Below, one piece after another: positions 1 to 64,000 of a DNA stretch of 64,000 bases. Location: assembly GCA_963787535.1 (NCBI GenBank), contig CAWBDB010000006.1, forward strand, positions 54,944 through 118,943, given 5' to 3'. Position 1 is the stretch's first letter. Each line of letters opens with the position of its first letter. Position numbers and translations under genes: made by a program. Source of the stretch: an uncultured Solirubrobacterales bacterium. GTDB lineage: Bacteria > Actinomycetota > Thermoleophilia > Solirubrobacterales > Solirubrobacteraceae. Under the pieces are notes generated by a model that worked only from the letters and a program-made list of their open reading frames with translations, was not told where the DNA came from and made no database searches.

Positions 1-645
1 GACGCCAAGCTGCGGGTGCAGACTCGCGTGCAGATCGCCGAGCTCCAACGCCGGCTGGAGACGACCACCGTCTACGTCACCCACGACCAGGGGGAGGCGA
101 TGACGCTCGGCGACCGGGTCGCCGTGCTCAAGGACGGAACGCTTCAGCAGTATGCACCGCCCCGCGAGCTCTACGACAACCCGGTGAACGCTTTCGTTGC
201 CGGTTTCATCGGGCTGCCGCAGATGAACCTGATCCGCCTGGCGATTGACGACGGGTGCGTACACCTGGGCAGCGAGACGATCAAGTTGCCGCAGGCGCTG
301 GTGCAGGCGGCGGGGGAGCGGGGCGCCACGAAGATCATCGTCGGCATCCGTCCCGAGCACGTCTCGGTCGCTGACGAATCGGGTGAGGGCATACGGGGCG
401 AGGTGGTGCTGGTCGAGTCGCTGGGCGCGGACTCCTACGTCCATGCCGAGATCGAAGGCGCGGAGGCGAGCTTCGTCGCCCGGACCGAGGGGTATGACTC
501 GCGCCGGCCGGGGACCAACGTGCGGCTGCGGATCGACCCGGGCCGGATCTTCGGCTTTGACGCCGAGTCCGAGGAGCGGCTCGGGAACGGTTCCGCAAAC
601 GCCCAGGCCGCGGCTGCGCCGGCGGCGTCTACAGGCGCGCGCTGA
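1..645 (+). CDS. MalK/MsiK-family sugar ABC transporter ATP-binding subunit (5' truncated by window)
   Basis: H-loop region TTVYVTHDQGEAMTLGDR, ELYDNPVNAFVAGFIG, C-terminal TOBE-like region with GIRPEH. Confidence 0.9.
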   Translation, partial: DAKLRVQTRVQIAELQRRLETTTVYVTHDQGEAMTLGDRVAVLKDGTLQQYAPPRELYDNPVNAFVAGFIGLPQMNLIRLAIDDGCVHLGSETIKLPQALVQAAGERGATKIIVGIRPEHVSVADESGEGIRGEVVLVESLGADSYVHAEIEGAEASFVARTEGYDSRRPGTNVRLRIDPGRIFGFDAESEERLGNGSANAQAAAAPAASTGAR

Positions 646-649
646 CGCG

Positions 650-1573
650 CTAACGATCACCCGGCGGGTCGCCGACGACGATCTGAGACCGCAGCCGCCG
701 GTAGAGCTCGGCGTCGAAGGACCCGGCCAGCGGCGCGGGCACCGCGGCCGCCGACAGCGCCGCCGCGTCCACCAGCCGGGCCGGCCAGGGAAGACGATCG
801 AGCATTCCCGCCACCAGCGCCGCCGATGCCGCATCCCCGGCGCCGGTTGGATTGCCGCTGAGCGGTTCAGGCGGGGCGGCATGCAGAACGCAGTCCTCGG
901 CCACAGCGGTGAGCCCCGAGGCGCCCTCAGTGATAACCACCGCGTCGGCACCCGCCTGTCGCAGCGCCGCCGCCCCATCAACCACGTGGCCGTCGCCGAC
1001 GACGTGTTCAAGCTCGGACCGGTTGATCTTCACCACCGCCGGGCGAGCGCTCAAGGCGCGTTGGCACGACTCGCCGTCGGCATCCAGCAGCGCCGGCACG
1101 TCCGCCTCCAGCGCCGCCCGGACCAGCTGCGCGTAGGCGTCACTGCCAACACCACCGGGAACGCTGCCCGAGATCACCACCGCCTCGGCGGTCGGCAACA
1201 GCTCCCGGAAGCGCTCGGAGAATGCCAGCCATTCTCCTGCCGTCACGATCGGCCCCGGTTCGGAGAATCCGGTCGCCTGTCCGTCGCGTTCGGCGACCAC
1301 CAATGTGAGCCGGGACTCGCCCTCGATCCCGGTCAGCTCGTCCTGCAGGCCGGCCGCGCTGAGCTCGGTGCGCGCCGCGCGACCGATGAGGCCCCCGGCC
1401 AGCCCGGTGACCGCAACCTCATGACCCAGCGCGTGGAGCACTCGGGCAACGTTCACTCCCTTTCCGCCCGCCCGTCGCGCGAACGTCTCGATCCGGGTGG
1501 TGGCGCCCCGCTCGAAGCGTTCTACCTGGTAGGTGACATCGAGCGCGAAATTGAGCGTGACGGTGAGAATCAA
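650..1573 (-). CDS. 1-phosphofructokinase-family (PfkB) hexose kinase
   Basis: N-terminal ILTVTLNFALD, AGGKGVNVARVL, C-terminal NPTGAGDAA ribokinase signature. Confidence 0.9.
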   Translation of the reverse strand: MILTVTLNFALDVTYQVERFERGATTRIETFARRAGGKGVNVARVLHALGHEVAVTGLAGGLIGRAARTELSAAGLQDELTGIEGESRLTLVVAERDGQATGFSEPGPIVTAGEWLAFSERFRELLPTAEAVVISGSVPGGVGSDAYAQLVRAALEADVPALLDADGESCQRALSARPAVVKINRSELEHVVGDGHVVDGAAALRQAGADAVVITEGASGLTAVAEDCVLHAAPPEPLSGNPTGAGDAASAALVAGMLDRLPWPARLVDAAALSAAAVPAPLAGSFDAELYRRLRSQIVVGDPPGDR

Positions 1574-2598
1574 CGCTGCGGTTCGAGCTGAATCTTCACC
1601 GCCGCCTCACCGTCGATCCCCTCAGCGGCGCTACGAAATGCCTGCTCAGCCTCCGTCAGCGGGAAAGATCGGGTGATCAGCCGCTGCACCGGCACCTGGC
1701 CGCCGGTGATCAACTCGATTGCTTGCTCGACGTCCCGCCGCACGTACATCGCGGTGCCCTGCAGTCGCAGCTCGCGGTCCTGGACGAGGTGCAGGGGGAT
1801 GGACATCGCCCCGCGCGGCACGCCCTCGACGACGACGGTCCCGCCCTTGAGTGCCAGCGCGATCGCCTGGTCGATCGACGCCTGGGTGGAGACGCAGTCG
1901 AAAACGACGTCGGGCCGGCGCGGGAGGCTGCTCCGGATCTGCTCCACGGCATCGGCCGCGGTCGGGTCTATGGCCAAGTCGGCTCCCAGCTCCAGGGCCA
2001 GCGCGCGCTTGGCGGGGAGCGGATCGGTGACGGCGATTGCCGATGCCCCGGCGGCTCGTGCGGCGAGCATCGTCAGCAACCCGATCGATCCCGCTCCGAG
2101 GATGGCCACCGTGCGGGCATCCACGCCGTCGGCCACGCGGACCGCGTGGGTCGCTGTGGAGAGGGGTTCGACCATCGCCGCCTGGGCCATGGTCATCTCG
2201 CTGGGCACCAGATGAAAGCGCTCCGCGGGCGCTACGAACGCGTCCGCCAGGGCACCGCTGGTCTGGCAGCCGACCACCTGGAGGTGCTCGCATAGGTTGT
2301 AGCGACCGCTCTGGCAGTAGACACATTCACGGTCGACCAGGTTCGGCTCCAGCAGGACGGCATCCCCCGGGGCGAAGCCTTCAACCCCGTCACCGACCGC
2401 GTCGACCACCCCGGCGGCCTCGTGCCCAGGCACCACCGGCAGATCGATGAATGGGTGCTCGTCGGCGAACGCGTGCAGGTCAGACCCGCAGATCCCGACC
2501 GCCTGCGCGCGCACCCGCAGCTCGCCCGCACCCGGCTCAGGCAGCGGCGCTTCCTCGATTCGGAGCTCACCCGCCGCAGCGAGTACAACCTGCCGCAT
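1570..2598 (-). CDS. Zn-dependent polyol/sugar-alcohol dehydrogenase (MDR family)
   Basis: GICGSD, GHE, structural-Zn Cys cluster, GAGSIG; start moved to ATG 2598, which follows a GGAGAGGGA RBS; overlaps pfkB start by 4 nt. Confidence 0.9.
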   Translation of the reverse strand: MRQVVLAAAGELRIEEAPLPEPGAGELRVRAQAVGICGSDLHAFADEHPFIDLPVVPGHEAAGVVDAVGDGVEGFAPGDAVLLEPNLVDRECVYCQSGRYNLCEHLQVVGCQTSGALADAFVAPAERFHLVPSEMTMAQAAMVEPLSTATHAVRVADGVDARTVAILGAGSIGLLTMLAARAAGASAIAVTDPLPAKRALALELGADLAIDPTAADAVEQIRSSLPRRPDVVFDCVSTQASIDQAIALALKGGTVVVEGVPRGAMSIPLHLVQDRELRLQGTAMYVRRDVEQAIELITGGQVPVQRLITRSFPLTEAEQAFRSAAEGIDGEAAVKIQLEPQR

Positions 2599-2627
2599 TC
2601 CCTCTCCTTTTTCGCCGCATCCGCCTG

Positions 2628-2641
2628 GGAAAGCTCTTTCC
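2628..2641. promoter_or_regulatory. LacI-type palindromic operator candidate (GGAAAG-CT-CTTTCC)
   Basis: Perfect 6-bp inverted repeat in the divergent promoter between the dehydrogenase and ROK kinase; resembles LacI-family TGNAANCGNTTNCA-type sites. Confidence 0.55.
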
Positions 2642-2683
2642 GGTGACGCCAGCGGATAAACGGCGGCCACGTACCATGACCGG

Positions 2684-3582
2684 GTGAGCAAGCTCTACGG
2701 CGGGGTCGAAACCGGCGGGACGTGGTGCGTGTGTGCAATCGGCCGAGGCCCGAACGAAATCGTGGCTCAGGAACAGTTTCCGACCACTAGCCCGGATGAG
2801 ACGCTGGCGCGGATCGTCGCCTTCTTCCACGCCGCCCCGGCCGCCGAGGCGATCGGCGTCGGCTCGTTCGGCCCAGTCGACCTCGACCCGCGCTCCTCGA
2901 CCTGGGGCTATGTCACCACCACGCCCAAGCCCGGCTGGCAGCAGATTGCCGTGGCCCCGGTCATTCGTGAGCAACTCGGGGTGCCGGTGGCCTTCGACAA
3001 CGACGTCGATGCCGCGGCCCTGGGGGAGCAGCGTTGGGGCGCGGGACAAGGAGCCGGATCGCTGTGCTACCTGACCGTCGGCACCGGGATCGGAGGCGGG
3101 CTGCTGATCGACGGACAGCCGTGGCACGGACTCGTGCACCCCGAGGTGGGACACATGCGGATCCCGCGCGAGCGCGATCGCGAGGGGTTCCCGGGCGTCT
3201 GCCCGGTTCACGGTGACTGCTGGGAGGGTGTGGCCTCCGGACCGGCGATGGCCGAGCGCTGGAGGGCATCCCCTGAGGAGCTCCCCGACGATCACCCCGC
3301 ATGGGAGATCGAGGCCGACTACCTGGCGCTCGGGATCCTCAGCATCGTCCTGGTCGCCTCGCCGGAACTGATGATCCTCGGAGGTGGCGTGATGGAGCGG
3401 CGTCCCCTGCTCGGTATGGTCCGGCGGCGGCTGAGGGGAGCTACTGGCGGGATACCTCCAGACGCCGCTGCTTGCAGAGGAGATCGATTCCTATGTTGTC
3501 TCACCTGGCGCTGGGGGATCGGGCCGGCGTACTCGGGGCGATCGCCTTGGCCCAGCGGGTGGCCGAGGAAGTAGAGCGGTAA
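2684..3582 (+). CDS. ROK-family fructokinase, two apparent +1 G frameshifts near the 3' end (~3435, ~3506)
   Basis: GGVETGGT, GVGSFGP, DNDVDAAALGE, TVGTGIGGG, EVGH, C-x-x-HGDCWEG. Removing one G at each site restores RRRLRELLAGYLQ...VVSPALGDRAGVLGAIALA. Confidence 0.85.
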
Positions 3583-3640
3583 CGCATACAGCCGTTGCCC
3601 GGCTGATCGCGGCGACGCTTCACCTCAGCCCGCTCGGGGA

Positions 3641-4033
3641 CTACTGCGCGTCGGGCCAGGCGGCTGTGGCCCTGACCCCATCGCCGCCCTCGGGCTTGGG
3701 GCCGCCTACGGCGATGATGTCGAGCCCGTCGGGTCCGGCCTCGAATGCCCGCACCACCTCAGGGGCAACGCGCACGACGTCCCACTGGTGCAGATCGTGG
3801 ACCTCATCATCGAGCAGCACCCGCCCGGAGCCGGCCACGACCACGTAGGCCTCCTCCTGCTCACGGTGGCTATGCGCCATCGGACTGCGCAGGTTGGGTT
3901 CGTAGCGGAAGAGGCTGACCCCGAGATCCCGGGATCCCAGATGCTTGCGGCCGAATCGAGCCTCGAGGCCGGAGACCCGGTCCCCGACGGAGTCCTCGAC
4001 ATCCAGCAGGTTCACGGCGGCGAAATCGGGCAT
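3641..4033 (-). CDS. Cupin-domain protein
   Basis: HSHREQEEAYVVVAGSG cupin motif 1; VVRVAPEVVRAF motif 2. Confidence 0.8.
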   Translation of the reverse strand: MPDFAAVNLLDVEDSVGDRVSGLEARFGRKHLGSRDLGVSLFRYEPNLRSPMAHSHREQEEAYVVVAGSGRVLLDDEVHDLHQWDVVRVAPEVVRAFEAGPDGLDIIAVGGPKPEGGDGVRATAAWPDAQ

Positions 4034-4148
4034 CGGACTCCTTTGGCAGCGGACGGTGATCTTCCTCCACCTTAGCCTCGGTCAGGGCCGCCGGTCATCG
4101 TCGGGCCTTCGGGAGCCGGTCCCGGGGGCGGCGTCGTAGGATTCTCAT

Positions 4149-5128
4149 ATGCCCGCTTCCGCGACCACCGCTCCCACGCCGACCGACCTTGACCGGCATC
4201 GCTCCGCGCTGATCGGCTACTGCTATCGGATGCTCGGCTCGCCGTCCGAGGCTGAGGACGCCGTGCAGGACACCCTGTTGCGCGCGTGGCGAAGCATCGA
4301 CCGCTTCGAGGGCCGCTCGTCGCTGAAATCGTGGCTGTACCGGATTGCCACCAACGTCTGCCTCGACCACCTGGATGGCCGTCAGCGCCGCGCGCGCCCG
4401 ATGGACCTGGGACCGGCGAGGGCGGCCGAGCTTGCCAACCTAAACGCTCTCTCCAACGAGGCCTGGATCGAGCCAATTCCTGACACCCTCGTGGCTCAGG
4501 ATCCCGATCCCGCCGAGGCGGCGGTGCGCAGCGAGAGCATCCGCCTGGCCTTCGTCGCCGCGCTCCAGCAGCTCCCGCCACGTCAGCGCGCCGCGCTGAT
4601 CCTGTGCGAGGTGCTGCACTGGAAGTCTTCGGAAGCGGCCGAGCTGCTGGAGACGAGCACGGCCTCGATCAACAGCGCGCTGCAGCGCGCTCGGACCACA
4701 CTCGCCGACAGCCCCGGCGACGCCACCATCCGCGTGGGCGACCTAAGCCCCCCGACCAGGCCTTTCTGGCGCGGTACGTCGACGCGTTCGAGCGCTATGA
4801 CATGGAAGCGCTGACTTCGCTCATCCACGAGGACGCGACGCAATCGATGCCGCCGTACGATTTGTGGCTGGCCGGCCGCGACGACATCCTGACGTGGTGG
4901 GAGGGTCCGGGCAGCGGCTGTCGCGGCTCCCGGGTGATCCCCACCGTCTCGGCCAACGGATCGCCGGCCTTCGGCCAGTACAAGCCGGCTGAGTCGGGCG
5001 GAGGATACGAGCCGTGGGCCCTGCAGGTGCTCGAGATCGAGCACGGCCGCATCGTCGAGTTGACCTTCTTCCTCAACACGCAGGCGCTGTTCCCGCGGTT
5101 CGGCCTGCCTCTCCAGATCGACGCCTGA
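4149..5128 (+). CDS. ECF sigma-70 factor, SigG-like with C-terminal SnoaL-like extension; -1 frameshift in C6 run at 4748-4753
   Basis: Region 2 ([29 protein letters not shown]) and region 4 ([11 protein letters not shown]) in ORF 4149; continuation [29 protein letters not shown] in ORF 4604 frame. Confidence 0.85.
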
Positions 5129-5272
5129 GCCGCGGGACAGCAGGGCGACGGCGGGATGAAGCTCCGCCGGTGCTGCTGCGGATCTGTGACTGGTGAGGTG
5201 GACGTGCTCAATCCTGATCTGGCGTGGCGCGATACCGCGAGTTCGGCTGCGAACTCCTCTGACGTGCTCACG

Positions 5273-5307
5273 GGCGATCTCGGACGCAGCGGCAGCGCGA
5301 GATCGCC
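5273..5307. terminator. Hairpin between convergent sigma and STAS genes
   Basis: GGCGATCTCG (5273-5282) / CGAGATCGCC (5298-5307) perfect 10-bp inverted repeat followed by TTT. Confidence 0.45.
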
Positions 5308-5340
5308 TTTGGCCTACCTACTCGCCACGTCCGGAGCCGG

Positions 5341-5630
5341 TCAGTGGCAGCGCAGCACCTCGCCCGACCCACCAGTTCCACCAGCTGCAACAGCTCGACA
5401 CTGGCGCCCTGTAACCACACCCCGCATCCCTGCCGCCGTGCTCCCAAAGCCAGCCCGGCCAGGGCCTCGATCGTCACCACGTCGACCGGGACGCCACTTA
5501 CCTCGCACACCAACACCCCGTTCGGCCGTCCCTGCAGCGCGGCGCAGGCCCGGCGATAGAGGCCGGGCAGGTCTGACCGGGCGATCGGTCCGTGGATCGT
5601 CAGTGACGCGGTCGGTCCTGCGGGGCCCAT
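5341..5630 (-). CDS. Small STAS-domain protein (anti-anti-sigma-like), probable 1-base deletion near 5366
   Basis: LTIHGPIARSDLPGL...LVCEVSGV..DVVTIEALAGLALGARRQGC.VWLQGASVELLQLVELVG; adding one base gives ...GLGEVLRCH-stop at 5341. Confidence 0.7.
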
Positions 5631-5658
5631 CCCGGCCTCCGCTGCGCCGGCGTCCCCG

Positions 5659-7209
5659 TCAGCCGCTCTCGGCGCAGACCGGCACCGACACCTCGGGCCC
5701 AAGCTCGGGCTCGGCAGCCGGGCGGGCCCGCGCCATGCTCGCCGCTGCCTGCAGCACGAACACCGCCACCACGATCGCCACCACCACCAGCCCGGCACCG
5801 ATCCAGAAGGCGATGTGGTAGCCCGAGGTCAGCGCTGCCGCCGTCGGGGTCCCGTGGCGCATCAGCCCTTGGCTGTGGGTCGAGGCCACCGTCGCCAGCA
5901 CGGCCAGCCCCAACGCGCCACCGACCTGGGCGGTCGTGTTCACCAGCCCCGAGGCCAGACCGGCGTCCTCGGGTCCGGCACCGGCCATCGCCAGGGCCAT
6001 CAGAGCCGGGAACGCACCACCGATTCCCAGTCCAAGGATCACCAGCGCCGGCAGCACATGGACGACGTAGTCCTCATGCTCGGGGACCTGGGCGAACCAG
6101 GCCAGGCCCACAGCGGCCAGCGACATTCCGGCGATCAGCGTCCGGCGCGGCCCGAAGCGCATCACCAGCCGCTCGGAGTAGCGCAGCGACATCGTTCCCA
6201 TGACCAGGGTGGTGGGCAGGAACGCCAGCCCGATCTCCAGCGCGTCGTAGCGCAGCACCCGCTGCAGGTACAGGGCACCGAGGAAGAACATGCCGAACAT
6301 CCCGGCCACGAGCAGTGCCTGGATCAGGTTGGCTCCGGCCAGGTCACGGGAGCGAAACACCCGCAAAGGGATCAGCGGGCGCTCGGCCATGGCCTCCCGA
6401 ACCAGAAAACCGGCGAGCAGAGCCAGCGAGGCTGCGGCCAGGATCAGCGTGGGCGTCGCGCCCCAGCCGTGACGTGCGGCCGGCACGACGATCGTGTACA
6501 CGCCGAGCATCAGTGAGGCGACGATCAGCATCGCGCCGGGAATGTCGGCCCCGTGGCTCAGGCCGATGCCGCGCCCGGGGGCGAGCAGCCGCAGAGCGAG
6601 CGTCGCCGTCACCACGCCGATCGGGACGTTGATGAAGAAGATCCAATGCCAGTCGATGGCCTGGGTCAGCACGCCTCCGGCGAGCAAGCCGATCGATCCC
6701 CCCGCCGAGGCCACGAAGCCGTAGACGCCGATCGCCTTGGCCTGCTCCCGCGGCTCAGGAAACATCGTCACGATCATCCCGAGGATCACTGCCGAGGTCA
6801 TCGCTCCGCCCATCCCCTGGACGAAGCGGGCGGCCACCAGCGCCTCCTGGGAGCCGGCCAGTCCGCACGCCATCGAGGCGGCCGTGAACACACCCAGGCC
6901 GGCGAGGAACATGCGGCGGTGCCCGAGCAGGTCGCCGAAGCGTCCGGCGAGCAGCAGCAGGCCGCCAAAGGAGATCAGGTACGCGTTGACCACCCAGGCC
7001 AGGCTCGACCCGGAGAAGCCCAGGTCGCTCTGGATCGAAGGCAGGGCGACGTTCACCACCGTGACGTCGAGCACGATCATCAGCATCCCCGCGCACAGCA
7101 CGTACAGCGCCAGCCAGCGCCGACGCGCGGCGGCTCGATCGGGTGCGGTAGGGGGTGGGCGGTCACCGACGGTGGTGGTCATCACGGTCTCCTGTGGTTC
7201 TGGGGTCAC
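5659..7209 (-). CDS. DHA2 (14-TM, EmrB/QacA-like) MFS efflux transporter
   Basis: LDVTVVNVALPSIQ, GRFGDLLGHRR motif A, WHWIFFINVPIG. Confidence 0.9.
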   Translation of the reverse strand: MTPEPQETVMTTTVGDRPPPTAPDRAAARRRWLALYVLCAGMLMIVLDVTVVNVALPSIQSDLGFSGSSLAWVVNAYLISFGGLLLLAGRFGDLLGHRRMFLAGLGVFTAASMACGLAGSQEALVAARFVQGMGGAMTSAVILGMIVTMFPEPREQAKAIGVYGFVASAGGSIGLLAGGVLTQAIDWHWIFFINVPIGVVTATLALRLLAPGRGIGLSHGADIPGAMLIVASLMLGVYTIVVPAARHGWGATPTLILAAASLALLAGFLVREAMAERPLIPLRVFRSRDLAGANLIQALLVAGMFGMFFLGALYLQRVLRYDALEIGLAFLPTTLVMGTMSLRYSERLVMRFGPRRTLIAGMSLAAVGLAWFAQVPEHEDYVVHVLPALVILGLGIGGAFPALMALAMAGAGPEDAGLASGLVNTTAQVGGALGLAVLATVASTHSQGLMRHGTPTAAALTSGYHIAFWIGAGLVVVAIVVAVFVLQAAASMARARPAAEPELGPEVSVPVCAESG

Positions 7210-7212
7210 CCC

Positions 7213-7242
7213 TATGACCGGACTGGGCGGGAAAGGTCATCG
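7213..7242 (-). promoter_or_regulatory. SigG-like ECF promoter upstream of the MFS gene
   Basis: Minus strand reads CGATGA-N18-GTCATA, ending 3 nt before GTG 7209; close to the recalled M. tuberculosis SigG consensus CGATGA-N18-GTCNNTA. Confidence 0.5.
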
Positions 7243-7720
7243 CCGGGGCGCCCGAAACGCGCCCTCATCGCTGACCTCACGCCGGACGCCCCGCGTCGGT
7301 GCCCGATGAACCCTCGGATTCAGGGCGCTCTCCCCGTATACGGCCGGTCGCGCGCTACCACCCGGGGACCAGGGAGAAGAGAGTAACTCTGCCGACTTAG
7401 ACTACTGGACCGGTGCGGGGAAGGGGACTGGCCTGGAGCCCCCGGCCGCCGCAAGCAGGTTCTGGGCCGCGGTCCGACCCGTGCGGATCGTCCACTGCCC
7501 GTCACCACCACTCCGGCGACGGTTGCTCGCGCAGTGCGGGTCGGACCACGTCAGCCGGCGATGAAGTGTTGGAGGGCTCCGGCGAGCGAGCGCTTCAGCG
7601 TGCAATTCAAACAGGCTGCGTTCATCACCCCGACCGCTGTGGGCGGTCGAAGGCCTGGCGGCTGGTGAGGTCCATCAGGGTTGCGGCTGGGGGTGGCCCC
7701 ATCCCTGTCACGCTGGCGAC

Positions 7721-8476
7721 GTGACTCCCCTGCACGCGGTGGCGATCTTCGCCGCCGGCATCCTCGCCGGCACGATCAACACGGTGGTGGGCAGCGGCAC
7801 CCTGATCACCTTTCCGGTGCTGCTGGCGTTTGGCTATGCGCCGGTGACCGCGAACGTCTCGAATACGATCGGCCTGGTACCCGGCTCGGCCGCCGGAGCG
7901 TTCGGCTACCGACGTGAGCTCAGCGGCCAGCGCGGCCGTACCATCCCGCTCGCGGTCGCATCGCTGCTGGGGGGGACCGCCGGCGCGATTGCCCTGCTGA
8001 CGCTGCCGGCCTCCGCGTTCAAGGCGATCGTCCCCGCATTCATCGTGATCGCGCTGGCCCTGATCGTCGCCCAGCCGCGACTGGCGCGTGCCCTTGACCG
8101 CCGCCGCACCGGGACCCGTCCCCACGGCGGCGGACCGATCGCGCTGGCAGGGGTGTTCGCCAGCGGCGTCTACGGCGGCTACTTCGGCGCCGCGCAGGGG
8201 ATCTTGCTGCTGGCGATCCTCGGGCTCACGCTCCCGGAGGAGCTGCAGCGGATCAACGCGGTGAAGGTCGTGCTCGCCGGGCTGGTCAACCTGATCGCCG
8301 GGCTGGTGTTCGTGTTCGCCGCCCACGTGGCCTGGGATGTGACACTGCTGATCGCCGTGGGGTCGTCGATCGGCGGACTGTCCGGAGCGCGAGTGGGCAG
8401 GCGGCTGCCGCCGGCGGGACTGCGTGCGGTTATCGTGGTCGTCGGAATCGCCGCGATCGTTCGCCTGGTGTCCTGA
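7721..8476 (+). CDS. Sulfite exporter TauE/SafE-family membrane protein
   Basis: AGTINTVVGSGTLITFP, GVYGGYFGAAQG; ~8 TM segments. Confidence 0.85.
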   Translation: MTPLHAVAIFAAGILAGTINTVVGSGTLITFPVLLAFGYAPVTANVSNTIGLVPGSAAGAFGYRRELSGQRGRTIPLAVASLLGGTAGAIALLTLPASAFKAIVPAFIVIALALIVAQPRLARALDRRRTGTRPHGGGPIALAGVFASGVYGGYFGAAQGILLLAILGLTLPEELQRINAVKVVLAGLVNLIAGLVFVFAAHVAWDVTLLIAVGSSIGGLSGARVGRRLPPAGLRAVIVVVGIAAIVRLVS

Positions 8477-8479
8477 GGG

Positions 8480-9382
8480 TCACCCGTCCCGGACGGCGAT
8501 GCGGAACTCTGCCCGGTGCTGCTGCCCAGGCGCGAGCATGCTCAGATCCTCGCCGCTGCGCAGGGCGTTGGTCAGCGCGGTCATCGGTTCAAAGCAGATG
8601 TAGTCATGCTCCGGTGGCGCATAGACCTGTCCGTACGGGAACCCGTCCACGAGCTCCAGCTCGCGCTCGCGCTCGCCCGCGCTGACCGTGAACCGCGCCG
8701 GCTGTCCGCTCAGCACCAGTCCATCGTCCCAGCTGGTCTGCTCGAGCCGGAACGCCGTTGGCCCGAGCGGCTCCCGCGCGCCGGTCGGGATGCTGCGCTC
8801 GTCCAGGACCAGACGCTCGCATCCGGGCAGTGCCACCCGGCACGCTTGCCGCGGGCGGTCGGGCAGGCGCAGGTAAGGGTGGTAGCCGAAGGAGACGGGC
8901 ACGGGCTCACCGGCGCCGGCGATCACGGTGGTGATGATTCGCAGCTCGCCCTCGCCCACCACCGCGTCGATCCGGACCTCGTGGCGAAACGGGAACAGGG
9001 TCAGCAGTTGCTCCTCCTCCCAGCGCAGACGAGCGGAAATTCGCGAACCGGAGCCCGTCGCCTCCCAGCGCATCAGCCCCGGCAACACCCCGTGGATCGG
9101 GAGGCCATTCGGGTCCCGCGGGATCCGAGCCGGGTCGTTCGGCAGCTGGATCCGCCGGCCGGCAACCTCGTAGTCCGGATGCGCCAGCCGGTTCGCCCAC
9201 GGGTACAGCAGCGGAATGCCCATTGTCTTCCCCTGCGCGGCGTAGGCCTCGAGGCCCCGACCCCGATCCAGCAACTCCTCTCCGCGATGCTCCCACGAGC
9301 AGCACACCATGCCCGCCAGCGGCACGAACGAGGCTCGGGTGGCGCCCAGCTCTGACTTGATCTCCACGGTCTGAAAACTCAC
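8480..9382 (-). CDS. Aldose 1-epimerase family protein
   Basis: LLYPWANRL, PIHG, FGYHPY, ICFEPMT. Confidence 0.85.
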   Translation of the reverse strand: MSFQTVEIKSELGATRASFVPLAGMVCCSWEHRGEELLDRGRGLEAYAAQGKTMGIPLLYPWANRLAHPDYEVAGRRIQLPNDPARIPRDPNGLPIHGVLPGLMRWEATGSGSRISARLRWEEEQLLTLFPFRHEVRIDAVVGEGELRIITTVIAGAGEPVPVSFGYHPYLRLPDRPRQACRVALPGCERLVLDERSIPTGAREPLGPTAFRLEQTSWDDGLVLSGQPARFTVSAGERERELELVDGFPYGQVYAPPEHDYICFEPMTALTNALRSGEDLSMLAPGQQHRAEFRIAVRDG

Positions 9383-11520
9383 TGATACTCCTCCAGTCGC
9401 TCGGCCAGCCGGCTGTGGCGGCGGCCGGTGTCAGGTGTCCTCACCGCGCGAGCGATGATTTCCGGAGTGCCGACGAGCACCGTGGCCACGCGCGCCCTGG
9501 TCACGGCGGTGTACAGCATCTCTCGCCGCAGGAAGAACGCGCCGGCCGCGGGGTGGGCGACGATCACCGCCACCGGCAGCTCGATCCCTTGACCGCGATG
9601 CACCGAGCAGGCATAGGCGAGCCGCAGACGGTCGGCCTCCTCCAGCGGGAGACGGAACACCGTCTCCTCGGCGGCCAGCAGCAGTGCGGCCTCGTCGTCC
9701 TCGCCGGAGATCTCATCGAGCAGGCGGAGCAGCGTCCCGTTCATCAGCCCCAGCTCGTGCAGGTTCCGTCCGGTCATCATCACCTTGTCGCCGATGCGCA
9801 GCCGCCCTCCGCGGACCGGCTGACCGGTCGGGTTCAGCGCGTCACGCAGGGCCTCGCCCAGCGCGTCGATTCCAAGCTCGCCGCGGTAGACGGGCGAGAA
9901 CACCTGGATGTCGCTGACCGGATCGAGCTCATAGTGTCCGGGGAGCCGTTCGCTGACCAGCGAGACGATCTCCTCGCGCGCGGCGCGGGGGTCGGCACGA
10001 GCGATCAGGAACAGGTCGCGTCGCATCCCATCAGCCGCCGTGAACCGCGGCAGCTCACCACGACGGATGGCGTGCGCGCCCTGCACGATCATGCTGCCCG
10101 CCGCCTGCCGGAAGATGTGGGTCAGGCGCACCGTCGGCACACGCGCTGACGCCACCAGGTCGGCGAACGGCTTGCCGGCGCCCACCGGGGCCAGCTGGTC
10201 CGCGTCTCCGACCAGGACGACATGCGTCTGGGCCCCGACGGCCCGCAGCAGCATCACCAGCAGCTCCAGGTTGGCCATCGAGGACTCGTCGAGGATCAGC
10301 AACTCGCCCGGGAGCGGATCGTCCTCGTCGTGAGTCGGGCCCTCACCTGGGATCCAGCCCAGTGCCGAGTGGACGGTTCGGGCCTTGACGCCGCTGGCCT
10401 CGCTCATCCTGATCGCCGCTCGTCCGGTCGGGGCCACCAACAGCACGCGCGCGCCCTGCCCGCTGGCCACGGCGGCGATCGTCCGGATCGAGGCGGTCTT
10501 CCCGGTCCCCGGCCCGCCGGTGATCACCGACAACCGGTGGCTGAGCGCGTTACGCAAGCCGGACTGCTGCTCGGCGGTCGGCTGAGGCCCGTCCTGGCTG
10601 ACAGCCTGCTCCACATCGTCCGCATGCAGGCGAGAGCCGGCGGGGCTGTCGAGCAACTCCCGCACGCGCTCGGCCAGCTCGGCCTCGAGCTCGGCCGTGG
10701 CTCGGCGATACACCCAGGGGCCGGCGCAGACGACATCTCCGGACTCCCGCAGGGACGCCAGCAACTGCGCCGGAGGATCGGCGCTCAGCAGCTCGGTCAG
10801 CCCCGTGAGCAGCTCGGCGGCGGGCATGCAGGTGCTGCCGCTGCGCTCACCCTCGGCCAACAAATGCAGCGCTCCGGCCCGCGCACGTTCGTGCTGGTCG
10901 GGGACCCTCCCCGCGGCGTGCGCGATCCGGTCGGCGATGGCAAAGCCCACGCCGAACACGCTGGTCAGCTCGTAGGGACGTTCGGCGACCACGCGGTGGG
11001 CGGTGGGGCCGTACTCCTCATGGACCCGCCGGACCAGGTAGGTGAGTCCGTGCGGGGCCAGCACCAGGTGCAGCTGGCGGGTGACCCGGAGCGCGTTCCA
11101 GCTCCCGCCCGCCTCCTGCGCCCGGGTCCCCCGCAAACCCGCCGAGCGAAACGCGGCACTCGGATCGCGATCGATTGCCTCCAACACGTCGGCTACGCCA
11201 TACCGGGTCACCAGGTCCGCGGCTCGCTGTGGCCCGACGTGCTTGACCCGGCGCAGGTAGGCGATCACCGTATCGGCGTCGGCAGGCGGCAACGGCACCG
11301 CCTCGCTGACCTTGACCTGGGGGCCGTAGCGGCCGTCATCGACCCAGATGCCGATCACCCGCGCCCGCTCTCGCGCCTCCAGGTGGGTCAGCTGGCCGAC
11401 CAGCACCACCTCGTCCCCATCGGCGTCGGCGGCATCGACCACGGCCCAGCCGGTGGCGTCGCTGGCGTAGCGGGTCCGGCGGACCAGCACCTCGGACTCG
11501 AAACGCTCCATCATGCCCAT
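9379..11520 (-). CDS. recD2: RecD2-like SF1B ATP-dependent DNA helicase
   Basis: N-terminal OB-like region, HhH region (KHVGPQRA), Walker A GGPGTGKT, LILDESSM, VGDADQLAPVG, AYACSVHRGQG, YTAVTRAR; start placed at 11520. Confidence 0.9.
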   Translation of the reverse strand: MGMMERFESEVLVRRTRYASDATGWAVVDAADADGDEVVLVGQLTHLEARERARVIGIWVDDGRYGPQVKVSEAVPLPPADADTVIAYLRRVKHVGPQRAADLVTRYGVADVLEAIDRDPSAAFRSAGLRGTRAQEAGGSWNALRVTRQLHLVLAPHGLTYLVRRVHEEYGPTAHRVVAERPYELTSVFGVGFAIADRIAHAAGRVPDQHERARAGALHLLAEGERSGSTCMPAAELLTGLTELLSADPPAQLLASLRESGDVVCAGPWVYRRATAELEAELAERVRELLDSPAGSRLHADDVEQAVSQDGPQPTAEQQSGLRNALSHRLSVITGGPGTGKTASIRTIAAVASGQGARVLLVAPTGRAAIRMSEASGVKARTVHSALGWIPGEGPTHDEDDPLPGELLILDESSMANLELLVMLLRAVGAQTHVVLVGDADQLAPVGAGKPFADLVASARVPTVRLTHIFRQAAGSMIVQGAHAIRRGELPRFTAADGMRRDLFLIARADPRAAREEIVSLVSERLPGHYELDPVSDIQVFSPVYRGELGIDALGEALRDALNPTGQPVRGGRLRIGDKVMMTGRNLHELGLMNGTLLRLLDEISGEDDEAALLLAAEETVFRLPLEEADRLRLAYACSVHRGQGIELPVAVIVAHPAAGAFFLRREMLYTAVTRARVATVLVGTPEIIARAVRTPDTGRRHSRLAERLEEYQ

Positions 11521-11630
11521 GGACCCTAGCCGCCACCGCAGCGTGACCGCCACGGTGGCGCAGAGATGGCACAGCCCGCGGACGGGGGAGCCGGTGCTGT
11601 GTACCGTGGGTTCCCGCGTACGTCGTCCGG

Positions 11631-12142
11631 CTAGTCCTGCTCGGACCGACGCACCGCCGCCTGCATGCCCTCGCTGCCGATCAAGCTGTGAAAGGCGCTG
11701 ACCAACGGCCTGACCGCCCGCACGCCGAGCCGCCCCTGTGCTCCGATCGCCTCCACCCGACCTCGGTGAGCAGCGCACTCCCGCCTTCGATTCCCGGCTC
11801 CACCCAGTGGGCGAACATCACCCGCGCCGTCCCCCGTTGGGCGAAGCGCCGGAACTGCTCCGCATCCTCCATCTGGGGATAGTCACGGCGAAGCGTCCAG
11901 GTCCGGCCCACCAGTCCCGAAGCGAGCATCGTCTGCGCCTGCTCCAATACGGCGAACGGGGGGCTGCGGAACAGCTCGTCGAAGGTGAGCTCGGGCCGGG
12001 TTCCCGGCAGGCGCCAGCTCACCAGCCGACCGAGGAGCGCGGTGTCAGCGAGTCGGACGGCTCGGGCCGAGTGCCACAGACGCTCGGCGGGGGCGCGGCT
12101 GTGGCGATGGTGGGCGACCCGGAGTCCGGGTTCTGCCATCAA
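11631..12142 (-). CDS. Hypothetical protein, probable 1-base deletion at ~11760
   Basis: ORF 11681-12142 is protein-like until LLTEV; a one-base shift continues RVEAIGAQGRLGVRAVRPLVSAFHSLIGSEG..EQD-stop at 11631. Confidence 0.55.
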
Positions 12143-12200
12143 GTGGTCGAGGTCGGGCCCATGGCGCTGAACGTTAGGGCGCCGGGTCGGCGATTATCTG

Positions 12201-12857
12201 GTGGTGATCCGACATGCGCTCGCCCCGGTGCTGGCGCCCGCCGCAGAGTCCCTCTCGCTGCCCCGCGACCTGGACGCGGGCGCCGCCGGACTGGCCATCA
12301 CCTTCGATGACGGGCCCCACCCCGAGGGAACGCCGGCGATGCTCGAGCTGCTCGCGCACGCGCACGCGCGCGCGACGTTCTTCATGATCGGCGAGCAGGT
12401 GGCCCGTCGGCCCGAGCTGGCGGCGGAGGTGGCCGCGGCAGGTCATTGCATCGCGCTGCACGGCCACCGCCATCGCCTCCAGCTGCGGCTCTCGGCCGCG
12501 GCGGTGCAGGAGGACCTGCGTCAGGGTCGGGAGGCGATCGTGCAGGCCACCGGGATCGACCCGGTGCTGCATCGACCGCCATACGGGATCTACAGTGCCG
12601 ATGGCCTGGCCTATGTACGCGCCACCGGGATGAAGCCGCTGCTGTGGTCGCGCTGGGGCAAGGACTGGCGCCGGTTCACAACCCCTCGCACGATCGCCGC
12701 CCTGGCCACCCGCGGGATCGCTGCCGGCGACGTGATCCTCCTGCACGATGCGGACTTTTACAGCTCCCAGGACTCCCACCGGCGCACCGCCCAGGCTCTG
12801 CGGCTGATCCTCGCTGATCTGCAGCGGCGGGAAATCGCTACCGTCCTACCCGTCTGA
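12201..12857 (+). CDS. Polysaccharide deacetylase (NodB/CE4)
   Basis: ITFDDGP, HGHRH, RPPYG, DVILLHD motifs all intact. Confidence 0.9.
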   Translation: MVIRHALAPVLAPAAESLSLPRDLDAGAAGLAITFDDGPHPEGTPAMLELLAHAHARATFFMIGEQVARRPELAAEVAAAGHCIALHGHRHRLQLRLSAAAVQEDLRQGREAIVQATGIDPVLHRPPYGIYSADGLAYVRATGMKPLLWSRWGKDWRRFTTPRTIAALATRGIAAGDVILLHDADFYSSQDSHRRTAQALRLILADLQRREIATVLPV

Positions 12858-12992
12858 GAGGCTTACGTCGTGAGCGTCGTGAGCTGACACCGACTTGACA
12901 CGATCTGCCAAGCTTGTGCGCGGGGGATGCATCTCTGGCCGGTGATGCCCCGCGCTCTTCAGCGCCGCTCGGCTCGCACCGAGAGACCATCA

Positions 12993-14006
12993 ATGACCAT
13001 CGCTTCCGCAACTTCGAACTTCGAGAGGTTCGCGATCGGGTTCGACGATCGCGACCGCGCCCGTCTCCATGAGCTGATCGACGCCGTGCTCGATTCCAAT
13101 CGGTGGTCGGAGGCCGAGATGGTCGCCCGCTTCGAGGCAGCGTGGGCGGCTTGGAACGGGGTCCCGGCCGTCGCGGCCTCCAGCTGGGCCGGCGGCGCGC
13201 TGGCGGCGCTGGATTTCGCGAACGTCGACAGAGCTACGGTCCTGTGCCCGTCCAACACCTTCATGGCCACCCCCCTGGCCGCGATTCGCGCCGGCGCCGA
13301 GGTCCAGTTCGTCGACTGCAACCGCCACGACCTGTGCATGTCGTTCGCCGACTTCGAGGCCAAGGCGCAGGAGCACAAGCCCAAGGCCGCGTTCCTGGTT
13401 CACGTCGGTGGTCACATCGCCTTCGACACCGAGCGCATCGCCGGGTTCTGCGCCGCCAACGGGATCTTCCTCATCGAGGACTGCGCGCACGCTCATGGAG
13501 CCAGCTGGAACGGGCGTAAGCCCGGGAGCTACGGTGACGCCGGGATCTACTCGCTGTACGCGACCAAGACGATCTCCACCGGCGAGGGCGGCGTCCTCGT
13601 CTCCCGGCGCCCTGAGGTGATCGAGCACGCGCGCGGCTTTCGCAACTACGGCAAGCCGAATTTCGACGTGCGCGGCCTCAACTTCCGCATGAGCGAGTTC
13701 ACCGCTGCGCTCGGGCTCGTCCAGATTGAGCGGCTGCCGGAAATCGTTTCCTGGAAGAACTCGGTGGCCCGCGAGCATCTGGATCCGGCGTACCCGAGCC
13801 GGCTCGAGTTACCTGAGGGCATGGTCTCCGGGCTCTACAAGTACGTCGTGTTCGACTGGCTGGAGCGCTCCACCGGCCGCGTCTACGACGAGCCGTGTCA
13901 CCGGATCCTCGGCCACCAGGTGCAGCTGCCCAACGCCGATTGGGTCGCGCACAACCACTCCTGCGTGCCGCTGTACTACCGGCCAGAAGCCACGGTGCCT
14001 GGATGA
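12993..14006 (+). CDS. DegT/DnrJ/EryC1/StrS PLP-dependent sugar aminotransferase
   Basis: PSNTFMAT, IEDCAHAHG, SLYATK (PLP lysine), GEGG, NFRMSE; ATG 12993 preferred as start. Confidence 0.9.
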   Translation: MTIASATSNFERFAIGFDDRDRARLHELIDAVLDSNRWSEAEMVARFEAAWAAWNGVPAVAASSWAGGALAALDFANVDRATVLCPSNTFMATPLAAIRAGAEVQFVDCNRHDLCMSFADFEAKAQEHKPKAAFLVHVGGHIAFDTERIAGFCAANGIFLIEDCAHAHGASWNGRKPGSYGDAGIYSLYATKTISTGEGGVLVSRRPEVIEHARGFRNYGKPNFDVRGLNFRMSEFTAALGLVQIERLPEIVSWKNSVAREHLDPAYPSRLELPEGMVSGLYKYVVFDWLERSTGRVYDEPCHRILGHQVQLPNADWVAHNHSCVPLYYRPEATVPG

Positions 14007-16726
14007 GGGTTCTCGTCACCGGCGGGTCGGGCTTCATCGGCTCGCACGTGATCGACAAGCTTCGTGCCCGCGGCCACGAGCCCGTGATCTACGACCTGCG
14101 GCCTTCGCCGTGGCATGAGCCCGGGTCGGTGGACACCGTGCTGGGCTCGATCACCGATCGCGAGGCCCTGGAGCGCGCGCTGCATTCCTGCGACGCCGTC
14201 GCTCACCTGGCCGCGGTCGCCGACGTCAACGACGTCCACGCCGAGCCCGAGGACGCCGAGCGGGTCAATGCCCGTGGCACCGTCGCGGTGCTGGAGGCGG
14301 CGCGGCGAGCCGGCGTCAAGCGGATCGTCTACGCGAGCACGATCTGGGTCTACTCCGATTGCCAGCCCGAGGCGGTCGACGAGCAGACGCTGCTGCCGCC
14401 GCCCAGCCATCTCTACACCAGCACCAAGCTGGCCGGCGAGCTGTACTGCAAGGCCTACCAGGAGCTCTACGGGATCGACTACACGATCATGCGCTTCGGC
14501 ATCCCGTACGGGCCGCGGGCTCGCGAGGCGGCGGTGATTCCGGCGTTCGTCAACAAGGCGTTCAAGGGCGAGCCGCTGACGCTGGCCGGCGACGGCAGCC
14601 AGTCGCGCCGCTTTGTCTACGTCGAGGACCTCGCCGACGGGGTCGCCCTGGGACTGAGCGAGGTCGCCACCAACCGGATCTACAACCTCGCCAGCGACGA
14701 GAACGTGACCATCAAGCAGATCGCTGAAACGGTCAAGGACCTGATCGGCAACGTCGAGATCGTCCATACCCCGGCTCGTCCCGGAGACTTCGGCGGCAAG
14801 GTCGTCTGCAGCCAGCGCGCGCAGCACGAACTCGGATGGAGCGCCGCCACTCCCTTCTCCGAAGGTGTCCGCCGCTACGTGGAATGGCGGCGCGAGGAGG
14901 CCCGGAAAGCCGACACCGAGCAGGCAGTCGCGGTGATCCCGGCAGGGGAGCCGGACGCCGAGGCGGGTCCGCGCAAGGTGCTGATCATCTCTGCGGACAT
15001 CGGCGAGGGTCACGACCTGCCGGCACGGGCGGTGGCGCGGGAGTTCAAGGACGAGGATCCTGATGCGCTGGTTTCGATCGTCAACGGGCTGCCGGCAATG
15101 GGTCCTGTGCTGACGAGGGTCTTGCGTGAGAACTCGGCCTTCATGTTCCGGTGGCTGCCCTGGCTGTTCGACCTGCAGTACATGCTGTTCATGTACTTCG
15201 CGCCCACTCGATGGCTGGCGCGATGGCTGCTGACCACGCTGGGCCGCCGCGGGCTGATGCGGATGATCCGCGCCCACGACCCCGACGTGATCGTCTCGAC
15301 CTATCCCGGTGTCACCGCCGTCCTCGGCGAGATGCGCCGCTCGGGCAGGCTGAAGGTACCCTGCTACTCCTCGATCACCGATCTCGCTGGGCTCCAGTTC
15401 TGGGCCCATCCCGGCATCGACCTGCATTTCGTCACCCATCCCGAGTCAACCGACGAGGTGGAGCAGATCGCGGGTCCGGGCAGCGTTCGTTGGGCCAAGC
15501 CGCCGACCTCGCCCGCGTTTCTCGCCACCCGGTCGCGCGCGGACGCACGACGGGCGCTTGGTCTGCCTGCCGACGCCAAGGTGATCGGCGTCTCGGGTGG
15601 CGGGTGGGGCGTCGGCGATCTGGTCGGCGCGACCCGGGTCGCGCTCAACTCCGAGCCCGACGCGATCGTCCTCTGCCTGTGCGGACGCAACGATCGCCTG
15701 CGGGCGCGGGTGACCAAGCGCTTCGGCGATCAGCCGCGGCTGCGAGTGATGGGCTTCACCGACCGGATGGGCGACGTGCTCGCCGCAGTCGACGCGCTGG
15801 TTCACTCCAGCGCCGGACTGACCGTGCTCGAAGCGATCATCCGCGGCTGTCCGATTGTCTCCTACGGCTTCGGCGTCGGTCACGTCCGCGCCAGCAACCG
15901 TGCTCTTAAGCGCTTCGGGCTGGCTGAGGTTGCGGGGTCGGAGAGCGATCTGGCCCCCGCGCTGGCCCGGGCGCTCGAGCGCCGTCTTGAGCCCGATCCG
16001 ACTTTCGCCAAGCGGCCCTCGACCGCTTCGCTGATTCTCTCCGAGGACCGCCGCGTTGTACCCATGCCGGCGTGGCGGCTGCGGACTGCCCGCGCTATCA
16101 CTGCGGCCGCAGCGGTGGTCGCCGTCCTCGGATGGACGCTGACCACCGGAGCCTCATACAAGCTGGTCTCGCACTTCGTGCACATGCGAGCGATCACCAC
16201 CGTGGCCACCACTCGGCCCGAGGTGGGCGTGCTCGTCGACGCCCCCGGCCCCGACGTGGTCGACCTCGCCGGCACACTGGCAGCGACCGGCATCCACGCC
16301 TCGTTCGCGGTCGATCATTCGCTCACCCCCGGCGATCTGAGCATCGTCGGCAACGGTGATCAGCCAGTTCCCCGACTACCCGGCGGGGGCTTGGTGCGGT
16401 GGCTGCAGACGCGAGCACAGCTCCACCGGCTGCTGCGGGAGATGGGTGTTGCCCACCACTTCCTCTACACCTCCAGCGGCCCCAGCGTCGGTCAGTGGTG
16501 GCTCGCCCACGGCGCCGGCGGCCGGCTCATCGCCGGGGCGGTCAGGCTCGATGATGCCGGTGACGGTCTCGGCAGCCTGCATTCCGGCGAGGTCGTCGAG
16601 CTCACGGTGTCGAACATGGATGAGGCTCTGCCGCTGCTCCAGAAGCTCCAGGCAACGCTGCAGGTCGATCATCTCGCTGCCGTGCCGGTAGGTCGGCTGA
16701 TGCGCGACGCCGGCGCGTCGGCTTAG
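14003..16726 (+). CDS. Fusion: NAD-dependent sugar epimerase/dehydratase + GT28 (MGDG synthase/UgtP-like) glycosyltransferase + TM + degenerate NodB-like domain
   Basis: ATG 14003 overlaps the DegT stop (ATGA). GGSGFIG and YTSTK; then ISADIGEGH, DVIVSTYP, SGGGWGVG, CGRN, GFTDRM..SSAGLTVLEA; hydrophobic helix; C-terminal domain lacking deacetylase motifs. Confidence 0.85.
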   Translation: MRVLVTGGSGFIGSHVIDKLRARGHEPVIYDLRPSPWHEPGSVDTVLGSITDREALERALHSCDAVAHLAAVADVNDVHAEPEDAERVNARGTVAVLEAARRAGVKRIVYASTIWVYSDCQPEAVDEQTLLPPPSHLYTSTKLAGELYCKAYQELYGIDYTIMRFGIPYGPRAREAAVIPAFVNKAFKGEPLTLAGDGSQSRRFVYVEDLADGVALGLSEVATNRIYNLASDENVTIKQIAETVKDLIGNVEIVHTPARPGDFGGKVVCSQRAQHELGWSAATPFSEGVRRYVEWRREEARKADTEQAVAVIPAGEPDAEAGPRKVLIISADIGEGHDLPARAVAREFKDEDPDALVSIVNGLPAMGPVLTRVLRENSAFMFRWLPWLFDLQYMLFMYFAPTRWLARWLLTTLGRRGLMRMIRAHDPDVIVSTYPGVTAVLGEMRRSGRLKVPCYSSITDLAGLQFWAHPGIDLHFVTHPESTDEVEQIAGPGSVRWAKPPTSPAFLATRSRADARRALGLPADAKVIGVSGGGWGVGDLVGATRVALNSEPDAIVLCLCGRNDRLRARVTKRFGDQPRLRVMGFTDRMGDVLAAVDALVHSSAGLTVLEAIIRGCPIVSYGFGVGHVRASNRALKRFGLAEVAGSESDLAPALARALERRLEPDPTFAKRPSTASLILSEDRRVVPMPAWRLRTARAITAAAAVVAVLGWTLTTGASYKLVSHFVHMRAITTVATTRPEVGVLVDAPGPDVVDLAGTLAATGIHASFAVDHSLTPGDLSIVGNGDQPVPRLPGGGLVRWLQTRAQLHRLLREMGVAHHFLYTSSGPSVGQWWLAHGAGGRLIAGAVRLDDAGDGLGSLHSGEVVELTVSNMDEALPLLQKLQATLQVDHLAAVPVGRLMRDAGASA

Positions 16727-16786
16727 CGTTCGCCCCACGCGGCCCCCGGCTTCGCAACCGCCGTCTGCTCTCCGCGGGGCGCCTGT

Positions 16787-17752
16787 CTACCAGTACACGC
16801 CGCGCGTGGCCCGCGCGAACGCCAGCTGCTCAGCCGTCGGCTCCTCGATCGCCCGTTGCTTGTCTCCGCCCTCGGGAAACAGCTTGTAGGCGCGGTGGAC
16901 GACCAGATCCTGAGCGCCCGGGGCGATCGCATAGGTCAGCTGACCGATGGTCCCGAGCGTGGTGGCGACGCGCTTGGGCCGCTTGCGGATCGCCTCGCAG
17001 AGCATCTCCCCGGCCTCCTCGGGGCTGAGCGTGGGGAAGCGGTCGTAGAGCTTGGTTGGAGCGATCATCGGCGTGCGCACCAGCGGCATGTAGACGGTGG
17101 TGAAGTGGACGCCGTCGCCGATCACCTCCGGTCCGATCGACCGGGCGAAGGCATCCAGTGCCGCTTTTGAGGCCAGGTAGGCGCTGAACCGCGGGGTGTT
17201 GGTCTGCAGGCCGATGGTCGAGACGTTGATGATGTGGCCCGATCCCTCCTCCCGCATCACCGGGAGCAGCTTCAGGATCAACTTGACGGGCGCGAAGTAA
17301 TTGAGCTGCATCGTCCGCTCGTAGTCGTGAAAGCGCTCATAGGAGCGATGGACCGAGCGGCGGATCGAACGGCCGGCGTTGTTGACCAGGACGTCGACGA
17401 GGCCGTGCTGGTCCAGCACCTCCTCGGCGAGGCGATCGACGTCATCGAGATCGGAGAGGTCGCAGGGATGGACGTGGCCCTGGCCGCCGAGGTCTCGGAC
17501 CTCCCGCGCGACCTCCTCGAGCTTCTCCGGCGTGCGCGCCACCAGCAGCACCGTCCCTCCCGCCGCGCCGAGCTGCAGCGCAGTGGCCCGACCGATTCCC
17601 TGAGAGGCGCCGGTGATGAGGATGTTGCGATCTCTGACCACGCCGGAGAGTGACTGGGCCAGTACCCCGCCGGCCGCGGGAATGCGCTGTCCGAGGGTCA
17701 GCAGCGTCTGAACGCCCCTGACGGCGAGGTCCCCGAGATTTGGCGGCTCCAT
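16787..17752 (-). CDS. SDR oxidoreductase similar to fatty acyl-CoA reductase C-terminal domain
   Basis: ITGASQGIG, VLVNNAGRSIRRS, YLASK, VYMPLVRTPMIAPT. Confidence 0.85.
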   Translation of the reverse strand: MEPPNLGDLAVRGVQTLLTLGQRIPAAGGVLAQSLSGVVRDRNILITGASQGIGRATALQLGAAGGTVLLVARTPEKLEEVAREVRDLGGQGHVHPCDLSDLDDVDRLAEEVLDQHGLVDVLVNNAGRSIRRSVHRSYERFHDYERTMQLNYFAPVKLILKLLPVMREEGSGHIINVSTIGLQTNTPRFSAYLASKAALDAFARSIGPEVIGDGVHFTTVYMPLVRTPMIAPTKLYDRFPTLSPEEAGEMLCEAIRKRPKRVATTLGTIGQLTYAIAPGAQDLVVHRAYKLFPEGGDKQRAIEEPTAEQLAFARATRGVYW

Positions 17753-17800
17753 CGCCTCACCGTACCACCGGGACAGGGTTGCATCCGACCTGCCTCAGTG

Positions 17801-17814
17801 CGAACATGTGTTCG
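17801..17814. promoter_or_regulatory. LexA (SOS) box overlapping the imuB start
   Basis: CGAAC-ATGT-GTTCG, Gram-positive GAAC-N4-GTTC consensus. Confidence 0.85.
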
Positions 17815-19058
17815 TCTTGTCACTCGTCGTCTGCGCCCTCCTTCCCCGCTTCGAGCTGACGATCGCCGCCGGCGATCGAACCTCGCTGCTGCAGACGCCG
17901 GCGGCGCTCGCGCCCGAGTCGGGCAGCGTCCAGCAGGTGGGGGCGGTCTCACTGGCCGCCGAGGCGTTCGGGGTCCATCCGGGGATGCGAGTGGGCGAGG
18001 CCCTTGCCCGCTGTCCGCGGCTGATGCTGGTGCCGCCTGATCCAGCCGGTGTCGCCGACAGCTGGGAGCGCCTGCTCGTAGCGCTGGAATCGATCGGGGC
18101 CGCCGTTGAGCCCGAACGCCCCGGATTGGCGTGCTTTGAGGCCTCGGGTCTGCTGCGCCTGCATGGGAGCCTCGACGGCGTGCTCGCTGCATCCCGCCGG
18201 GCGCTGCGCATGGCGGCGCGTTTTGGCGTTGCCCCGTCCCGATTTTCCGCCCTGGCGGCGGCCACCAGAGCACGAGTGCGGCGAGCTGAGATCGTCCCTG
18301 GCGCCGCCACCGGTTTCGAGCGTCATGGGACCGGCTCGCCGGAGCGCGCTCGCGCGGGAGCTCGAGCCTACCTGGCCTCGATGCCGGTTTCGCTGTTGCG
18401 GGCGCGGCCAGCGTTGGCGGAGCTGCCCGAGGCACTCGAGCGCTTGGGAGTGGGAACGCTGGGGGAGCTGGCGGGAATGCCCGCGGCTGGGCTGGCAGAT
18501 CGCTTTGGTGCCGCCGGTCTACAGGCCCGCGAGCTTGCCGATGGAGGCGATACGCAGTTGCGCCCTCGTCCCATCGCCGAGTTCCTGAGGGAGGAGCTGG
18601 AGCTGCCCGAGGCAGCGTCCGGGATCCAGCTCGAGCGTGCGCTCGGCCTGCTGATCGATCGCCTCTTGGCCCGGCACGAGCGCCGCGGGCGAACCCTCCG
18701 CGCGGTCGTGATCTCCGCCGCGCTGGTGGAGGGAGGCGGTACCTGGCGTGAACAGGTCACCTTCCGTGAGGCGCTGGCCAATCCAGTCCGGATGCGGCTG
18801 GCGCTATCCGGGCGGTTGGCCCTGATGCCCGCTCCCGCCGAGCGCCTCCGGCTGGCGGTGGAGCGCTTCGGTCCTCCCGCCAGCGACCAGCGCAGCCTGC
18901 TGGACGATCCTGCCGGCGTCCGCGCGGTGCGTCTGCGGGAGGCGGTCCGGCAGGCTCGCGCGGCGGCGGGACCCGAAGCGGCGCTCCGGGTGCTGGAGGT
19001 GGACCCCGACTCTCGCTTCCCGGAGCGGCGGGCGGTGCTGACGCCGTTCGAGGGGTAG
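17808..19058 (+). CDS. imuB: ImuB-like catalytically inactive Y-family DNA polymerase
   Basis: A...GVHPGMRVGEALARCP, LERLGVGTLGELA HhH, little-finger region; catalytic acidic motifs replaced (VVCALLPRF, ERPGLACFE); LexA box at start. Confidence 0.85.
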   Translation: MFVLSLVVCALLPRFELTIAAGDRTSLLQTPAALAPESGSVQQVGAVSLAAEAFGVHPGMRVGEALARCPRLMLVPPDPAGVADSWERLLVALESIGAAVEPERPGLACFEASGLLRLHGSLDGVLAASRRALRMAARFGVAPSRFSALAAATRARVRRAEIVPGAATGFERHGTGSPERARAGARAYLASMPVSLLRARPALAELPEALERLGVGTLGELAGMPAAGLADRFGAAGLQARELADGGDTQLRPRPIAEFLREELELPEAASGIQLERALGLLIDRLLARHERRGRTLRAVVISAALVEGGGTWREQVTFREALANPVRMRLALSGRLALMPAPAERLRLAVERFGPPASDQRSLLDDPAGVRAVRLREAVRQARAAAGPEAALRVLEVDPDSRFPERRAVLTPFEG

Positions 19059-19114
19059 ATGTTGCAGGCTTACCCGATTTGTGCGTTAGGATTACACTGA
19101 TATTGTGTATATGC

Positions 19115-20290
19115 TCAACCGAGCGGATCAAGGCGAGCGAGGTAGACCTGGAACAGAGGGTTGACGATCCGCCAGTCCCCCCGCGATACGTGCTCGATGA
19201 CCCCCCCTCGGAGCAGCAGCTTGAGGACTCGATCCCTGATCGCCGGCGGCAGTCGCCGGGGGACTGGAGCGCCCATCGCCAGTGCACGAGCAACCTGGAG
19301 CGCATTCTTGTGCAGCCTCCTGATCTGCTCGACTGTCTGCTCCATCGTCGCAACATCACCTTCGAGCGCGGCGTTGTACCCGAGCTCGACGATGTCGAGG
19401 TCGATGTGCTGAGAGTCGAGCTGGACCGAGATGAGGTGGGTCTGCTGGGCGATCCGCATCGTCGCGCGTGGGTGTCGACCTCCGAGCTCGACGATCCGCC
19501 CGAGTGCCGCGGCCGTGATCGTGCAGCCATCGGCCGCGAAGCGCTCGCTCAGGCCGTGCGACCAGTCTTCGACCGTGATCGGTCGCAGCGTGTGAAACCC
19601 ACCGAAGCCACTGAAGGCTCGCTGGTGGGGGGCAAACAGGTCACGCATGACGTGCTCGATGCTCCCTGCAAACAGGTAACTGACGCTGGAGCTGCGCTGG
19701 AACACCGCCCGCATGCGCTTGGTGACGAGGTCCGGGTCCCCGTACGGGCGCCGCTCGCTGGCGAGCTCCTGGAACTCATCGAAGAACAGGACCAGCCGCC
19801 GGCCGTCCGCGCACGCCACCTGCTCGGAGAGACCGAGAGCCAGGTCGAGCGCTCGCTGAGGGTCTTGGGCCGCCCAGCCCGGTGTGATCGCGAGCTCGAT
19901 CGCCTCTCCGAACTGACCCTTCAGCTTGAGCATCGCGGCCGACTGGGTTGCACTCAGCGCAGCCCGTCCGAGTTCTCGGGCGCGACGGACCAGGCGCCGG
20001 GCAGGAGATCGGTTCGAGATCACCGCCACGACGAGCGCCTCGGCGAGCTCGGCGGCGTCGGAGATCCTGAACAGGTCCACCCGGGCCGTACACAAGCCCT
20101 GGCGCTGCACCCGGCCGAGTGCCGCCTCGCAGACGCTCGTCTTTCCTGTGCGACGAGGTCCGGCCAGGATCAGGTTTGTCCCGTTGGCGAGCGCGACCGC
20201 AATCTCGCGAACATCATCCGCGCGTCCGATCATCTGACTGGCGGGGATCGGCGCATCGGTGGGGAAGAGGTCGCCGCTGGCCTGTCGCAT
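19115..20290 (-). CDS. AAA+ ATPase (archaeal-ATPase/Cdc6-like) with probable C-terminal winged helix
   Basis: IGR..., Walker A GPRRTGKTS, Walker B LVLFFDEFQ, LFAGS sensor, G.HP motif, C-terminal GVIEHVSRGDWRIVNPLF. Confidence 0.85.
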   Translation of the reverse strand: MRQASGDLFPTDAPIPASQMIGRADDVREIAVALANGTNLILAGPRRTGKTSVCEAALGRVQRQGLCTARVDLFRISDAAELAEALVVAVISNRSPARRLVRRARELGRAALSATQSAAMLKLKGQFGEAIELAITPGWAAQDPQRALDLALGLSEQVACADGRRLVLFFDEFQELASERRPYGDPDLVTKRMRAVFQRSSSVSYLFAGSIEHVMRDLFAPHQRAFSGFGGFHTLRPITVEDWSHGLSERFAADGCTITAAALGRIVELGGRHPRATMRIAQQTHLISVQLDSQHIDLDIVELGYNAALEGDVATMEQTVEQIRRLHKNALQVARALAMGAPVPRRLPPAIRDRVLKLLLRGGVIEHVSRGDWRIVNPLFQVYLARLDPLG

Positions 20291-20376
20291 GCCCCGAGAT
20301 CATATCATCGGGCATTACTCAAAATATGTAGTGAGTTTACTCAGGATCTGTATCAGTTTTGCAGAGGGCGACCATC

Positions 20377-20619
20377 GTGAGCGCGTCCCGGCGGCTGGCG
20401 GTGCCGCGTCGGGTTGCGGTCAGCCCTGCCGAGGACGGCTCCCCTGCCGTCGTGGACGGGAGGCAGGTGGACTGCACGCGGGAGTCGTGGCTGGTCGAGG
20501 ATCGCTGGTGGACCGAACGTCCGCTCAGGCGGCGCTACTGGGAGATCGTCACCACCTGTGGACGAGACCAGGTCGTCTTTCGCGATCTGCACAGTGGGAG
20601 GTGGTGGCGTCAGCGGTGA
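20377..20619 (+). CDS. Small mutasome-associated protein resembling the ImuB C-terminal module (DUF6504-like)
   Basis: ESWLVEDRWW..RRRYWEIVT..G..VVFRDL..GRW; GTG start after GAGGG RBS. Confidence 0.7.
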   Translation: MSASRRLAVPRRVAVSPAEDGSPAVVDGRQVDCTRESWLVEDRWWTERPLRRRYWEIVTTCGRDQVVFRDLHSGRWWRQR

Positions 20620-20647
20620 GTGCAAGTGCCCGCATAAACTCATACGG

Positions 20648-21799
20648 ATGAGCCGCACTGGGCAGTTCACCGATCCCGGGCCTGCCGCCGTGGGAACCTG
20701 GAGCGGGGGGCGCTTCATGCGCTTCGGCGCCCCGCTGGAGGAGGATCGTTTCATCTCGCTGATCACTCCCGATCAGACGATCAGGACCGTAATCACCGCC
20801 GACGTCTACGGCGAAGGTCAGGCCGACGAGATGCTCGGACGGGCCCTCGCCGGTCGCCGGCGGGAGGACATCTGCGTGGTTGGAGCGGTTGGCCACGACT
20901 TCTACTCCGGCCAGCGCGACGGCGCCAAGGGGTTCCCCCGCTTCACCGACGCGCGGCTGCGCCGGGAAGTCGACTACGGCGACTACCTGAAGATGGCCAC
21001 CGAGCGAAGCCTGCAGCGGTGTGGCATCGACAGCTTCGACCTGTTGCTGCTGCACAACCCTGATCGGGCCGGCTACAACAGCCCGGCGGTGTGGGCGGGC
21101 ATGGCGGCGCTACGCGATCGCCGGCTGACGCGGATGATCGGCGTCGCCCCGGGTCCGGCCAACGGCTTCACGCTCGACCTGATCGACTGCCTGGAGCGCT
21201 ACGGCGAGCTGCTGGACTGGGCGATGATCATCCTCAACCCGCTCGAGCCCTGGCCCGGCGAGCTGTGCCTGGACGCGGCGGCACTCGCCGGCGTCCAGGT
21301 GATCACGCGCGTGGTCGACTACGGCGGTCTGTTCTTCGACGACGTTCTGCCCGGTCAGGCGATGGAACCCCATGACCATCGTCGCTTCCGCCCCGATGGT
21401 TGGATTGAGGCTGGGCGCACGCGCCTGGAGCAGATGCGGCCGATCGCGCAGCGGCTGCACCTGAGCACGATCCAGCTCGCGTGCCAGTGGAACCTGGCCC
21501 ACCGCCCGGTGGCCTGCGTGGTCCCGACGCTGATCCAGGAGGCCGGTGCCGACGCGCGCCCGGTGGAGGATAAGCGTGCCGAACTTGCTGCTCTGCCGAC
21601 CGAGCTCCGGCTGGGCGCCGAGGACGTCCGTGATGTACGTCAGATCGGGGACAACACCGGCTCGATGGCCCTCAAGGGCGGTAATCCCGGGCATGACGGG
21701 GAGGAGCGACCCGACCGCTGGGGTCTCGACGAGCGCCTGGAGGCGGTGGCACGGCGCTGGCGCATCGAACCCGAGCGTGACTTGGTCCAAGTGGCATGA
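20648..21799 (+). CDS. Aldo/keto reductase
   Basis: VGTW, TADVYGEGQADEMLG, ERSLQRCGIDSFDLLLLHNPD, QLACQW; ATG 20648. Confidence 0.85.
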   Translation: MSRTGQFTDPGPAAVGTWSGGRFMRFGAPLEEDRFISLITPDQTIRTVITADVYGEGQADEMLGRALAGRRREDICVVGAVGHDFYSGQRDGAKGFPRFTDARLRREVDYGDYLKMATERSLQRCGIDSFDLLLLHNPDRAGYNSPAVWAGMAALRDRRLTRMIGVAPGPANGFTLDLIDCLERYGELLDWAMIILNPLEPWPGELCLDAAALAGVQVITRVVDYGGLFFDDVLPGQAMEPHDHRRFRPDGWIEAGRTRLEQMRPIAQRLHLSTIQLACQWNLAHRPVACVVPTLIQEAGADARPVEDKRAELAALPTELRLGAEDVRDVRQIGDNTGSMALKGGNPGHDGEERPDRWGLDERLEAVARRWRIEPERDLVQVA

Positions 21800-21820
21800 C
21801 CCCACCGCTCCTGTGGGAGG

Positions 21821-22432
21821 CTATCCCTCGGCCGGGATTACGAGCTTCTCGGCGCGGACCCATTCACATCCGACCGACAGGTCCTCGACGCCCATCGCCG
21901 CGGCTACGTTCAGCCACATCCCGTAGCGGAAGAAGTCATCGATCCGCTCGGGCTCTGCGCCTGATAGTTGCTCCACCTGGGCGACCAGCCCTGCGTACCA
22001 GCCCCGGACACGGGTCCGGATCAGCTCGTCGTCGCAGGCGGCGTACGCCTGGTGCTGGAGCAGCAGCGAATCGCGGTCTGAGCTCAGCAGCTCCACGTAG
22101 GCCTTGCCCATCGCGGTGAGCACCGTGGCCTCGGGCTCGGCGCGTTCAGGGTCGAACGCCGTAGCGGCCTGCGTGAAGGTCTCGCCGACCTGCTGGAAAG
22201 CACGCTCGATCGCGGCCAGGAACAGGTCTCGCTTGCTGGCGAACAGACTGAACACGTACGGCTGAGCGATGCCCACCCGCCGGGCGATCCGATCGACCGG
22301 CGTTCCGTGCAGTCCGCCGTGGGCGAACTCATGCACGGCGGCCTCGATCAGCGCCTCCCGGCGCTCGGAGGCCGGGACGCGCTGTCGGGAAGTGCCGTGC
22401 TCGCTGATCGAAGCGGGGCTCATGCTCTTCAC
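21821..22432 (-). CDS. TetR/AcrR-family transcriptional regulator
   Basis: AAVHEFAHGGLHGTPVDRIARRVGIAQPYVFSLFASKRDLF HTH. Confidence 0.9.
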   Translation of the reverse strand: MKSMSPASISEHGTSRQRVPASERREALIEAAVHEFAHGGLHGTPVDRIARRVGIAQPYVFSLFASKRDLFLAAIERAFQQVGETFTQAATAFDPERAEPEATVLTAMGKAYVELLSSDRDSLLLQHQAYAACDDELIRTRVRGWYAGLVAQVEQLSGAEPERIDDFFRYGMWLNVAAAMGVEDLSVGCEWVRAEKLVIPAEG

Positions 22433-22449
22433 GCGATCCTAGGGGACGC

Positions 22450-23913
22450 TCAGGCGGCCTGGTCGGCGAGCCCGGGGGCAGGTGCGAGCATGCCGCGTCG
22501 AGCGGGATCGGCCGGCGCCGGCGCCGCCGACCGTCTGCGGAACGGCAACGCCGCCGCGATCAGCGCGCCGATGCCGAGCATCGCCACGCCCACCCACATG
22601 GCCGGAACCAGGCCATTGACGAATGCCTGAGGCGAGCCGTAGCCGCCGTGGGCGGTGAACACCGTGGCCAGCACCGCGATGCCGAGGACCCCGCCGAGCT
22701 CGCGGATCGCGTTGGTGGCGCCTGACGCCTGGCCGGTCTGCTCGGTGCGCACCGATGCCAGCACCGCATTGGCCGAAGGCGCGAACACCAGCGCCATCCC
22801 CGCGCCCGCGAGCACGAACGGGGCGATCATGCTCGCGTAGCTCTGGCCGACACCGGCCAGCAGGGACAACCACCCCAGCGCGATCGCCTGCAGGCTGAGC
22901 CCGGCGACCATGAACAGCCGGCTGCCGTAGCGCTCGGAGAAGAACCCGGCCAGCGGCGCCACCACCATCGTTGCCCCGGTCCACACCAGCAACTTGACCC
23001 CGGCTTGTAGCGGCGTGTTGTGGAGCACGTTCTGCAGGTACTGACTGAGGAAGAAGATCGACCCGAACATCCCGAAGTACATCGCCAGCGAAACCGCGTT
23101 GGTGACGGCAAAGCCGCGGTCGGCAAAGAAGCTCATCGGCAGCATCGGCTCCTCGACGCGCCGCTCGTAGACCACGAAGGCCACGATCAGCACTGAGCCG
23201 AGGATCAGGGCGAGGAGGATCTCGGGACTGCCCCACCCCTGCGACTGCGAACGCACCAGGCCGTAAACGATCCCGAACAGTCCGCTCGAGGCCAGCAGCA
23301 GGCCAGGCAGGTCGAGCTGGCGTGAGCGTCCCCGGCTCTCGACCAGCCGGCTGCCGGCCAGGGGAACGAGGATGGCGCCGATGGGAACGTTGATCCAGAA
23401 GATCCAGTGCCAGGAGAGGGCATTGACGACGGCTCCGCCGACGAGTGGGCCGAGGGCCACGGCGATCCCGCTGATGCCCGACCAGACCCCGATGGCTACG
23501 CCCCTACGCGCGGGTGGAAACGCCTCGGCCAGGAGGGTGAGTGTCAGGGGCGTGACCACTGCGGCCCCGGTACCTTGAACGGCGCGGGCGGCAATCAGCA
23601 GACCGGTGCTGGGCGCCAGCGCCGCGCCGGCAGAGGCGAGCGTGAACAGGGTGATGCCGCCCATGAACAAGCGCTTGCGGCCAAAGCGATCGCCGAGCGC
23701 GGATCCGGTGAGCAGCAATACCGCGTAGGCGAGCACGTACGCATTGACGGTCCACTCGAGCCCCTGGATCGAGGCGCTGAGGTCACGGTGGATGCTGGGC
23801 AGCGCGACGCTGACCACGAGGTTGTCGAGGACGACCATGAACAGCCCGATGGACACGATCGCCAGCGTCCAGTTCCTGCTCGGGGCGCGACCTTGACGAT
23901 GAGGATGAGCCAT
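22450..23913 (-). CDS. DHA2 MFS efflux transporter
   Basis: LDNLVVSVALPSI, GSALGDRFGRKR, WHWIFWINVPIG. Confidence 0.9.
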   Translation of the reverse strand: MAHPHRQGRAPSRNWTLAIVSIGLFMVVLDNLVVSVALPSIHRDLSASIQGLEWTVNAYVLAYAVLLLTGSALGDRFGRKRLFMGGITLFTLASAGAALAPSTGLLIAARAVQGTGAAVVTPLTLTLLAEAFPPARRGVAIGVWSGISGIAVALGPLVGGAVVNALSWHWIFWINVPIGAILVPLAGSRLVESRGRSRQLDLPGLLLASSGLFGIVYGLVRSQSQGWGSPEILLALILGSVLIVAFVVYERRVEEPMLPMSFFADRGFAVTNAVSLAMYFGMFGSIFFLSQYLQNVLHNTPLQAGVKLLVWTGATMVVAPLAGFFSERYGSRLFMVAGLSLQAIALGWLSLLAGVGQSYASMIAPFVLAGAGMALVFAPSANAVLASVRTEQTGQASGATNAIRELGGVLGIAVLATVFTAHGGYGSPQAFVNGLVPAMWVGVAMLGIGALIAAALPFRRRSAAPAPADPARRGMLAPAPGLADQAA

Positions 23914-23932
23914 GGAGGGAAATCTCCTTAAG

Positions 23933-23967
23933 AGTGATTGCTAACTACATAGAACTTAGCAGTTACT
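23933..23967. promoter_or_regulatory. Probable TetR operator (inverted repeat) in AT-rich MFS/dnaE2 divergent promoter
   Basis: AGTGATTGCTAA-N11-TTAGCAGTTACT, 10/12 complementary. Confidence 0.6.
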
Positions 23968-24005
23968 AAGACCTTGTCAAGGAGAGGACCCGTCAGGGCT
24001 CTATG

Positions 24006-24019
24006 CGAACATACGTTCG
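24006..24019. promoter_or_regulatory. LexA (SOS) box abutting the dnaE2 start codon
   Basis: CGAAC-ATAC-GTTCG directly followed by ATG 24020. Confidence 0.9.
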
Positions 24020-27000
24020 ATGTACACGGAGCTTCACTGCCACTCCGCCTTCTCGTTCTTGGACGGCGCCTCCCTTCCCGACGAGCTGGCGGCGGCCTCG
24101 GCAGAGCAGGGATACGAGGCGCTGGCGCTCACCGACCACAACACCGTCTCGGGATCGATGGAGTTTGCGGTGTCGGCCCGGGCATTCGGGCTGCGCCCGA
24201 TCCACGGCGCCGAGATCGACCTGGACGATGAGCGCCATCTCACGCTGCTGGTCCAGGACGCCCGGGGGTGGTCGAACCTCTGCCGGATCCTCACTCACGC
24301 GCATGCGCACACGCGTCAGGCGCCGGGACCGCCCACGCAGCCGTTCGTCTCGCTGGATACCGTGCTGGGGCACGCCGAGGGGCTTGTCTGCCTCAGCGGC
24401 TGCGCCCTTCGGGGCATACACGACGAGCTCACGCTCAGGCAGCTGCGGGAGGCATTCCAACCCGAGCGCTTGCGGATCGAGCTGCAGCGGCCCTTCCTGC
24501 GCGACGATCGGGCGCGCAACCGGCGCCTCATTGGGTTGGCCCAGCGGCTCGAGCTGCGGTGCGTGGCCACCGGCAACGTCCACGCCCACGCGCGCTCTCG
24601 CGGTCCTCTGCAGGATGCCCTGGTGGCGATCCGCCTGCACGCGACGCTCGATGCCTCCGAGCCCGGTCGACGCGGCAACTTCAGCCACGTGCTCGCCTCC
24701 CCGGAGACGATGGCGGCCCGCTTCGGCGAGCATCCGGAGGCGGTGGCGGAGACGGCGCAGCTGGCCGATCGCCTTCGCTTCGACCTCGGCAGCGATCTGG
24801 GCTACAGGTATCCGGGGGCCGAGGACGGGCGGGCGATGCGCACGCTGGCCGAGCTCTGTGACAGCAGGTTGCACGGGCGATATGCCGGCGAACCCGAGCT
24901 CCTGCGCCGGCAGGCAAGCTCGCGGCTGGAGGAGGAGCTGCGCATCATCGAGGCGCTCGATCTCCCCGGATTCTTCCTCCTGCACCACGATCTGCTGGAG
25001 CTGGCGCGTGAGGTCGCGGTCGAGGTTCGCGGACCGGACAGCGCCCGAGCGCTGCTGCCGCCGGGGCGCGGGCGCGGCTCGAGCGTTTCCTCGATCGTCT
25101 GCTACCTGACCGGTCTCTCGCACGTCGACCCGGTCGCCAACGAGCTGATGATCGGCCGCTTTCTCAACGAGGAGCTGACCTCGCTGCCGGACATCGACCT
25201 CGACTTCCCGCGGGACATCAGGGAGGCATTGATCCCGCGCATCCATCAACGCTACGGTCACGACCGCTCCGCGCTGGTGGCGGCATTCCCCACCTACCGC
25301 GCCCGCGGGGCGATTCGGGAGCTGGGCAAGGCGCTGGGCCTACCGCCGGCGGAGCTCGAGCGTGTGGCCCGGGGAAGCGAGGGCTGGGATGCCCGCCAGG
25401 TGGCGAAGGACATCGACAGCGCGTTCGCGTTACCCGATTCCGCTGGGCAGGAGAGTCGGCATCCTGGAGCGGTGCAGGCAAACGAACGCCGAGGGGCGGG
25501 TGGCCGATGGGCCTGGCTCGCGCGGCTGGCGGCGCAGGCGCATGGTTTGCCGCGGCACCTCTCTCAGCACTCGGGGGGGATGATCGTCGCCACCCGGCCG
25601 CTGATCGACTGCTGCCCGATCGTACCCGCGGCGATGGAGGGGCGCCAGATCGTGCAGTGGGACAAGGATTCCTGCTCGGACGCCGGGTTCCTGAAGATCG
25701 ACCTGCTCGGGCTGGGGATGCTCTCGGCAGTGGAGCGGACGGTCGAGCTGATCGCGCACACCCGTGGCGAACGCATCGACCTCTCACGGATTCCCTACGA
25801 CGACCCGGAGACCTACCGGGGCATTCAGGAGGCCGACACCACAGGCGTCTTCCAGATCGAGAGCCGGGCCCAGATGGCCTCGCTGAGGCGGACACGGCCG
25901 GAGAACCTCCAGGACATCACCATCCAGGTGGCGATCGTGCGGCCGGGACCGATCCAGGGCGGAGCGGTCAATCCCTACATCGAGCGCCGCCAGCGGCTGC
26001 GACTGGACCCCGGCTACGAGGTCCCCTACGAGCATCCATCGCTGGAGCCGGTTCTGCGGGAGACACTCGGCACGATCATCTTCCAGGACCAGGTGCTGGA
26101 GGTGGCGATCGCGTTCGCTGGCTTCTCGGTGGGGGAGGCCGAGGGCCTGCGGCGAGCGATGAGCCGCAAGCGCTCGGAGTCGGCGATCGAGGCCTACCAC
26201 CGGCGCTTCGTCGCCGGAGCCCAGCGCCGGCACGGAGTCGATCAGGACACCGCTGAACGGGTGTTCGCGATGGTGCAGGGCTTCTCGGGCTTCGGCTTTC
26301 CCAAGGCGCACGGAGCGGCGTTCGGATTGCTCGCGTATCAGTCGACGTGGCTGCGTGTCCACTACGGACCCGAGCTTCTATGCTCGCTGCTCAACGAGCA
26401 GCCGATGGGTTTCTATCCTCCTGATGCCCTCGTGCACGAGGCCCAGCGACGAGGGATCGAGGTGCTGGCGCCCGACGTCAATCGCAGCGCGGCGGAGTGC
26501 GAGATGGAGCTGGGGCCCGGAGGCGACGCTGGCGGCGGCAGGGTGCGGATCGGGTTGGGGTACGTCCGCGGCGTGCGTGAGCAGGACATCCGGCGGCTCG
26601 TCACCGCCCGCGAGCAGGGTGGCCTGTTCCGGGGTCTCGCCGATCTCGCATCACGCGCGGGCGCGGGAACGCCGGCGCTCGAGCCGCTGGCATGGTCGGG
26701 TGCCTGCGATCCTCTGGTGGAGGGAAGCAGGGCCGTGATCGACGGCGTCGTCGCGGCTGCCCGCGGGAGCTCTGCACGGCGGATAGCCCTATGGCAGCTG
26801 GGAGTGGTCACGCCGGGGCGGGGCGTGCCCGGGGGGACGCAGCTGGCACTGCCGCTCGACCTACCCGCGCCGCCCCCGCTGCGCGAGCTCTCGGCATGGG
26901 AGTCGATGCTCGCCGATTACGGGACGACGGGACTGACCGTCCACGCGCACCCTCTGCGTCTGCTGCGGGACCGTCTGCCCCCGGGTACCGTGTCCAGCGC

Positions 27001-27475
27001 CGGCCTGGAGCGGCTGGAGCACTCCTGCCGGGTCAAGGTCGCAGGCCTCGTCGTCGCCCGCCAACGTCCTGGAACCGCCAACGGAGTGGTGTTCGTGCTC
27101 TTGGAAGATGAGCTCGGGACGATCAACCTGATCGTGCCCGCTCCGGTGTATGAGCGCCACCGACTGACCGTGCGCACCGAGCCGCTGATGATCGCTGAGG
27201 GCAAGCTGGAGCGGTTCGCCGCCGGAGGAGGAGTGATCAACGTGCTGGTCGACCGGGTCGACTCCATCGCGGCTCCGGATCGGCTCCTGGCTGAGGTCAA
27301 GGACTTCTCGATGCTTGACGAGCAGGTACGGATCGGACTGGCCGAGCAGCGAGCCTCTCCGGGGGTGAAGGCGGCGGATCAGGGGCAAGGGGCGGATGAG
27401 ACCCAGATCGAGGCCGAGGACTTCCGCGCCGTGGCCCCCCCGGTGATGAGCTTCGCCTCCGGCAGGAGGCGATGA
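24020..27475 (+). CDS. dnaE2: Error-prone DNA polymerase DnaE2 (ImuC)
   Basis: YTELHCHSAFSFLDGAS PHP start, GRGSSVSS, PDIDLDF, SQHSGG, LKIDLLGL, GFPKAH, LLNEQPMGFY, VARQRPGTANG OB fold; LexA box. Confidence 0.95.
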   Translation: MYTELHCHSAFSFLDGASLPDELAAASAEQGYEALALTDHNTVSGSMEFAVSARAFGLRPIHGAEIDLDDERHLTLLVQDARGWSNLCRILTHAHAHTRQAPGPPTQPFVSLDTVLGHAEGLVCLSGCALRGIHDELTLRQLREAFQPERLRIELQRPFLRDDRARNRRLIGLAQRLELRCVATGNVHAHARSRGPLQDALVAIRLHATLDASEPGRRGNFSHVLASPETMAARFGEHPEAVAETAQLADRLRFDLGSDLGYRYPGAEDGRAMRTLAELCDSRLHGRYAGEPELLRRQASSRLEEELRIIEALDLPGFFLLHHDLLELAREVAVEVRGPDSARALLPPGRGRGSSVSSIVCYLTGLSHVDPVANELMIGRFLNEELTSLPDIDLDFPRDIREALIPRIHQRYGHDRSALVAAFPTYRARGAIRELGKALGLPPAELERVARGSEGWDARQVAKDIDSAFALPDSAGQESRHPGAVQANERRGAGGRWAWLARLAAQAHGLPRHLSQHSGGMIVATRPLIDCCPIVPAAMEGRQIVQWDKDSCSDAGFLKIDLLGLGMLSAVERTVELIAHTRGERIDLSRIPYDDPETYRGIQEADTTGVFQIESRAQMASLRRTRPENLQDITIQVAIVRPGPIQGGAVNPYIERRQRLRLDPGYEVPYEHPSLEPVLRETLGTIIFQDQVLEVAIAFAGFSVGEAEGLRRAMSRKRSESAIEAYHRRFVAGAQRRHGVDQDTAERVFAMVQGFSGFGFPKAHGAAFGLLAYQSTWLRVHYGPELLCSLLNEQPMGFYPPDALVHEAQRRGIEVLAPDVNRSAAECEMELGPGGDAGGGRVRIGLGYVRGVREQDIRRLVTAREQGGLFRGLADLASRAGAGTPALEPLAWSGACDPLVEGSRAVIDGVVAAARGSSARRIALWQLGVVTPGRGVPGGTQLALPLDLPAPPPLRELSAWESMLADYGTTGLTVHAHPLRLLRDRLPPGTVSSAGLERLEHSCRVKVAGLVVARQRPGTANGVVFVLLEDELGTINLIVPAPVYERHRLTVRTEPLMIAEGKLERFAAGGGVINVLVDRVDSIAAPDRLLAEVKDFSMLDEQVRIGLAEQRASPGVKAADQGQGADETQIEAEDFRAVAPPVMSFASGRRR

Positions 27476-27619
27476 TCCTCTCGCCGTACCCGGAGACGGG
27501 ACGTTCGGTTGCCGCCCGTTCGTCCTCAGGCTCGCCTGTTCGCCGTGAGCCCCTCCCGGTCGCCATCACGCTGGTCCCATTCGCCGTCAGGCTCGCCCGC
27601 ACGATATGGTCCGCGCCCG

Positions 27620-28147
27620 ATGCTCGCCACCGTTCTCTTCCTCGCCCTCTGGGTGGTGCTTGCCCTGGTCCTGTTCTTCATCGCTGCGCGGGGCGGGATG
27701 GGAGGTGCCCGCGCGGCTTTCCAGACTCAGTCCCGCGGTGGCCGTAGAGCGATCAGCGTGATCTTCGTGATTCTGTACGTCGGCTTCGGCATCGCCCTGC
27801 CGACTGCTTTCCTGACCGGCAATCATGCCAACGCCAGCAGCCAGATCGGGGGCGTCAAGCTGACCAAGGAGGAGGGGCGTGGACGCGAGCTGTTCGGGCA
27901 AGTCTGCGGCATGTGCCACACGCTGGCGGCGGCCAACACCGTCGGCAAGGTGGGACCGAACCTCGACATGCTGAAGCCGCCCTACTCGCTGGTCTACAAC
28001 ACGATCAACAACGGATGCCTCCAGAACCCGCCGCCGGGCAGCCCCCAGGCTTGTCTCGGCCAGGGGATCATGCCCGCTCAACTGCTGCAGAGCCGGGACG
28101 CGAACGATGTGTCCCAGTTCGTGGCCAAGGTTGCCGGCAAGGAGTAG
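27620..28147 (+). CDS. Membrane-anchored monoheme c-type cytochrome
   Basis: Two N-terminal TM helices, CGMCH heme motif, GKVGPNLD, GIMPA distal Met. Confidence 0.85.
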   Translation: MLATVLFLALWVVLALVLFFIAARGGMGGARAAFQTQSRGGRRAISVIFVILYVGFGIALPTAFLTGNHANASSQIGGVKLTKEEGRGRELFGQVCGMCHTLAAANTVGKVGPNLDMLKPPYSLVYNTINNGCLQNPPPGSPQACLGQGIMPAQLLQSRDANDVSQFVAKVAGKE

Positions 28148-28212
28148 CTCCGGCCGCGAGCCTCCTCGAGGTCACTTTCCGTCCGGACCGCTGTTAGCAT
28201 GATGACCCTGTA

Positions 28213-28345
28213 CAGCTGAATTCCCGTTCCGTGAGCTCAGGCTCGCGGATGGAAGCGGGGGACCCAGGTTGTTGGGGCTAATCGCGCCCAAACGCGTAGC
28301 GCCGCTCTTTCGGCGCGAGCCCGTCAGCTAACCCCGCAAGCACAA
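28213..28345 (+). ncRNA. c-di-AMP (ydaO/yuaA) riboswitch
   Basis: Conserved blocks in order: GCTGAAT, GGAAGCGGGGGACCCA, TGGGGCTAATC, GCCCGTCAGCTAACCCCGCAAGC; RBS and ATG 28360 follow. Confidence 0.9.
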
Positions 28346-28359
28346 GAAAGAGGACAGAC

Positions 28360-28806
28360 ATGCCGCAGGCAGGCTTGGCAGGGAGCCCGCGCGACAACGC
28401 CCGCGTCCCCAATCACAGAGACGGCACCGCCGCTGCGGGCCGTCGCACCGTTGCTCACAGAGCTGGAGCCGCTGCGGGTGGTGGCACCGGCGCTCATCGG
28501 GGTGGAACGCCGGTAGCGGGCCGCAAGACGGTGACGATCACCGGCCGCGGCAGCGAACGCTACCGGCCGCCGCCGCGGCGGCGGCCTGCACGCCGACCGC
28601 ACGAGCGGATCGGATTTCGCCCCGACCGCGTGGCGATGTGGGCCGTGCTGCTCGGCCTGGTGATGGTGCTGGCGGCAGCCACGAGCTCACACGCGGCCGG
28701 AATTGTCGCCGTTCCCGCGCCGCTGCGCGAGGTTCACGTTCCCGCCCACGCGGCTCTCGTCGCCCGCGCTCCGCATCTGGAGCGTCGTCACGCCGGCGAG
28801 AGCTAA
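28360..28806 (+). CDS. Riboswitch-controlled hypothetical protein: basic low-complexity N-terminus plus one hydrophobic helix
   Basis: AAAGAGGA RBS; RPDRVAMWAVLLGLVMVLAAATSSHA segment; no recognizable enzyme domain. Confidence 0.6.
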   Translation: MPQAGLAGSPRDNARVPNHRDGTAAAGRRTVAHRAGAAAGGGTGAHRGGTPVAGRKTVTITGRGSERYRPPPRRRPARRPHERIGFRPDRVAMWAVLLGLVMVLAAATSSHAAGIVAVPAPLREVHVPAHAALVARAPHLERRHAGES

Positions 28807-29125
28807 GCCGGACAGCGCCCTGGCCAGATCCCGGGGGCCCGGGTAAGGACCTGTGGCCCCGCCGAAGACGACCCGTGGCCGCGGTTGGCCACCCCCTCAC
28901 TGGGTCCCGATGATCAGCCCGTCGGGACGCGCACCACGACCTAACTGCCGGTGCGCTTACGCACTTAACCTACGCCGGTGATCGGCCGTTTATCGCCACA
29001 CGTATAAGGGGAAGAGGCGTTGGCGGCCGCGGCGGAAGACACCGACCAGATCCGCTCGATGCCGCCCGAGGATTCGCCGGCGTAGGTGTCTGCGATTCCT
29101 TGCGCAATCCAAATCAGCGAGATAG

Positions 29126-29142
29126 ACTTATCAACTGTAAGT
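29126..29142. promoter_or_regulatory. HxlR/YodB-type operator candidate
   Basis: ACTTA-N7-TAAGT palindrome in an AT-rich promoter upstream of the CMD-HxlR pair. Confidence 0.5.
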
Positions 29143-29218
29143 AGGTCTCGAAAGTGAAGGGGAAGCCGGTGGGCCTCCCCATGTGAACGGACCCAGGTGG
29201 TCACTGATGAAGAACTCA

Positions 29219-29767
29219 ATGAGCAGGTTTCAGATCCACGACGACCTGACGGCACCAGGAGGCTCGACTCCGGTACTGCGTGGGGCGCTGGCCAGCGGCG
29301 GGCAGCTGCCCAACTTCCTCGGCGTGCTCGCGGGCTCGCCGGCGGCGCTGCGCGCTTATGCGCGGTTCCGCTCCGAGCTCCGTCACGGAAAGCTGGCCTT
29401 GGCCACCCTGGAGCGGATCGCCCTTGCGGTCGCCGAGCACTACCGCTCCGAGCCCGGCATCGCCATGCACTCGCGCGCGGCGCGAGGCGCTGGTCTGGCT
29501 CTGGACGAGGTTGCCGCAGCCCGGCAGTTCACCTCCAAGGACGTGCGCGAGGCGGCGCTGCTGCGCTACCTGCGGGCGGTGGTTGAGGAAGGTCGTCCCC
29601 CGATCCATCTCCACGAGGAGGCGCGCGAGGCCGGTTGGGACGACGAGCAGATTCTCGAGGCGATCGCCGCGGTTGCCCTCGAGGCTTTTACCGCGATGGT
29701 GAACGTCGCCGGAGAGGTGCCGGTCGACGGCTCCAGCGAGCAGTCGCGGGCGCTGCAAGCAGCGTAA
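29219..29767 (+). CDS. Carboxymuconolactone decarboxylase/AhpD-like protein (no cysteines)
   Basis: LPNFLGVLAGSPAAL..Y, LERIALAVAE, H..AARGAGL, GWDDEQILE. Confidence 0.8.
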   Translation: MSRFQIHDDLTAPGGSTPVLRGALASGGQLPNFLGVLAGSPAALRAYARFRSELRHGKLALATLERIALAVAEHYRSEPGIAMHSRAARGAGLALDEVAAARQFTSKDVREAALLRYLRAVVEEGRPPIHLHEEAREAGWDDEQILEAIAAVALEAFTAMVNVAGEVPVDGSSEQSRALQAA

Positions 29768-29782
29768 GCTGCGGGCAGGCTG

Positions 29783-30157
29783 ATGAGCGCTCAGCGAACG
29801 GAAGCTAGCGACAGTGCAGTGCGAGGCGGCGGGTGCTGCCCGCTCTACCACGAGGCGGTCGAGCTGGTCGGGCGTCGCTGGACTGGTGCCATCCTCCGCG
29901 TCCTGATGGATGGGCCGCTGCGGTTCTCGGAGATCGCCCAGGCGATACCAGAGCTCTCCGACCGTCTGCTGTCGGAGCGGATGAAGGAGCTCGAGGCGCG
30001 GGGGATCGTCGAGCGCCGAGTGATCTCCGGGCCGCCGCTGCGGGTGGAGTACGCGCTCTCGCGCATGGGGCGGGAGCTGGAGCCGGCGCTTTCCGAGCTG
30101 CAACGCTGGGCCAAGCGCTGGCTCGCGCAACGGATCTCCGCCGACACCTCCCGATAG
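29783..30157 (+). CDS. HxlR/DUF24-family winged-helix regulator
   Basis: CCP..AVELVGRRWTGAIL, LRFSEI, LSERMKELE..GIVER, VEYALS. Confidence 0.9.
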   Translation: MSAQRTEASDSAVRGGGCCPLYHEAVELVGRRWTGAILRVLMDGPLRFSEIAQAIPELSDRLLSERMKELEARGIVERRVISGPPLRVEYALSRMGRELEPALSELQRWAKRWLAQRISADTSR

Positions 30158-30229
30158 CTCAGGCCCTCCAGCGCGCCGCCGGCTGTCCGGTCTCGATTGG
30201 CCTACGGACAAAGTAACGTTCCGCGCGCC

Positions 30230-31573
30230 ATGAGTCAGGATGCCGCCCCGAGCACTCCGCAGGAGGTGATCTCGCTTGCCGCCGAGCGGGAGATCCGCTT
30301 CATCCGCTTGTGGTTCACCGACATCCTCGGTCAGCTCAAGGCGTTCTCGATCAACGCCAAGGAGCTCGCCGACGCGTTCGAGGGCGGAATGGGCTTCGAC
30401 GGCTCCTCGATCACCGGCTTCAACCCGATCGAGGAATCCGACATGATCGCGATGCCGGACCCGACAACCTTCCGGATTCTGCCATGGCGTCCGTCCGAGC
30501 AAGGGGTGGCGCGGATGTTCTGCGACATCCAGACGCCTGAGCGGACGCCGTACGAGGGCGACCCGCGCTACATCCTGCGGCGGGCGATCGAGCGTGCCCA
30601 CTCGATGGGCTTCGATCACTTCTTCCTCGGGCCGGAGCTGGAGTATTTCTACTTTCGTGACGCCAAGTCGACCGAGGTGCTCGACGAGGGCGGCTACTTC
30701 GATCTGACCACCCTCGACGCCGGATCGGACCTTCGCCGCGAGACCGTGCTGGCCCTGGAGCAGCTAGGGATCCAGACCGAGTACACCCACCACGAAGTCG
30801 GTCCGAGCCAGCACGAGATCGACATGCGCTACGCCGATGCGCTGAAGATGGCCGACGACTGCATGACCTACCGGATCACGGTCAAGGAGTACGCGATGAA
30901 GTACGGGCTTTACGCGACGTTCATGCCCAAGCCGCTGTTCGGCAAGAACGGCTCCGGGATGCATACCCATCAGTCGCTGTTCCGTGCCGAACGCAACGCG
31001 TTCTTCGATCCCGAGGATCAGTACTTCCTCTCCGAGGTCGGCAAGGCGTTCATCGCCGGGCAGCTGCGTCACGCGCGTGAGATCTGCTCGATCTTCGCCC
31101 AGTGGGTGAACTCCTATAAGCGGTTGGTGCCCGGTTATGAGGCGCCGGTCTACGTCGCCTGGTCACGACGCAACCGCTCGGCCCTGGTCCGCGTCCCCCT
31201 CTACCACCCGGGAAAGGAGCAGACCACGCGGATGGAGCTGCGCTGCCCCGATCCGGCCTGCAACCCATACCTCACCTTCGCTGTGCTGCTCCAGGCCGGC
31301 TTGGAGGGGATCGAGCACGGCTACGAGCTGCCCGAGGCGATGGAGAAGAACCTCTACCACCTGTCCCCTGAGGAGCGGCGGCGGCTGGGCATCGAGCAGC
31401 TGCCGGAAACCCTCGGGGAGGCAATCGAGCTCACCGCCCAGTCCGAGCTGGTGCTGCGGACCCTGGGCGAGCACACCTTCAACCGCTACGTGGAGATCAA
31501 GCGCCAGGAGTGGGAGGACTATCGCGTCCAGGTCACGCCCTGGGAGCTCGAGCGTTACCTGCCGGTCCTGTAG
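30230..31573 (+). CDS. glnA: Glutamine synthetase type I (alpha)
   Basis: FDGSSI, EESDM, HHEVGPSQHEI, TFMPKP...NGSGMH, KRLVPGYEAP, NRSALVRVP, ELRCPDPACNPY. Confidence 0.95.
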   Translation: MSQDAAPSTPQEVISLAAEREIRFIRLWFTDILGQLKAFSINAKELADAFEGGMGFDGSSITGFNPIEESDMIAMPDPTTFRILPWRPSEQGVARMFCDIQTPERTPYEGDPRYILRRAIERAHSMGFDHFFLGPELEYFYFRDAKSTEVLDEGGYFDLTTLDAGSDLRRETVLALEQLGIQTEYTHHEVGPSQHEIDMRYADALKMADDCMTYRITVKEYAMKYGLYATFMPKPLFGKNGSGMHTHQSLFRAERNAFFDPEDQYFLSEVGKAFIAGQLRHAREICSIFAQWVNSYKRLVPGYEAPVYVAWSRRNRSALVRVPLYHPGKEQTTRMELRCPDPACNPYLTFAVLLQAGLEGIEHGYELPEAMEKNLYHLSPEERRRLGIEQLPETLGEAIELTAQSELVLRTLGEHTFNRYVEIKRQEWEDYRVQVTPWELERYLPVL

Positions 31574-31666
31574 GGGCCAGGCTCGCGCGGGAGGTGGGGG
31601 TGGGCCCCTAGCCGCCGGGTCGGATCGTTGGGGTCTTCGTCCGCGCCCGGCTGGAGCGGCTGGCGG

Positions 31667-33622
<1,956 letters not shown>

Positions 33623-33695
33623 TCGCCGATCAGCCTACCCGCGGCGGGGGTGGCGAATACTCTTGCCCCTGACAAACCGAGATGGAGGAGAACCA

Positions 33696-34082
33696 TTGAC
33701 ACGCGAGTCCGTCACCGCGCCAGGTGCGCCTGCAGCCGTCGGCCCCTACGTCCATGCCGTCCGCGCCGGCGAGCTGCTGTTCTGCTCGGGTCAGGTGGGT
33801 CTCGATCCCAAGACCGGTGAGCTGGCTGGAATCACCGCCACCGAGCAGACCGGCCGGTGCCTGGAGAACCTGGCTGCCGTCTGCGACGCGGCGGGTACAA
33901 CGCTCGGCCAAGCCGTGCGCCTGACCGTCTACCTGACCGACATCGGCGACTTTCACGAGGTCAACGAGGTGTATGCCTCGTTCTTCGAATCCGATCCACC
34001 GGCCCGAGTAGCGGTCGGCGTCGCCGCGCTTCCTCTCGGGGCCAGGGTCGAGATCGACGCGGTGGTCGCCCTGCCCGATTGA
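33696..34082 (+). CDS. RidA/YjgF-family imine deaminase
   Basis: AP.AVGPY..AV, SGQ, PPARVAVGV..LP...VEID; TTG 33696 after GGAGGAG RBS. Confidence 0.9.
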   Translation: MTRESVTAPGAPAAVGPYVHAVRAGELLFCSGQVGLDPKTGELAGITATEQTGRCLENLAAVCDAAGTTLGQAVRLTVYLTDIGDFHEVNEVYASFFESDPPARVAVGVAALPLGARVEIDAVVALPD

Positions 34083-34098
34083 GCCCGCCGCGCGGCGG

Positions 34099-34851
34099 TC
34101 ACGCGATGGCGGCGCTACGCGGCCGCTGATGCTCGCGCGCCTGCTCCACCACCGCCCCGATTACGCGACTCTGCTCGTCTGCTTCCGGGTGCCACTGGAC
34201 CCCGAGAACGAATCGCCGCCCCGGTGCCTCGATCGCCTCGACCAGGTCATCAAGCACCGAGGTTCCGGTCACCGTCATGCCCGAGCCGAGCTGATCCACC
34301 GCCTGATGATGATGGGACTTTGTCGTATGCACCTCTTCTCCGGCCGCGCGTGCGGCCAGCGAGTCCGGGACCAGCTGGACGTCGTGGTCGGCGCCTTCGA
34401 AGCTCCCCAGCCGCCGCCGGTGCTCGTTGTTGCCGACGACGTCGGGAACGTGCTGGTGCAGCGTTCCTCCCAAGGCAACGTTGATCAGCTGCATACCCCG
34501 GCAGATTCCGAGCACCGGCATGTCGAGCTCGATCGCCCGGCGGGCGAGGGCGATCTCCGCGTGATCGCGCGCCGGCACCGTCCCATGGGTCTCGGCGTGC
34601 TTGGCCTTCCCGTAGCAGGAGGGGTCGATGTCCGCGCCTCCGGCCAGGATCAGCGCGTCGATCCGATCGAGCACGTCGTCGGGCGAGTCCACGAGGTACG
34701 GGTCCGGGGGGATCATCAGCGCCAGTCCTCCCGCCCGGGCGATCGCGGTGAGATAGCTGTAGGACAGCAGCGCCGCCTCTTGGTCCCAGGCTGCCCAGCG
34801 GGCCCGCTCCAGTGCCGCGCAGATGCCGATCAGCGGTCGACGCTCGCTCAC
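34099..34851 (-). CDS. Gamma-glutamyl-gamma-aminobutyrate hydrolase family (peptidase C26, PuuD-like)
   Basis: ILAGGADIDP..YG, LGICRGMQ nucleophile, SHHHQA, GVQWHPE. Confidence 0.9.
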   Translation of the reverse strand: MSERRPLIGICAALERARWAAWDQEAALLSYSYLTAIARAGGLALMIPPDPYLVDSPDDVLDRIDALILAGGADIDPSCYGKAKHAETHGTVPARDHAEIALARRAIELDMPVLGICRGMQLINVALGGTLHQHVPDVVGNNEHRRRLGSFEGADHDVQLVPDSLAARAAGEEVHTTKSHHHQAVDQLGSGMTVTGTSVLDDLVEAIEAPGRRFVLGVQWHPEADEQSRVIGAVVEQAREHQRPRSAAIA

Positions 34852-34861
34852 GCCCTCCAGG

Positions 34862-36307
34862 CTAGCGGGACGCGTCGCGCAGGCTCGCGCGGCGAACCTT
34901 GCCGCTCTCGGTCTTGGGCAGATCCTCGCTGAAGTCGACGATCCGCGGGTACTTGTACGGCGCCGTCTGTCCTTTCACGTGTTCCTGAAGCTCACCGGCG
35001 AGCTGCTCGCCCGGATGAAATCCCTCCCTGAGCACCACCACCGCGCGGACTACCGCACCGCGTTCCTCATCGGGCGCGGCGACAACCGCTGCCTCGGCCA
35101 CGGCCGGGTGGGTGACGAGTGCCGACTCGACCTCGAACGGTCCGATCCGGTATCCGGCGGAGATGATCACGTCGTCAGCGCGACCTTCGAAGTACAGGTA
35201 GCCGTCCTCGTCGGCGCGGACGCGATCGCCGGTGCGCCAGGGGACGTCCTCCGGCGCCGGGCCGCCGCCGAGGTAGCCGACGAAGAACGTGGGGTCGCTT
35301 CCCGGATCGGTCAGCACCAGCTCCTCATCCCGAACCTCCAGCCGTACGCCCGGGAGGGGGCGCCCCATCGAACCCGGACGCACCGGCTGCCCCACAGGCG
35401 CGCCCGTGAGCTGTCCGGTCTCGGTCTGTCCGTAGCCGTCGCGGATCTCCAGCCCGGTGGCGTCGCCGAACACTCGCAGCACCTCCGGGTTGAGCGCCTC
35501 ACCGGCCGCGACCATGCCCCGAAGCGCGGGCAGCGGCGGGATCTCCGTCCGCTTGGCAATCACCCGGTACTCGGTTGGGGCCATGCACAGCACTCCCACC
35601 CGCTCCCGCAGGAGGATCTCCACCCGCTCGTGGGGATCAAAGCGTCCGTCATGCAGCAGGGCCGCGGCGCCCCGCAGCCACGGCGCGATGAACGCGTTGC
35701 GCGCCGACTTGGACCAGCCGCTGGCCGCCGTGCACCACACCAGTTCCTCCGCGCCCGCGTCCAGCCACCGCTCGGCTTGCAGTCGCTGACCGGGTAGGTA
35801 GCGTTGACCATGAACGATGCCCCGGGGCTCGCCGGTAGTCCCGCTGGTGAAGGTGATCAAGCAAGGATCGATGCCCTCCAGCTCGATCGCGGGGGCGGGC
35901 TCAGCGCTGAACAGCGACTCGTCGGGGATCGTCAGCACCGTGGCCGAGGGCCCGGCCGCGGCCAGCTCGGCCGCGTTGCGCTCGTCGGCGACGATGAGCT
36001 TGGGCTCGGCGGCGTTTAGCCGGAATCGCAGGTCCTTGGCCCGCAGCTGCTCGTTGCACGGCAGCACCACCGCCCCGATCCGAAAGCAGGCCACCATCGT
36101 CAGCACCCACTCCGGGCGGTTGCCGATCAACGTCATCACGACGTCGCCGCGGGCCACGCCCGCCCGGGTCAGCGTTCCCGACAGCGCGGCGCTGCGGCTG
36201 GCCACTTCGCCGAAGGACCACTCGCGCCGGCTTCCGTCCCGGGCCAGCTCCACCAGCGCGCGTCGCGTCGCTGGCGCCTGCTGGACGACGTCGCGGGCGA
36301 AGTTCAT
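34862..36307 (-). CDS. Acyl-CoA synthetase (AMP-binding, medium-chain type)
   Basis: FTSGTTGEPRG, DGYGQTE, TGD, GYRIGPFEVES, APYKYPR. Confidence 0.9.
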   Translation of the reverse strand: MNFARDVVQQAPATRRALVELARDGSRREWSFGEVASRSAALSGTLTRAGVARGDVVMTLIGNRPEWVLTMVACFRIGAVVLPCNEQLRAKDLRFRLNAAEPKLIVADERNAAELAAAGPSATVLTIPDESLFSAEPAPAIELEGIDPCLITFTSGTTGEPRGIVHGQRYLPGQRLQAERWLDAGAEELVWCTAASGWSKSARNAFIAPWLRGAAALLHDGRFDPHERVEILLRERVGVLCMAPTEYRVIAKRTEIPPLPALRGMVAAGEALNPEVLRVFGDATGLEIRDGYGQTETGQLTGAPVGQPVRPGSMGRPLPGVRLEVRDEELVLTDPGSDPTFFVGYLGGGPAPEDVPWRTGDRVRADEDGYLYFEGRADDVIISAGYRIGPFEVESALVTHPAVAEAAVVAAPDEERGAVVRAVVVLREGFHPGEQLAGELQEHVKGQTAPYKYPRIVDFSEDLPKTESGKVRRASLRDASR

Positions 36308-36321
36308 GGCGGTCGGGCAGT

Positions 36322-36720
36322 GTGGCAGGATCGCCGTCGGTGACGTTCTGGAACGGAGTGCTGTGGCTGCACCTGCTGGCGATGGCCTTCTTCGTCGGCG
36401 GTCAGCTGATGCTGGGTCTGGTGGTCGTGCCCGTGCTCCGCGGCGTCTCCGACGACCGGGCGGCGCTGCGCGCGGCCGCGCGGCGTTACGGGTGGGGGAC
36501 GGTGGCCGCCGTCCTGGTCCTGGTCATCACCGGCGTGGCGATGGCCGCCCATTTTCATCGCTGGAACGACTCGACGCTGCAGGTCAAGCTGGGGCTCGTC
36601 GTGCTCGTGGGCCTGCTGATCGGAGCGCACATGCGGCGGCCTGAGTGGCACGTGGTCGACGGGATGATTCTGCTCGTGTCGCTGGCGATCGTGTGGCTGG
36701 GCATCGTCGTCGCCGGCTGA
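36322..36720 (+). CDS. Small 4-TM membrane protein (CopD/DUF4149-like)
   Basis: WLHLLAMAFFVGGQL..., VKLGLV..HM; four hydrophobic segments. Confidence 0.6.
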   Translation: MAGSPSVTFWNGVLWLHLLAMAFFVGGQLMLGLVVVPVLRGVSDDRAALRAAARRYGWGTVAAVLVLVITGVAMAAHFHRWNDSTLQVKLGLVVLVGLLIGAHMRRPEWHVVDGMILLVSLAIVWLGIVVAG

Positions 36721-36790
36721 GCCGAGACCAGGACGGGTAACCCTGGGAAGCGGCTGAGCCCGGACCGCGAACCCGGTAACCTGGGGGGAA

Positions 36791-37177
36791 GTGCCAGTCC
36801 GTCCGCGTTCGTTTCACCGCATCGACACCGAGCCCACCGGGCAGCGGATCCGCGTTTGCGTGCACGGCGAGGTGCTGGCCGAGAGCGATGATGCGGTGAC
36901 GCTGCTGGAGTCCGGCCTTCCGCCGCGCTGGTACTTGCCACGCGAGGATGTGCGCGCCGAGCTGCTGGACAGCGACACTCACACCAAGTGCCCCTTCAAG
37001 GGCCAGGCGAGCTACCACTCGGTGAAGCTCGCCGATGGCGAGATCGTGAAGGATCTCGTCTGGTACTACCCCGAGCCGATCCCCGAGGCCGGCGACATCG
37101 CCGGGCGCCTGTGCTTCTACAGCGAGCGCGTGGAGATCGAGCTCGACGGGGAGCCTGTGCCGGGCGCATCCGCCTGA
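36791..37177 (+). CDS. DUF427 domain protein
   Basis: ETGL-like ESGLPPRWYLPREDV, T.CPFKGQASY, WYY..P, CFYSER. Confidence 0.85.
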   Translation: MPVRPRSFHRIDTEPTGQRIRVCVHGEVLAESDDAVTLLESGLPPRWYLPREDVRAELLDSDTHTKCPFKGQASYHSVKLADGEIVKDLVWYYPEPIPEAGDIAGRLCFYSERVEIELDGEPVPGASA

Positions 37178-38082
37178 GCGCCGCGTCGGCGCTGAGCGAC
37201 CAGGATCCTCTCCAGCCGCCTCGCCTCCTGCTGTGGCCGGCGTTGAAGGCGCTGCCAGGTGAGCCGCACGGTGGCGATTCCCGTCGCCAGGGCATCCGCG
37301 TCGCGGCCTCGGTCACGCTCGAAGGCCTGGCGGCTGTTGTGGAAGTCCCAGCCGTCGAGCTCCACGATCAGCCGCTCGGCCTGGAAATAGGCGTCGACCT
37401 CGTAGCCGCCGACGACGGTGTTGACCTGGGGGCGGGGGAGATCAAAGCGCGCGCACAAGTCCAGGAAGCCGTCCTCGAGCTCGGAGCGAGTGGGGCCATC
37501 GAGCTGCTCGGTGAACGCGCGGAGGCTCGCCGCACCTGGATGTGGCCGGCAGCGCTGCAGCAGCTCGGCCAGCTGCTCGCTGCGTAACGCTCCTGAGCGC
37601 AGCGCGTCGTTGACGGCGCGGACGCGGGCGGGCCCGGTCAGCCGCGGCGCACAGTCGAGCAGCGTCCGGGCGGGGCTGGTCACCTGGATGCCGTGCCGGC
37701 GGCGAATGTCTCGTTGGCGCAGCGTCCGGGATTGGTGCACGAGGATGCCCTTGGGCCGTCGATCGTGGATCACCGTCACCTCCATCACGCGCGGCCACCC
37801 GTTGTGCCGCCAACCCCACAGGGCCAGCGCTGAGGCCTGGGAGAGCATCGCCCCAGGACCGCCTGCGAGCACCGCCGCGGCCGCGCGCTCCAACGCGGTG
37901 GCAGCGGGCGTGCCGAGGGCGTATACGCCGGCATGGACGCGGTGAAGGCGGCCGCTGCGGACTCGGTAGGCGATCGCTGCCGGCCCCAGTCCCAGCTCCA
38001 GCAGCTGCTGCCTGGTCACGTTGCCGTGCTGACGAGCGGCAATCGCGACGACCGGATCGGGCCGTTGGGCATTTGTGGCCAT
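37117..38082 (-). CDS. AbiEi-like N-terminal domain + DUF559 (Vsr-like) endonuclease-domain protein
   Basis: AARQHGNVTRQQL..G, LHRVHAGVY, TSPARTLLD, SELE..F, EVD...LIVELDGWDFH..FERDRGRD, VRLTW. Confidence 0.85.
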   Translation of the reverse strand: MATNAQRPDPVVAIAARQHGNVTRQQLLELGLGPAAIAYRVRSGRLHRVHAGVYALGTPAATALERAAAAVLAGGPGAMLSQASALALWGWRHNGWPRVMEVTVIHDRRPKGILVHQSRTLRQRDIRRRHGIQVTSPARTLLDCAPRLTGPARVRAVNDALRSGALRSEQLAELLQRCRPHPGAASLRAFTEQLDGPTRSELEDGFLDLCARFDLPRPQVNTVVGGYEVDAYFQAERLIVELDGWDFHNSRQAFERDRGRDADALATGIATVRLTWQRLQRRPQQEARRLERILVAQRRRGAQADAPGTGSPSSSISTRSL

Positions 38083-38126
38083 ATTGACAACAGATCTCCA
38101 AGGGCAGTGCGATCCACCCCCGCGCG

Positions 38127-38227
38127 GGGCCGACCGTCACACACCTCGGGCGGAACGTCACACACCTCGGGCCGACCGTCACACACCTCGGGCCGACCGT
38201 CACACACCTCGGGCCGAACGTCACACA
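38127..38227. repeat. 21-bp tandem repeat, 4.8 copies (GGGCCGACCGTCACACACCTC)
   Basis: Units start at 38127, 38148, 38169, 38190, 38211; units 1, 3 and 4 identical, units 2 and 5 carry GAACG; no spacers. Confidence 0.95.
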
Positions 38228-38251
38228 GTGGTGACAGGTATCCTCGAACCC

Positions 38252-39463
38252 ATGGCGCTGACGACCCCCTACACCGAGAAGACCGACGAGCAGAAGGCGA
38301 TCTGCGAGATGGTCCACCAGTTCGCCGACGAGCAGATCCTCCCCAACGCCGAGCACTACGACCACGAGGACTCCTTCCCCGAGCCGATCGTCGAGCAGAT
38401 GAAGGAGCTCGGCCTGTTCGGGGTCACGATCCCCGAGGAGTACGGAGGGATGGGCCTTGACCTGACCACGTACGCGATGATCGTGGAGGAGCTCTCCCGC
38501 GGCTGGATCTCCATCTCCGGGATCGTCAACACCCACTTCATCGGCTCCTACCTGCTGATGAAGTTCGGCAGCGAGGAGCAGAAGCAGAAGTACCTGCCGC
38601 GGATGGCCAATGGAGAGATACGCGCCGCGTTCTCGCTGAGCGAGCCGGAGTGCGGCTCCGACGTGCAGGCGATCAAAACCAGCGCCAAGCGGGTCGACGG
38701 TGACGCCTACGAGATCAACGGGTCCAAGATGTGGGTCACCAACGGCCTGCTCTCCACCCTGGTGTTCACGCTGGTCAAGACCGATCCCGGCGCCGAGCCC
38801 AAGTACAAGGGGATGACGTGCTTCATCGCCGAGAAGGAGCCGGGGGTGAGCGAGAACACCGGTGAGTACGCGGGCTTCAACGTCCCGCCGAAGATCAAGA
38901 AGCTGGGCTACAAGGGCGTCGAGTCGACCGAGCTCGTGTTCGACGGCTACCGCACGCCCGCCGACTCGATCCTCGGCGGCGAGCAGGTCGGCCTCGGACA
39001 GGGTTTCGTGCAGATGATGGACGCGCTCGAGGTCGGGCGGGTCAACGTCGCCGCCCGCGGGGTGGGGATCGCTCAGCGCGCACTCGAGCTGGCGCTGAGG
39101 TATTCCCAGGAGCGCAAGGCGTTCGGCAAGGAGATCGCCCAGCATCAGGCGATCCAGTTCAAGCTCGCCGATATGGCCACCCAGGTCGAGGCGGCGCGGC
39201 TGCTGACGATCCGGGCGGCCAGGCTCAAGGACGCGGGCGACCGCAGCGATCTGGAGGCGGGAATGGCCAAGCTGTTCGCTTCCGAGGCCGGGCGCTTCTG
39301 CGTTGAAGAGGCCTTCCGCATCCACGGCGGCTACGGCTATTCCAAGGAGTACGAGATCGAGCGGCTCTATCGTGACGCGCCGCTGCTGCTGATCGGCGAG
39401 GGCACGAGCGAGATCCAGCGGATGGTGATCGGCCGCAAGCTGCTCCAGCGCCACAAGCTCTAG
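38252..39463 (+). CDS. Acyl-CoA dehydrogenase
   Basis: FSLSEPECGSD, INGSKMWVTN, KLGYKG, GRVNVAA, Q.RKAFG, HGGYGYSKEY..ERLYRD, GEGTSEIQR; TATCCT 7 nt before ATG suggests a leaderless transcript. Confidence 0.95.
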   Translation: MALTTPYTEKTDEQKAICEMVHQFADEQILPNAEHYDHEDSFPEPIVEQMKELGLFGVTIPEEYGGMGLDLTTYAMIVEELSRGWISISGIVNTHFIGSYLLMKFGSEEQKQKYLPRMANGEIRAAFSLSEPECGSDVQAIKTSAKRVDGDAYEINGSKMWVTNGLLSTLVFTLVKTDPGAEPKYKGMTCFIAEKEPGVSENTGEYAGFNVPPKIKKLGYKGVESTELVFDGYRTPADSILGGEQVGLGQGFVQMMDALEVGRVNVAARGVGIAQRALELALRYSQERKAFGKEIAQHQAIQFKLADMATQVEAARLLTIRAARLKDAGDRSDLEAGMAKLFASEAGRFCVEEAFRIHGGYGYSKEYEIERLYRDAPLLLIGEGTSEIQRMVIGRKLLQRHKL

Positions 39464-39553
39464 CGGCGCGCTGTCGCGCGCCCGTGATGTGCGCCGCGTA
39501 AACTCAGCCGTCTGGCTTCTCCCTCGGACACCAAGACCCTGATCGAGACAGCC

Positions 39554-39904
39554 GTGACCCGGTTTCTCGACGAGGTGCCGGCGCTGGCGCAGTTGAAGCT
39601 GGTGGTGGGACTCGAGCTCCGGGGGCGCGGGGACATTCAGCTCTACCGCGTGGAGCTCCCCGGTCCCAAGGTGAGCAAGGACATCGCTGCCGACGCCAAG
39701 GTGCGGCTGGAGGTGCCGCGCTCGCACTTCAACGAGCTGGCGACCAAGGGGAACGTCAAGCATTGGCGCGAGGCCTTCCAGAAGGGCGACGCCAAGGCCA
39801 CGGGCGTCGAGCAGGTGCTGAGGCTGATCGCCCAGGTCGTCGAGCGTCAGGAGGAGCGGGGGCGTACGCGCAAGGTCGGCGGGTCCCGAGCGTCCCGACA
39901 CTGA
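39554..39904 (+). CDS. Hypothetical protein, possibly SCP2-like fold
   Basis: Protein-like codon pattern; FNELATKG..WREAFQKGDAKATG; true start may lie slightly upstream. Confidence 0.55.
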   Translation: MTRFLDEVPALAQLKLVVGLELRGRGDIQLYRVELPGPKVSKDIAADAKVRLEVPRSHFNELATKGNVKHWREAFQKGDAKATGVEQVLRLIAQVVERQEERGRTRKVGGSRASRH

Positions 39905-39977
39905 CCACGCTGACGCGGCAGCGCACGAGCCGCACCTGCCTCGCCGGGCTAGGAGCGTGCCGGCTCGGTGCCGGTGA

Positions 39978-40892
39978 CTACCCGCCGGCCACCGGCGCGA
40001 TGAACGTGCACGTCGGGTGCTGCGGGTGGGCAGGGTCCAGGGCACTCAGCGCGTCGGCATCGGCGATGTGGTCATAGGCCATCGACAGGTGCTCACCGAA
40101 GTCCAGCGCGCACTGATCTTGAAGGGTGATGTTGGTGACGTCCGGGCCCGTGAGGAACGCCGAGGTGTAGGGGGTGACGACCTCGTCGTAGCGCGACTCG
40201 ATCACGGTGTAGCTGACGCCCGCGACGGTATCGCCGCCGCGGTTGAGGTTGGTGAGAAACGCCGAACCCTGCTCCTGCTGAGCGCATGCCGGGCACAGCG
40301 CGGGGACGAACTGGCTGGCCCCAGGGAAGTAGCTCGCCAGCGTCGCCAGCCCGTCGAGCGTCGTCCCATGGTTGGACGGCGCCAGTCCCACCAGCGTGTG
40401 CACCCTGGCGGCGCCGCCGAGGAACTTCAGGTAATAGCGCGGCATCATCCCGCCTTGGGAATGTCCGACGAGATCGACCTGCCTGGCCCCGGTCGACGTC
40501 AGGACCTGGCCGACGAAGCTCGCCAGCTGAGCCGCGGAGGCGGGGATGTCGCCGATTCCGTAAATGCCGATCTGCCCGCTCCCGGCATACGAGCCGTAGT
40601 TGAACGCGAACACGCAGTAGCCGTTGTTGACCAGCAGCGGCGACAGTGCCTGCCAGTTGTCGGCCATGTCCTCGGAGGTTCCGTGGACCAGGATCACCGG
40701 GCGGGGATGCGCCGCAGTGGGACGGCAGGAGAAGTTGTTCGCCCCCGGCGGACTGGCCGTCGGGCTGATGTGCGCGAAGCCGTAGGCGCTGTTGTAGATC
40801 ACCGGCAGCTGGGCAGATGCGGCCGCGGTCAGGGCCAGTGTTCCCACCAGCGCGGCCCCGCTGACCGCCAGCACGCGCTGAACTCTTCTCAT
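39978..40892 (-). CDS. Secreted lipase (class 2 / alpha-beta hydrolase)
   Basis: Signal peptide, PVILVHGT, GHSQGG nucleophile elbow, YDEVVTP, EHL; ATG 40892 after GGAGAGGG RBS. Confidence 0.9.
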   Translation of the reverse strand: MRRVQRVLAVSGAALVGTLALTAAASAQLPVIYNSAYGFAHISPTASPPGANNFSCRPTAAHPRPVILVHGTSEDMADNWQALSPLLVNNGYCVFAFNYGSYAGSGQIGIYGIGDIPASAAQLASFVGQVLTSTGARQVDLVGHSQGGMMPRYYLKFLGGAARVHTLVGLAPSNHGTTLDGLATLASYFPGASQFVPALCPACAQQEQGSAFLTNLNRGGDTVAGVSYTVIESRYDEVVTPYTSAFLTGPDVTNITLQDQCALDFGEHLSMAYDHIADADALSALDPAHPQHPTCTFIAPVAGG

Positions 40893-40958
40893 ACCCTCTC
40901 CTCTCCAGGCGACGGCGTATGTAAAGCAGATCAACCGCGCCGATGTCAAGCGCTCAGA

Positions 40959-42773
40959 TCAAGCGCCTCGACCCGGCCGTTGCCCGGCCAGCGCCTCGGC
41001 CTCGCCCAGCTGGCGCTCGACGAGGTCCAGCCCTCGCTCCCAGAACCCCGGATCGGCGAGGTCGATGCCCACGACCGCGCCCAGCTCCTCGGGGCTGCGT
41101 GAGCCGCCGGCCGCGAGTAGCTCCAGGTACCGGGGAACCATCTCCTCGCCCTCCTCCAGGTAGCGCTGGTAGACCGACAGCGCCAGCAGCTGCCCGTAGG
41201 CGTAGGCGTACACATACCCGGGAGTGTTGATGAAGTGCGGCACGTAGGACCACCACGTCCGGTAGCCATCGGTGATCTCCACCGAGTCTCCGAACAGCTC
41301 CGCCTGGGTCTCCACCCACAGCTCGCCGATGCGCTCGACCGACAGCTCGCCCTCACGGCGGCGGCCGGTGTGCACGAGGTGCTCGAAGCGGTTCATCGCC
41401 ATCTGGCGGAACACAGTGGCGATCGCACCGTCGATCCGGTCGGCGAGCAGGCCCAGCCGCGTGTCGTCATCGCCGGCGGCCTGCAGCATCCGTCCGAAGG
41501 TCAGCGCCTCGCCGAACACCGAGGCCGTCTCGGCCAGCGTCAGCGGCGTCGATTGGTGAAACACGCCTTGCTGCTGGGCCAGCGCGGCATGCAGGCCGTG
41601 GCCGAGCTCGTGGGCCATGGTGAGCACGTCGCGGCGGCGAGCGGTGAAGTTCAGCAGCACGTAGGGGTGGACGCTGGGCACGGTGTAGGCGCAGAACGCC
41701 CCTCCACGCTTGTGCTCGCGGACCGGAGCGTCGATCCACCGCTCGTCGAAGAAGCGGCGGACGACGTTCCCGGCCTGCGACGAGAACGCGCTATAGGTCT
41801 CGAGCACCAGCTCGCGGGCCTCTGCGAACGAGAAAGTGATGTCCTCGGGCAGCACCGGTGCCGCGCGGTCATAGTCGGCGATTCGCTCCACGCCGAGGAG
41901 CTTCGCCTTGAGCCGGTACCACCGCTGCGGGATCTCGTAGCGGCCCCGAACGGCCTCGATCAACGCCATCACCGAGGCATCCGAGGCCTCGTTGGCCAGG
42001 TTGCGGGCGGCCAGCCAGTGCGGGTAGCCGCGCAGCCGGTCCTCGACCGCCTTGTCCTGGGCGAGCGTGTTGAGGATGAACGCGCGCGTCCGCAGCCCGG
42101 GGGCGAGTGTGGCGCTGACCGCCTCCGCGGCCTCCCGGCGCCGCTCGCGCTCGGGCGCCTGCAGGCGGCTGAGGGCCACCTCCAGCGAGGAATCCTGCCC
42201 GTCCAGCCTGACCCGCAGGGCCGAAACCAGCTCACCAAACAAGCGGCTCCACGCGGCTTGGCTGGAGATCGACTTCTCGGCCAGGATCTTCTCCTCGGGC
42301 TCGGAGAGCAGGTGCGGTCGATAGCGCCGCGCGCTGCGCAGGTGGTGGCGGCAGAACTCCAGTCCGTCGGCACGCAGTAGCTCGTCGGCGCGGTCATCGT
42401 CCAGCTCGGCCCACTCCAGCTCGAAGAACAGCAGCAGCGTCTCGATCTCCGTCGCCCGCTCCTGCACCAGTGCCAGCAAGGCACCGCGCGCCGGGTCGGC
42501 GGTGTCGGTGGCAAAGCGCAGCGACGCATACGAACCCGCCTTCCCGACGAGCTCGTGAATCGCCTCGAGCTCGTGCATCGCCGCGATCAGCCCGGCGGCG
42601 TCGAGCCGGCCGACGTTGCCCGCGTGGCGCTGCGAGAACTCGCGTGCCAGCTGCAGCGCGCGATCGAGCTGACGCTGTACGCCGCCATCCTCGGCGCCGT
42701 CGACAAGCGGCTCGAGGTCCCACTCGGTGGCCAGCAGCTCGGGGTCGGAGAGGTTCTCGGCGGTGGCGGACAT
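40959..42773 (-). CDS. Oligoendopeptidase F (M3B)
   Basis: WDLEPL, KRGGAFC, HPYVLLNF, TMAHELGHGLH, AETAS.FGE, FYVY-like GYVYAYAYG. Confidence 0.92.
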   Translation of the reverse strand: MSATAENLSDPELLATEWDLEPLVDGAEDGGVQRQLDRALQLAREFSQRHAGNVGRLDAAGLIAAMHELEAIHELVGKAGSYASLRFATDTADPARGALLALVQERATEIETLLLFFELEWAELDDDRADELLRADGLEFCRHHLRSARRYRPHLLSEPEEKILAEKSISSQAAWSRLFGELVSALRVRLDGQDSSLEVALSRLQAPERERRREAAEAVSATLAPGLRTRAFILNTLAQDKAVEDRLRGYPHWLAARNLANEASDASVMALIEAVRGRYEIPQRWYRLKAKLLGVERIADYDRAAPVLPEDITFSFAEARELVLETYSAFSSQAGNVVRRFFDERWIDAPVREHKRGGAFCAYTVPSVHPYVLLNFTARRRDVLTMAHELGHGLHAALAQQQGVFHQSTPLTLAETASVFGEALTFGRMLQAAGDDDTRLGLLADRIDGAIATVFRQMAMNRFEHLVHTGRRREGELSVERIGELWVETQAELFGDSVEITDGYRTWWSYVPHFINTPGYVYAYAYGQLLALSVYQRYLEEGEEMVPRYLELLAAGGSRSPEELGAVVGIDLADPGFWERGLDLVERQLGEAEALAGQRPGRGA

Positions 42774-42784
42774 CGGCACGCAGG

Positions 42785-44938
42785 TTATCTGGACGACGGC
42801 GGGCAGCGGCTCGGATCAAGCCGGCCGTGGACTGCGAACACGGTGATGTACCCGCTCCCGGCCCGACCCTGGAAGGCGATCGTCACGGCTGGATCGCCAG
42901 CGGTCCAGGCCCCCTCGGCCGAGGGCACCAGCACCCGCGAGTGCCACGGGTCCCGGGCCGGCGTGGTCACCAGGTACCGCAGCCTGGCCGCGTTGACGGC
43001 CCGGCGCCAGCCCGGGCAGCTCCCGATCGCGGTGAACGACCCGTGCGGTCCGTGAGCGGCGATGTACTGCACGTGGTTGGAGCCGTCGACGCCGTACAGC
43101 GGGTAGGCGAAGAAGCCGCCGAAGGTGCCGACGACGCCGACCCGCGCGTCGTGAACGTGACGAAAGAACGCCCACGTCCGCGACAGTTGGGAGATTCGGG
43201 GGTGAAAGCCGTAGCGGCGGCGGAAATAGCGGCGCTGACCGGCGAAGCCGGCGGCGGCCAGGACCACAGCCATCGCGATGAGCGCGAGCACCAGACCCGG
43301 GCGAAGCGCCGGGATCGACTGTGCCCGCTGAACCCGGGCGCGAGCGGCGCCGGGGCTGCTGAACGTCGGGATCACCGCCCCCCGCGCACCCAGAGCCACC
43401 AGAGCCCCCAGAGTCGCCCCGGCGCCGATCACGACCTGGCCGAGCACGTGTCCCCCCGGCCACAGCCGCGGGACCGTCAGCGTGGCCACCAGCATCGCCC
43501 CCAGAGCGCCGAGCACGATGATCTGCCCCCGTGCGCCCCGCAGCACCGGCGCCAGCGGCAGTGCCAACAGCGACAGCGTCAGCGCCGGAGCGCTGTAGCG
43601 GAGATTGAACGCGAACCCCAGCGGATGGCCCGCCGGGCCGGCCGCGCTCTCCGGGGTGACCAGGTAGGCCAGCAGAGAGGCGAGCGCGACGACCCCCACT
43701 AGCCGGGCCCGCGGATCGGCTCCGGGCGCCAGGCACAGCAGCGGTCCCACCACCACCGCGCCGACCACGGCCCACCACCAGGGGCCGAATCCCGCCGTCA
43801 GCCCGGGGACCGCGAACCCGGACCAGAACCGACCCTGAAGGAGGTAGTGGGCGACCGAGAACGCGGTGTGGGCCTGCACCGGCGCAGCCGGCACCGCCAG
43901 CCCGGGGAGGTCCAGCCACGGCAGCGGATTGCCGACCGCGATCAGGTTGCGCAGGTACCAGAAGCCGCCGGCAAGCGCCAGCGGCAGGACCCATACCCGG
44001 GCGCTATCAGCGCGCCGCCGCCACGCCAGCACGGCGATCGTCAACCCCACGACCGGTGCCAGCAGCGACAGCTTCACCGAGACCGCCAGCCCGGCGGCGA
44101 TCGCCGCCAGAACCAACGCCGCCGGCTGCTCCGGCTCGCGCAGGACCAAGGCCACCGCGGCGATCAGGAAGAACACCCCGACCACGTCGTTGGCGGCGCT
44201 GCCGGCCTGGGAGAGCAGCATCATAGGCGTGGCCATCGCCAGCGCGCCGCCGAGCAGCGTCAGCACCCCGGCGCCCAGCGGTGCCCCGACGCAGTACGCC
44301 GCCAGCAACACCAGGGCCAGCCACAGCAAGTTCAAACCCGGCGAGAGCAGATCGCCGCCGAACAGCACGATGCCGAGCCCGTGGAACAGCTCCGCGGTGG
44401 CGGGATAGAACGCCGTCAGGTACTCGACGTCGGTGAAGTGCAGCGTCGTGATCTGGCCAGACTGCGCGAACGATGCCGCCCACGGCAGGTGGTACCACAG
44501 CGTGTCGAAGGTGCGGATGCCAACGTCGTAGGAGATCAGGGTGGGGCCGGTCCACTCGGCGTAAACGGCGCCAACTGCGACAACTGCGGCAACGACCAGC
44601 ATGGCCGCACGGCGCCTTGGGAGCCCGGGCGCTTCACGCTGTGCTACGCGAGCGTGAAAGCGTCCGGGCCTCCCACGCGCTCTCGCGGTCCCCAGGCCAA
44701 TTGCGATGGCACCGATGACGAGCGGAGCCGGCTTGAACAGGCCCAGCGCGCCGAGGAGCTGCATCAGCGCCGTCAGCAGCGCCAGGCCGATTACCGCTTC
44801 GGCCAGCCGCGCGGGGGCGCCGGACCAGTCGCTCAGCAGGCGGCGGCGGACCAGCACCGCGGCGTGGCCCAGCGATCCGGCCAGAATCAGCAGCGTGGCT
44901 ACGCCGAACGCGTAGCGGCCGGCGCCGAGACCGCTCAT
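42785..44938 (-). CDS. Large polytopic membrane protein, GT-C glycosyltransferase-like
   Basis: >12 hydrophobic segments; luminal FDTLWYHLP and YPATAEL loop, NDV, WYLRN..GNP; C-terminal extracellular domain. Confidence 0.65.
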   Translation of the reverse strand: MSGLGAGRYAFGVATLLILAGSLGHAAVLVRRRLLSDWSGAPARLAEAVIGLALLTALMQLLGALGLFKPAPLVIGAIAIGLGTARARGRPGRFHARVAQREAPGLPRRRAAMLVVAAVVAVGAVYAEWTGPTLISYDVGIRTFDTLWYHLPWAASFAQSGQITTLHFTDVEYLTAFYPATAELFHGLGIVLFGGDLLSPGLNLLWLALVLLAAYCVGAPLGAGVLTLLGGALAMATPMMLLSQAGSAANDVVGVFFLIAAVALVLREPEQPAALVLAAIAAGLAVSVKLSLLAPVVGLTIAVLAWRRRADSARVWVLPLALAGGFWYLRNLIAVGNPLPWLDLPGLAVPAAPVQAHTAFSVAHYLLQGRFWSGFAVPGLTAGFGPWWWAVVGAVVVGPLLCLAPGADPRARLVGVVALASLLAYLVTPESAAGPAGHPLGFAFNLRYSAPALTLSLLALPLAPVLRGARGQIIVLGALGAMLVATLTVPRLWPGGHVLGQVVIGAGATLGALVALGARGAVIPTFSSPGAARARVQRAQSIPALRPGLVLALIAMAVVLAAAGFAGQRRYFRRRYGFHPRISQLSRTWAFFRHVHDARVGVVGTFGGFFAYPLYGVDGSNHVQYIAAHGPHGSFTAIGSCPGWRRAVNAARLRYLVTTPARDPWHSRVLVPSAEGAWTAGDPAVTIAFQGRAGSGYITVFAVHGRLDPSRCPPSSR

Positions 44939-44977
44939 ACCCGCCGTGCGGCCACGGCTACGCTTAGCTGGCATCCC

Positions 44978-45472
44978 ATGACCGGCCGTAGAGTAAGAGT
45001 CTTTCCCCGACGGCCTCTCAGCCTGGTTCCCCTCGCGGCGCTGATCCTTGCCATCTCAGGCTGCGGCGCCGACTCCCCCCGCACCCCGCAGCTCTCCCGC
45101 CTGCCGTTGGTGGCGGGCGCGCGGATCTCGGTCAAGGTCCACGTCTGCGACACCGGAGCCAATGCCTTCTGCGCCTGGGAGGTGGTGGTGGTGGCGCCGC
45201 GCTACCGCGACGCGGACACCCTGTTCAAGAGCGAGCACCGCCACCTGCTGAAGCTGGGCTGGAGCGGCGCCGACGGTGACATCGGCGACGAGCACGCCGC
45301 CGATTCGCCGGGGCACAAGCTGCGCGTGACCTACGCCACCCCTACCGGCGACCTCAAGGGAATCGACCTAGGCTGGATCCGGCGCTCCCGGCCGGTCACG
45401 TTGGCCCTCAGCCAGGCGATTTTCGCCCACGCACCGGCACTGTCGATGCTGCTCGAGCAGGGCGCAGCCTAA
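44978..45472 (+). CDS. Hypothetical lipoprotein
   Basis: Basic N-terminus, hydrophobic stretch, lipobox LAISGC. Confidence 0.6.
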   Translation: MTGRRVRVFPRRPLSLVPLAALILAISGCGADSPRTPQLSRLPLVAGARISVKVHVCDTGANAFCAWEVVVVAPRYRDADTLFKSEHRHLLKLGWSGADGDIGDEHAADSPGHKLRVTYATPTGDLKGIDLGWIRRSRPVTLALSQAIFAHAPALSMLLEQGAA

Positions 45473-46650
45473 CGGGCCTGAAGCTCGAGCCGACGCTGCG
45501 CTCCGACCGCGATCGCGCAGTGCCCGTGCAGCAGATCGTGGAGGTCGCCGCCGACCAGCTCGCGCCGCCAGCCCGACAGCGTTCGCAGCTGCGGCTCGGG
45601 CTCGCCGCGGCGGGCGGCGCCGACGATCTGCTCGAGCTCGCTGCGGGAGGCGATCAGCTCGTAGGCCAGTCCGGCCTCCAACGCCCGCGCGCGCAGCAGC
45701 GCCTCGGCGAGCGCGATCAGCGGCGCGTCCGCCGGCTCCGAGCGACCGCGGGGCTCCTCTCGGGGAATCGGGGGCGCCGCCTCCCCGGCCCGGATCGCCG
45801 CCACGATCGCCTCACCGCGACGGCGCACCGTTGAGGGATGCAGACCGCGGATCTGCTCCAGGCCCTGTGAGCTCGAAGGCTGGCGCTTGGCCAGCTCCAC
45901 CAGCGGCGCGTCGGCCAGCACCGAGCCCACCGGCCGGTCCTCCCCGGCTGCCGTTCGCTCGCGCCAGGCGGCGAGCTCCCGGGCCACCGCGCGCGCCCGT
46001 GGATCCAGCTGGCCAACACGCGGCAGGCGCTCCCAGGCGACGAGTGGATCGCGCTCGTCGGTGGCGCCCTCCAGCCGGCGGCATTCCTCGCGCGCCCATT
46101 GCAGGCGCTGCGAGAACTCCAGTCGCCGCTGGAGCTCGTCGGTCAACTCCAGCAAATGAGCCACGTCCTCGGCGGCATAGCTCAGCTGCTCGGCGCTCAG
46201 GGGCCGGGCGTCCCAGCGGGTGTAGCTGGCGGTCTTGCCCACCCGGCGGCCGAGCACCGAGCCGAGCAGGTTGCCATAGCCGCTCTGCGCGCTGGCGCCG
46301 GCAAATCCGGCCGCCAGCTGGGTGTCGAAGATGTTGGTGAGCTCCGTGCGCCACACCCGTCCCAGGATCGCCACGTCCTGCCGGCCGGCGTGCAGGATCA
46401 CTTCCACGCCGGGATCGGCCAGCAGCTGCGCCAGAGGGCTGATGTCGGGCTCGCTCAGCGGATCGATCAGGACGATGCGCGTCCCGTGCTCATCGTGGTC
46501 GTCGTCGACGGCGACCTGGACCAGGCACAGCAGCGCCCGGTAGCGACCCTCGGACATGAACTCGGTGTCGATTCCCAGGCGGCCGTGCGCCCGCCCCAGC
46601 TGAGCAGCGTGCGCGATCTCCGGCGACGTGGCCAGGCCCCCAACGTCCAT
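45469..46650 (-). CDS. rnd: Ribonuclease D (DEDDy exonuclease + HRDC)
   Basis: GIDTEF, LCLVQV, ILHAGRQD, FDTQLAA, W..RPLS..QL.YAAEDV, HRDC LAAWRE..A. Confidence 0.92.
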   Translation of the reverse strand: MDVGGLATSPEIAHAAQLGRAHGRLGIDTEFMSEGRYRALLCLVQVAVDDDHDEHGTRIVLIDPLSEPDISPLAQLLADPGVEVILHAGRQDVAILGRVWRTELTNIFDTQLAAGFAGASAQSGYGNLLGSVLGRRVGKTASYTRWDARPLSAEQLSYAAEDVAHLLELTDELQRRLEFSQRLQWAREECRRLEGATDERDPLVAWERLPRVGQLDPRARAVARELAAWRERTAAGEDRPVGSVLADAPLVELAKRQPSSSQGLEQIRGLHPSTVRRRGEAIVAAIRAGEAAPPIPREEPRGRSEPADAPLIALAEALLRARALEAGLAYELIASRSELEQIVGAARRGEPEPQLRTLSGWRRELVGGDLHDLLHGHCAIAVGAQRRLELQAR

Positions 46651-46719
46651 GCCGGCTCACCCTACAGCCCCGGACAAGCCAAATCACCGGGCCCGCCATC
46701 CAGAGGCGGGCCGATTCAA

Positions 46720-46744
46720 ATAACCTACTCGGCTGGTAGGATTT
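46720..46744. promoter_or_regulatory. Rrf2-type operator, copy 1 (before rrf2-sufCSU)
   Basis: ATAACCTAC-N7-GTAGGATTT, ending 4 nt before the GTG start. Confidence 0.7.
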
Positions 46745-46748
46745 AGCA

Positions 46749-47210
46749 GTGATCTTCTCCTCCAAGGCCGAGTACGGCGTGCGCTTGATGGTCGAGCTCG
46801 GCCGCCAATCACCCGAGCATCCCACGAGTCTCAAGGCCATCGCCGATGCCGAGGGACTGCCGCTGGCCTATCTGGAGCAGGTCGTGGCCCGGCTGCGCAA
46901 GGTTGGCCTGGTGATGAGCGCGCGCGGCGCCCACGGCGGCTACTGGCTGGCGCGGCCGGCGGATGAGATCAGCATGGACGAGGTCGTGCAGGCACTCGAA
47001 GGCTCGATTGCCCCGATGGAGTGCTTCGTGCACGACCACACCGCGCGCGTACTGTGCTCGCACCTGCCCGATGCCGGACGTGGATGCGCCACCAAGCTGC
47101 TGTGGACGCGGGTGCAGGGCGGGATCATCCGCTCGCTGCAGACCACGACTCTGGCCGAGCTGGTGGAGTTCTCGCGCCGCGCCGAGCCGGTGACCGCGGC
47201 GGCGCTGTGA
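46749..47210 (+). CDS. Rrf2-family (IscR-like) Fe-S regulator
   Basis: KAEYGVR..EL, YLEQVVARLRKVGLVMSARGAHGGY.LAR; three C-terminal Cys. Confidence 0.9.
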   Translation: MIFSSKAEYGVRLMVELGRQSPEHPTSLKAIADAEGLPLAYLEQVVARLRKVGLVMSARGAHGGYWLARPADEISMDEVVQALEGSIAPMECFVHDHTARVLCSHLPDAGRGCATKLLWTRVQGGIIRSLQTTTLAELVEFSRRAEPVTAAAL

Positions 47211-47235
47211 ACGTTCCCCAAGTCGAAAGCCCGAG

Positions 47236-48000
47236 ATGCCAGACCTAGAGATCCGAAACCTTCACGTCCGTACCGGGGACAAGGAGATCCTGCGCGGCTT
47301 GGAGCTGAGTGTCGGCGCGGGCGAGATCCACGCGCTGATGGGGCCCAACGGCAGTGGCAAGTCGACGCTGGCCAACGCGATCATGGGCCATCCCAACTTC
47401 GAGGTCACCGACGGCCAGATCGTGTGGGGTGGAGAGGACATCACTGACGCCGAAACCGACGAGCGCGCGCGCGCGGGCCTGTTCATGGCCTTCCAGTACC
47501 CGGTCGCAGTGCCCGGGGTGACCGTGACCAAGTACCTGCGCACGGTGCTCAATGCCCATCGCGAGTCCCGCGGCGAGGAGCCGATTCCCCTCAAGGAGTT
47601 CCGTCAGACCGTCGAGACGGCGATGAAGCTCGTCAGCGTGCCCCGCGAGTTCGCCGGCCGCTACCTCAACGAGGGGTTCTCCGGCGGAGAAAAGAAGCGG
47701 ATGGAGATCCTGCAGCTGGCGCTGCAAAAGCCGCAGCTGGCGATCCTCGACGAGACCGACTCGGGCTTGGACATCGACGCGCTCCGGGTAGTGGCCAACG
47801 GCGTCAACTCCGTCGCCGGTCCGGAGATGGGTGTGCTCATCATCACCCACTACCAGCGCATCCTGCACCTGGTGCAGCCCAGCCACGTGCACGTCATGTA
47901 CCAGGGAAGGATCGTCAAGCAGGGCGGTCCCGAGCTGGTCGACGAGCTCGAGGCCAAGGGCTACGGCTGGATCACCGACGAGATCGAGGCTGCGGTTTGA
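47236..48000 (+). CDS. sufC: Fe-S cluster assembly ATPase SufC
   Basis: MGPNGSGKST, FQYP, NEGFSGGEKKR, LDETDSGLDID, ITHYQR. Confidence 0.97.
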   Translation: MPDLEIRNLHVRTGDKEILRGLELSVGAGEIHALMGPNGSGKSTLANAIMGHPNFEVTDGQIVWGGEDITDAETDERARAGLFMAFQYPVAVPGVTVTKYLRTVLNAHRESRGEEPIPLKEFRQTVETAMKLVSVPREFAGRYLNEGFSGGEKKRMEILQLALQKPQLAILDETDSGLDIDALRVVANGVNSVAGPEMGVLIITHYQRILHLVQPSHVHVMYQGRIVKQGGPELVDELEAKGYGWITDEIEAAV

Positions 48001-49232
48001 GCGCCACTGCCCCACCGCGGGAGGTGGCGGCTGAGTTCCCGGTCCTGTCCCGGGAGATCGATGGCCATCCGATCACCTATCTCGACAGCGCCGCCACATC
48101 GCAAACCCCTCAGCCGGTGATCGATGCGATGACCCGGTACTACACCGAGTGCCGCGCGTCGATTCACCGCGGCGTCTATCCCCTGGCGGTGGAGGCGACG
48201 GAGCTGTACGAGGGCGCGCGCCGGCGGATCGCCGAGTGGCTGGGCTCGAGCAGCCCGGAGACGATCTTCACCGCCAATGCCACCGCGGCCATCAATCTGG
48301 TCGCCTACACCTGGGGGCGCCAGAACGTCGGCCGCGGGGACCTGGTCGTGCTTACCGAGATGGAGCATCACTCCAACATCGTGCCCTGGCAGATCCTCTG
48401 CCAGGACCGCGGGGCCGAGCTCGCCTACGTGCCGGTGAGCGAGGACGGCTTGCTGGACCTGGATGCGCTCGACCTGCTCCTGGCCCGGGGCCCCAAGCTG
48501 GTGGCACTGGTCCATGTCTCCAACGTGCTGGGCACGATCAACCCGGTGGAGGAGATCACCCGCCGCGCGCATGAGGCCGGAGCCCGGGTGCTGATCGACG
48601 GCAGCCAGGCCGTGCCCCAGCTGCCGGTCGACCTGCGGGCGGTGGATGCCGACTTCTATGTCTGGACCGGCCACAAGGCCTACGGTCCCACCGGCATCGG
48701 CGTGCTGCACGGCCGGCGCGAGCTGCTCGAGTCGATGCCGCCGTTCATCGGCGGTGGCCACATGATCCGCACCGTGGCCGCTGAGGAGTCGACCTGGACC
48801 AACCTGCCGTGGAAGTTCGAGGCCGGCACCTCACAGATCGCTGAGGCGATCGGACTCGGAGCCGCGGTGGACTGGATCTGCGAGCTCGGCATCGAGCGGA
48901 TACGCACCCACGAGGTGGCGCTGGTAGCGCAGACGCTGGCCCGACTGGAGGCGGAGATCCCGGAGCTGGATGTGCACGGTCCGCCCGCCGCCGCCGATCG
49001 CGGCGCGCTGGTGTCGTTCACCCTGGCCGGCGCCCATCCCCACGACGTCGGCGAGATCCTGGGCCGCAGCGGTGTCTGCGTCCGCGCCGGACACCACTGC
49101 GCTCAACCGTTGATGCGCCGACTCGGGACCAGCGCCACCACCCGGGCGTCGTTTGCCGTGCACAACTCGGGCGCGGATATCGACCGGCTGCTCGAGGGCC
49201 TGGCCGAGGTGCGGCGAGTGCTGCAGCTTTAG
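47997..49232 (+). CDS. sufS: Cysteine desulfurase SufS
   Basis: [39 protein letters not shown]. Confidence 0.97.
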
Positions 49233-49243
49233 CCGTCGCTACC

Positions 49244-49672
49244 GTGGATCCCATGGACGATCTCTACCGCGAGAACATCCTCGATCACTACAAGCACCCG
49301 CACAACTTCACGCCGCCGGCGTCGGAGCTCGAGCGGGTGGACTTGGAGTTCCACGACCTCAACCCGCTGTGCGGCGACGAGCTGACGGTGATGCTGGCTG
49401 TCGACAGCCAGGGCACGATCGAGGACATTCGCTTCTCCGGCCACGGCTGCGCGATCTCTCAGGCCGCGGCTTCGATGACCTCCGACGAGGTCAAGGGAAT
49501 GCGGGTCCAGGACCTGCGCTCGCTGGATCGCGGCTTCGTCCTCGAGCTGCTGGGGATCGACATTTCCGCCACCCGGCTGAAGTGCGCGCTGCTGTCGTTG
49601 AAGGTGCTGAAGAGCGCGTCGCTGGGTCAGGCCGTCGACTGGGAGCCGGAGAGCGGCGCGGACGCGGCGTAG
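49244..49672 (+). CDS. sufU: SufU/IscU-type scaffold/sulfur transfer protein
   Basis: [21 protein letters not shown]. Confidence 0.93.
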
Positions 49673-49688
49673 TCGCCCGCCGGCCTCG

Positions 49689-50432
49689 CTAGGTCTGGCA
49701 CAGCGGACACCAGTAGGTGGTCCGTCCGCCAATCGTGGCCCGATGCAGAGGATGGCCGTCCCGAGGACAGGTGCCCTCACGACCGCGGGCGGCGGCAAAC
49801 GCGCCGGTGTGGGCGCCACCCCTATCGATGGCCGAGCGCAGAGCCCGGCGCAGCTGGCGACGAAGCCGGTCGAGATCCTCGAGTGACAGCTCCAAAACCG
49901 CTCGTCCCGGCGCGATCTCAGCTCGCCACAGCGCCTCGTCGGCGAGCAGGTTCCCGACCCCGGAGATCGCGTGCTGGTTGAGGAGGCGGGCCTTGACCGG
50001 GGTCCGGCCCTGGCCGATCAGCCGGCGAAACTCAGCTCGGCCCACGTCCTGGGCATCGGGACCGACGTGGGTGAAGTCGGGGTTGAGGATCGCCCGGCCC
50101 AGGCGCCGCTTGTCCCGGAGCGCGAACCCGCTGCCGTCCTCGAACTTGATCGTGAACCGATCCCAGCGTGAACTGGGCTCGGGATTCAGAACGATGTGGC
50201 CGGCCATGCCCAGATGCAGTCCCACCACCGGGCCGTGCTCGGTCTCCAGCCACAGGAACTTGCCCCGCCGGTGGGCGGTGGCGAGGACGTGGCCGGTGAG
50301 CGCGTCGGCGATCTCACCGGCGGCATGGGGCCGGCACACGTAGGCATCGCGGTCGTCGACGGCGGCGATCCGGCGCCCCAACGTGTGCTCGAGCGTCCGC
50401 CGCGCGCGCTCGACCTCGGGCAGCTCAGGCAT
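49689..50432 (-). CDS. Fpg/Nei-family DNA glycosylase
   Basis: MPELPEV, RRGK, HLGMAG, LLNQ..ISGVGN..DE, C-terminal CPRD...CPLCQ zinc finger. Confidence 0.93.
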   Translation of the reverse strand: MPELPEVERARRTLEHTLGRRIAAVDDRDAYVCRPHAAGEIADALTGHVLATAHRRGKFLWLETEHGPVVGLHLGMAGHIVLNPEPSSRWDRFTIKFEDGSGFALRDKRRLGRAILNPDFTHVGPDAQDVGRAEFRRLIGQGRTPVKARLLNQHAISGVGNLLADEALWRAEIAPGRAVLELSLEDLDRLRRQLRRALRSAIDRGGAHTGAFAAARGREGTCPRDGHPLHRATIGGRTTYWCPLCQT

Positions 50433-50473
50433 GGAGCCGATTCTGGTGCGTCCCCGTCGGTGCCGTCATGACG

Positions 50474-50590
50474 CCGTCAAGATCGCACCGCCGGGGTCGC
50501 CGATGTCCTCCGTGGTCGCTCCAATCCGTCTTGGGCGGCAATATCGCTCAGCCATTTCTCATCGGGCCCTCGATCGTGCGATTTTGACGG
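50474..50590. repeat. 117-bp segment bounded by 15-bp inverted repeats (14/15 match)
   Basis: CCGTCAAGATCGCAC (50474-50488) vs GTGCGATTTTGACGG (50576-50590). Confidence 0.75.
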
Positions 50591-50710
50591 TTTCGCTGTT
50601 CGCGACTGCGAGGCAGCTCAAGCCACGCCTTCTGCTCCGATCACGACGACGCCCGCGGCGCGCTCGCCGGGATCCGCATGAAACGATCGCTGCCGGGGAA
50701 GCTCCCGCGC

Positions 50711-52237
50711 ATGAACGTGATGCGCACCAAGCCGATCGAGCAGACGCTGGCCGAGATCGAAGAGCCCGGACAGGGGCTGCGACGCTCGCTGGGTCCGGTG
50801 CAGCTGACCGGGATCGGCATCGGCGTGATCATCGGCACCGGGATCTTCGTCCTCACCGGCGAGGCGGCGGGGACGGAGGCCGGTCCGGCGATCGCGCTCT
50901 CTTTCGTCGCCGCGGCGATTGCCTGTGGGCTGGCCGGCCTCTGCTATGCCGAGTTTGCCTCCTCGGTGCCGGTGGCCGGGTCGGCGTACACGTTCTCCTA
51001 CGCCAGCCTTGGGGAGATCGTCGCCTGGATCATCGGCTGGGACCTGATGCTGGAGCTCGCGTTCGGGGCGGCAACGGTGGCGTCGGGATGGTCGCAGTAC
51101 TTCCAGGTGGTGCTGAACTCGGCGCCGTTTCATCTGAACGTGTCGAGCTCGCTCATCGCCAACGGACACAACGTGTTCGGCGCCGGGATCGTGTTGGTGA
51201 TCACGGGACTGCTGTGCCTCGGTGTACGCACCTCGAGCACGGTCAACGCGGTGATCGTGGCCATCAAGCTGGTGATCATCCTGCTGGTGATCGTCGCCGG
51301 GCTCTCCTACGTGAAATCGAAGAACCTCCATCCGTTCATTCCACCGTCCGGCTCCAAGCCCGCACCTGGCGGCAGCTCCACCAAGACGCTGATTCAGGAC
51401 ATCGGGATCGGCCCCGGTGCCTTCGGGATCTCCGGGATCTTCAGCGGCGCCGCGCTGGTGTTCTTCGCCTTCATCGGTTTCGACGTGGTCGCCACCAACG
51501 CCGAGGAGACACGCAAGCCCCAGCGCGACCTGCCGATCGGAATCCTGCTCTCTCTGGGGATCTGCACGATCCTCTACGTCGCCGTCTCGCTGGTGCTCAC
51601 CGGGATGGTCAAGTACAACCAGATCAACTACGCCGCTCCCCTGTCGAGCGCGTTCATCTCGGTTCACCAGCACACACTGGCCACGGTCGTCGCCTACGGT
51701 GCGTTGGCCGGGATCACCTCGGTGATCCTGGTCCTGCTGATGGGCCAGAGCCGGGTGTTCTTCGCCATGAGCCGAGACCGACTGTTGCCGCCCGTGTTCT
51801 CCAGGCTCTCGGAACGGTTCGGGACCCCCTACGTGACGACGCTGATCACCGGCGTGGTCGTGGCCGCGCTCGCCTTCTTCCTGTCGTTGAAGACGTTGAG
51901 CGAGCTGGTCAACATCGGCACGCTGTTCGCATTCGTGCTGGTGTCGGTCGGGGTGATCTTCCTGCGCCGTGCCCGCCCCGACCTCGAACGTCCGTTCCGC
52001 ACCCCGCTGGTGCCGCTCGTCCCGATTCTCTCGGTGCTGGCCTCGCTGTGGCTGATGCTCAACCTCCAAGGCACCACGTGGCTGCGATTTCTCATCTGGA
52101 TGGCGGTGGGGCTGATCATCTACTTCAGCTACTCCGTGCGCCGCAGCCGGTTGGCGACCGAAGGGGAGAGCCGGGGCGGGGAGGGTCAGGCGCGACAGCC
52201 GGCCTCCACCGCCGATCCCCAGGCAGCCGGGGGCTGA
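50711..52237 (+). CDS. APC-family amino acid permease
   Basis: IGVIIGTGIF, GPA..LSF, YAEFAS.VP.AGSAY, FFAFIGFD, GQSRVFFAMSRD, NIGTLFAF. Confidence 0.93.
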   Translation: MNVMRTKPIEQTLAEIEEPGQGLRRSLGPVQLTGIGIGVIIGTGIFVLTGEAAGTEAGPAIALSFVAAAIACGLAGLCYAEFASSVPVAGSAYTFSYASLGEIVAWIIGWDLMLELAFGAATVASGWSQYFQVVLNSAPFHLNVSSSLIANGHNVFGAGIVLVITGLLCLGVRTSSTVNAVIVAIKLVIILLVIVAGLSYVKSKNLHPFIPPSGSKPAPGGSSTKTLIQDIGIGPGAFGISGIFSGAALVFFAFIGFDVVATNAEETRKPQRDLPIGILLSLGICTILYVAVSLVLTGMVKYNQINYAAPLSSAFISVHQHTLATVVAYGALAGITSVILVLLMGQSRVFFAMSRDRLLPPVFSRLSERFGTPYVTTLITGVVVAALAFFLSLKTLSELVNIGTLFAFVLVSVGVIFLRRARPDLERPFRTPLVPLVPILSVLASLWLMLNLQGTTWLRFLIWMAVGLIIYFSYSVRRSRLATEGESRGGEGQARQPASTADPQAAGG

Positions 52238-52341
52238 GCTGCTCAGCGGGTGGTGCAGGTGGCGCCCGAGGTCGCAGGCGCGGCCAGGGTGCCGAGGCGC
52301 GGCGCCGGCGCGGAGGAGGGTGACCGCTATGATCCCACTGG

Positions 52342-52366
52342 AAATCCGATCCCCACGCTAGGACTT
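52342..52366. promoter_or_regulatory. Rrf2-type operator, copy 2 (before Rieske-sufBD)
   Basis: AAATCCGAT-N7-CTAGGACTT; each half 7/9 identical to the AAATCCTAC/GTAGGATTT palindrome, same spacing as copy 1; ends 2 nt before the GTG start. Confidence 0.6.
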
Positions 52367-52368
52367 AC

Positions 52369-52686
52369 GTGCCCGAGATCATCGAAGTCTGCCCCCAGGA
52401 CCAACTCGCCCCAGGAGGTGTCCGCTTGGTGCAGTGGGAGGACCTGGAGATCGGCGTGTTCAACTGCGCCGGCACGATCTATGCGATCGAGGATCGCTGC
52501 TCCCATGACAACGGCCCGCTGGTGGAAGGCGAGCTGGATCAGGGCACGTGCACGATCGAGTGCCCGCGCCACGGTTCGCTCTTCGACCTGAGGACCGGGG
52601 CGCCCAAGACCCTGCCCGCGTACGTAGCGGTGGACACCTTCCCGGTGCTCATCGAAGACCAGAAGATCAAGCTGGAGGTGGAGTAG
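52369..52686 (+). CDS. Rieske-type ferredoxin
   Basis: CSH...[11 protein letters not shown]. Confidence 0.92.
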
Positions 52687-54140
52687 TGGCTACTCCCGAC
52701 ACGACGGTTCCCGTGGCCCCGCCGCTGAGCGAGAACGATCAGCTGCGCGACATCAACGCCGATTACACCGAGCGCTACGGCTTCCACGACGCCGAGAACT
52801 ACCTGTACAAGGCGCCCAAGGGAATCAACCGGGAGATCGTGGCCAAGATCTCGGAGTTCAAGTCCGAGCCTCAGTGGATGCGCGACTTCCGCCTCAAGGC
52901 GCTGGATCACTTCTTCGCCCGCCCGCAGCCGACCTGGGGCTCGCCGATGCTGGCCGAGGTCGACTACGACGACATCCACTACTTCGTCCGCGCCTCCGAA
53001 CGGGCCGAGCGCTCGTGGGACGACGTGCCCGAGGACGTCAAGAACACCTTCGACCGGCTCGGGATCCCCGAGGCCGAGCGGAAGTTCCTGTCCGGCGTCG
53101 GCGCCCAGTATGAGTCCGAGGTGGTCTACCACCAGGTGCGCGAGGACCTGGAGAAGCAGGGCGTGATCTTCATGGACATGGACTCGGGGCTGCGCGAGCA
53201 TGAGGACCTCGTGCGCGAGCACTTCGCCACGATCATTCCGCCCAACGACAACAAGCTGGCGTCGCTCAACTCAGCCGTGTGGTCGGGCGGATCGTTTGTC
53301 TACGTACCGCCGGGAGTGCACGTCGAGATGCCGCTGCAGGCCTACTTCCGCATCAACACTGAGTCGATGGGGCAGTTCGAGCGGACCTTGATCATCGCCG
53401 ACGAGGGCTCCTACGTGCACTACGTAGAAGGCTGCACCGCCCCGACCTACAGCGCATCATCCCTCCATTCCGCGGTCGTCGAGCTGGTCGCCAAGCCGGG
53501 GGCGCGGATTCGCTACACGACCGTCCAGAACTGGTCGGCGAACGTCTTCAACCTGGTGACCAAGCGAGCGGTCGCCCACGAGGACGCGACGGTGGAGTGG
53601 GTCGACTGCAACCTGGGCTCGAAGCTGACCATGAAGTACCCCAGCGTGTACCTGCTGGGTGAGCGCGCCCACGGGGAGATCCTGTCGATTGCGTTCGCCG
53701 GCAAGGGCCAGCATCAGGATGCCGGCGGCAAGATCATCCACGCCGCCCCCAACACAACCTCCAACATCTTCGCCAAGTCGATTTCCAAGGACGGTGGCCG
53801 CGGCTCCTATCGCGGGCTGCTGGAGATCGCCAAGGGCGCCCACGGCGCGCGCTCCAAGGTCGTCTGCGACGCGCTGCTGCTCGACGAGCAGTCGCGCTCT
53901 GACACCTACCCGACGATCAGGATCGGCGAGGACGACGTCAACGTCGGTCACGAGGCGACGGTCTCCAAGGTCGGGGAGGACCAGTTGTTCTACCTGCGCT
54001 CGCACGGCATCCCCGAGGAGGAGGCCTCCAAGCTGATCGTCAACGGCTTCATCGAGCCGATCACCAAGGAGCTCCCGATGGAGTACGCGGTGGAGATGAA
54101 CCGGCTGATCGAGCTGCAGATGGAGGGCTCGATTGGGTAG
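52686..54140 (+). CDS. sufB: Fe-S cluster assembly protein SufB
   Basis: [51 protein letters not shown]; GTG overlaps the ferredoxin stop. Confidence 0.97.
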
Positions 54141-55380
54141 CGGTGGGACCGGTCTGCTGGCCCGGCGCCGCCAGCAGGCAACCGAGCTGATCGAGCACCT
54201 CGAGCTGCCGAGCTTCAAGGGTCGGCCGGGCTGGGAGTTCACCGACATCTCCGAGCTGGACCTTGGCGCCTACGCGCCGGCACCAGAGGATTCGGAGGCC
54301 GTCTCGGTGGAGCCGCTGTTCATCCCCCCGGCGCGGATCGAGCTGCGTCAGCTCGACGGCGGCGCCGTCACGGTCACCGGGGAGCTGCCCGAGGGCGTGA
54401 TCGTGCTCGGACTGGAGCAGGCGGCTGAGCGCCACCCCGAGCTGCTGGAAGCCCATCTGGGATCGGTGGTCAGCGATCAGGCCGACGTGTTCGTGGCCCG
54501 CAACGACGCCAGCCTGGGCGGCGGCGCGTTCGTCTATGTGCCCCGCGGGGTGGTGCTGGAGCATCCGCTGCTGCTGACTCAGGTTCAGACCCAGAGTGGC
54601 ACTGAGCTCGACCACCGCACGCTGATCGTGCTCGAGCCCGGGGCCCAGGCCGAGGTCTGGGAGCAATACCTCTCCGGCGCCGAGGATCTCGACGGGGTGT
54701 TCAACGTCGTCACCGAGCTCGTGGTCGGCGACAACGCCGGGCTCCGCTACGTCTGCGGCCAGGCGCTGTCCGAGCGCAGCTGGGTGTTCGGCACCCAGCG
54801 AGCCGAGATTGCCCGCAACGGTCGCCTGGACTGGGTCGCCCTGGGCTTCGGCTCTGCGCGCGGACGGGTGCGGATGGAGACCCGCCTGGGGGGCGAGGGT
54901 GCCGATGCCCGGGTCACCGGCGCCTACGCCAGCCATGGCCGCCAGCACATCGACTTCGATACCACCCAGGAGCACGCCGCCCCCCACACCACCTCTGATC
55001 TCGCCTTCCGGGGAGTGCTCCAGGGCCGCTCGAGCGCGGTCTGGAAGGGGAACATCATCGTCGATCCCGGCGCTCAGAAGACCGACGCGTTCCAGGAGTC
55101 TCGTAACCTGCTGATCTCAAAGCGCGCGCACGCCGACGCCATTCCCGGGCTGGAGATCCAGGCCAACGACGTCCGCTGCACCCACGCCGCCGCGGTGGCC
55201 CAGGTCGATCCCGAGCAGCTGTTCTACCTGCGCTCCCGGGGCATCAGCGAGGCCACCGCCAAGCGGCTGGTGATCGAGGGCTTCCTTTCGGCGCTGGTCG
55301 AGCGCTTCGAGCCCGGATCGATGCGTGAGGTGCTGGGTGAGGCACTCGAGCGTCGTCTCGGTGTGATCCTCGGCGATTGA
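54133..55380 (+). CDS. sufD: Fe-S cluster assembly protein SufD
   Basis: [38 protein letters not shown]. Confidence 0.95.
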
Positions 55381-55429
55381 CCACTTCGGGCATGGGCGGC
55401 CCGCCGCCGGGGCCCATACGATTGCCGGC

Positions 55430-55690
55430 ATGGCCCGCATCGCCCCACTGGTCTCGCTCGGCTATGGCAAGTTCGTCCGCGCTGACCGCATCTACGCCCT
55501 GGTGCCGCTGGAGGGTCCCGATCGTGGCGACGGGCGCCGCACGCTGGTTCACGTCGAAGGCATCGACGAGGCGCTGATCGCCTCACGCTCGGAGGCGGCG
55601 ATCGCTCGGGACCTGGCGCTGGCCCTGGGCCAGAGCCCCCCGGGGGCACGAACGGGGAGGGCGGGTCCAGGACAGGAGCCGCTGTTCTGA
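55430..55690 (+). CDS. Small protein resembling RemA/DUF370
   Basis: LVSLGYGKFVRADRIYALV and DGRRTLV...LIASRSEAAIARDL match the recalled RemA pattern LINIGFGNIVSANRIIAIV...YGRRTRA...ILS....TVA.RL. Confidence 0.55.
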   Translation: MARIAPLVSLGYGKFVRADRIYALVPLEGPDRGDGRRTLVHVEGIDEALIASRSEAAIARDLALALGQSPPGARTGRAGPGQEPLF

Positions 55691-56229
55691 TGGCGAACCG
55701 ACAGGTCGCGCTCCTGCGCGGGATCAACCTCGGAGCCCACCAGCGGATCTCGATGCCGGTGCTACGCGAGCGGCTCTCTGCCGCCGGCTATCGGGATCCC
55801 GCCACCTACCTGCAGAGCGGCAACATCGTGCTCACCAGCAAGCTGGCAGCCGACGATCTCGAGCGCGAGCTGCAGGACCGGATCGCCTCGTGGTTCGAGC
55901 TCCAGGTGCCGGTCCTGGTCCGAACCGCGGCCGAGCTGGCCGAAGTCGTGGCCGCCAACCCGCTCCGCGACGTGGCCGAGAACCCCAAGCGCTACCAGGT
56001 CAGCTTTCTCTCCGGGCCGCTGGACGAGCTCGCGGCGGCGCGGCTGCGCAAGCTGGCTGTCGATCCCGAGCGGGTGGAGATCATCGGCCGCGAGGTCTAC
56101 GCCTGGCATCCCGCCGGGGTGCAGCGGTCGCGGCTGGCCAGCGCGTTGGCGAGCCGGCAGTTGGGGGTGAGCGTGACCGCCCGCAACTGGGCAACCGTCA
56201 CCGCTCTGCTGGAGCTGGCCGAGCGCTGA
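55690..56229 (+). CDS. DUF1697 domain protein
   Basis: VALLRGINLG...MP.LR, TYLQSGNIV, TARNWATV. Confidence 0.88.
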   Translation: MANRQVALLRGINLGAHQRISMPVLRERLSAAGYRDPATYLQSGNIVLTSKLAADDLERELQDRIASWFELQVPVLVRTAAELAEVVAANPLRDVAENPKRYQVSFLSGPLDELAAARLRKLAVDPERVEIIGREVYAWHPAGVQRSRLASALASRQLGVSVTARNWATVTALLELAER

Positions 56230-57065
56230 TGCATCACTACGTGATCGTTGACGTGTTCACCGACACCCCGCTGGAGGGCAACCAGCTGGCGGTGTTCCCG
56301 GACGCCGGCGACCTCGACGCCGTCCAGATGCAGCGGACCGCCAGGGAGCTGAACCTGTCTGAGACGGTGTTCGTGCTCCACCGTCAGGACGGGCAGGCGC
56401 AGATCCGGATCTTCACCCCCACAGCCGAGCTTCCGTTCGCCGGCCATCCGGTGCTGGGGACCGCGTTCGTGCTCGGTGAGCCGCTGGATGATCCTGCTGT
56501 CCACCTGAAGACGGGGGCGGGGACGGTGCCGGTGAAGCTGGAGCGCGAGGACGGGGCGATCACCTTCGGAGAGATGGAGCAGCCGGTGCCGGTGCCGGAG
56601 CCATGGACGCAGACCGACGAGCTGCTCCGCGCGCTCGGCATCGCCGATCCGGCGCTGCCGGTGCAGGCCTACCGAAACGGTCCGGTTCACGTCTACGTGG
56701 CCCTGGAAAGCGAGGAGGCGGTCAGCGCGCTGGCCCCCGACCTCGGCCGCCTGGGCCGGCTTGGCCCGATTGGCGTCAGCTGCTTTGCCGGCAGCGGGGA
56801 CCAGGTCAGGACACGAATGTTCGCCCCCGGCCTCGGGGTGGCCGAGGATCCCGCCACCGGCTCGGCGGCGGGGCCGTTGGCGGTGCATCTCGCCGGCCAC
56901 GGACGGATCGGGTTCGGGACGCGGATCAGGATCCGCCAGGGTGAGGAGATCGGGCGACCGTCGGTGCTCTACGCGCAGGTCGACGGAAGCCTCGGGCGAA
57001 TCGAACGGGTGACCGTCGGAGGCACTGCCGTGGTCGTCGCCCGAGGCGAGTACCGGCTGTGGTGA
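56229..57065 (+). CDS. PhzF-family isomerase
   Basis: VDVFT....GNQLAVF, LNLSETVF, RIFTP..ELPFAGHP, EDPATGSA; ATG overlaps upstream stop. Confidence 0.92.
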   Translation: MHHYVIVDVFTDTPLEGNQLAVFPDAGDLDAVQMQRTARELNLSETVFVLHRQDGQAQIRIFTPTAELPFAGHPVLGTAFVLGEPLDDPAVHLKTGAGTVPVKLEREDGAITFGEMEQPVPVPEPWTQTDELLRALGIADPALPVQAYRNGPVHVYVALESEEAVSALAPDLGRLGRLGPIGVSCFAGSGDQVRTRMFAPGLGVAEDPATGSAAGPLAVHLAGHGRIGFGTRIRIRQGEEIGRPSVLYAQVDGSLGRIERVTVGGTAVVVARGEYRLW

Positions 57066-57121
57066 TTGCCGGCGGCTCGGGAATCGTGGCAGCGCCGAGC
57101 TCCAGCTGAGAGGATCCCGTC

Positions 57122-59072
57122 ATGGAGCTCACCCCGCGTCAACGCCGAGCGCTGGAGGAGATCTGCGACACGTTCTGCCCGCCGACGGGCGCTGTCCCCG
57201 CGGCCCATGAGCTGGGCGTCGCCGACGCCGTGCTGGCGGCGGTGGCGCTGAACCCGCGCGAGTCAGAACGCAAGCAGCTGGCCACGCTGCTGTCGCTGTG
57301 GGACAACCCGGCGCTGGTCGCGCTCGGCGGGGTGGGGTTCAAGCGCTTCAGCGCCCTCTCCCATCAGCAGCGCGAGCGTGTCCTGCTGTCCTGGGCCGAC
57401 TCCCGCTCTCCCCAGCGCCGCGCGGTCTTCGAAGCCCTGCGCAAGGCCGCGCTGCTGTTCTACTACATGCTTCCCGGCGTGGGTAGCGCCGGCAATCCGG
57501 CCTGGGAGGCGATCGGCTACGACGGGCCGCTGGGAACCCTTCCCCAGGCCGCCCCCAAGTCGCTGCAGATGACTGCGGTGGAGGGCGATGCGAACCTGGA
57601 GTGCGACGTGGTGATCGTCGGCTCCGGCGCCGGCGGAGGCGCTGCCGCCGGCGTGCTGGCCGCGGCCGGCCTCGACGTGATCGTGATCGAGTCCGGCGAC
57701 TACTACGACGACGCCGACTTCGACGGCGCCGAGCGGACCGCGCTCACCGGCTTCTACATGGGCGCCCCCGCCGCCAGTCACGACCACAGCGTGACCCTGC
57801 TGGCCGGCTCATGCCTGGGCGGGGGGACCGTGGTCAACTACAGCACCTCGTTCCGTACGCCGGACGAGATCCGACGGGAGTGGGCAGGCGACGGCGTGCC
57901 CGCCTTCGCCGGCCCGGACTACACCCAGGCCTTGGACGCGGTGTGCGACCGGCTGGGGGTCAACCAGGAGCACAACCAGCCCTCCACCCGCGAGCAGAAG
58001 CTCCAGGAGGGTTGCGTCAAGCTCGGGTGGCACGTCGACGCCATGCCCCGCGGGGTCCGCCACTGCGCTCAGGGCAAGGAGTGTGGCTACTGTGGCCTGG
58101 GCTGCCGCGTCGGGGCCAAGCAGTCCGGGGTCAAGACCTGGCTTGCCGACGCCCATGCCGCGGGAGCGCGGATGATTGTGCGCACCCGGGTGCAGCGGGT
58201 GGTGATCGATCGCGGAGCTGCGCGGGGGATCGTCGGGCGCACGTCCGAGGGCCATCGCGTGACCGTCCGCGCCCGAGCAGTGATCGCCGCCTGCGGAGCC
58301 ATCCACACGCCGGCGCTCCTGCGTCGCTCGGGTCTGGGCAACGAGAACATCGGCCGGCACCTGAAGCTGCACCCGGCCGCGGCGATCTTCGGGGTCTTCG
58401 ACGAGGAGCTGAAGCCCTGGGAAGGCGTGATGCAGGCGCTGTACTCAGATCAGCACCGCGACCTGCATGACGGCTACGGGCTCAAGTACGAGACCGCGGC
58501 CAACCATCCCCACCTGTTCATCGGCTTCGCCCCGTGGCGGGGCGCGCGGGAGCACTTCGGGCTGATGGAGGGGCTCTCGAGCACAGTGCCGATGGGGGTG
58601 CTGCTGCGTGACCGCGACGGCGGTGAGGTCCGGATCGGCCGTGACGGCGAACCGGTGGTGCGCTACCGGCTGTCGCCATTCGACGCCGGTCATCTCCGCA
58701 CCGGGTTCGACGGCGCGGCCCAGATCTTCGAGGCCGCCGGAGCCAGACGCGTCTTCAGCTCCCAATCGAAGTGGGTCTCCTATCAGCCTGGACGCTCGGG
58801 CAGCCGGCAGCAGTTCATGGCCGATGCCGATGCGGCCGGCTACGGGTCCGGCGAGGTGCACCTGGGCTCCTTCCACATCATGGGCTCGGCGCGGATGGGC
58901 GGCTCGCGCACCACTTCGGCCTGCGATCCCAGCGGCCAGACCTGGGAGGTCAGGGACCTGTACGTGTTCGACGGGCTCAGCATTCCCGAGCGCCTCGGGC
59001 GTGAATCCGCAGATCTCGATCCAGGCGATCGCGCACATGGGCGCGCGGTCACTGGCCGCGCGGCTGGCATAG
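57122..59072 (+). CDS. GMC oxidoreductase (long-chain alcohol oxidase-like); +1 G frameshift at 58973-58975
   Basis: VGSGAGGG FAD motif, GSCLGGGTVVN, C...GYC..GC..GAKQ, SFHIMGSARMG; deleting one G restores DGSAFPSASGVNPQISI, ending at TAG 59072. Confidence 0.88.
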
Positions 59073-59153
59073 GGACGCCTCGGGGGACGGACGGGCCGGC
59101 GCTGGTCGCCCGCTCACGGGCGGCTCCGAGACGGGCGCTAACCTGCCCGCCCG

Positions 59154-60071
59154 GTGAGCCACACGTCCCCGCTGATCCGCGGCCGGCGGCGCCGATCGCG
59201 TGCACCGCTGGTGATTCTGCTGCTCCTGGTCCTCGCCGGCGTGGTGGCGCTGGTGGCGATCACCGGAGCGGCTGGGGGATCGCACAGTCCGGGCGCGCTG
59301 GCGCGAACCACCAAGCCGGGTCTGAAGCAGCCAAGTCCGTCCCCGCCGCGAGCCGGCCTCGTCCGCGCGCCGCTACCGCAATCGGCCGCCGGCGACGATC
59401 GCGGAGTGCAGCGCGTACTCGGCTACACCCCGTTCGTCACCTCCGGCGGCCGCGGGCGGCGACTGATTGCGCTCACCTTCGACGACGGGCCCAGCCCGTA
59501 CACCGCAGCCGTGGTCGGGATCCTGGTGCGGATGCACGTTCCGGCGACGTTCTTCGTCGTCGGTCAGCAGCTTCGCTACTTCTCTGCCGGACTGCGGGAT
59601 GAGCTCCAGCACGGCTTCACCGTCGGTGACCACACCGAGAACCACGCCTGGCTGGTGCAGCTCGGGTCGGGCGGCCAGACGGCGCAGATCGGTGGCGCCG
59701 CCGCCGCCGTGCACCACCTCGGGGCGCCGCTCCCGCGCCTGTTCCGCCCACCGTACGGGGTCTACGATCGGGTGACCCTGAGCGTGCTGCACAGCATGCG
59801 GATGCTGATGGTGCTGTGGTCGGTCGACCCCGGCGACTGGCGACGTCCCGGAGTCAAGGCGATCGTCGCTGCGGTCCTGTCCCATGCAGCGCCGGGGGCG
59901 ATCGTGATCATGCACGACGGAGGTGGTGACCGCAGCCAAACGGTGGCGGCGCTGCCGGCGGTGATAACGGGCCTGCGCCAACGCCACTACCGGCTGGTCA
60001 GCGTCCCGCAGCTGCTGGCTCTCGATCCTCCGCGGGGCCGACAGCGGTTGCCGTCGATGAGCGGCGCCTAG
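59154..60071 (+). CDS. Membrane-anchored/secreted polysaccharide deacetylase (NodB/CE4)
   Basis: N-terminal TM, ALTFDDGP, HTENH, FRPPYG, WSVDPGDW, IMHDGGG. Confidence 0.9.
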   Translation: MSHTSPLIRGRRRRSRAPLVILLLLVLAGVVALVAITGAAGGSHSPGALARTTKPGLKQPSPSPPRAGLVRAPLPQSAAGDDRGVQRVLGYTPFVTSGGRGRRLIALTFDDGPSPYTAAVVGILVRMHVPATFFVVGQQLRYFSAGLRDELQHGFTVGDHTENHAWLVQLGSGGQTAQIGGAAAAVHHLGAPLPRLFRPPYGVYDRVTLSVLHSMRMLMVLWSVDPGDWRRPGVKAIVAAVLSHAAPGAIVIMHDGGGDRSQTVAALPAVITGLRQRHYRLVSVPQLLALDPPRGRQRLPSMSGA

Positions 60072-60148
60072 CAATGGTTGCCCTCGACGGACCGGGAGTG
60101 AGATACTCGGGTCGCTGAGCATCCGCTTCGTCTGCCGGAGGTGAGTCC

Positions 60149-60592
60149 ATGTCAGAGCCGGCCCAGGTCCTCGTCGTCGCCCACCAGACCGCGGCGACCG
60201 CATCACTGCTAGACGCGGTGCGGGAACGTGCTCGCCGCGGGGCGGCCGGATTCCACCTCGTCGTCCCCCGGCAGGTCCACGGAATGCATCGGGTCGTAGA
60301 CCCGCAGGACGCGGGGGGTGACGACGCCGAGCGGGTATTGGCGCAGGCGCTACCCAAGCTCTCGGAGGCGGCCGGCGCCGCGGTCCAGGGCAGCGTCGGC
60401 GACGCCGAGCCGTTGATGGCGATCCACGACGCGATCAACCTCGGCAGCTATGACGAGATCATCATCTCCACGCTGCCGCTGGGCATCTCGCGCTGGTTGA
60501 AGCTCGATCTCATCAGCAAGGCGCGCGGGCTGGGTCTGCCGGTGACCCACGTGGAGGCATCCAGCGATGTGCCGGTGAGCGCCGGACAGTGA
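60149..60592 (+). CDS. Universal-stress-protein-like (adenine nucleotide alpha hydrolase-type) protein
   Basis: VLVVAHQT...FHLVVP, VGDAEPL.AI.D, YDEIIISTLP..SRWL..DL, LPVTHV. Confidence 0.6.
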   Translation: MSEPAQVLVVAHQTAATASLLDAVRERARRGAAGFHLVVPRQVHGMHRVVDPQDAGGDDAERVLAQALPKLSEAAGAAVQGSVGDAEPLMAIHDAINLGSYDEIIISTLPLGISRWLKLDLISKARGLGLPVTHVEASSDVPVSAGQ

Positions 60593-61374
60593 AGCTGGCG
60601 ACATTCCGGGCGCCTGGAGGCGCCGGTGATCTGGTGGCGGGCGAGGTGCTCGAGGATCGTGTCCGCGCCTTTGCCGGGGGCATGAGCGTCCGTGACGTCC
60701 TCGCCGGGGTTCGCCCCGAGCACGACGGTCGCTCGTGGCCGCTCTCGGATGTGACGCTGCTGGCGCCGGTGCCGGATCCGGGCACGATCTACGCGATCGG
60801 GCTCAACTACGCCGCCCACGTAGCCGAGACCGGTGGACAGCGGCCGGAGGTGCCGATCGTGTTCGTCAAGGTCAGGGGCTCGGTGGCGCCACCCGGCGGC
60901 CCGGTGCGCTGCCCGGAGGTGGTGCGTCGCCTGGACTACGAGGGCGAGCTCACGATCGTGATCGGCGCCGGCGGAGAGGCGGTCGGCTACTGCATCGCCG
61001 ACGACATCACCGCCCGGGATCTGCAGGGACGGGAACCGCAGTGGACCCGGGCCAAGGGCGCCGACACCTTCTGCCCGCTGGGGCCCTGGATCACCACCGC
61101 CGAGGAGGTTCCCGATCCGGCGAACCTGGGCCTGCGAACCTGGGTCAACGGGGAGCTGCGCCAGGACAGCCGCACCTCGGACCTGATCTTCTCGTGTGGG
61201 GAGCTGATCGAGTTCATTGCCCAAACCTGCACGCTCGCGCCCGGAGACCTGATCCTGACCGGCACGCCCAGCGGCGTTGGCATTGGTCTCGACCCGCCCC
61301 GGTTCCTCCAATCCGGCGATATCGTGCGCATCGAGATAGACAGCCTGGGCAAGATTGAGCACATGATTGGGTGA
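60589..61374 (+). CDS. Fumarylacetoacetate hydrolase family protein
   Basis: IYAIGLNYAAH, LDYEGEL, DDITARDLQ, KGADTFCPLGP, TGTPSGVG. Confidence 0.92.
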   Translation: MKLATFRAPGGAGDLVAGEVLEDRVRAFAGGMSVRDVLAGVRPEHDGRSWPLSDVTLLAPVPDPGTIYAIGLNYAAHVAETGGQRPEVPIVFVKVRGSVAPPGGPVRCPEVVRRLDYEGELTIVIGAGGEAVGYCIADDITARDLQGREPQWTRAKGADTFCPLGPWITTAEEVPDPANLGLRTWVNGELRQDSRTSDLIFSCGELIEFIAQTCTLAPGDLILTGTPSGVGIGLDPPRFLQSGDIVRIEIDSLGKIEHMIG

Positions 61375-61424
61375 AGCTCCTGATCGCGGGGTAGAGAGCA
61401 GGCTGAGAGAGGAGGACGCAGGAC

Positions 61425-63086
61425 TTGCTCAGACTTCATCCGACCACGCTGGACTACACGATCCTGGCGATCTACTTCGTCGTCGTGCTGGGGATTGGCT
61501 TCGTGGCCCGGCTGGCGATCAAGAGCGACCTCGACTTCTTCCTCTCTGGGCGCTCGCTGCCGGCTTGGATCACCGGGCTGGCGTTCATCGCCGCCAACCT
61601 GGGTGCGCTGGAGATCCTCGGCCAAGCCGCCAACGGCGCTCAGTACGGCGTGGCCGCGGTTCACTACTACTGGCTCGGCGCGGTTCCGGCGATGGTGTTC
61701 CTGGGGCTGGTGATGATGCCCTTCTACTACGGGGCCAAGGTCCGCTCGGTGCCCGAGTACCTGCGGCTGCGCTTCAACGAGGCCACCCATGCCTTCAACG
61801 CGGGCACGTTCGCGGTGGCCACGGTCCTGATCTCGGGCGTGAACCTGTTCGCGCTGGCCCTGATCATCCACCTGATGCTCGGTTGGTCGGTGTCGGTGGC
61901 GATCCTGGTGGCGGCGGCGATGGTGCTGGTGTACATCACCCTCGGCGGTCTGACCTCGGCGATCTACAACGAGGTCCTGCAGTTCTTCGTGATCGTCGCC
62001 AGCCTGCTGCCGTTGACCCTGGTCGCTCTGCATTCCGTGGGAGGCATCCACGGACTGACCGAGCGGATCAAGCACTTTAAGCCGCTCGGCCAGCCGGGGC
62101 TGCACGCCTGGCGGGGACTGGCCATCCATCACGTCACCAATCCGCTGGCCTCCGATTGGGTGGGGATCGTGTTCGGGCTCGGGTTCGTGCTCAGCTTTGG
62201 CTACTGGACCACCAACTTCGCCGAGGTCCAGCGCGCCCTCTCGGCTCGCAACATGTCCGCTTCGCGACGGACGCCGCTGATCGGTGCCTACCCCAAGATC
62301 TTCCTGCCGGCGATCATCATCCTGCCGGGGCTGATCGCCGTGGTCACCGTCAAGGGCCTCGGCGGCAGCAGCGTCAACCTGCAGTACAACACCGCGATTC
62401 CGCAACTGATCGGCAGCTACCTGCCTGAGGGCATGCTCGGCATCGCCGTGACCGGGCTGATCGCCGCGTTCATGGCCGGGGTGGCGGCCAACGTGACCGC
62501 CTTCAACACCGTCGTCACCTATGACCTGGTGCAGGCGTACTTCGCCAAGGACCGCGACTCGGCCTATTACCTGCGTGCCGGTCGTCTGATCACCATCGGC
62601 GGGATCCTGATTTCGATCGCCACGGCGTTCATCGCCAAGGGCTACTCGAACATCATGAACTACATCCAGACCCTGTTCTCGATCTTCAACGCCCCGCTGT
62701 TCGCCACCTTCATCATCGCCATGTTCTGGCGCCGCGCCACCGCCTGGGGAGGTTTTTGCAGCCTGGTCGCCGGCACCGCCGCCGCCTACATCGTCAATCG
62801 TCTGAACTCTTACCACACGATCTTCCACTTCGGCTCAGCGCTCAGCGCCAGCTTCTGGCAGGCGATCATCGCCTTCCTCTCGTGTGCTGTGGTGTTGGTG
62901 GTGGTCTCCCTGGTCACCCGCCCGAAACCGACCGAGGAGCTGCGGGGGCTGGTGTGGGGGCTCACGCGCGCCGAGGAGGAGGAGGAGAACGCCGACGAGC
63001 GCGACAAGCTCTGGTGGCGCTCCCCAATCCTGCTCGGTGGCGTTGCCTTGGCGATTCTCGTCGTCCTCAACATCATCTTCATTTGA
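61425..63086 (+). CDS. Sodium:solute symporter (SSS) family transporter
   Basis: DFFLSGRSLP.W, ANLGALE, SVPEYL..RF, YITLGGL.S.IY.EV.Q, YWTTNFAEVQR.LSA. Confidence 0.93.
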   Translation: MLRLHPTTLDYTILAIYFVVVLGIGFVARLAIKSDLDFFLSGRSLPAWITGLAFIAANLGALEILGQAANGAQYGVAAVHYYWLGAVPAMVFLGLVMMPFYYGAKVRSVPEYLRLRFNEATHAFNAGTFAVATVLISGVNLFALALIIHLMLGWSVSVAILVAAAMVLVYITLGGLTSAIYNEVLQFFVIVASLLPLTLVALHSVGGIHGLTERIKHFKPLGQPGLHAWRGLAIHHVTNPLASDWVGIVFGLGFVLSFGYWTTNFAEVQRALSARNMSASRRTPLIGAYPKIFLPAIIILPGLIAVVTVKGLGGSSVNLQYNTAIPQLIGSYLPEGMLGIAVTGLIAAFMAGVAANVTAFNTVVTYDLVQAYFAKDRDSAYYLRAGRLITIGGILISIATAFIAKGYSNIMNYIQTLFSIFNAPLFATFIIAMFWRRATAWGGFCSLVAGTAAAYIVNRLNSYHTIFHFGSALSASFWQAIIAFLSCAVVLVVVSLVTRPKPTEELRGLVWGLTRAEEEEENADERDKLWWRSPILLGGVALAILVVLNIIFI

Positions 63087-63119
63087 TGCCGGTCGCCACC
63101 CCCACGTCAGGAGCCGCTT

Positions 63120-63488
63120 GTGTCATCTACTGAACGGCCGTTCGGGGGACCCGGAGCTTCGAGGGAGACAGAGGGGCTGCCGCCAACCGGCCGTACCGAC
63201 GAGGAGGAGATCGAGGCGGCACGAGCGGCCAACCGGTTTGACATCCGCCGCCTGATCGGCGGCCTGTTCGTGCTCTATGGCGCGATCCTCACCGTGGTTG
63301 GGATCGTCGGCTCCTCCCAGGTCAAGCACAAGGCCGCCGGGATCAACATCAACCTGTGGACCGGGATCGGAATGCTGATCTTCGGCGCGCTGATGATCGT
63401 CTGGGCGCTTACCCGCCCGGTTGCGCCCGAGCCGCCGGAGACCCGGGGCGAGGGCTCGGGCCGGATCCGCCGCGCTCCGGCTACCTGA
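63120..63488 (+). CDS. Small 2-TM membrane protein accompanying the SSS transporter
   Basis: FDIRRLIGGLF..YG, NINLWTG.GML.FG. Confidence 0.7.
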   Translation: MSSTERPFGGPGASRETEGLPPTGRTDEEEIEAARAANRFDIRRLIGGLFVLYGAILTVVGIVGSSQVKHKAAGININLWTGIGMLIFGALMIVWALTRPVAPEPPETRGEGSGRIRRAPAT

Positions 63489-63509
63489 ACAGGCTCGACG
63501 TGACCGAGC

Positions 63510-64000
63510 TCAGTGGCTGTGGATCACGCGGTCGATGAGCCCGTACTCCACCGCCTGATCGGCCTTAAAGAAGCGATCGCGCTCCATGTCCTCGTGCACG
63601 CGCTCCAGCGGCTGTCCCGTGTGCTGGGCGTAGATCTGATCGATCCGGCCACGGATGTTGAGGATCTCCCGGGCGTGGATCTCGATGTCGGTCGACTGGC
63701 CCTCGAAGCCGGCTGAGGGCTGATGGATCAGGATCCGGCTGTTGGGCAGGGAGAACCGTTTGCCCTTGGCCCCTCCGGTCAGCAGCAGTGAGCCCATCGA
63801 CATCGCGATCCCGACGCAGATCGTCTGGATGTCCGGCTTGATGAACTGCATCGTGTCGTAGATCGCCAGTCCCGAGTAGATCGACCCTCCGGGGGTGTTG
63901 ATGTACATCGAGATGTCCTTGTCCGGGTCCTCGGATTCCAGGTGCAGCAGCTGGGCGACCACGAGGTTGGCGATGGTGTCGTCGATCGGCGTGCCCAGGA
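63510..64000 (-). CDS. clpP: ATP-dependent Clp protease proteolytic subunit (5' truncated by window)
   Basis: [15 protein letters not shown] catalytic Ser, ILIHQP, ERDRFF. Confidence 0.95.

Follow-up and report, generated by a model that had tools for sequence, protein, structure and literature searches.

Three ORFs, all on the forward strand, make up the operon in the 64-kb stretch of DNA analyzed here (the window), which comes from an uncultured soil actinobacterium. They run from 12201 to 12857, from 12927 to 14006 and from 14003 to 16726, and the 907-aa product of the last one starts with a GalE-like SDR, continues with a glycosyltransferase of the GT28 family (MGDG-synthase/UgtP-like) and a single TM helix, and ends with an extracytoplasmic domain of CE4 fold. 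The DegT gene and the 907-aa ORF overlap in the ATGA at 14003-14006, which was read directly in the sequence. The first-pass annotation had described three co-oriented genes with the last two coupled by ATGA, and a ~907-aa ORF containing GGSGFIG, YTSTK, a GT28 domain, a TM helix and a NodB-like domain; the ORF coordinates and the overlap agree with the former description, and Pfam, motifs and a fold match agree with the latter. The features are as follows.

12201-12857, forward strand: active-type CE4/NodB N-deacetylase (218 aa, GTG start; Pfam PF01522)
12927-14006, forward strand: DegT/DnrJ/EryC1-family PLP aminotransferase (359 aa; Pfam PF01041)
14003-14932, forward strand: GalE-like extended SDR, domain 1 of the fusion, aa 1-~310 (Pfam Epimerase; signature A-S-T-I-W-V-Y)
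14972-16042, forward strand: GT28 (GT-B) MGDG-synthase/UgtP-like lipid glycosyltransferase, domain 2, aa ~324-680 (Pfam, NCBIfam and PDB matches)
16088-16147, forward strand: single TM helix, aa ~696-715 (sequence RRVVPMPAWRLRTAR-AITAAAAVVAVLGWTL)
16208-16726, forward strand: extracytoplasmic CE4/NodB-fold domain without the metal triad, domain 3, with the stop codon (structure match)

The true start of the DegT gene may be the ATG at 12993. A RecD2 helicase gene and an adh_short SDR gene flank the operon in the window, and no flippase gene lies in the operon itself; six PF03706 (LPG_synthase_TM) genes are found elsewhere in the source genome.

The fusion is real and not an artefact, because the fused SDR::GT28 ORF is unbroken in 72 of 73 independently assembled Solirubrobacteraceae species genomes. 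The same fused ORF was found in more than 100 database proteins at ≥78% identity, and neither a stop nor a frameshift was detected at the SDR-GT28 junction in the window's ORF. The linker had been described as continuous without an internal stop or start, a break near 14880-14980 being named as the sign of an artefact; the assembled sequence has no such break. The first-pass annotation knew of no described epimerase-GT28 fusion; in the searchable literature we likewise found no description of an SDR::GT28 fusion, whereas in genomes the fusion is common under generic annotation. In a separate protein (P0233), an SDR of the canonical GalE type (motif ASSSAVY) has been fused to GT28 independently.

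In the GT28 domain, Pfam MGDG_synth (PF06925) matched aa 338-487 (E 4.4e-11) and the GT-B C-terminal half was located at 550-657. PDB matches included MGD1 (4wyi, 1.7e-19) and UgtP (9wde, 6e-19), and the diglucosyl-DAG synthase model NF010135 spanned aa 324-654 at 107 bits (cut-off 500). The G-x-G-H (catalytic), SGGGWG and T-x-L-E-A motifs are invariant in 17 orthologues, and from these motifs the domain is predicted to be catalytically intact. Its N-terminal half corresponds by Pfam to the MGDG_synth lipid-acceptor domain, not to that of MurG, and we infer from family membership only that the acceptor is diacylglycerol or a similar lipid.

The product of the first gene matched Pfam Polysacc_deac_1 (PF01522; 101.9 bits, 1e-29 class), and 18 orthologues keep all five CE4 motifs unchanged (TFDDGP, H-x4-H, RPPYG, DW and LLHD), by which the enzyme is predicted to be catalytically intact. 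Neither a signal peptide nor a TM helix was found in the 218-aa protein, which is predicted to be cytoplasmic. The NodB and PdaB models of NCBIfam matched it under their equivalog cut-offs; it shares the Pfam family of ArnD, and the ArnD-specific NCBIfam model was not among the matches. For both CE4 and GT28, the scores lie far under the curated cut-off of every named equivalog.

The TM segment was modelled as a helix at residues 50-74 of a 267-aa piece, and W and R ahead of it are conserved. Because an Arg-rich stretch precedes the helix, the topology is likely N-in/C-out. Pfam gave no match in the last ~170 aa of the fusion. When an AlphaFold model of the C-terminal domain built from 19 homologues (pLDDT 74.8) was compared with the PDB by Foldseek, the top 21 matches were all CE4/NodB proteins (E 8e-6 to 2e-3, probability 1.00, TM (target) 0.49-0.64), the CE4 pseudoenzyme BA3943 among them, and the nearest folds were those of peptidoglycan and chitin deacetylases. 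An hhalign comparison with the operon's own CE4 family was colinear, though weak. The Asp-His-His metal triad is missing, and among the 19 homologues, in which only W, F, A, G and L do not vary, neither an Asp pair nor H-x4-H is conserved. This part of the protein also diverges more quickly than the remainder, with 55-62% identity inside the genus vs ~78% for the whole protein. The CE4 fold matches and the missing metal triad bear out the earlier view of this NodB-like tail, and the domain is predicted to be an inactive, CE4-fold pseudo-deacetylase.

The second gene product is a clear family member (DegT_DnrJ_EryC1, PF01041, 191 bits, E 4e-56). The PLP Schiff-base lysine lies within YATKTISTGEGG, with no replacement by His as in dehydratase members, and it is also kept in 14 of 15 DegT::SDR fusions scanned. 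The best NCBIfam models were PseC, LegC and DesI, all far under cut-off, and ArnB (NF008658) reached 71.9 bits (cut-off 631). Among solved structures, the best matches were BtrR-type inosose aminotransferases (BtrR, scyllo-inosose) and DesI, and also Kdo8N. The best solved relatives use non-nucleotide ketones, e.g., inososes and Kdo. To our knowledge, no member of this DegT subgroup or of the SDR subgroup described below has been characterized.

Pfam Epimerase matched aa 3-230 of the 907-aa protein (E 1e-55), and the SDR aligned over its full length with GalE of T. maritima (4zrm) and T. thermophilus (2p5u) and with a UDP-GlcNAc 4-epimerase (6wj9), at E values of 4e-43 to 4e-37; UXS structures scored nearly as high as GalE. 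Scores against the equivalog models stayed below the cut-offs, with 120.4 bits vs 262.3 for GalE (TIGR01179) and 140.7 bits vs 365 for the dehydratase (TIGR01181). GGSGFIG, AST, YTSTK, Q-S-R-R-F-V-Y-V and A-R-P-G-D were seen in the window's protein. The invariants in 13 orthologues are ST[IV]W, YT..K, Q.R.F.YVEDLA and R..D, and the arginines for the UDP phosphates, in Q.R.F.YV and R..D, are kept at both positions in 13/13. The ST[IVT]W[VAI]Y motif occurs in all examined SDRs that go with DegT, fused DegT::SDR forms included, and the subgroup with this motif was accompanied by this DegT in every case examined. The active-site segment is closest, in a weak match, to GalE-like L-threonine 3-dehydrogenases, which are ketone-releasing enzymes. 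Of nine unfused relatives, four have an SDR with its own anchor of 3-4 TM helices, and the other five SDRs are soluble.

Two known activities were tried for the SDR and rejected. The T-D-E/T-S-E positions of NDP-hexose 4,6-dehydratases (RmlB, GMD, LegB) read S-T-I-W here, and the dehydratase half of the proposed NDP-sugar epimerase/dehydratase assignment did not hold; since the dehydratase residues are missing, the classical route from a 4,6-dehydratase to DegT is inapplicable. An ArnA-type decarboxylase was set aside because a Trp, invariant in the orthologues, occupies the Glu position of the S-E/T-S-E motif.

Comparison across genomes separated the unit into two layers. GT28 adjoins CE4 in 17/18 Thermoleophilia loci and in 11/16 loci from other Actinomycetota families (28/34 overall), a DMT/EamA-like membrane-protein gene is present at 21 of the 34 loci, and the GT28::TM::ectodomain architecture spans dozens of 50%-identity clusters. 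These comparisons indicate an ancient core of GT28 and CE4, which occurs across Actinomycetota and in many cases has a DMT/EamA-like protein with it. No DegT orthologue was found in five 96-99% complete genomes carrying this core. Where DegT and SDR are both present, they are adjacent (12/12 loci), with an ATGA or GTGA overlap in 59/69 genomes. At least 15 proteins are DegT::SDR fusions, one of them with a DegT part 56% identical to the window's, and a triple fusion DegT::SDR::GT28 also exists. By these patterns, DegT and SDR are an optional add-on pair, linked to the core when present and fused to it here. The deacetylase had been thought to tune acetylation; this is probably not its whole role, as GT28 and CE4 form the obligatory core and DegT and SDR the optional part.

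The four activities co-cluster across Thermoleophilia, fused or unfused and in gene orders that differ between families, and this conserved co-clustering, together with the independent pairwise fusions, supports the earlier idea that the three genes are one functional unit. In distant genomes of lower GC (40% and 52%), DegT::SDR comes directly ahead of a PIG-L deacetylase and a glycosyltransferase, either GT4 or GT2, and therefore the combination of SDR, transaminase, deacetylase and glycosyltransferase recurs with non-homologous parts. Lipid genes beside the cluster in relatives encode a PlsC-type acyltransferase, SfLAP and LPG_synthase_TM (an MprF-type TM domain), and relatives also contain a PAP2::GT28 fusion.

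We estimate an about even chance that a cationic amino-sugar glycerolipid, made at the cytoplasmic membrane, is the product of the operon. The SDR domain would bind a UDP-N-acetylhexosamine, most simply UDP-GlcNAc, oxidize a ring hydroxyl, most likely at C4, without dehydration or decarboxylation, and hand over the keto-sugar instead of re-reducing it. The translationally coupled DegT would transaminate the keto-sugar to a UDP-amino-HexNAc, and GT28, fused right behind the SDR, would move this amino sugar onto diacylglycerol or a similar neutral glycerolipid in the inner leaflet. The cytoplasmic CE4 would take off the 2-N-acetyl group, and the resulting head group would have one certain amine and a probable second one. 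The lipid would be flipped by a transporter encoded outside the operon; relatives have a DMT/EamA-like protein next to the core. The outward inactive CE4-fold domain would bind the sugar head group or the wall and cleave nothing.

Action at the nucleotide-sugar level is favored by the end-to-end alignment of the SDR with GalE and by the conserved UDP-phosphate arginines, an oxidase over an epimerase by the obligate pairing with a transaminase and, weakly, by the threonine-dehydrogenase-like segment, and an N-acetyl sugar by the position of DegT::SDR before PIG-L in distant genomes. The non-nucleotide ketones of DegT's solved relatives and the TM anchor of the SDR in 4/9 unfused relatives count against the UDP-level route, and the lack of a flippase gene in the window's operon counts against the pathway as a whole, as do the low equivalog scores of GT28 and CE4. 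We know of no sugar SDR that sets a precedent by oxidizing a UDP-HexNAc at C4 without dehydration and letting the keto product go. The first-pass annotation had proposed a cationic glycolipid made via an NDP-amino sugar; a lipid-linked amino sugar is still the best reading.

A narrower proposal, which we offer tentatively and rate well below even chances, is that the ST[IVT]W[VAI]Y SDR is a GalE-derived UDP-HexNAc 4-dehydrogenase, that its action, followed by DegT, transfer and deacetylation, yields a 2,4-diamino-sugar glycerolipid, and that the CE4 ectodomain is a receptor for the head group. If this is true, the SDR would be a new kind of sugar-nucleotide enzyme releasing a 4-keto sugar without dehydration or decarboxylation, UDP-4-amino-4-deoxy-HexNAc would be made by an SDR and a dedicated DegT, the product would be a doubly cationic membrane lipid of a class so far undescribed, and a dead CE4 ectodomain would act on the outer face.

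One possible alternative, which we regard as fairly unlikely, is that SDR and DegT tailor the sugar after transfer: GT28 would put GlcNAc on diacylglycerol, CE4 would deacetylate it, the membrane-tethered SDR would oxidize a hydroxyl group on the lipid-bound glucosamine, and DegT would aminate it to a diamino sugar. This order is consistent with a core that works without the optional pair, with an SDR held at the membrane by GT28 or by its own anchor, and with the non-nucleotide substrates of DegT's best PDB matches. It would also parallel the logic of the neamine and kanamycin pathways, in which a glycosyltransferase is followed by a deacetylase, a dehydrogenase and an aminotransferase acting on the transferred sugar. 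However, the C-terminal substrate domain of the SDR is complete and of the GalE type, neither of its UDP-phosphate arginines varies, and five of the unfused SDRs are soluble proteins. DegT::SDR also serves GT2/GT4 clusters with quite different acceptors, which action on a common nucleotide sugar would explain more easily.

The known Arn set consists of ArnA-DH, ArnB, ArnC, ArnD (of the CE4 family) and ArnE/F, which the SDR, DegT, lipid glycosyltransferase, CE4 and DMT-type protein mirror. In an Arn-like pentose route, the SDR would be a divergent UDP-glucuronate/UDP-GlcNAcA 4-oxidase/decarboxylase, DegT would give a UDP-4-amino-4-deoxy-pentose, GT28 would transfer it to lipid and CE4 would remove a protecting N-acyl group. 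The high UXS scores fit this route, as does one same-motif DegT::SDR fusion adjoining two UDP-sugar 6-dehydrogenases, a formyltransferase, a small GT2 and a deacetylase. We nevertheless consider it improbable, because the decarboxylase Glu is replaced by Trp, no formyltransferase or UDP-sugar dehydrogenase was found in the window's operon or among the recurring families of 34 loci, the ArnB score is low and no match to an ArnD model was found, and CE4 accompanies GT28 even without DegT and SDR.

There is likewise little chance that something other than a membrane glycerolipid is the acceptor, with the unit initiating or decorating a wall polymer, a lipoglycan anchor or a small molecule and the outward CE4-like domain binding peptidoglycan. 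UgtP-type products anchor lipoteichoic acid in Firmicutes, and the ectodomain's nearest folds are consistent with this possibility, whereas the MGDG_synth lipid-acceptor domain and the lipid-related genes linked in relatives (PAP2, PlsC, SfLAP, MprF-type TM domain) argue against it, and none of the 34 loci has a linked gene for a polymerase, ligase or exporter. Ordinary galactolipid synthesis, in which the SDR would be a plain UDP-glucose 4-epimerase that supplies an MGDG synthase with UDP-galactose and in which CE4 and DegT would be unrelated neighbors, would suit the GalE matches and the ASSSAVY-type fusion but is highly improbable in view of the four-way co-location in differing gene orders, the DegT::SDR and DegT::SDR::GT28 fusions, the constant company of DegT and the low GalE equivalog score.

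For the favored amino-sugar glycerolipid, the closest known system is HexSDF of Clostridioides difficile, which synthesizes aminohexosyl-hexosyl-diradylglycerol; HexS (annotated as an MGDG synthase) and HexD (a polysaccharide deacetylase) were shown experimentally to form the aminohexosyl lipid via an N-acetyl intermediate (PMC10128005). An MGDG-synthase-family glycosyltransferase and a CE4 deacetylase are co-encoded in both, a likeness at the level of enzyme family, and the proposed steps are alike as well: an N-acetylhexosamine is put on a glycerolipid, and the deacetylase then frees its amine, which gives a cationic or zwitterionic glycolipid. Unlike HexSDF, the operon here has no MprF-like flippase (relatives have the DMT/EamA-like protein instead) and no linked two-component regulator, its CE4 is predicted to be cytoplasmic, its glycosyltransferase continues into a TM helix and a CE4-fold ectodomain predicted to be inactive, and it has DegT in addition, together with a GalE-like SDR that is fused to the glycosyltransferase. 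GpgS and GpgD of Pseudomonas aeruginosa, a glycosyltransferase and a deacetylase that are both cytoplasmic and work with a separate flippase, make glucosaminyl-phosphatidylglycerol (PMC12713373). The synthase, deacetylase and flippase logic is similar, but the GpgSDF families are GT4, COG3233 deacetylase and UPF0104 flippase, the acceptor is phosphatidylglycerol, and there is no oxidase/transaminase pair.

The Arn pathway (4-amino-4-deoxy-L-arabinose; ArnA, B, C, D, E/F, T) resembles the proposed one in using an extended SDR that gives a 4-keto UDP-sugar and a DegT-family transaminase, in transfer to a membrane lipid, in a deacylase of the CE4 family, which in the Arn pathway acts on the lipid-linked sugar, and in DMT-type small membrane proteins for flipping. 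It differs in that the SDR here lacks the decarboxylase Glu, the unit lacks a formyltransferase, a GT2 gene and an ArnT-like final transferase, the glycosyltransferase is GT28 and not GT2, and the acceptor is probably diacylglycerol and not undecaprenyl phosphate. Compared with GalE, the SDR keeps the GxxGxxG, S/T and YxxxK motifs and the UDP-binding arginines, whereas it has an invariant Ile-Trp where GalE has two small residues beside the catalytic Ser/Thr, has a transaminase as its obligate partner, separate or fused, and scores under the GalE equivalog cut-off. The ectodomain resembles the pseudoenzyme BA3943 (Bacillus anthracis, PDB 6hm9) in its NodB fold, its loss of catalytic and metal residues and its location outside the membrane, but here it follows a cytoplasmic glycosyltransferase as its C-terminal tail, with a single TM helix in between. 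The claim of an undescribed pathway holds in part only, because the GT28 and CE4 core is of the same kind as HexS/HexD. By this comparison, the core matches an experimentally shown scheme, and an additional, uncharacterized enzyme pair is fused onto it.

The locus most likely encodes a pathway for a cationic amino-sugar glycerolipid, of the HexSD kind (the C. difficile aminohexosyl glycolipid system) to which an uncharacterised oxidase/transaminase pair has been added. The operon and its flanks lie as follows in the window, which comes from an uncultured Solirubrobacteraceae (Thermoleophilia) genome and has a G+C content of ~69%:

9379-11778, minus strand: RecD2 helicase gene, upstream flank of the operon
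12201-12857, plus strand: 218-aa CE4 deacetylase, first gene of the operon
12927-14006, plus strand: DegT-family aminotransferase, second gene
14003-16726, plus strand: 907-aa fusion, third gene
16787-17752, minus strand: adh_short gene, downstream flank of the operon

The start ATG of the fusion overlaps the DegT stop as ATGA. The RecD2 and adh_short genes were rejected as members of the unit because their synteny with the operon is confined to the genus. The gap that separates the starts of RecD2 and CE4 contains a 153-aa minus-strand ORF (11681-12142) with coding-like GC3 and without a Pfam match; it may represent a small unknown gene or be spurious.

Over 100 proteins in the database, 899-916 aa long, are at least 78% identical to the fusion and have its full set of Pfam domains. 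Across 80 species-level genomes of the lineage, RecD2, CE4, DegT, the fusion and adh_short follow one another in this order; the fused ORF is unbroken in 72/73 genomes, and its start overlaps the DegT stop as ATGA or GTGA in 59/69. The best 80 genome loci are all from MAGs. The possibility of an assembly artefact at the fusion junction was rejected on the basis of this continuous ORF and the near-full-length homologues. The three genes and the continuous linker reported in the first-pass annotation are confirmed. One genome of the same genus (G004:C15:586081-588803) carries an orthologous fusion gene split over three frames, the pieces of which match query residues 1-175, 165-400 and 398-906; this copy is either a pseudogene or decaying copy, or a sequencing or assembly error.

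Pfam places an Epimerase/extended-SDR domain at residues 3-230 of the fusion, MGDG_synth at 338-487 and the C-terminal half of a GT-B glycosyltransferase at 550-657, in agreement with solved structures: residues 1-298 are matched by GalE structures and residues 322-648 by plant MGD1 and bacterial UgtP. Residues about 690-907 gave no Pfam match. For this tail, 19 homologues were aligned and the last 267 aa were modelled (pLDDT 74.8). The model shows a long helix, corresponding to the TM segment, and after it an alpha/beta domain whose top 21 PDB matches are all CE4/NodB deacetylases, including the CE4 pseudoenzyme BA3943. Comparison of the tail with the operon's own CE4 family by hhalign was colinear (VLVDAP on TFDDGP, ASF on ATFF) but weak (P 0.037), and the Asp-His-His triad is not conserved among the 19 homologues. 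The NodB-like nature of the tail is settled by comparison of the modelled fold, the proof from sequence only being weak. Because an Arg-rich stretch precedes the helix, the SDR and GT domains are predicted to be intracellular and the dead CE4-like domain extracellular. Pfam, structures, tail fold and topology together bear out every part of the earlier description of this protein as an SDR, a GT28, a TM helix and a NodB-like tail.

The SDR aligns end to end with the GalE enzymes of T. maritima and T. thermophilus and with one UDP-GlcNAc 4-epimerase. It keeps the catalytic S/T, the YxxxK and both GalE-type arginine positions for the UDP diphosphate, all of which are invariant in 13 orthologues. 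At the two positions after the catalytic residue, dehydratases have D-E, decarboxylases S-E and epimerases two small residues. The Ile/Val-Trp that is invariant there in this SDR rules out both a 4,6-dehydratase and a decarboxylase of the UXS/ArnA type. The motif excludes the classical route of a dehydratase followed by DegT. The first-pass interpretation is partly supported, the amino-sugar glycerolipid pathway being still the most likely reading. The active-site segment alone is closest to GalE-like L-threonine 3-dehydrogenases, which release a ketone (a weak hint); this likeness, together with the obligate transaminase partner, suggests that the SDR would act as a UDP-sugar dehydrogenase handing a keto-sugar to DegT. 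The other enzymes look active, as judged from their conserved residues: all five NodB motifs of the stand-alone CE4, which has neither a signal peptide nor a TM segment, are invariant, GT28 retains the G-x-G-H base and the nucleotide-binding motifs, and DegT retains the PLP lysine.

Of 201 genomes of the class Thermoleophilia, 27 yielded a GT28 orthologue. Among 18 Thermoleophilia loci fetched with flanks, GT28 adjoins CE4 in 17, and DegT and SDR adjoin each other and this core in 12, where gene order and strand vary and the genes are either fused or unfused. Five genomes (96-99% complete) contain the core and lack a DegT orthologue anywhere. In other Actinomycetota families, GT28 stands beside CE4 without DegT or SDR in 11/16 loci, and in 9 of these 11 it carries a TM helix and a tail of ~190 aa. 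Clustering of neighbours revealed one further recurrent gene, encoding a ~300-aa DMT/EamA-like membrane protein (21/34 loci). From this survey of neighbours, DegT-less genomes and other families we draw the division between core and option: the ancient unit is the GT28-TM-tail protein plus CE4, often with DMT, and DegT plus SDR is a later, optional module. A related core is widespread in soil Actinomycetota; it comprises a GT28 carrying an inactive, outward-facing CE4-like tail, an apparently active CE4 and often DMT. In one abundant uncultured lineage, the oxidase/transaminase pair has been added to it.

The DMT/EamA-like gene is not in the window, its best homologue in the genome being 32% identical and on another contig, and a search of the window for a dedicated flippase found none. 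Elsewhere in the same genome, contigs C2, C4, C5 and C6 carry six LPG_synthase_TM (MprF-flippase-like) genes, none of them linked to the operon; these are candidates for the flippase of the lipid.

When 1.8 billion representative proteins were searched and the results followed up, the domains proved to be joined in several other ways. At least 15 proteins are DegT::SDR fusions, the DegT part of one being 56% identical to that of the window, and DegT::SDR::GT28 fusions (1107 and 839 aa) and an SDR::4TM::CE4-like fusion also exist. In the database protein P0227 (639 aa), a PAP2 lipid-phosphate phosphatase is joined to a GT28 domain that shares 42% identity with the one in the window, a possible acceptor-supplying fusion. 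All SDRs associated with this DegT have the motif ST[IVT]W[VAI]Y. A second, independent SDR::GT28 fusion (P0233, 907 aa, 35% identical to that of the window) has the canonical GalE motif ASSSAVY without the Trp signature and may be a true epimerase-galactolipid synthase fusion. Three genomes of the same genus contain ~700-aa ORFs (G017:C60:35040-36881, G002:C333:9318-11336 and G008:C2:151006-151992) with an SDR domain 38-39% identical to that of the fusion, apparently in tandem with a second SDR; they form a separate paralogous fusion family.

DegT::SDR fusions in high-GC genomes sit with CE4, EamA-like, GT28, PlsC acyltransferase, SfLAP or MprF-type TM proteins, and those in genomes of 52% and 40% GC directly precede a PIG-L deacetylase and a GT2 or GT4. 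At the locus L140:2356-11664 (MAG GCA_964344145.1, GC 52%), the fusion keeps the ST[IVT]W[VAI]Y motif and is clustered with two UDP-sugar 6-dehydrogenases, an epimerase, a PIG-L deacetylase, a formyltransferase, a small GT2, NeuB, a CMP-transferase and an ABC exporter, a gene set suggestive of an Arn-like or nonulosonic-acid-like glycan locus in which the DegT::SDR module is reused. The same four activities (oxidoreductase, transaminase, N-deacetylase and glycosyltransferase) are thus found together repeatedly, with deacetylases and glycosyltransferases that are not homologous, and this recurrence favours an N-acetylated substrate sugar. In three loci of one Thermoleophilia family (L028:6792-8166, L029 and L030), the DegT-SDR pair is separated from GT28 by genes for a fatty-acid hydroxylase and a Sap/SfLAP (sulfolipid-addressing-protein-like) protein.

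The surface charge of bacteria, like their resistance to cationic peptides and lipopeptide antibiotics, e.g., daptomycin, is determined by cationic lipids. Since the ST[IVT]W[VAI]Y oxidase/transaminase pair also occurs in unrelated glycan clusters, working out its chemistry once would make it possible to annotate many genomes and could uncover a new nucleotide amino sugar. The natural fusions are ready-made expression constructs.

To our knowledge, HexSDF and GpgSDF are the only amino-sugar lipid systems elucidated so far. HexSDF of C. difficile combines a glycosyltransferase of the MGDG-synthase family with a polysaccharide deacetylase, and its N-acetyl intermediate and aminohexosyl product were detected by lipidomics (PMC10128005). 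GpgSDF of P. aeruginosa follows the same logic on phosphatidylglycerol, with cytoplasmic enzymes of other families (PMC12713373). A literature search for hexosaminyl-diacylglycerol or Solirubrobacter amino-glycolipids gave nothing relevant, and the "GlcN-DAG" of PMC11630815 appears to be Glc(n)-DAG. The Arn pathway is the closest in overall logic, yet every testable Arn-specific feature fails here. Likened by enzyme family and description, the core in the window is of the HexS/HexD kind (PMC10128005), and therefore the pathway, a candidate undescribed one in the first-pass annotation, is not wholly undescribed. Four features are new: the SDR and DegT module with the SDR-GT fusion, the GT's dead CE4 ectodomain, the predicted cytoplasmic location of the CE4 and, in relatives, the replacement of the MprF-type flippase by DMT.
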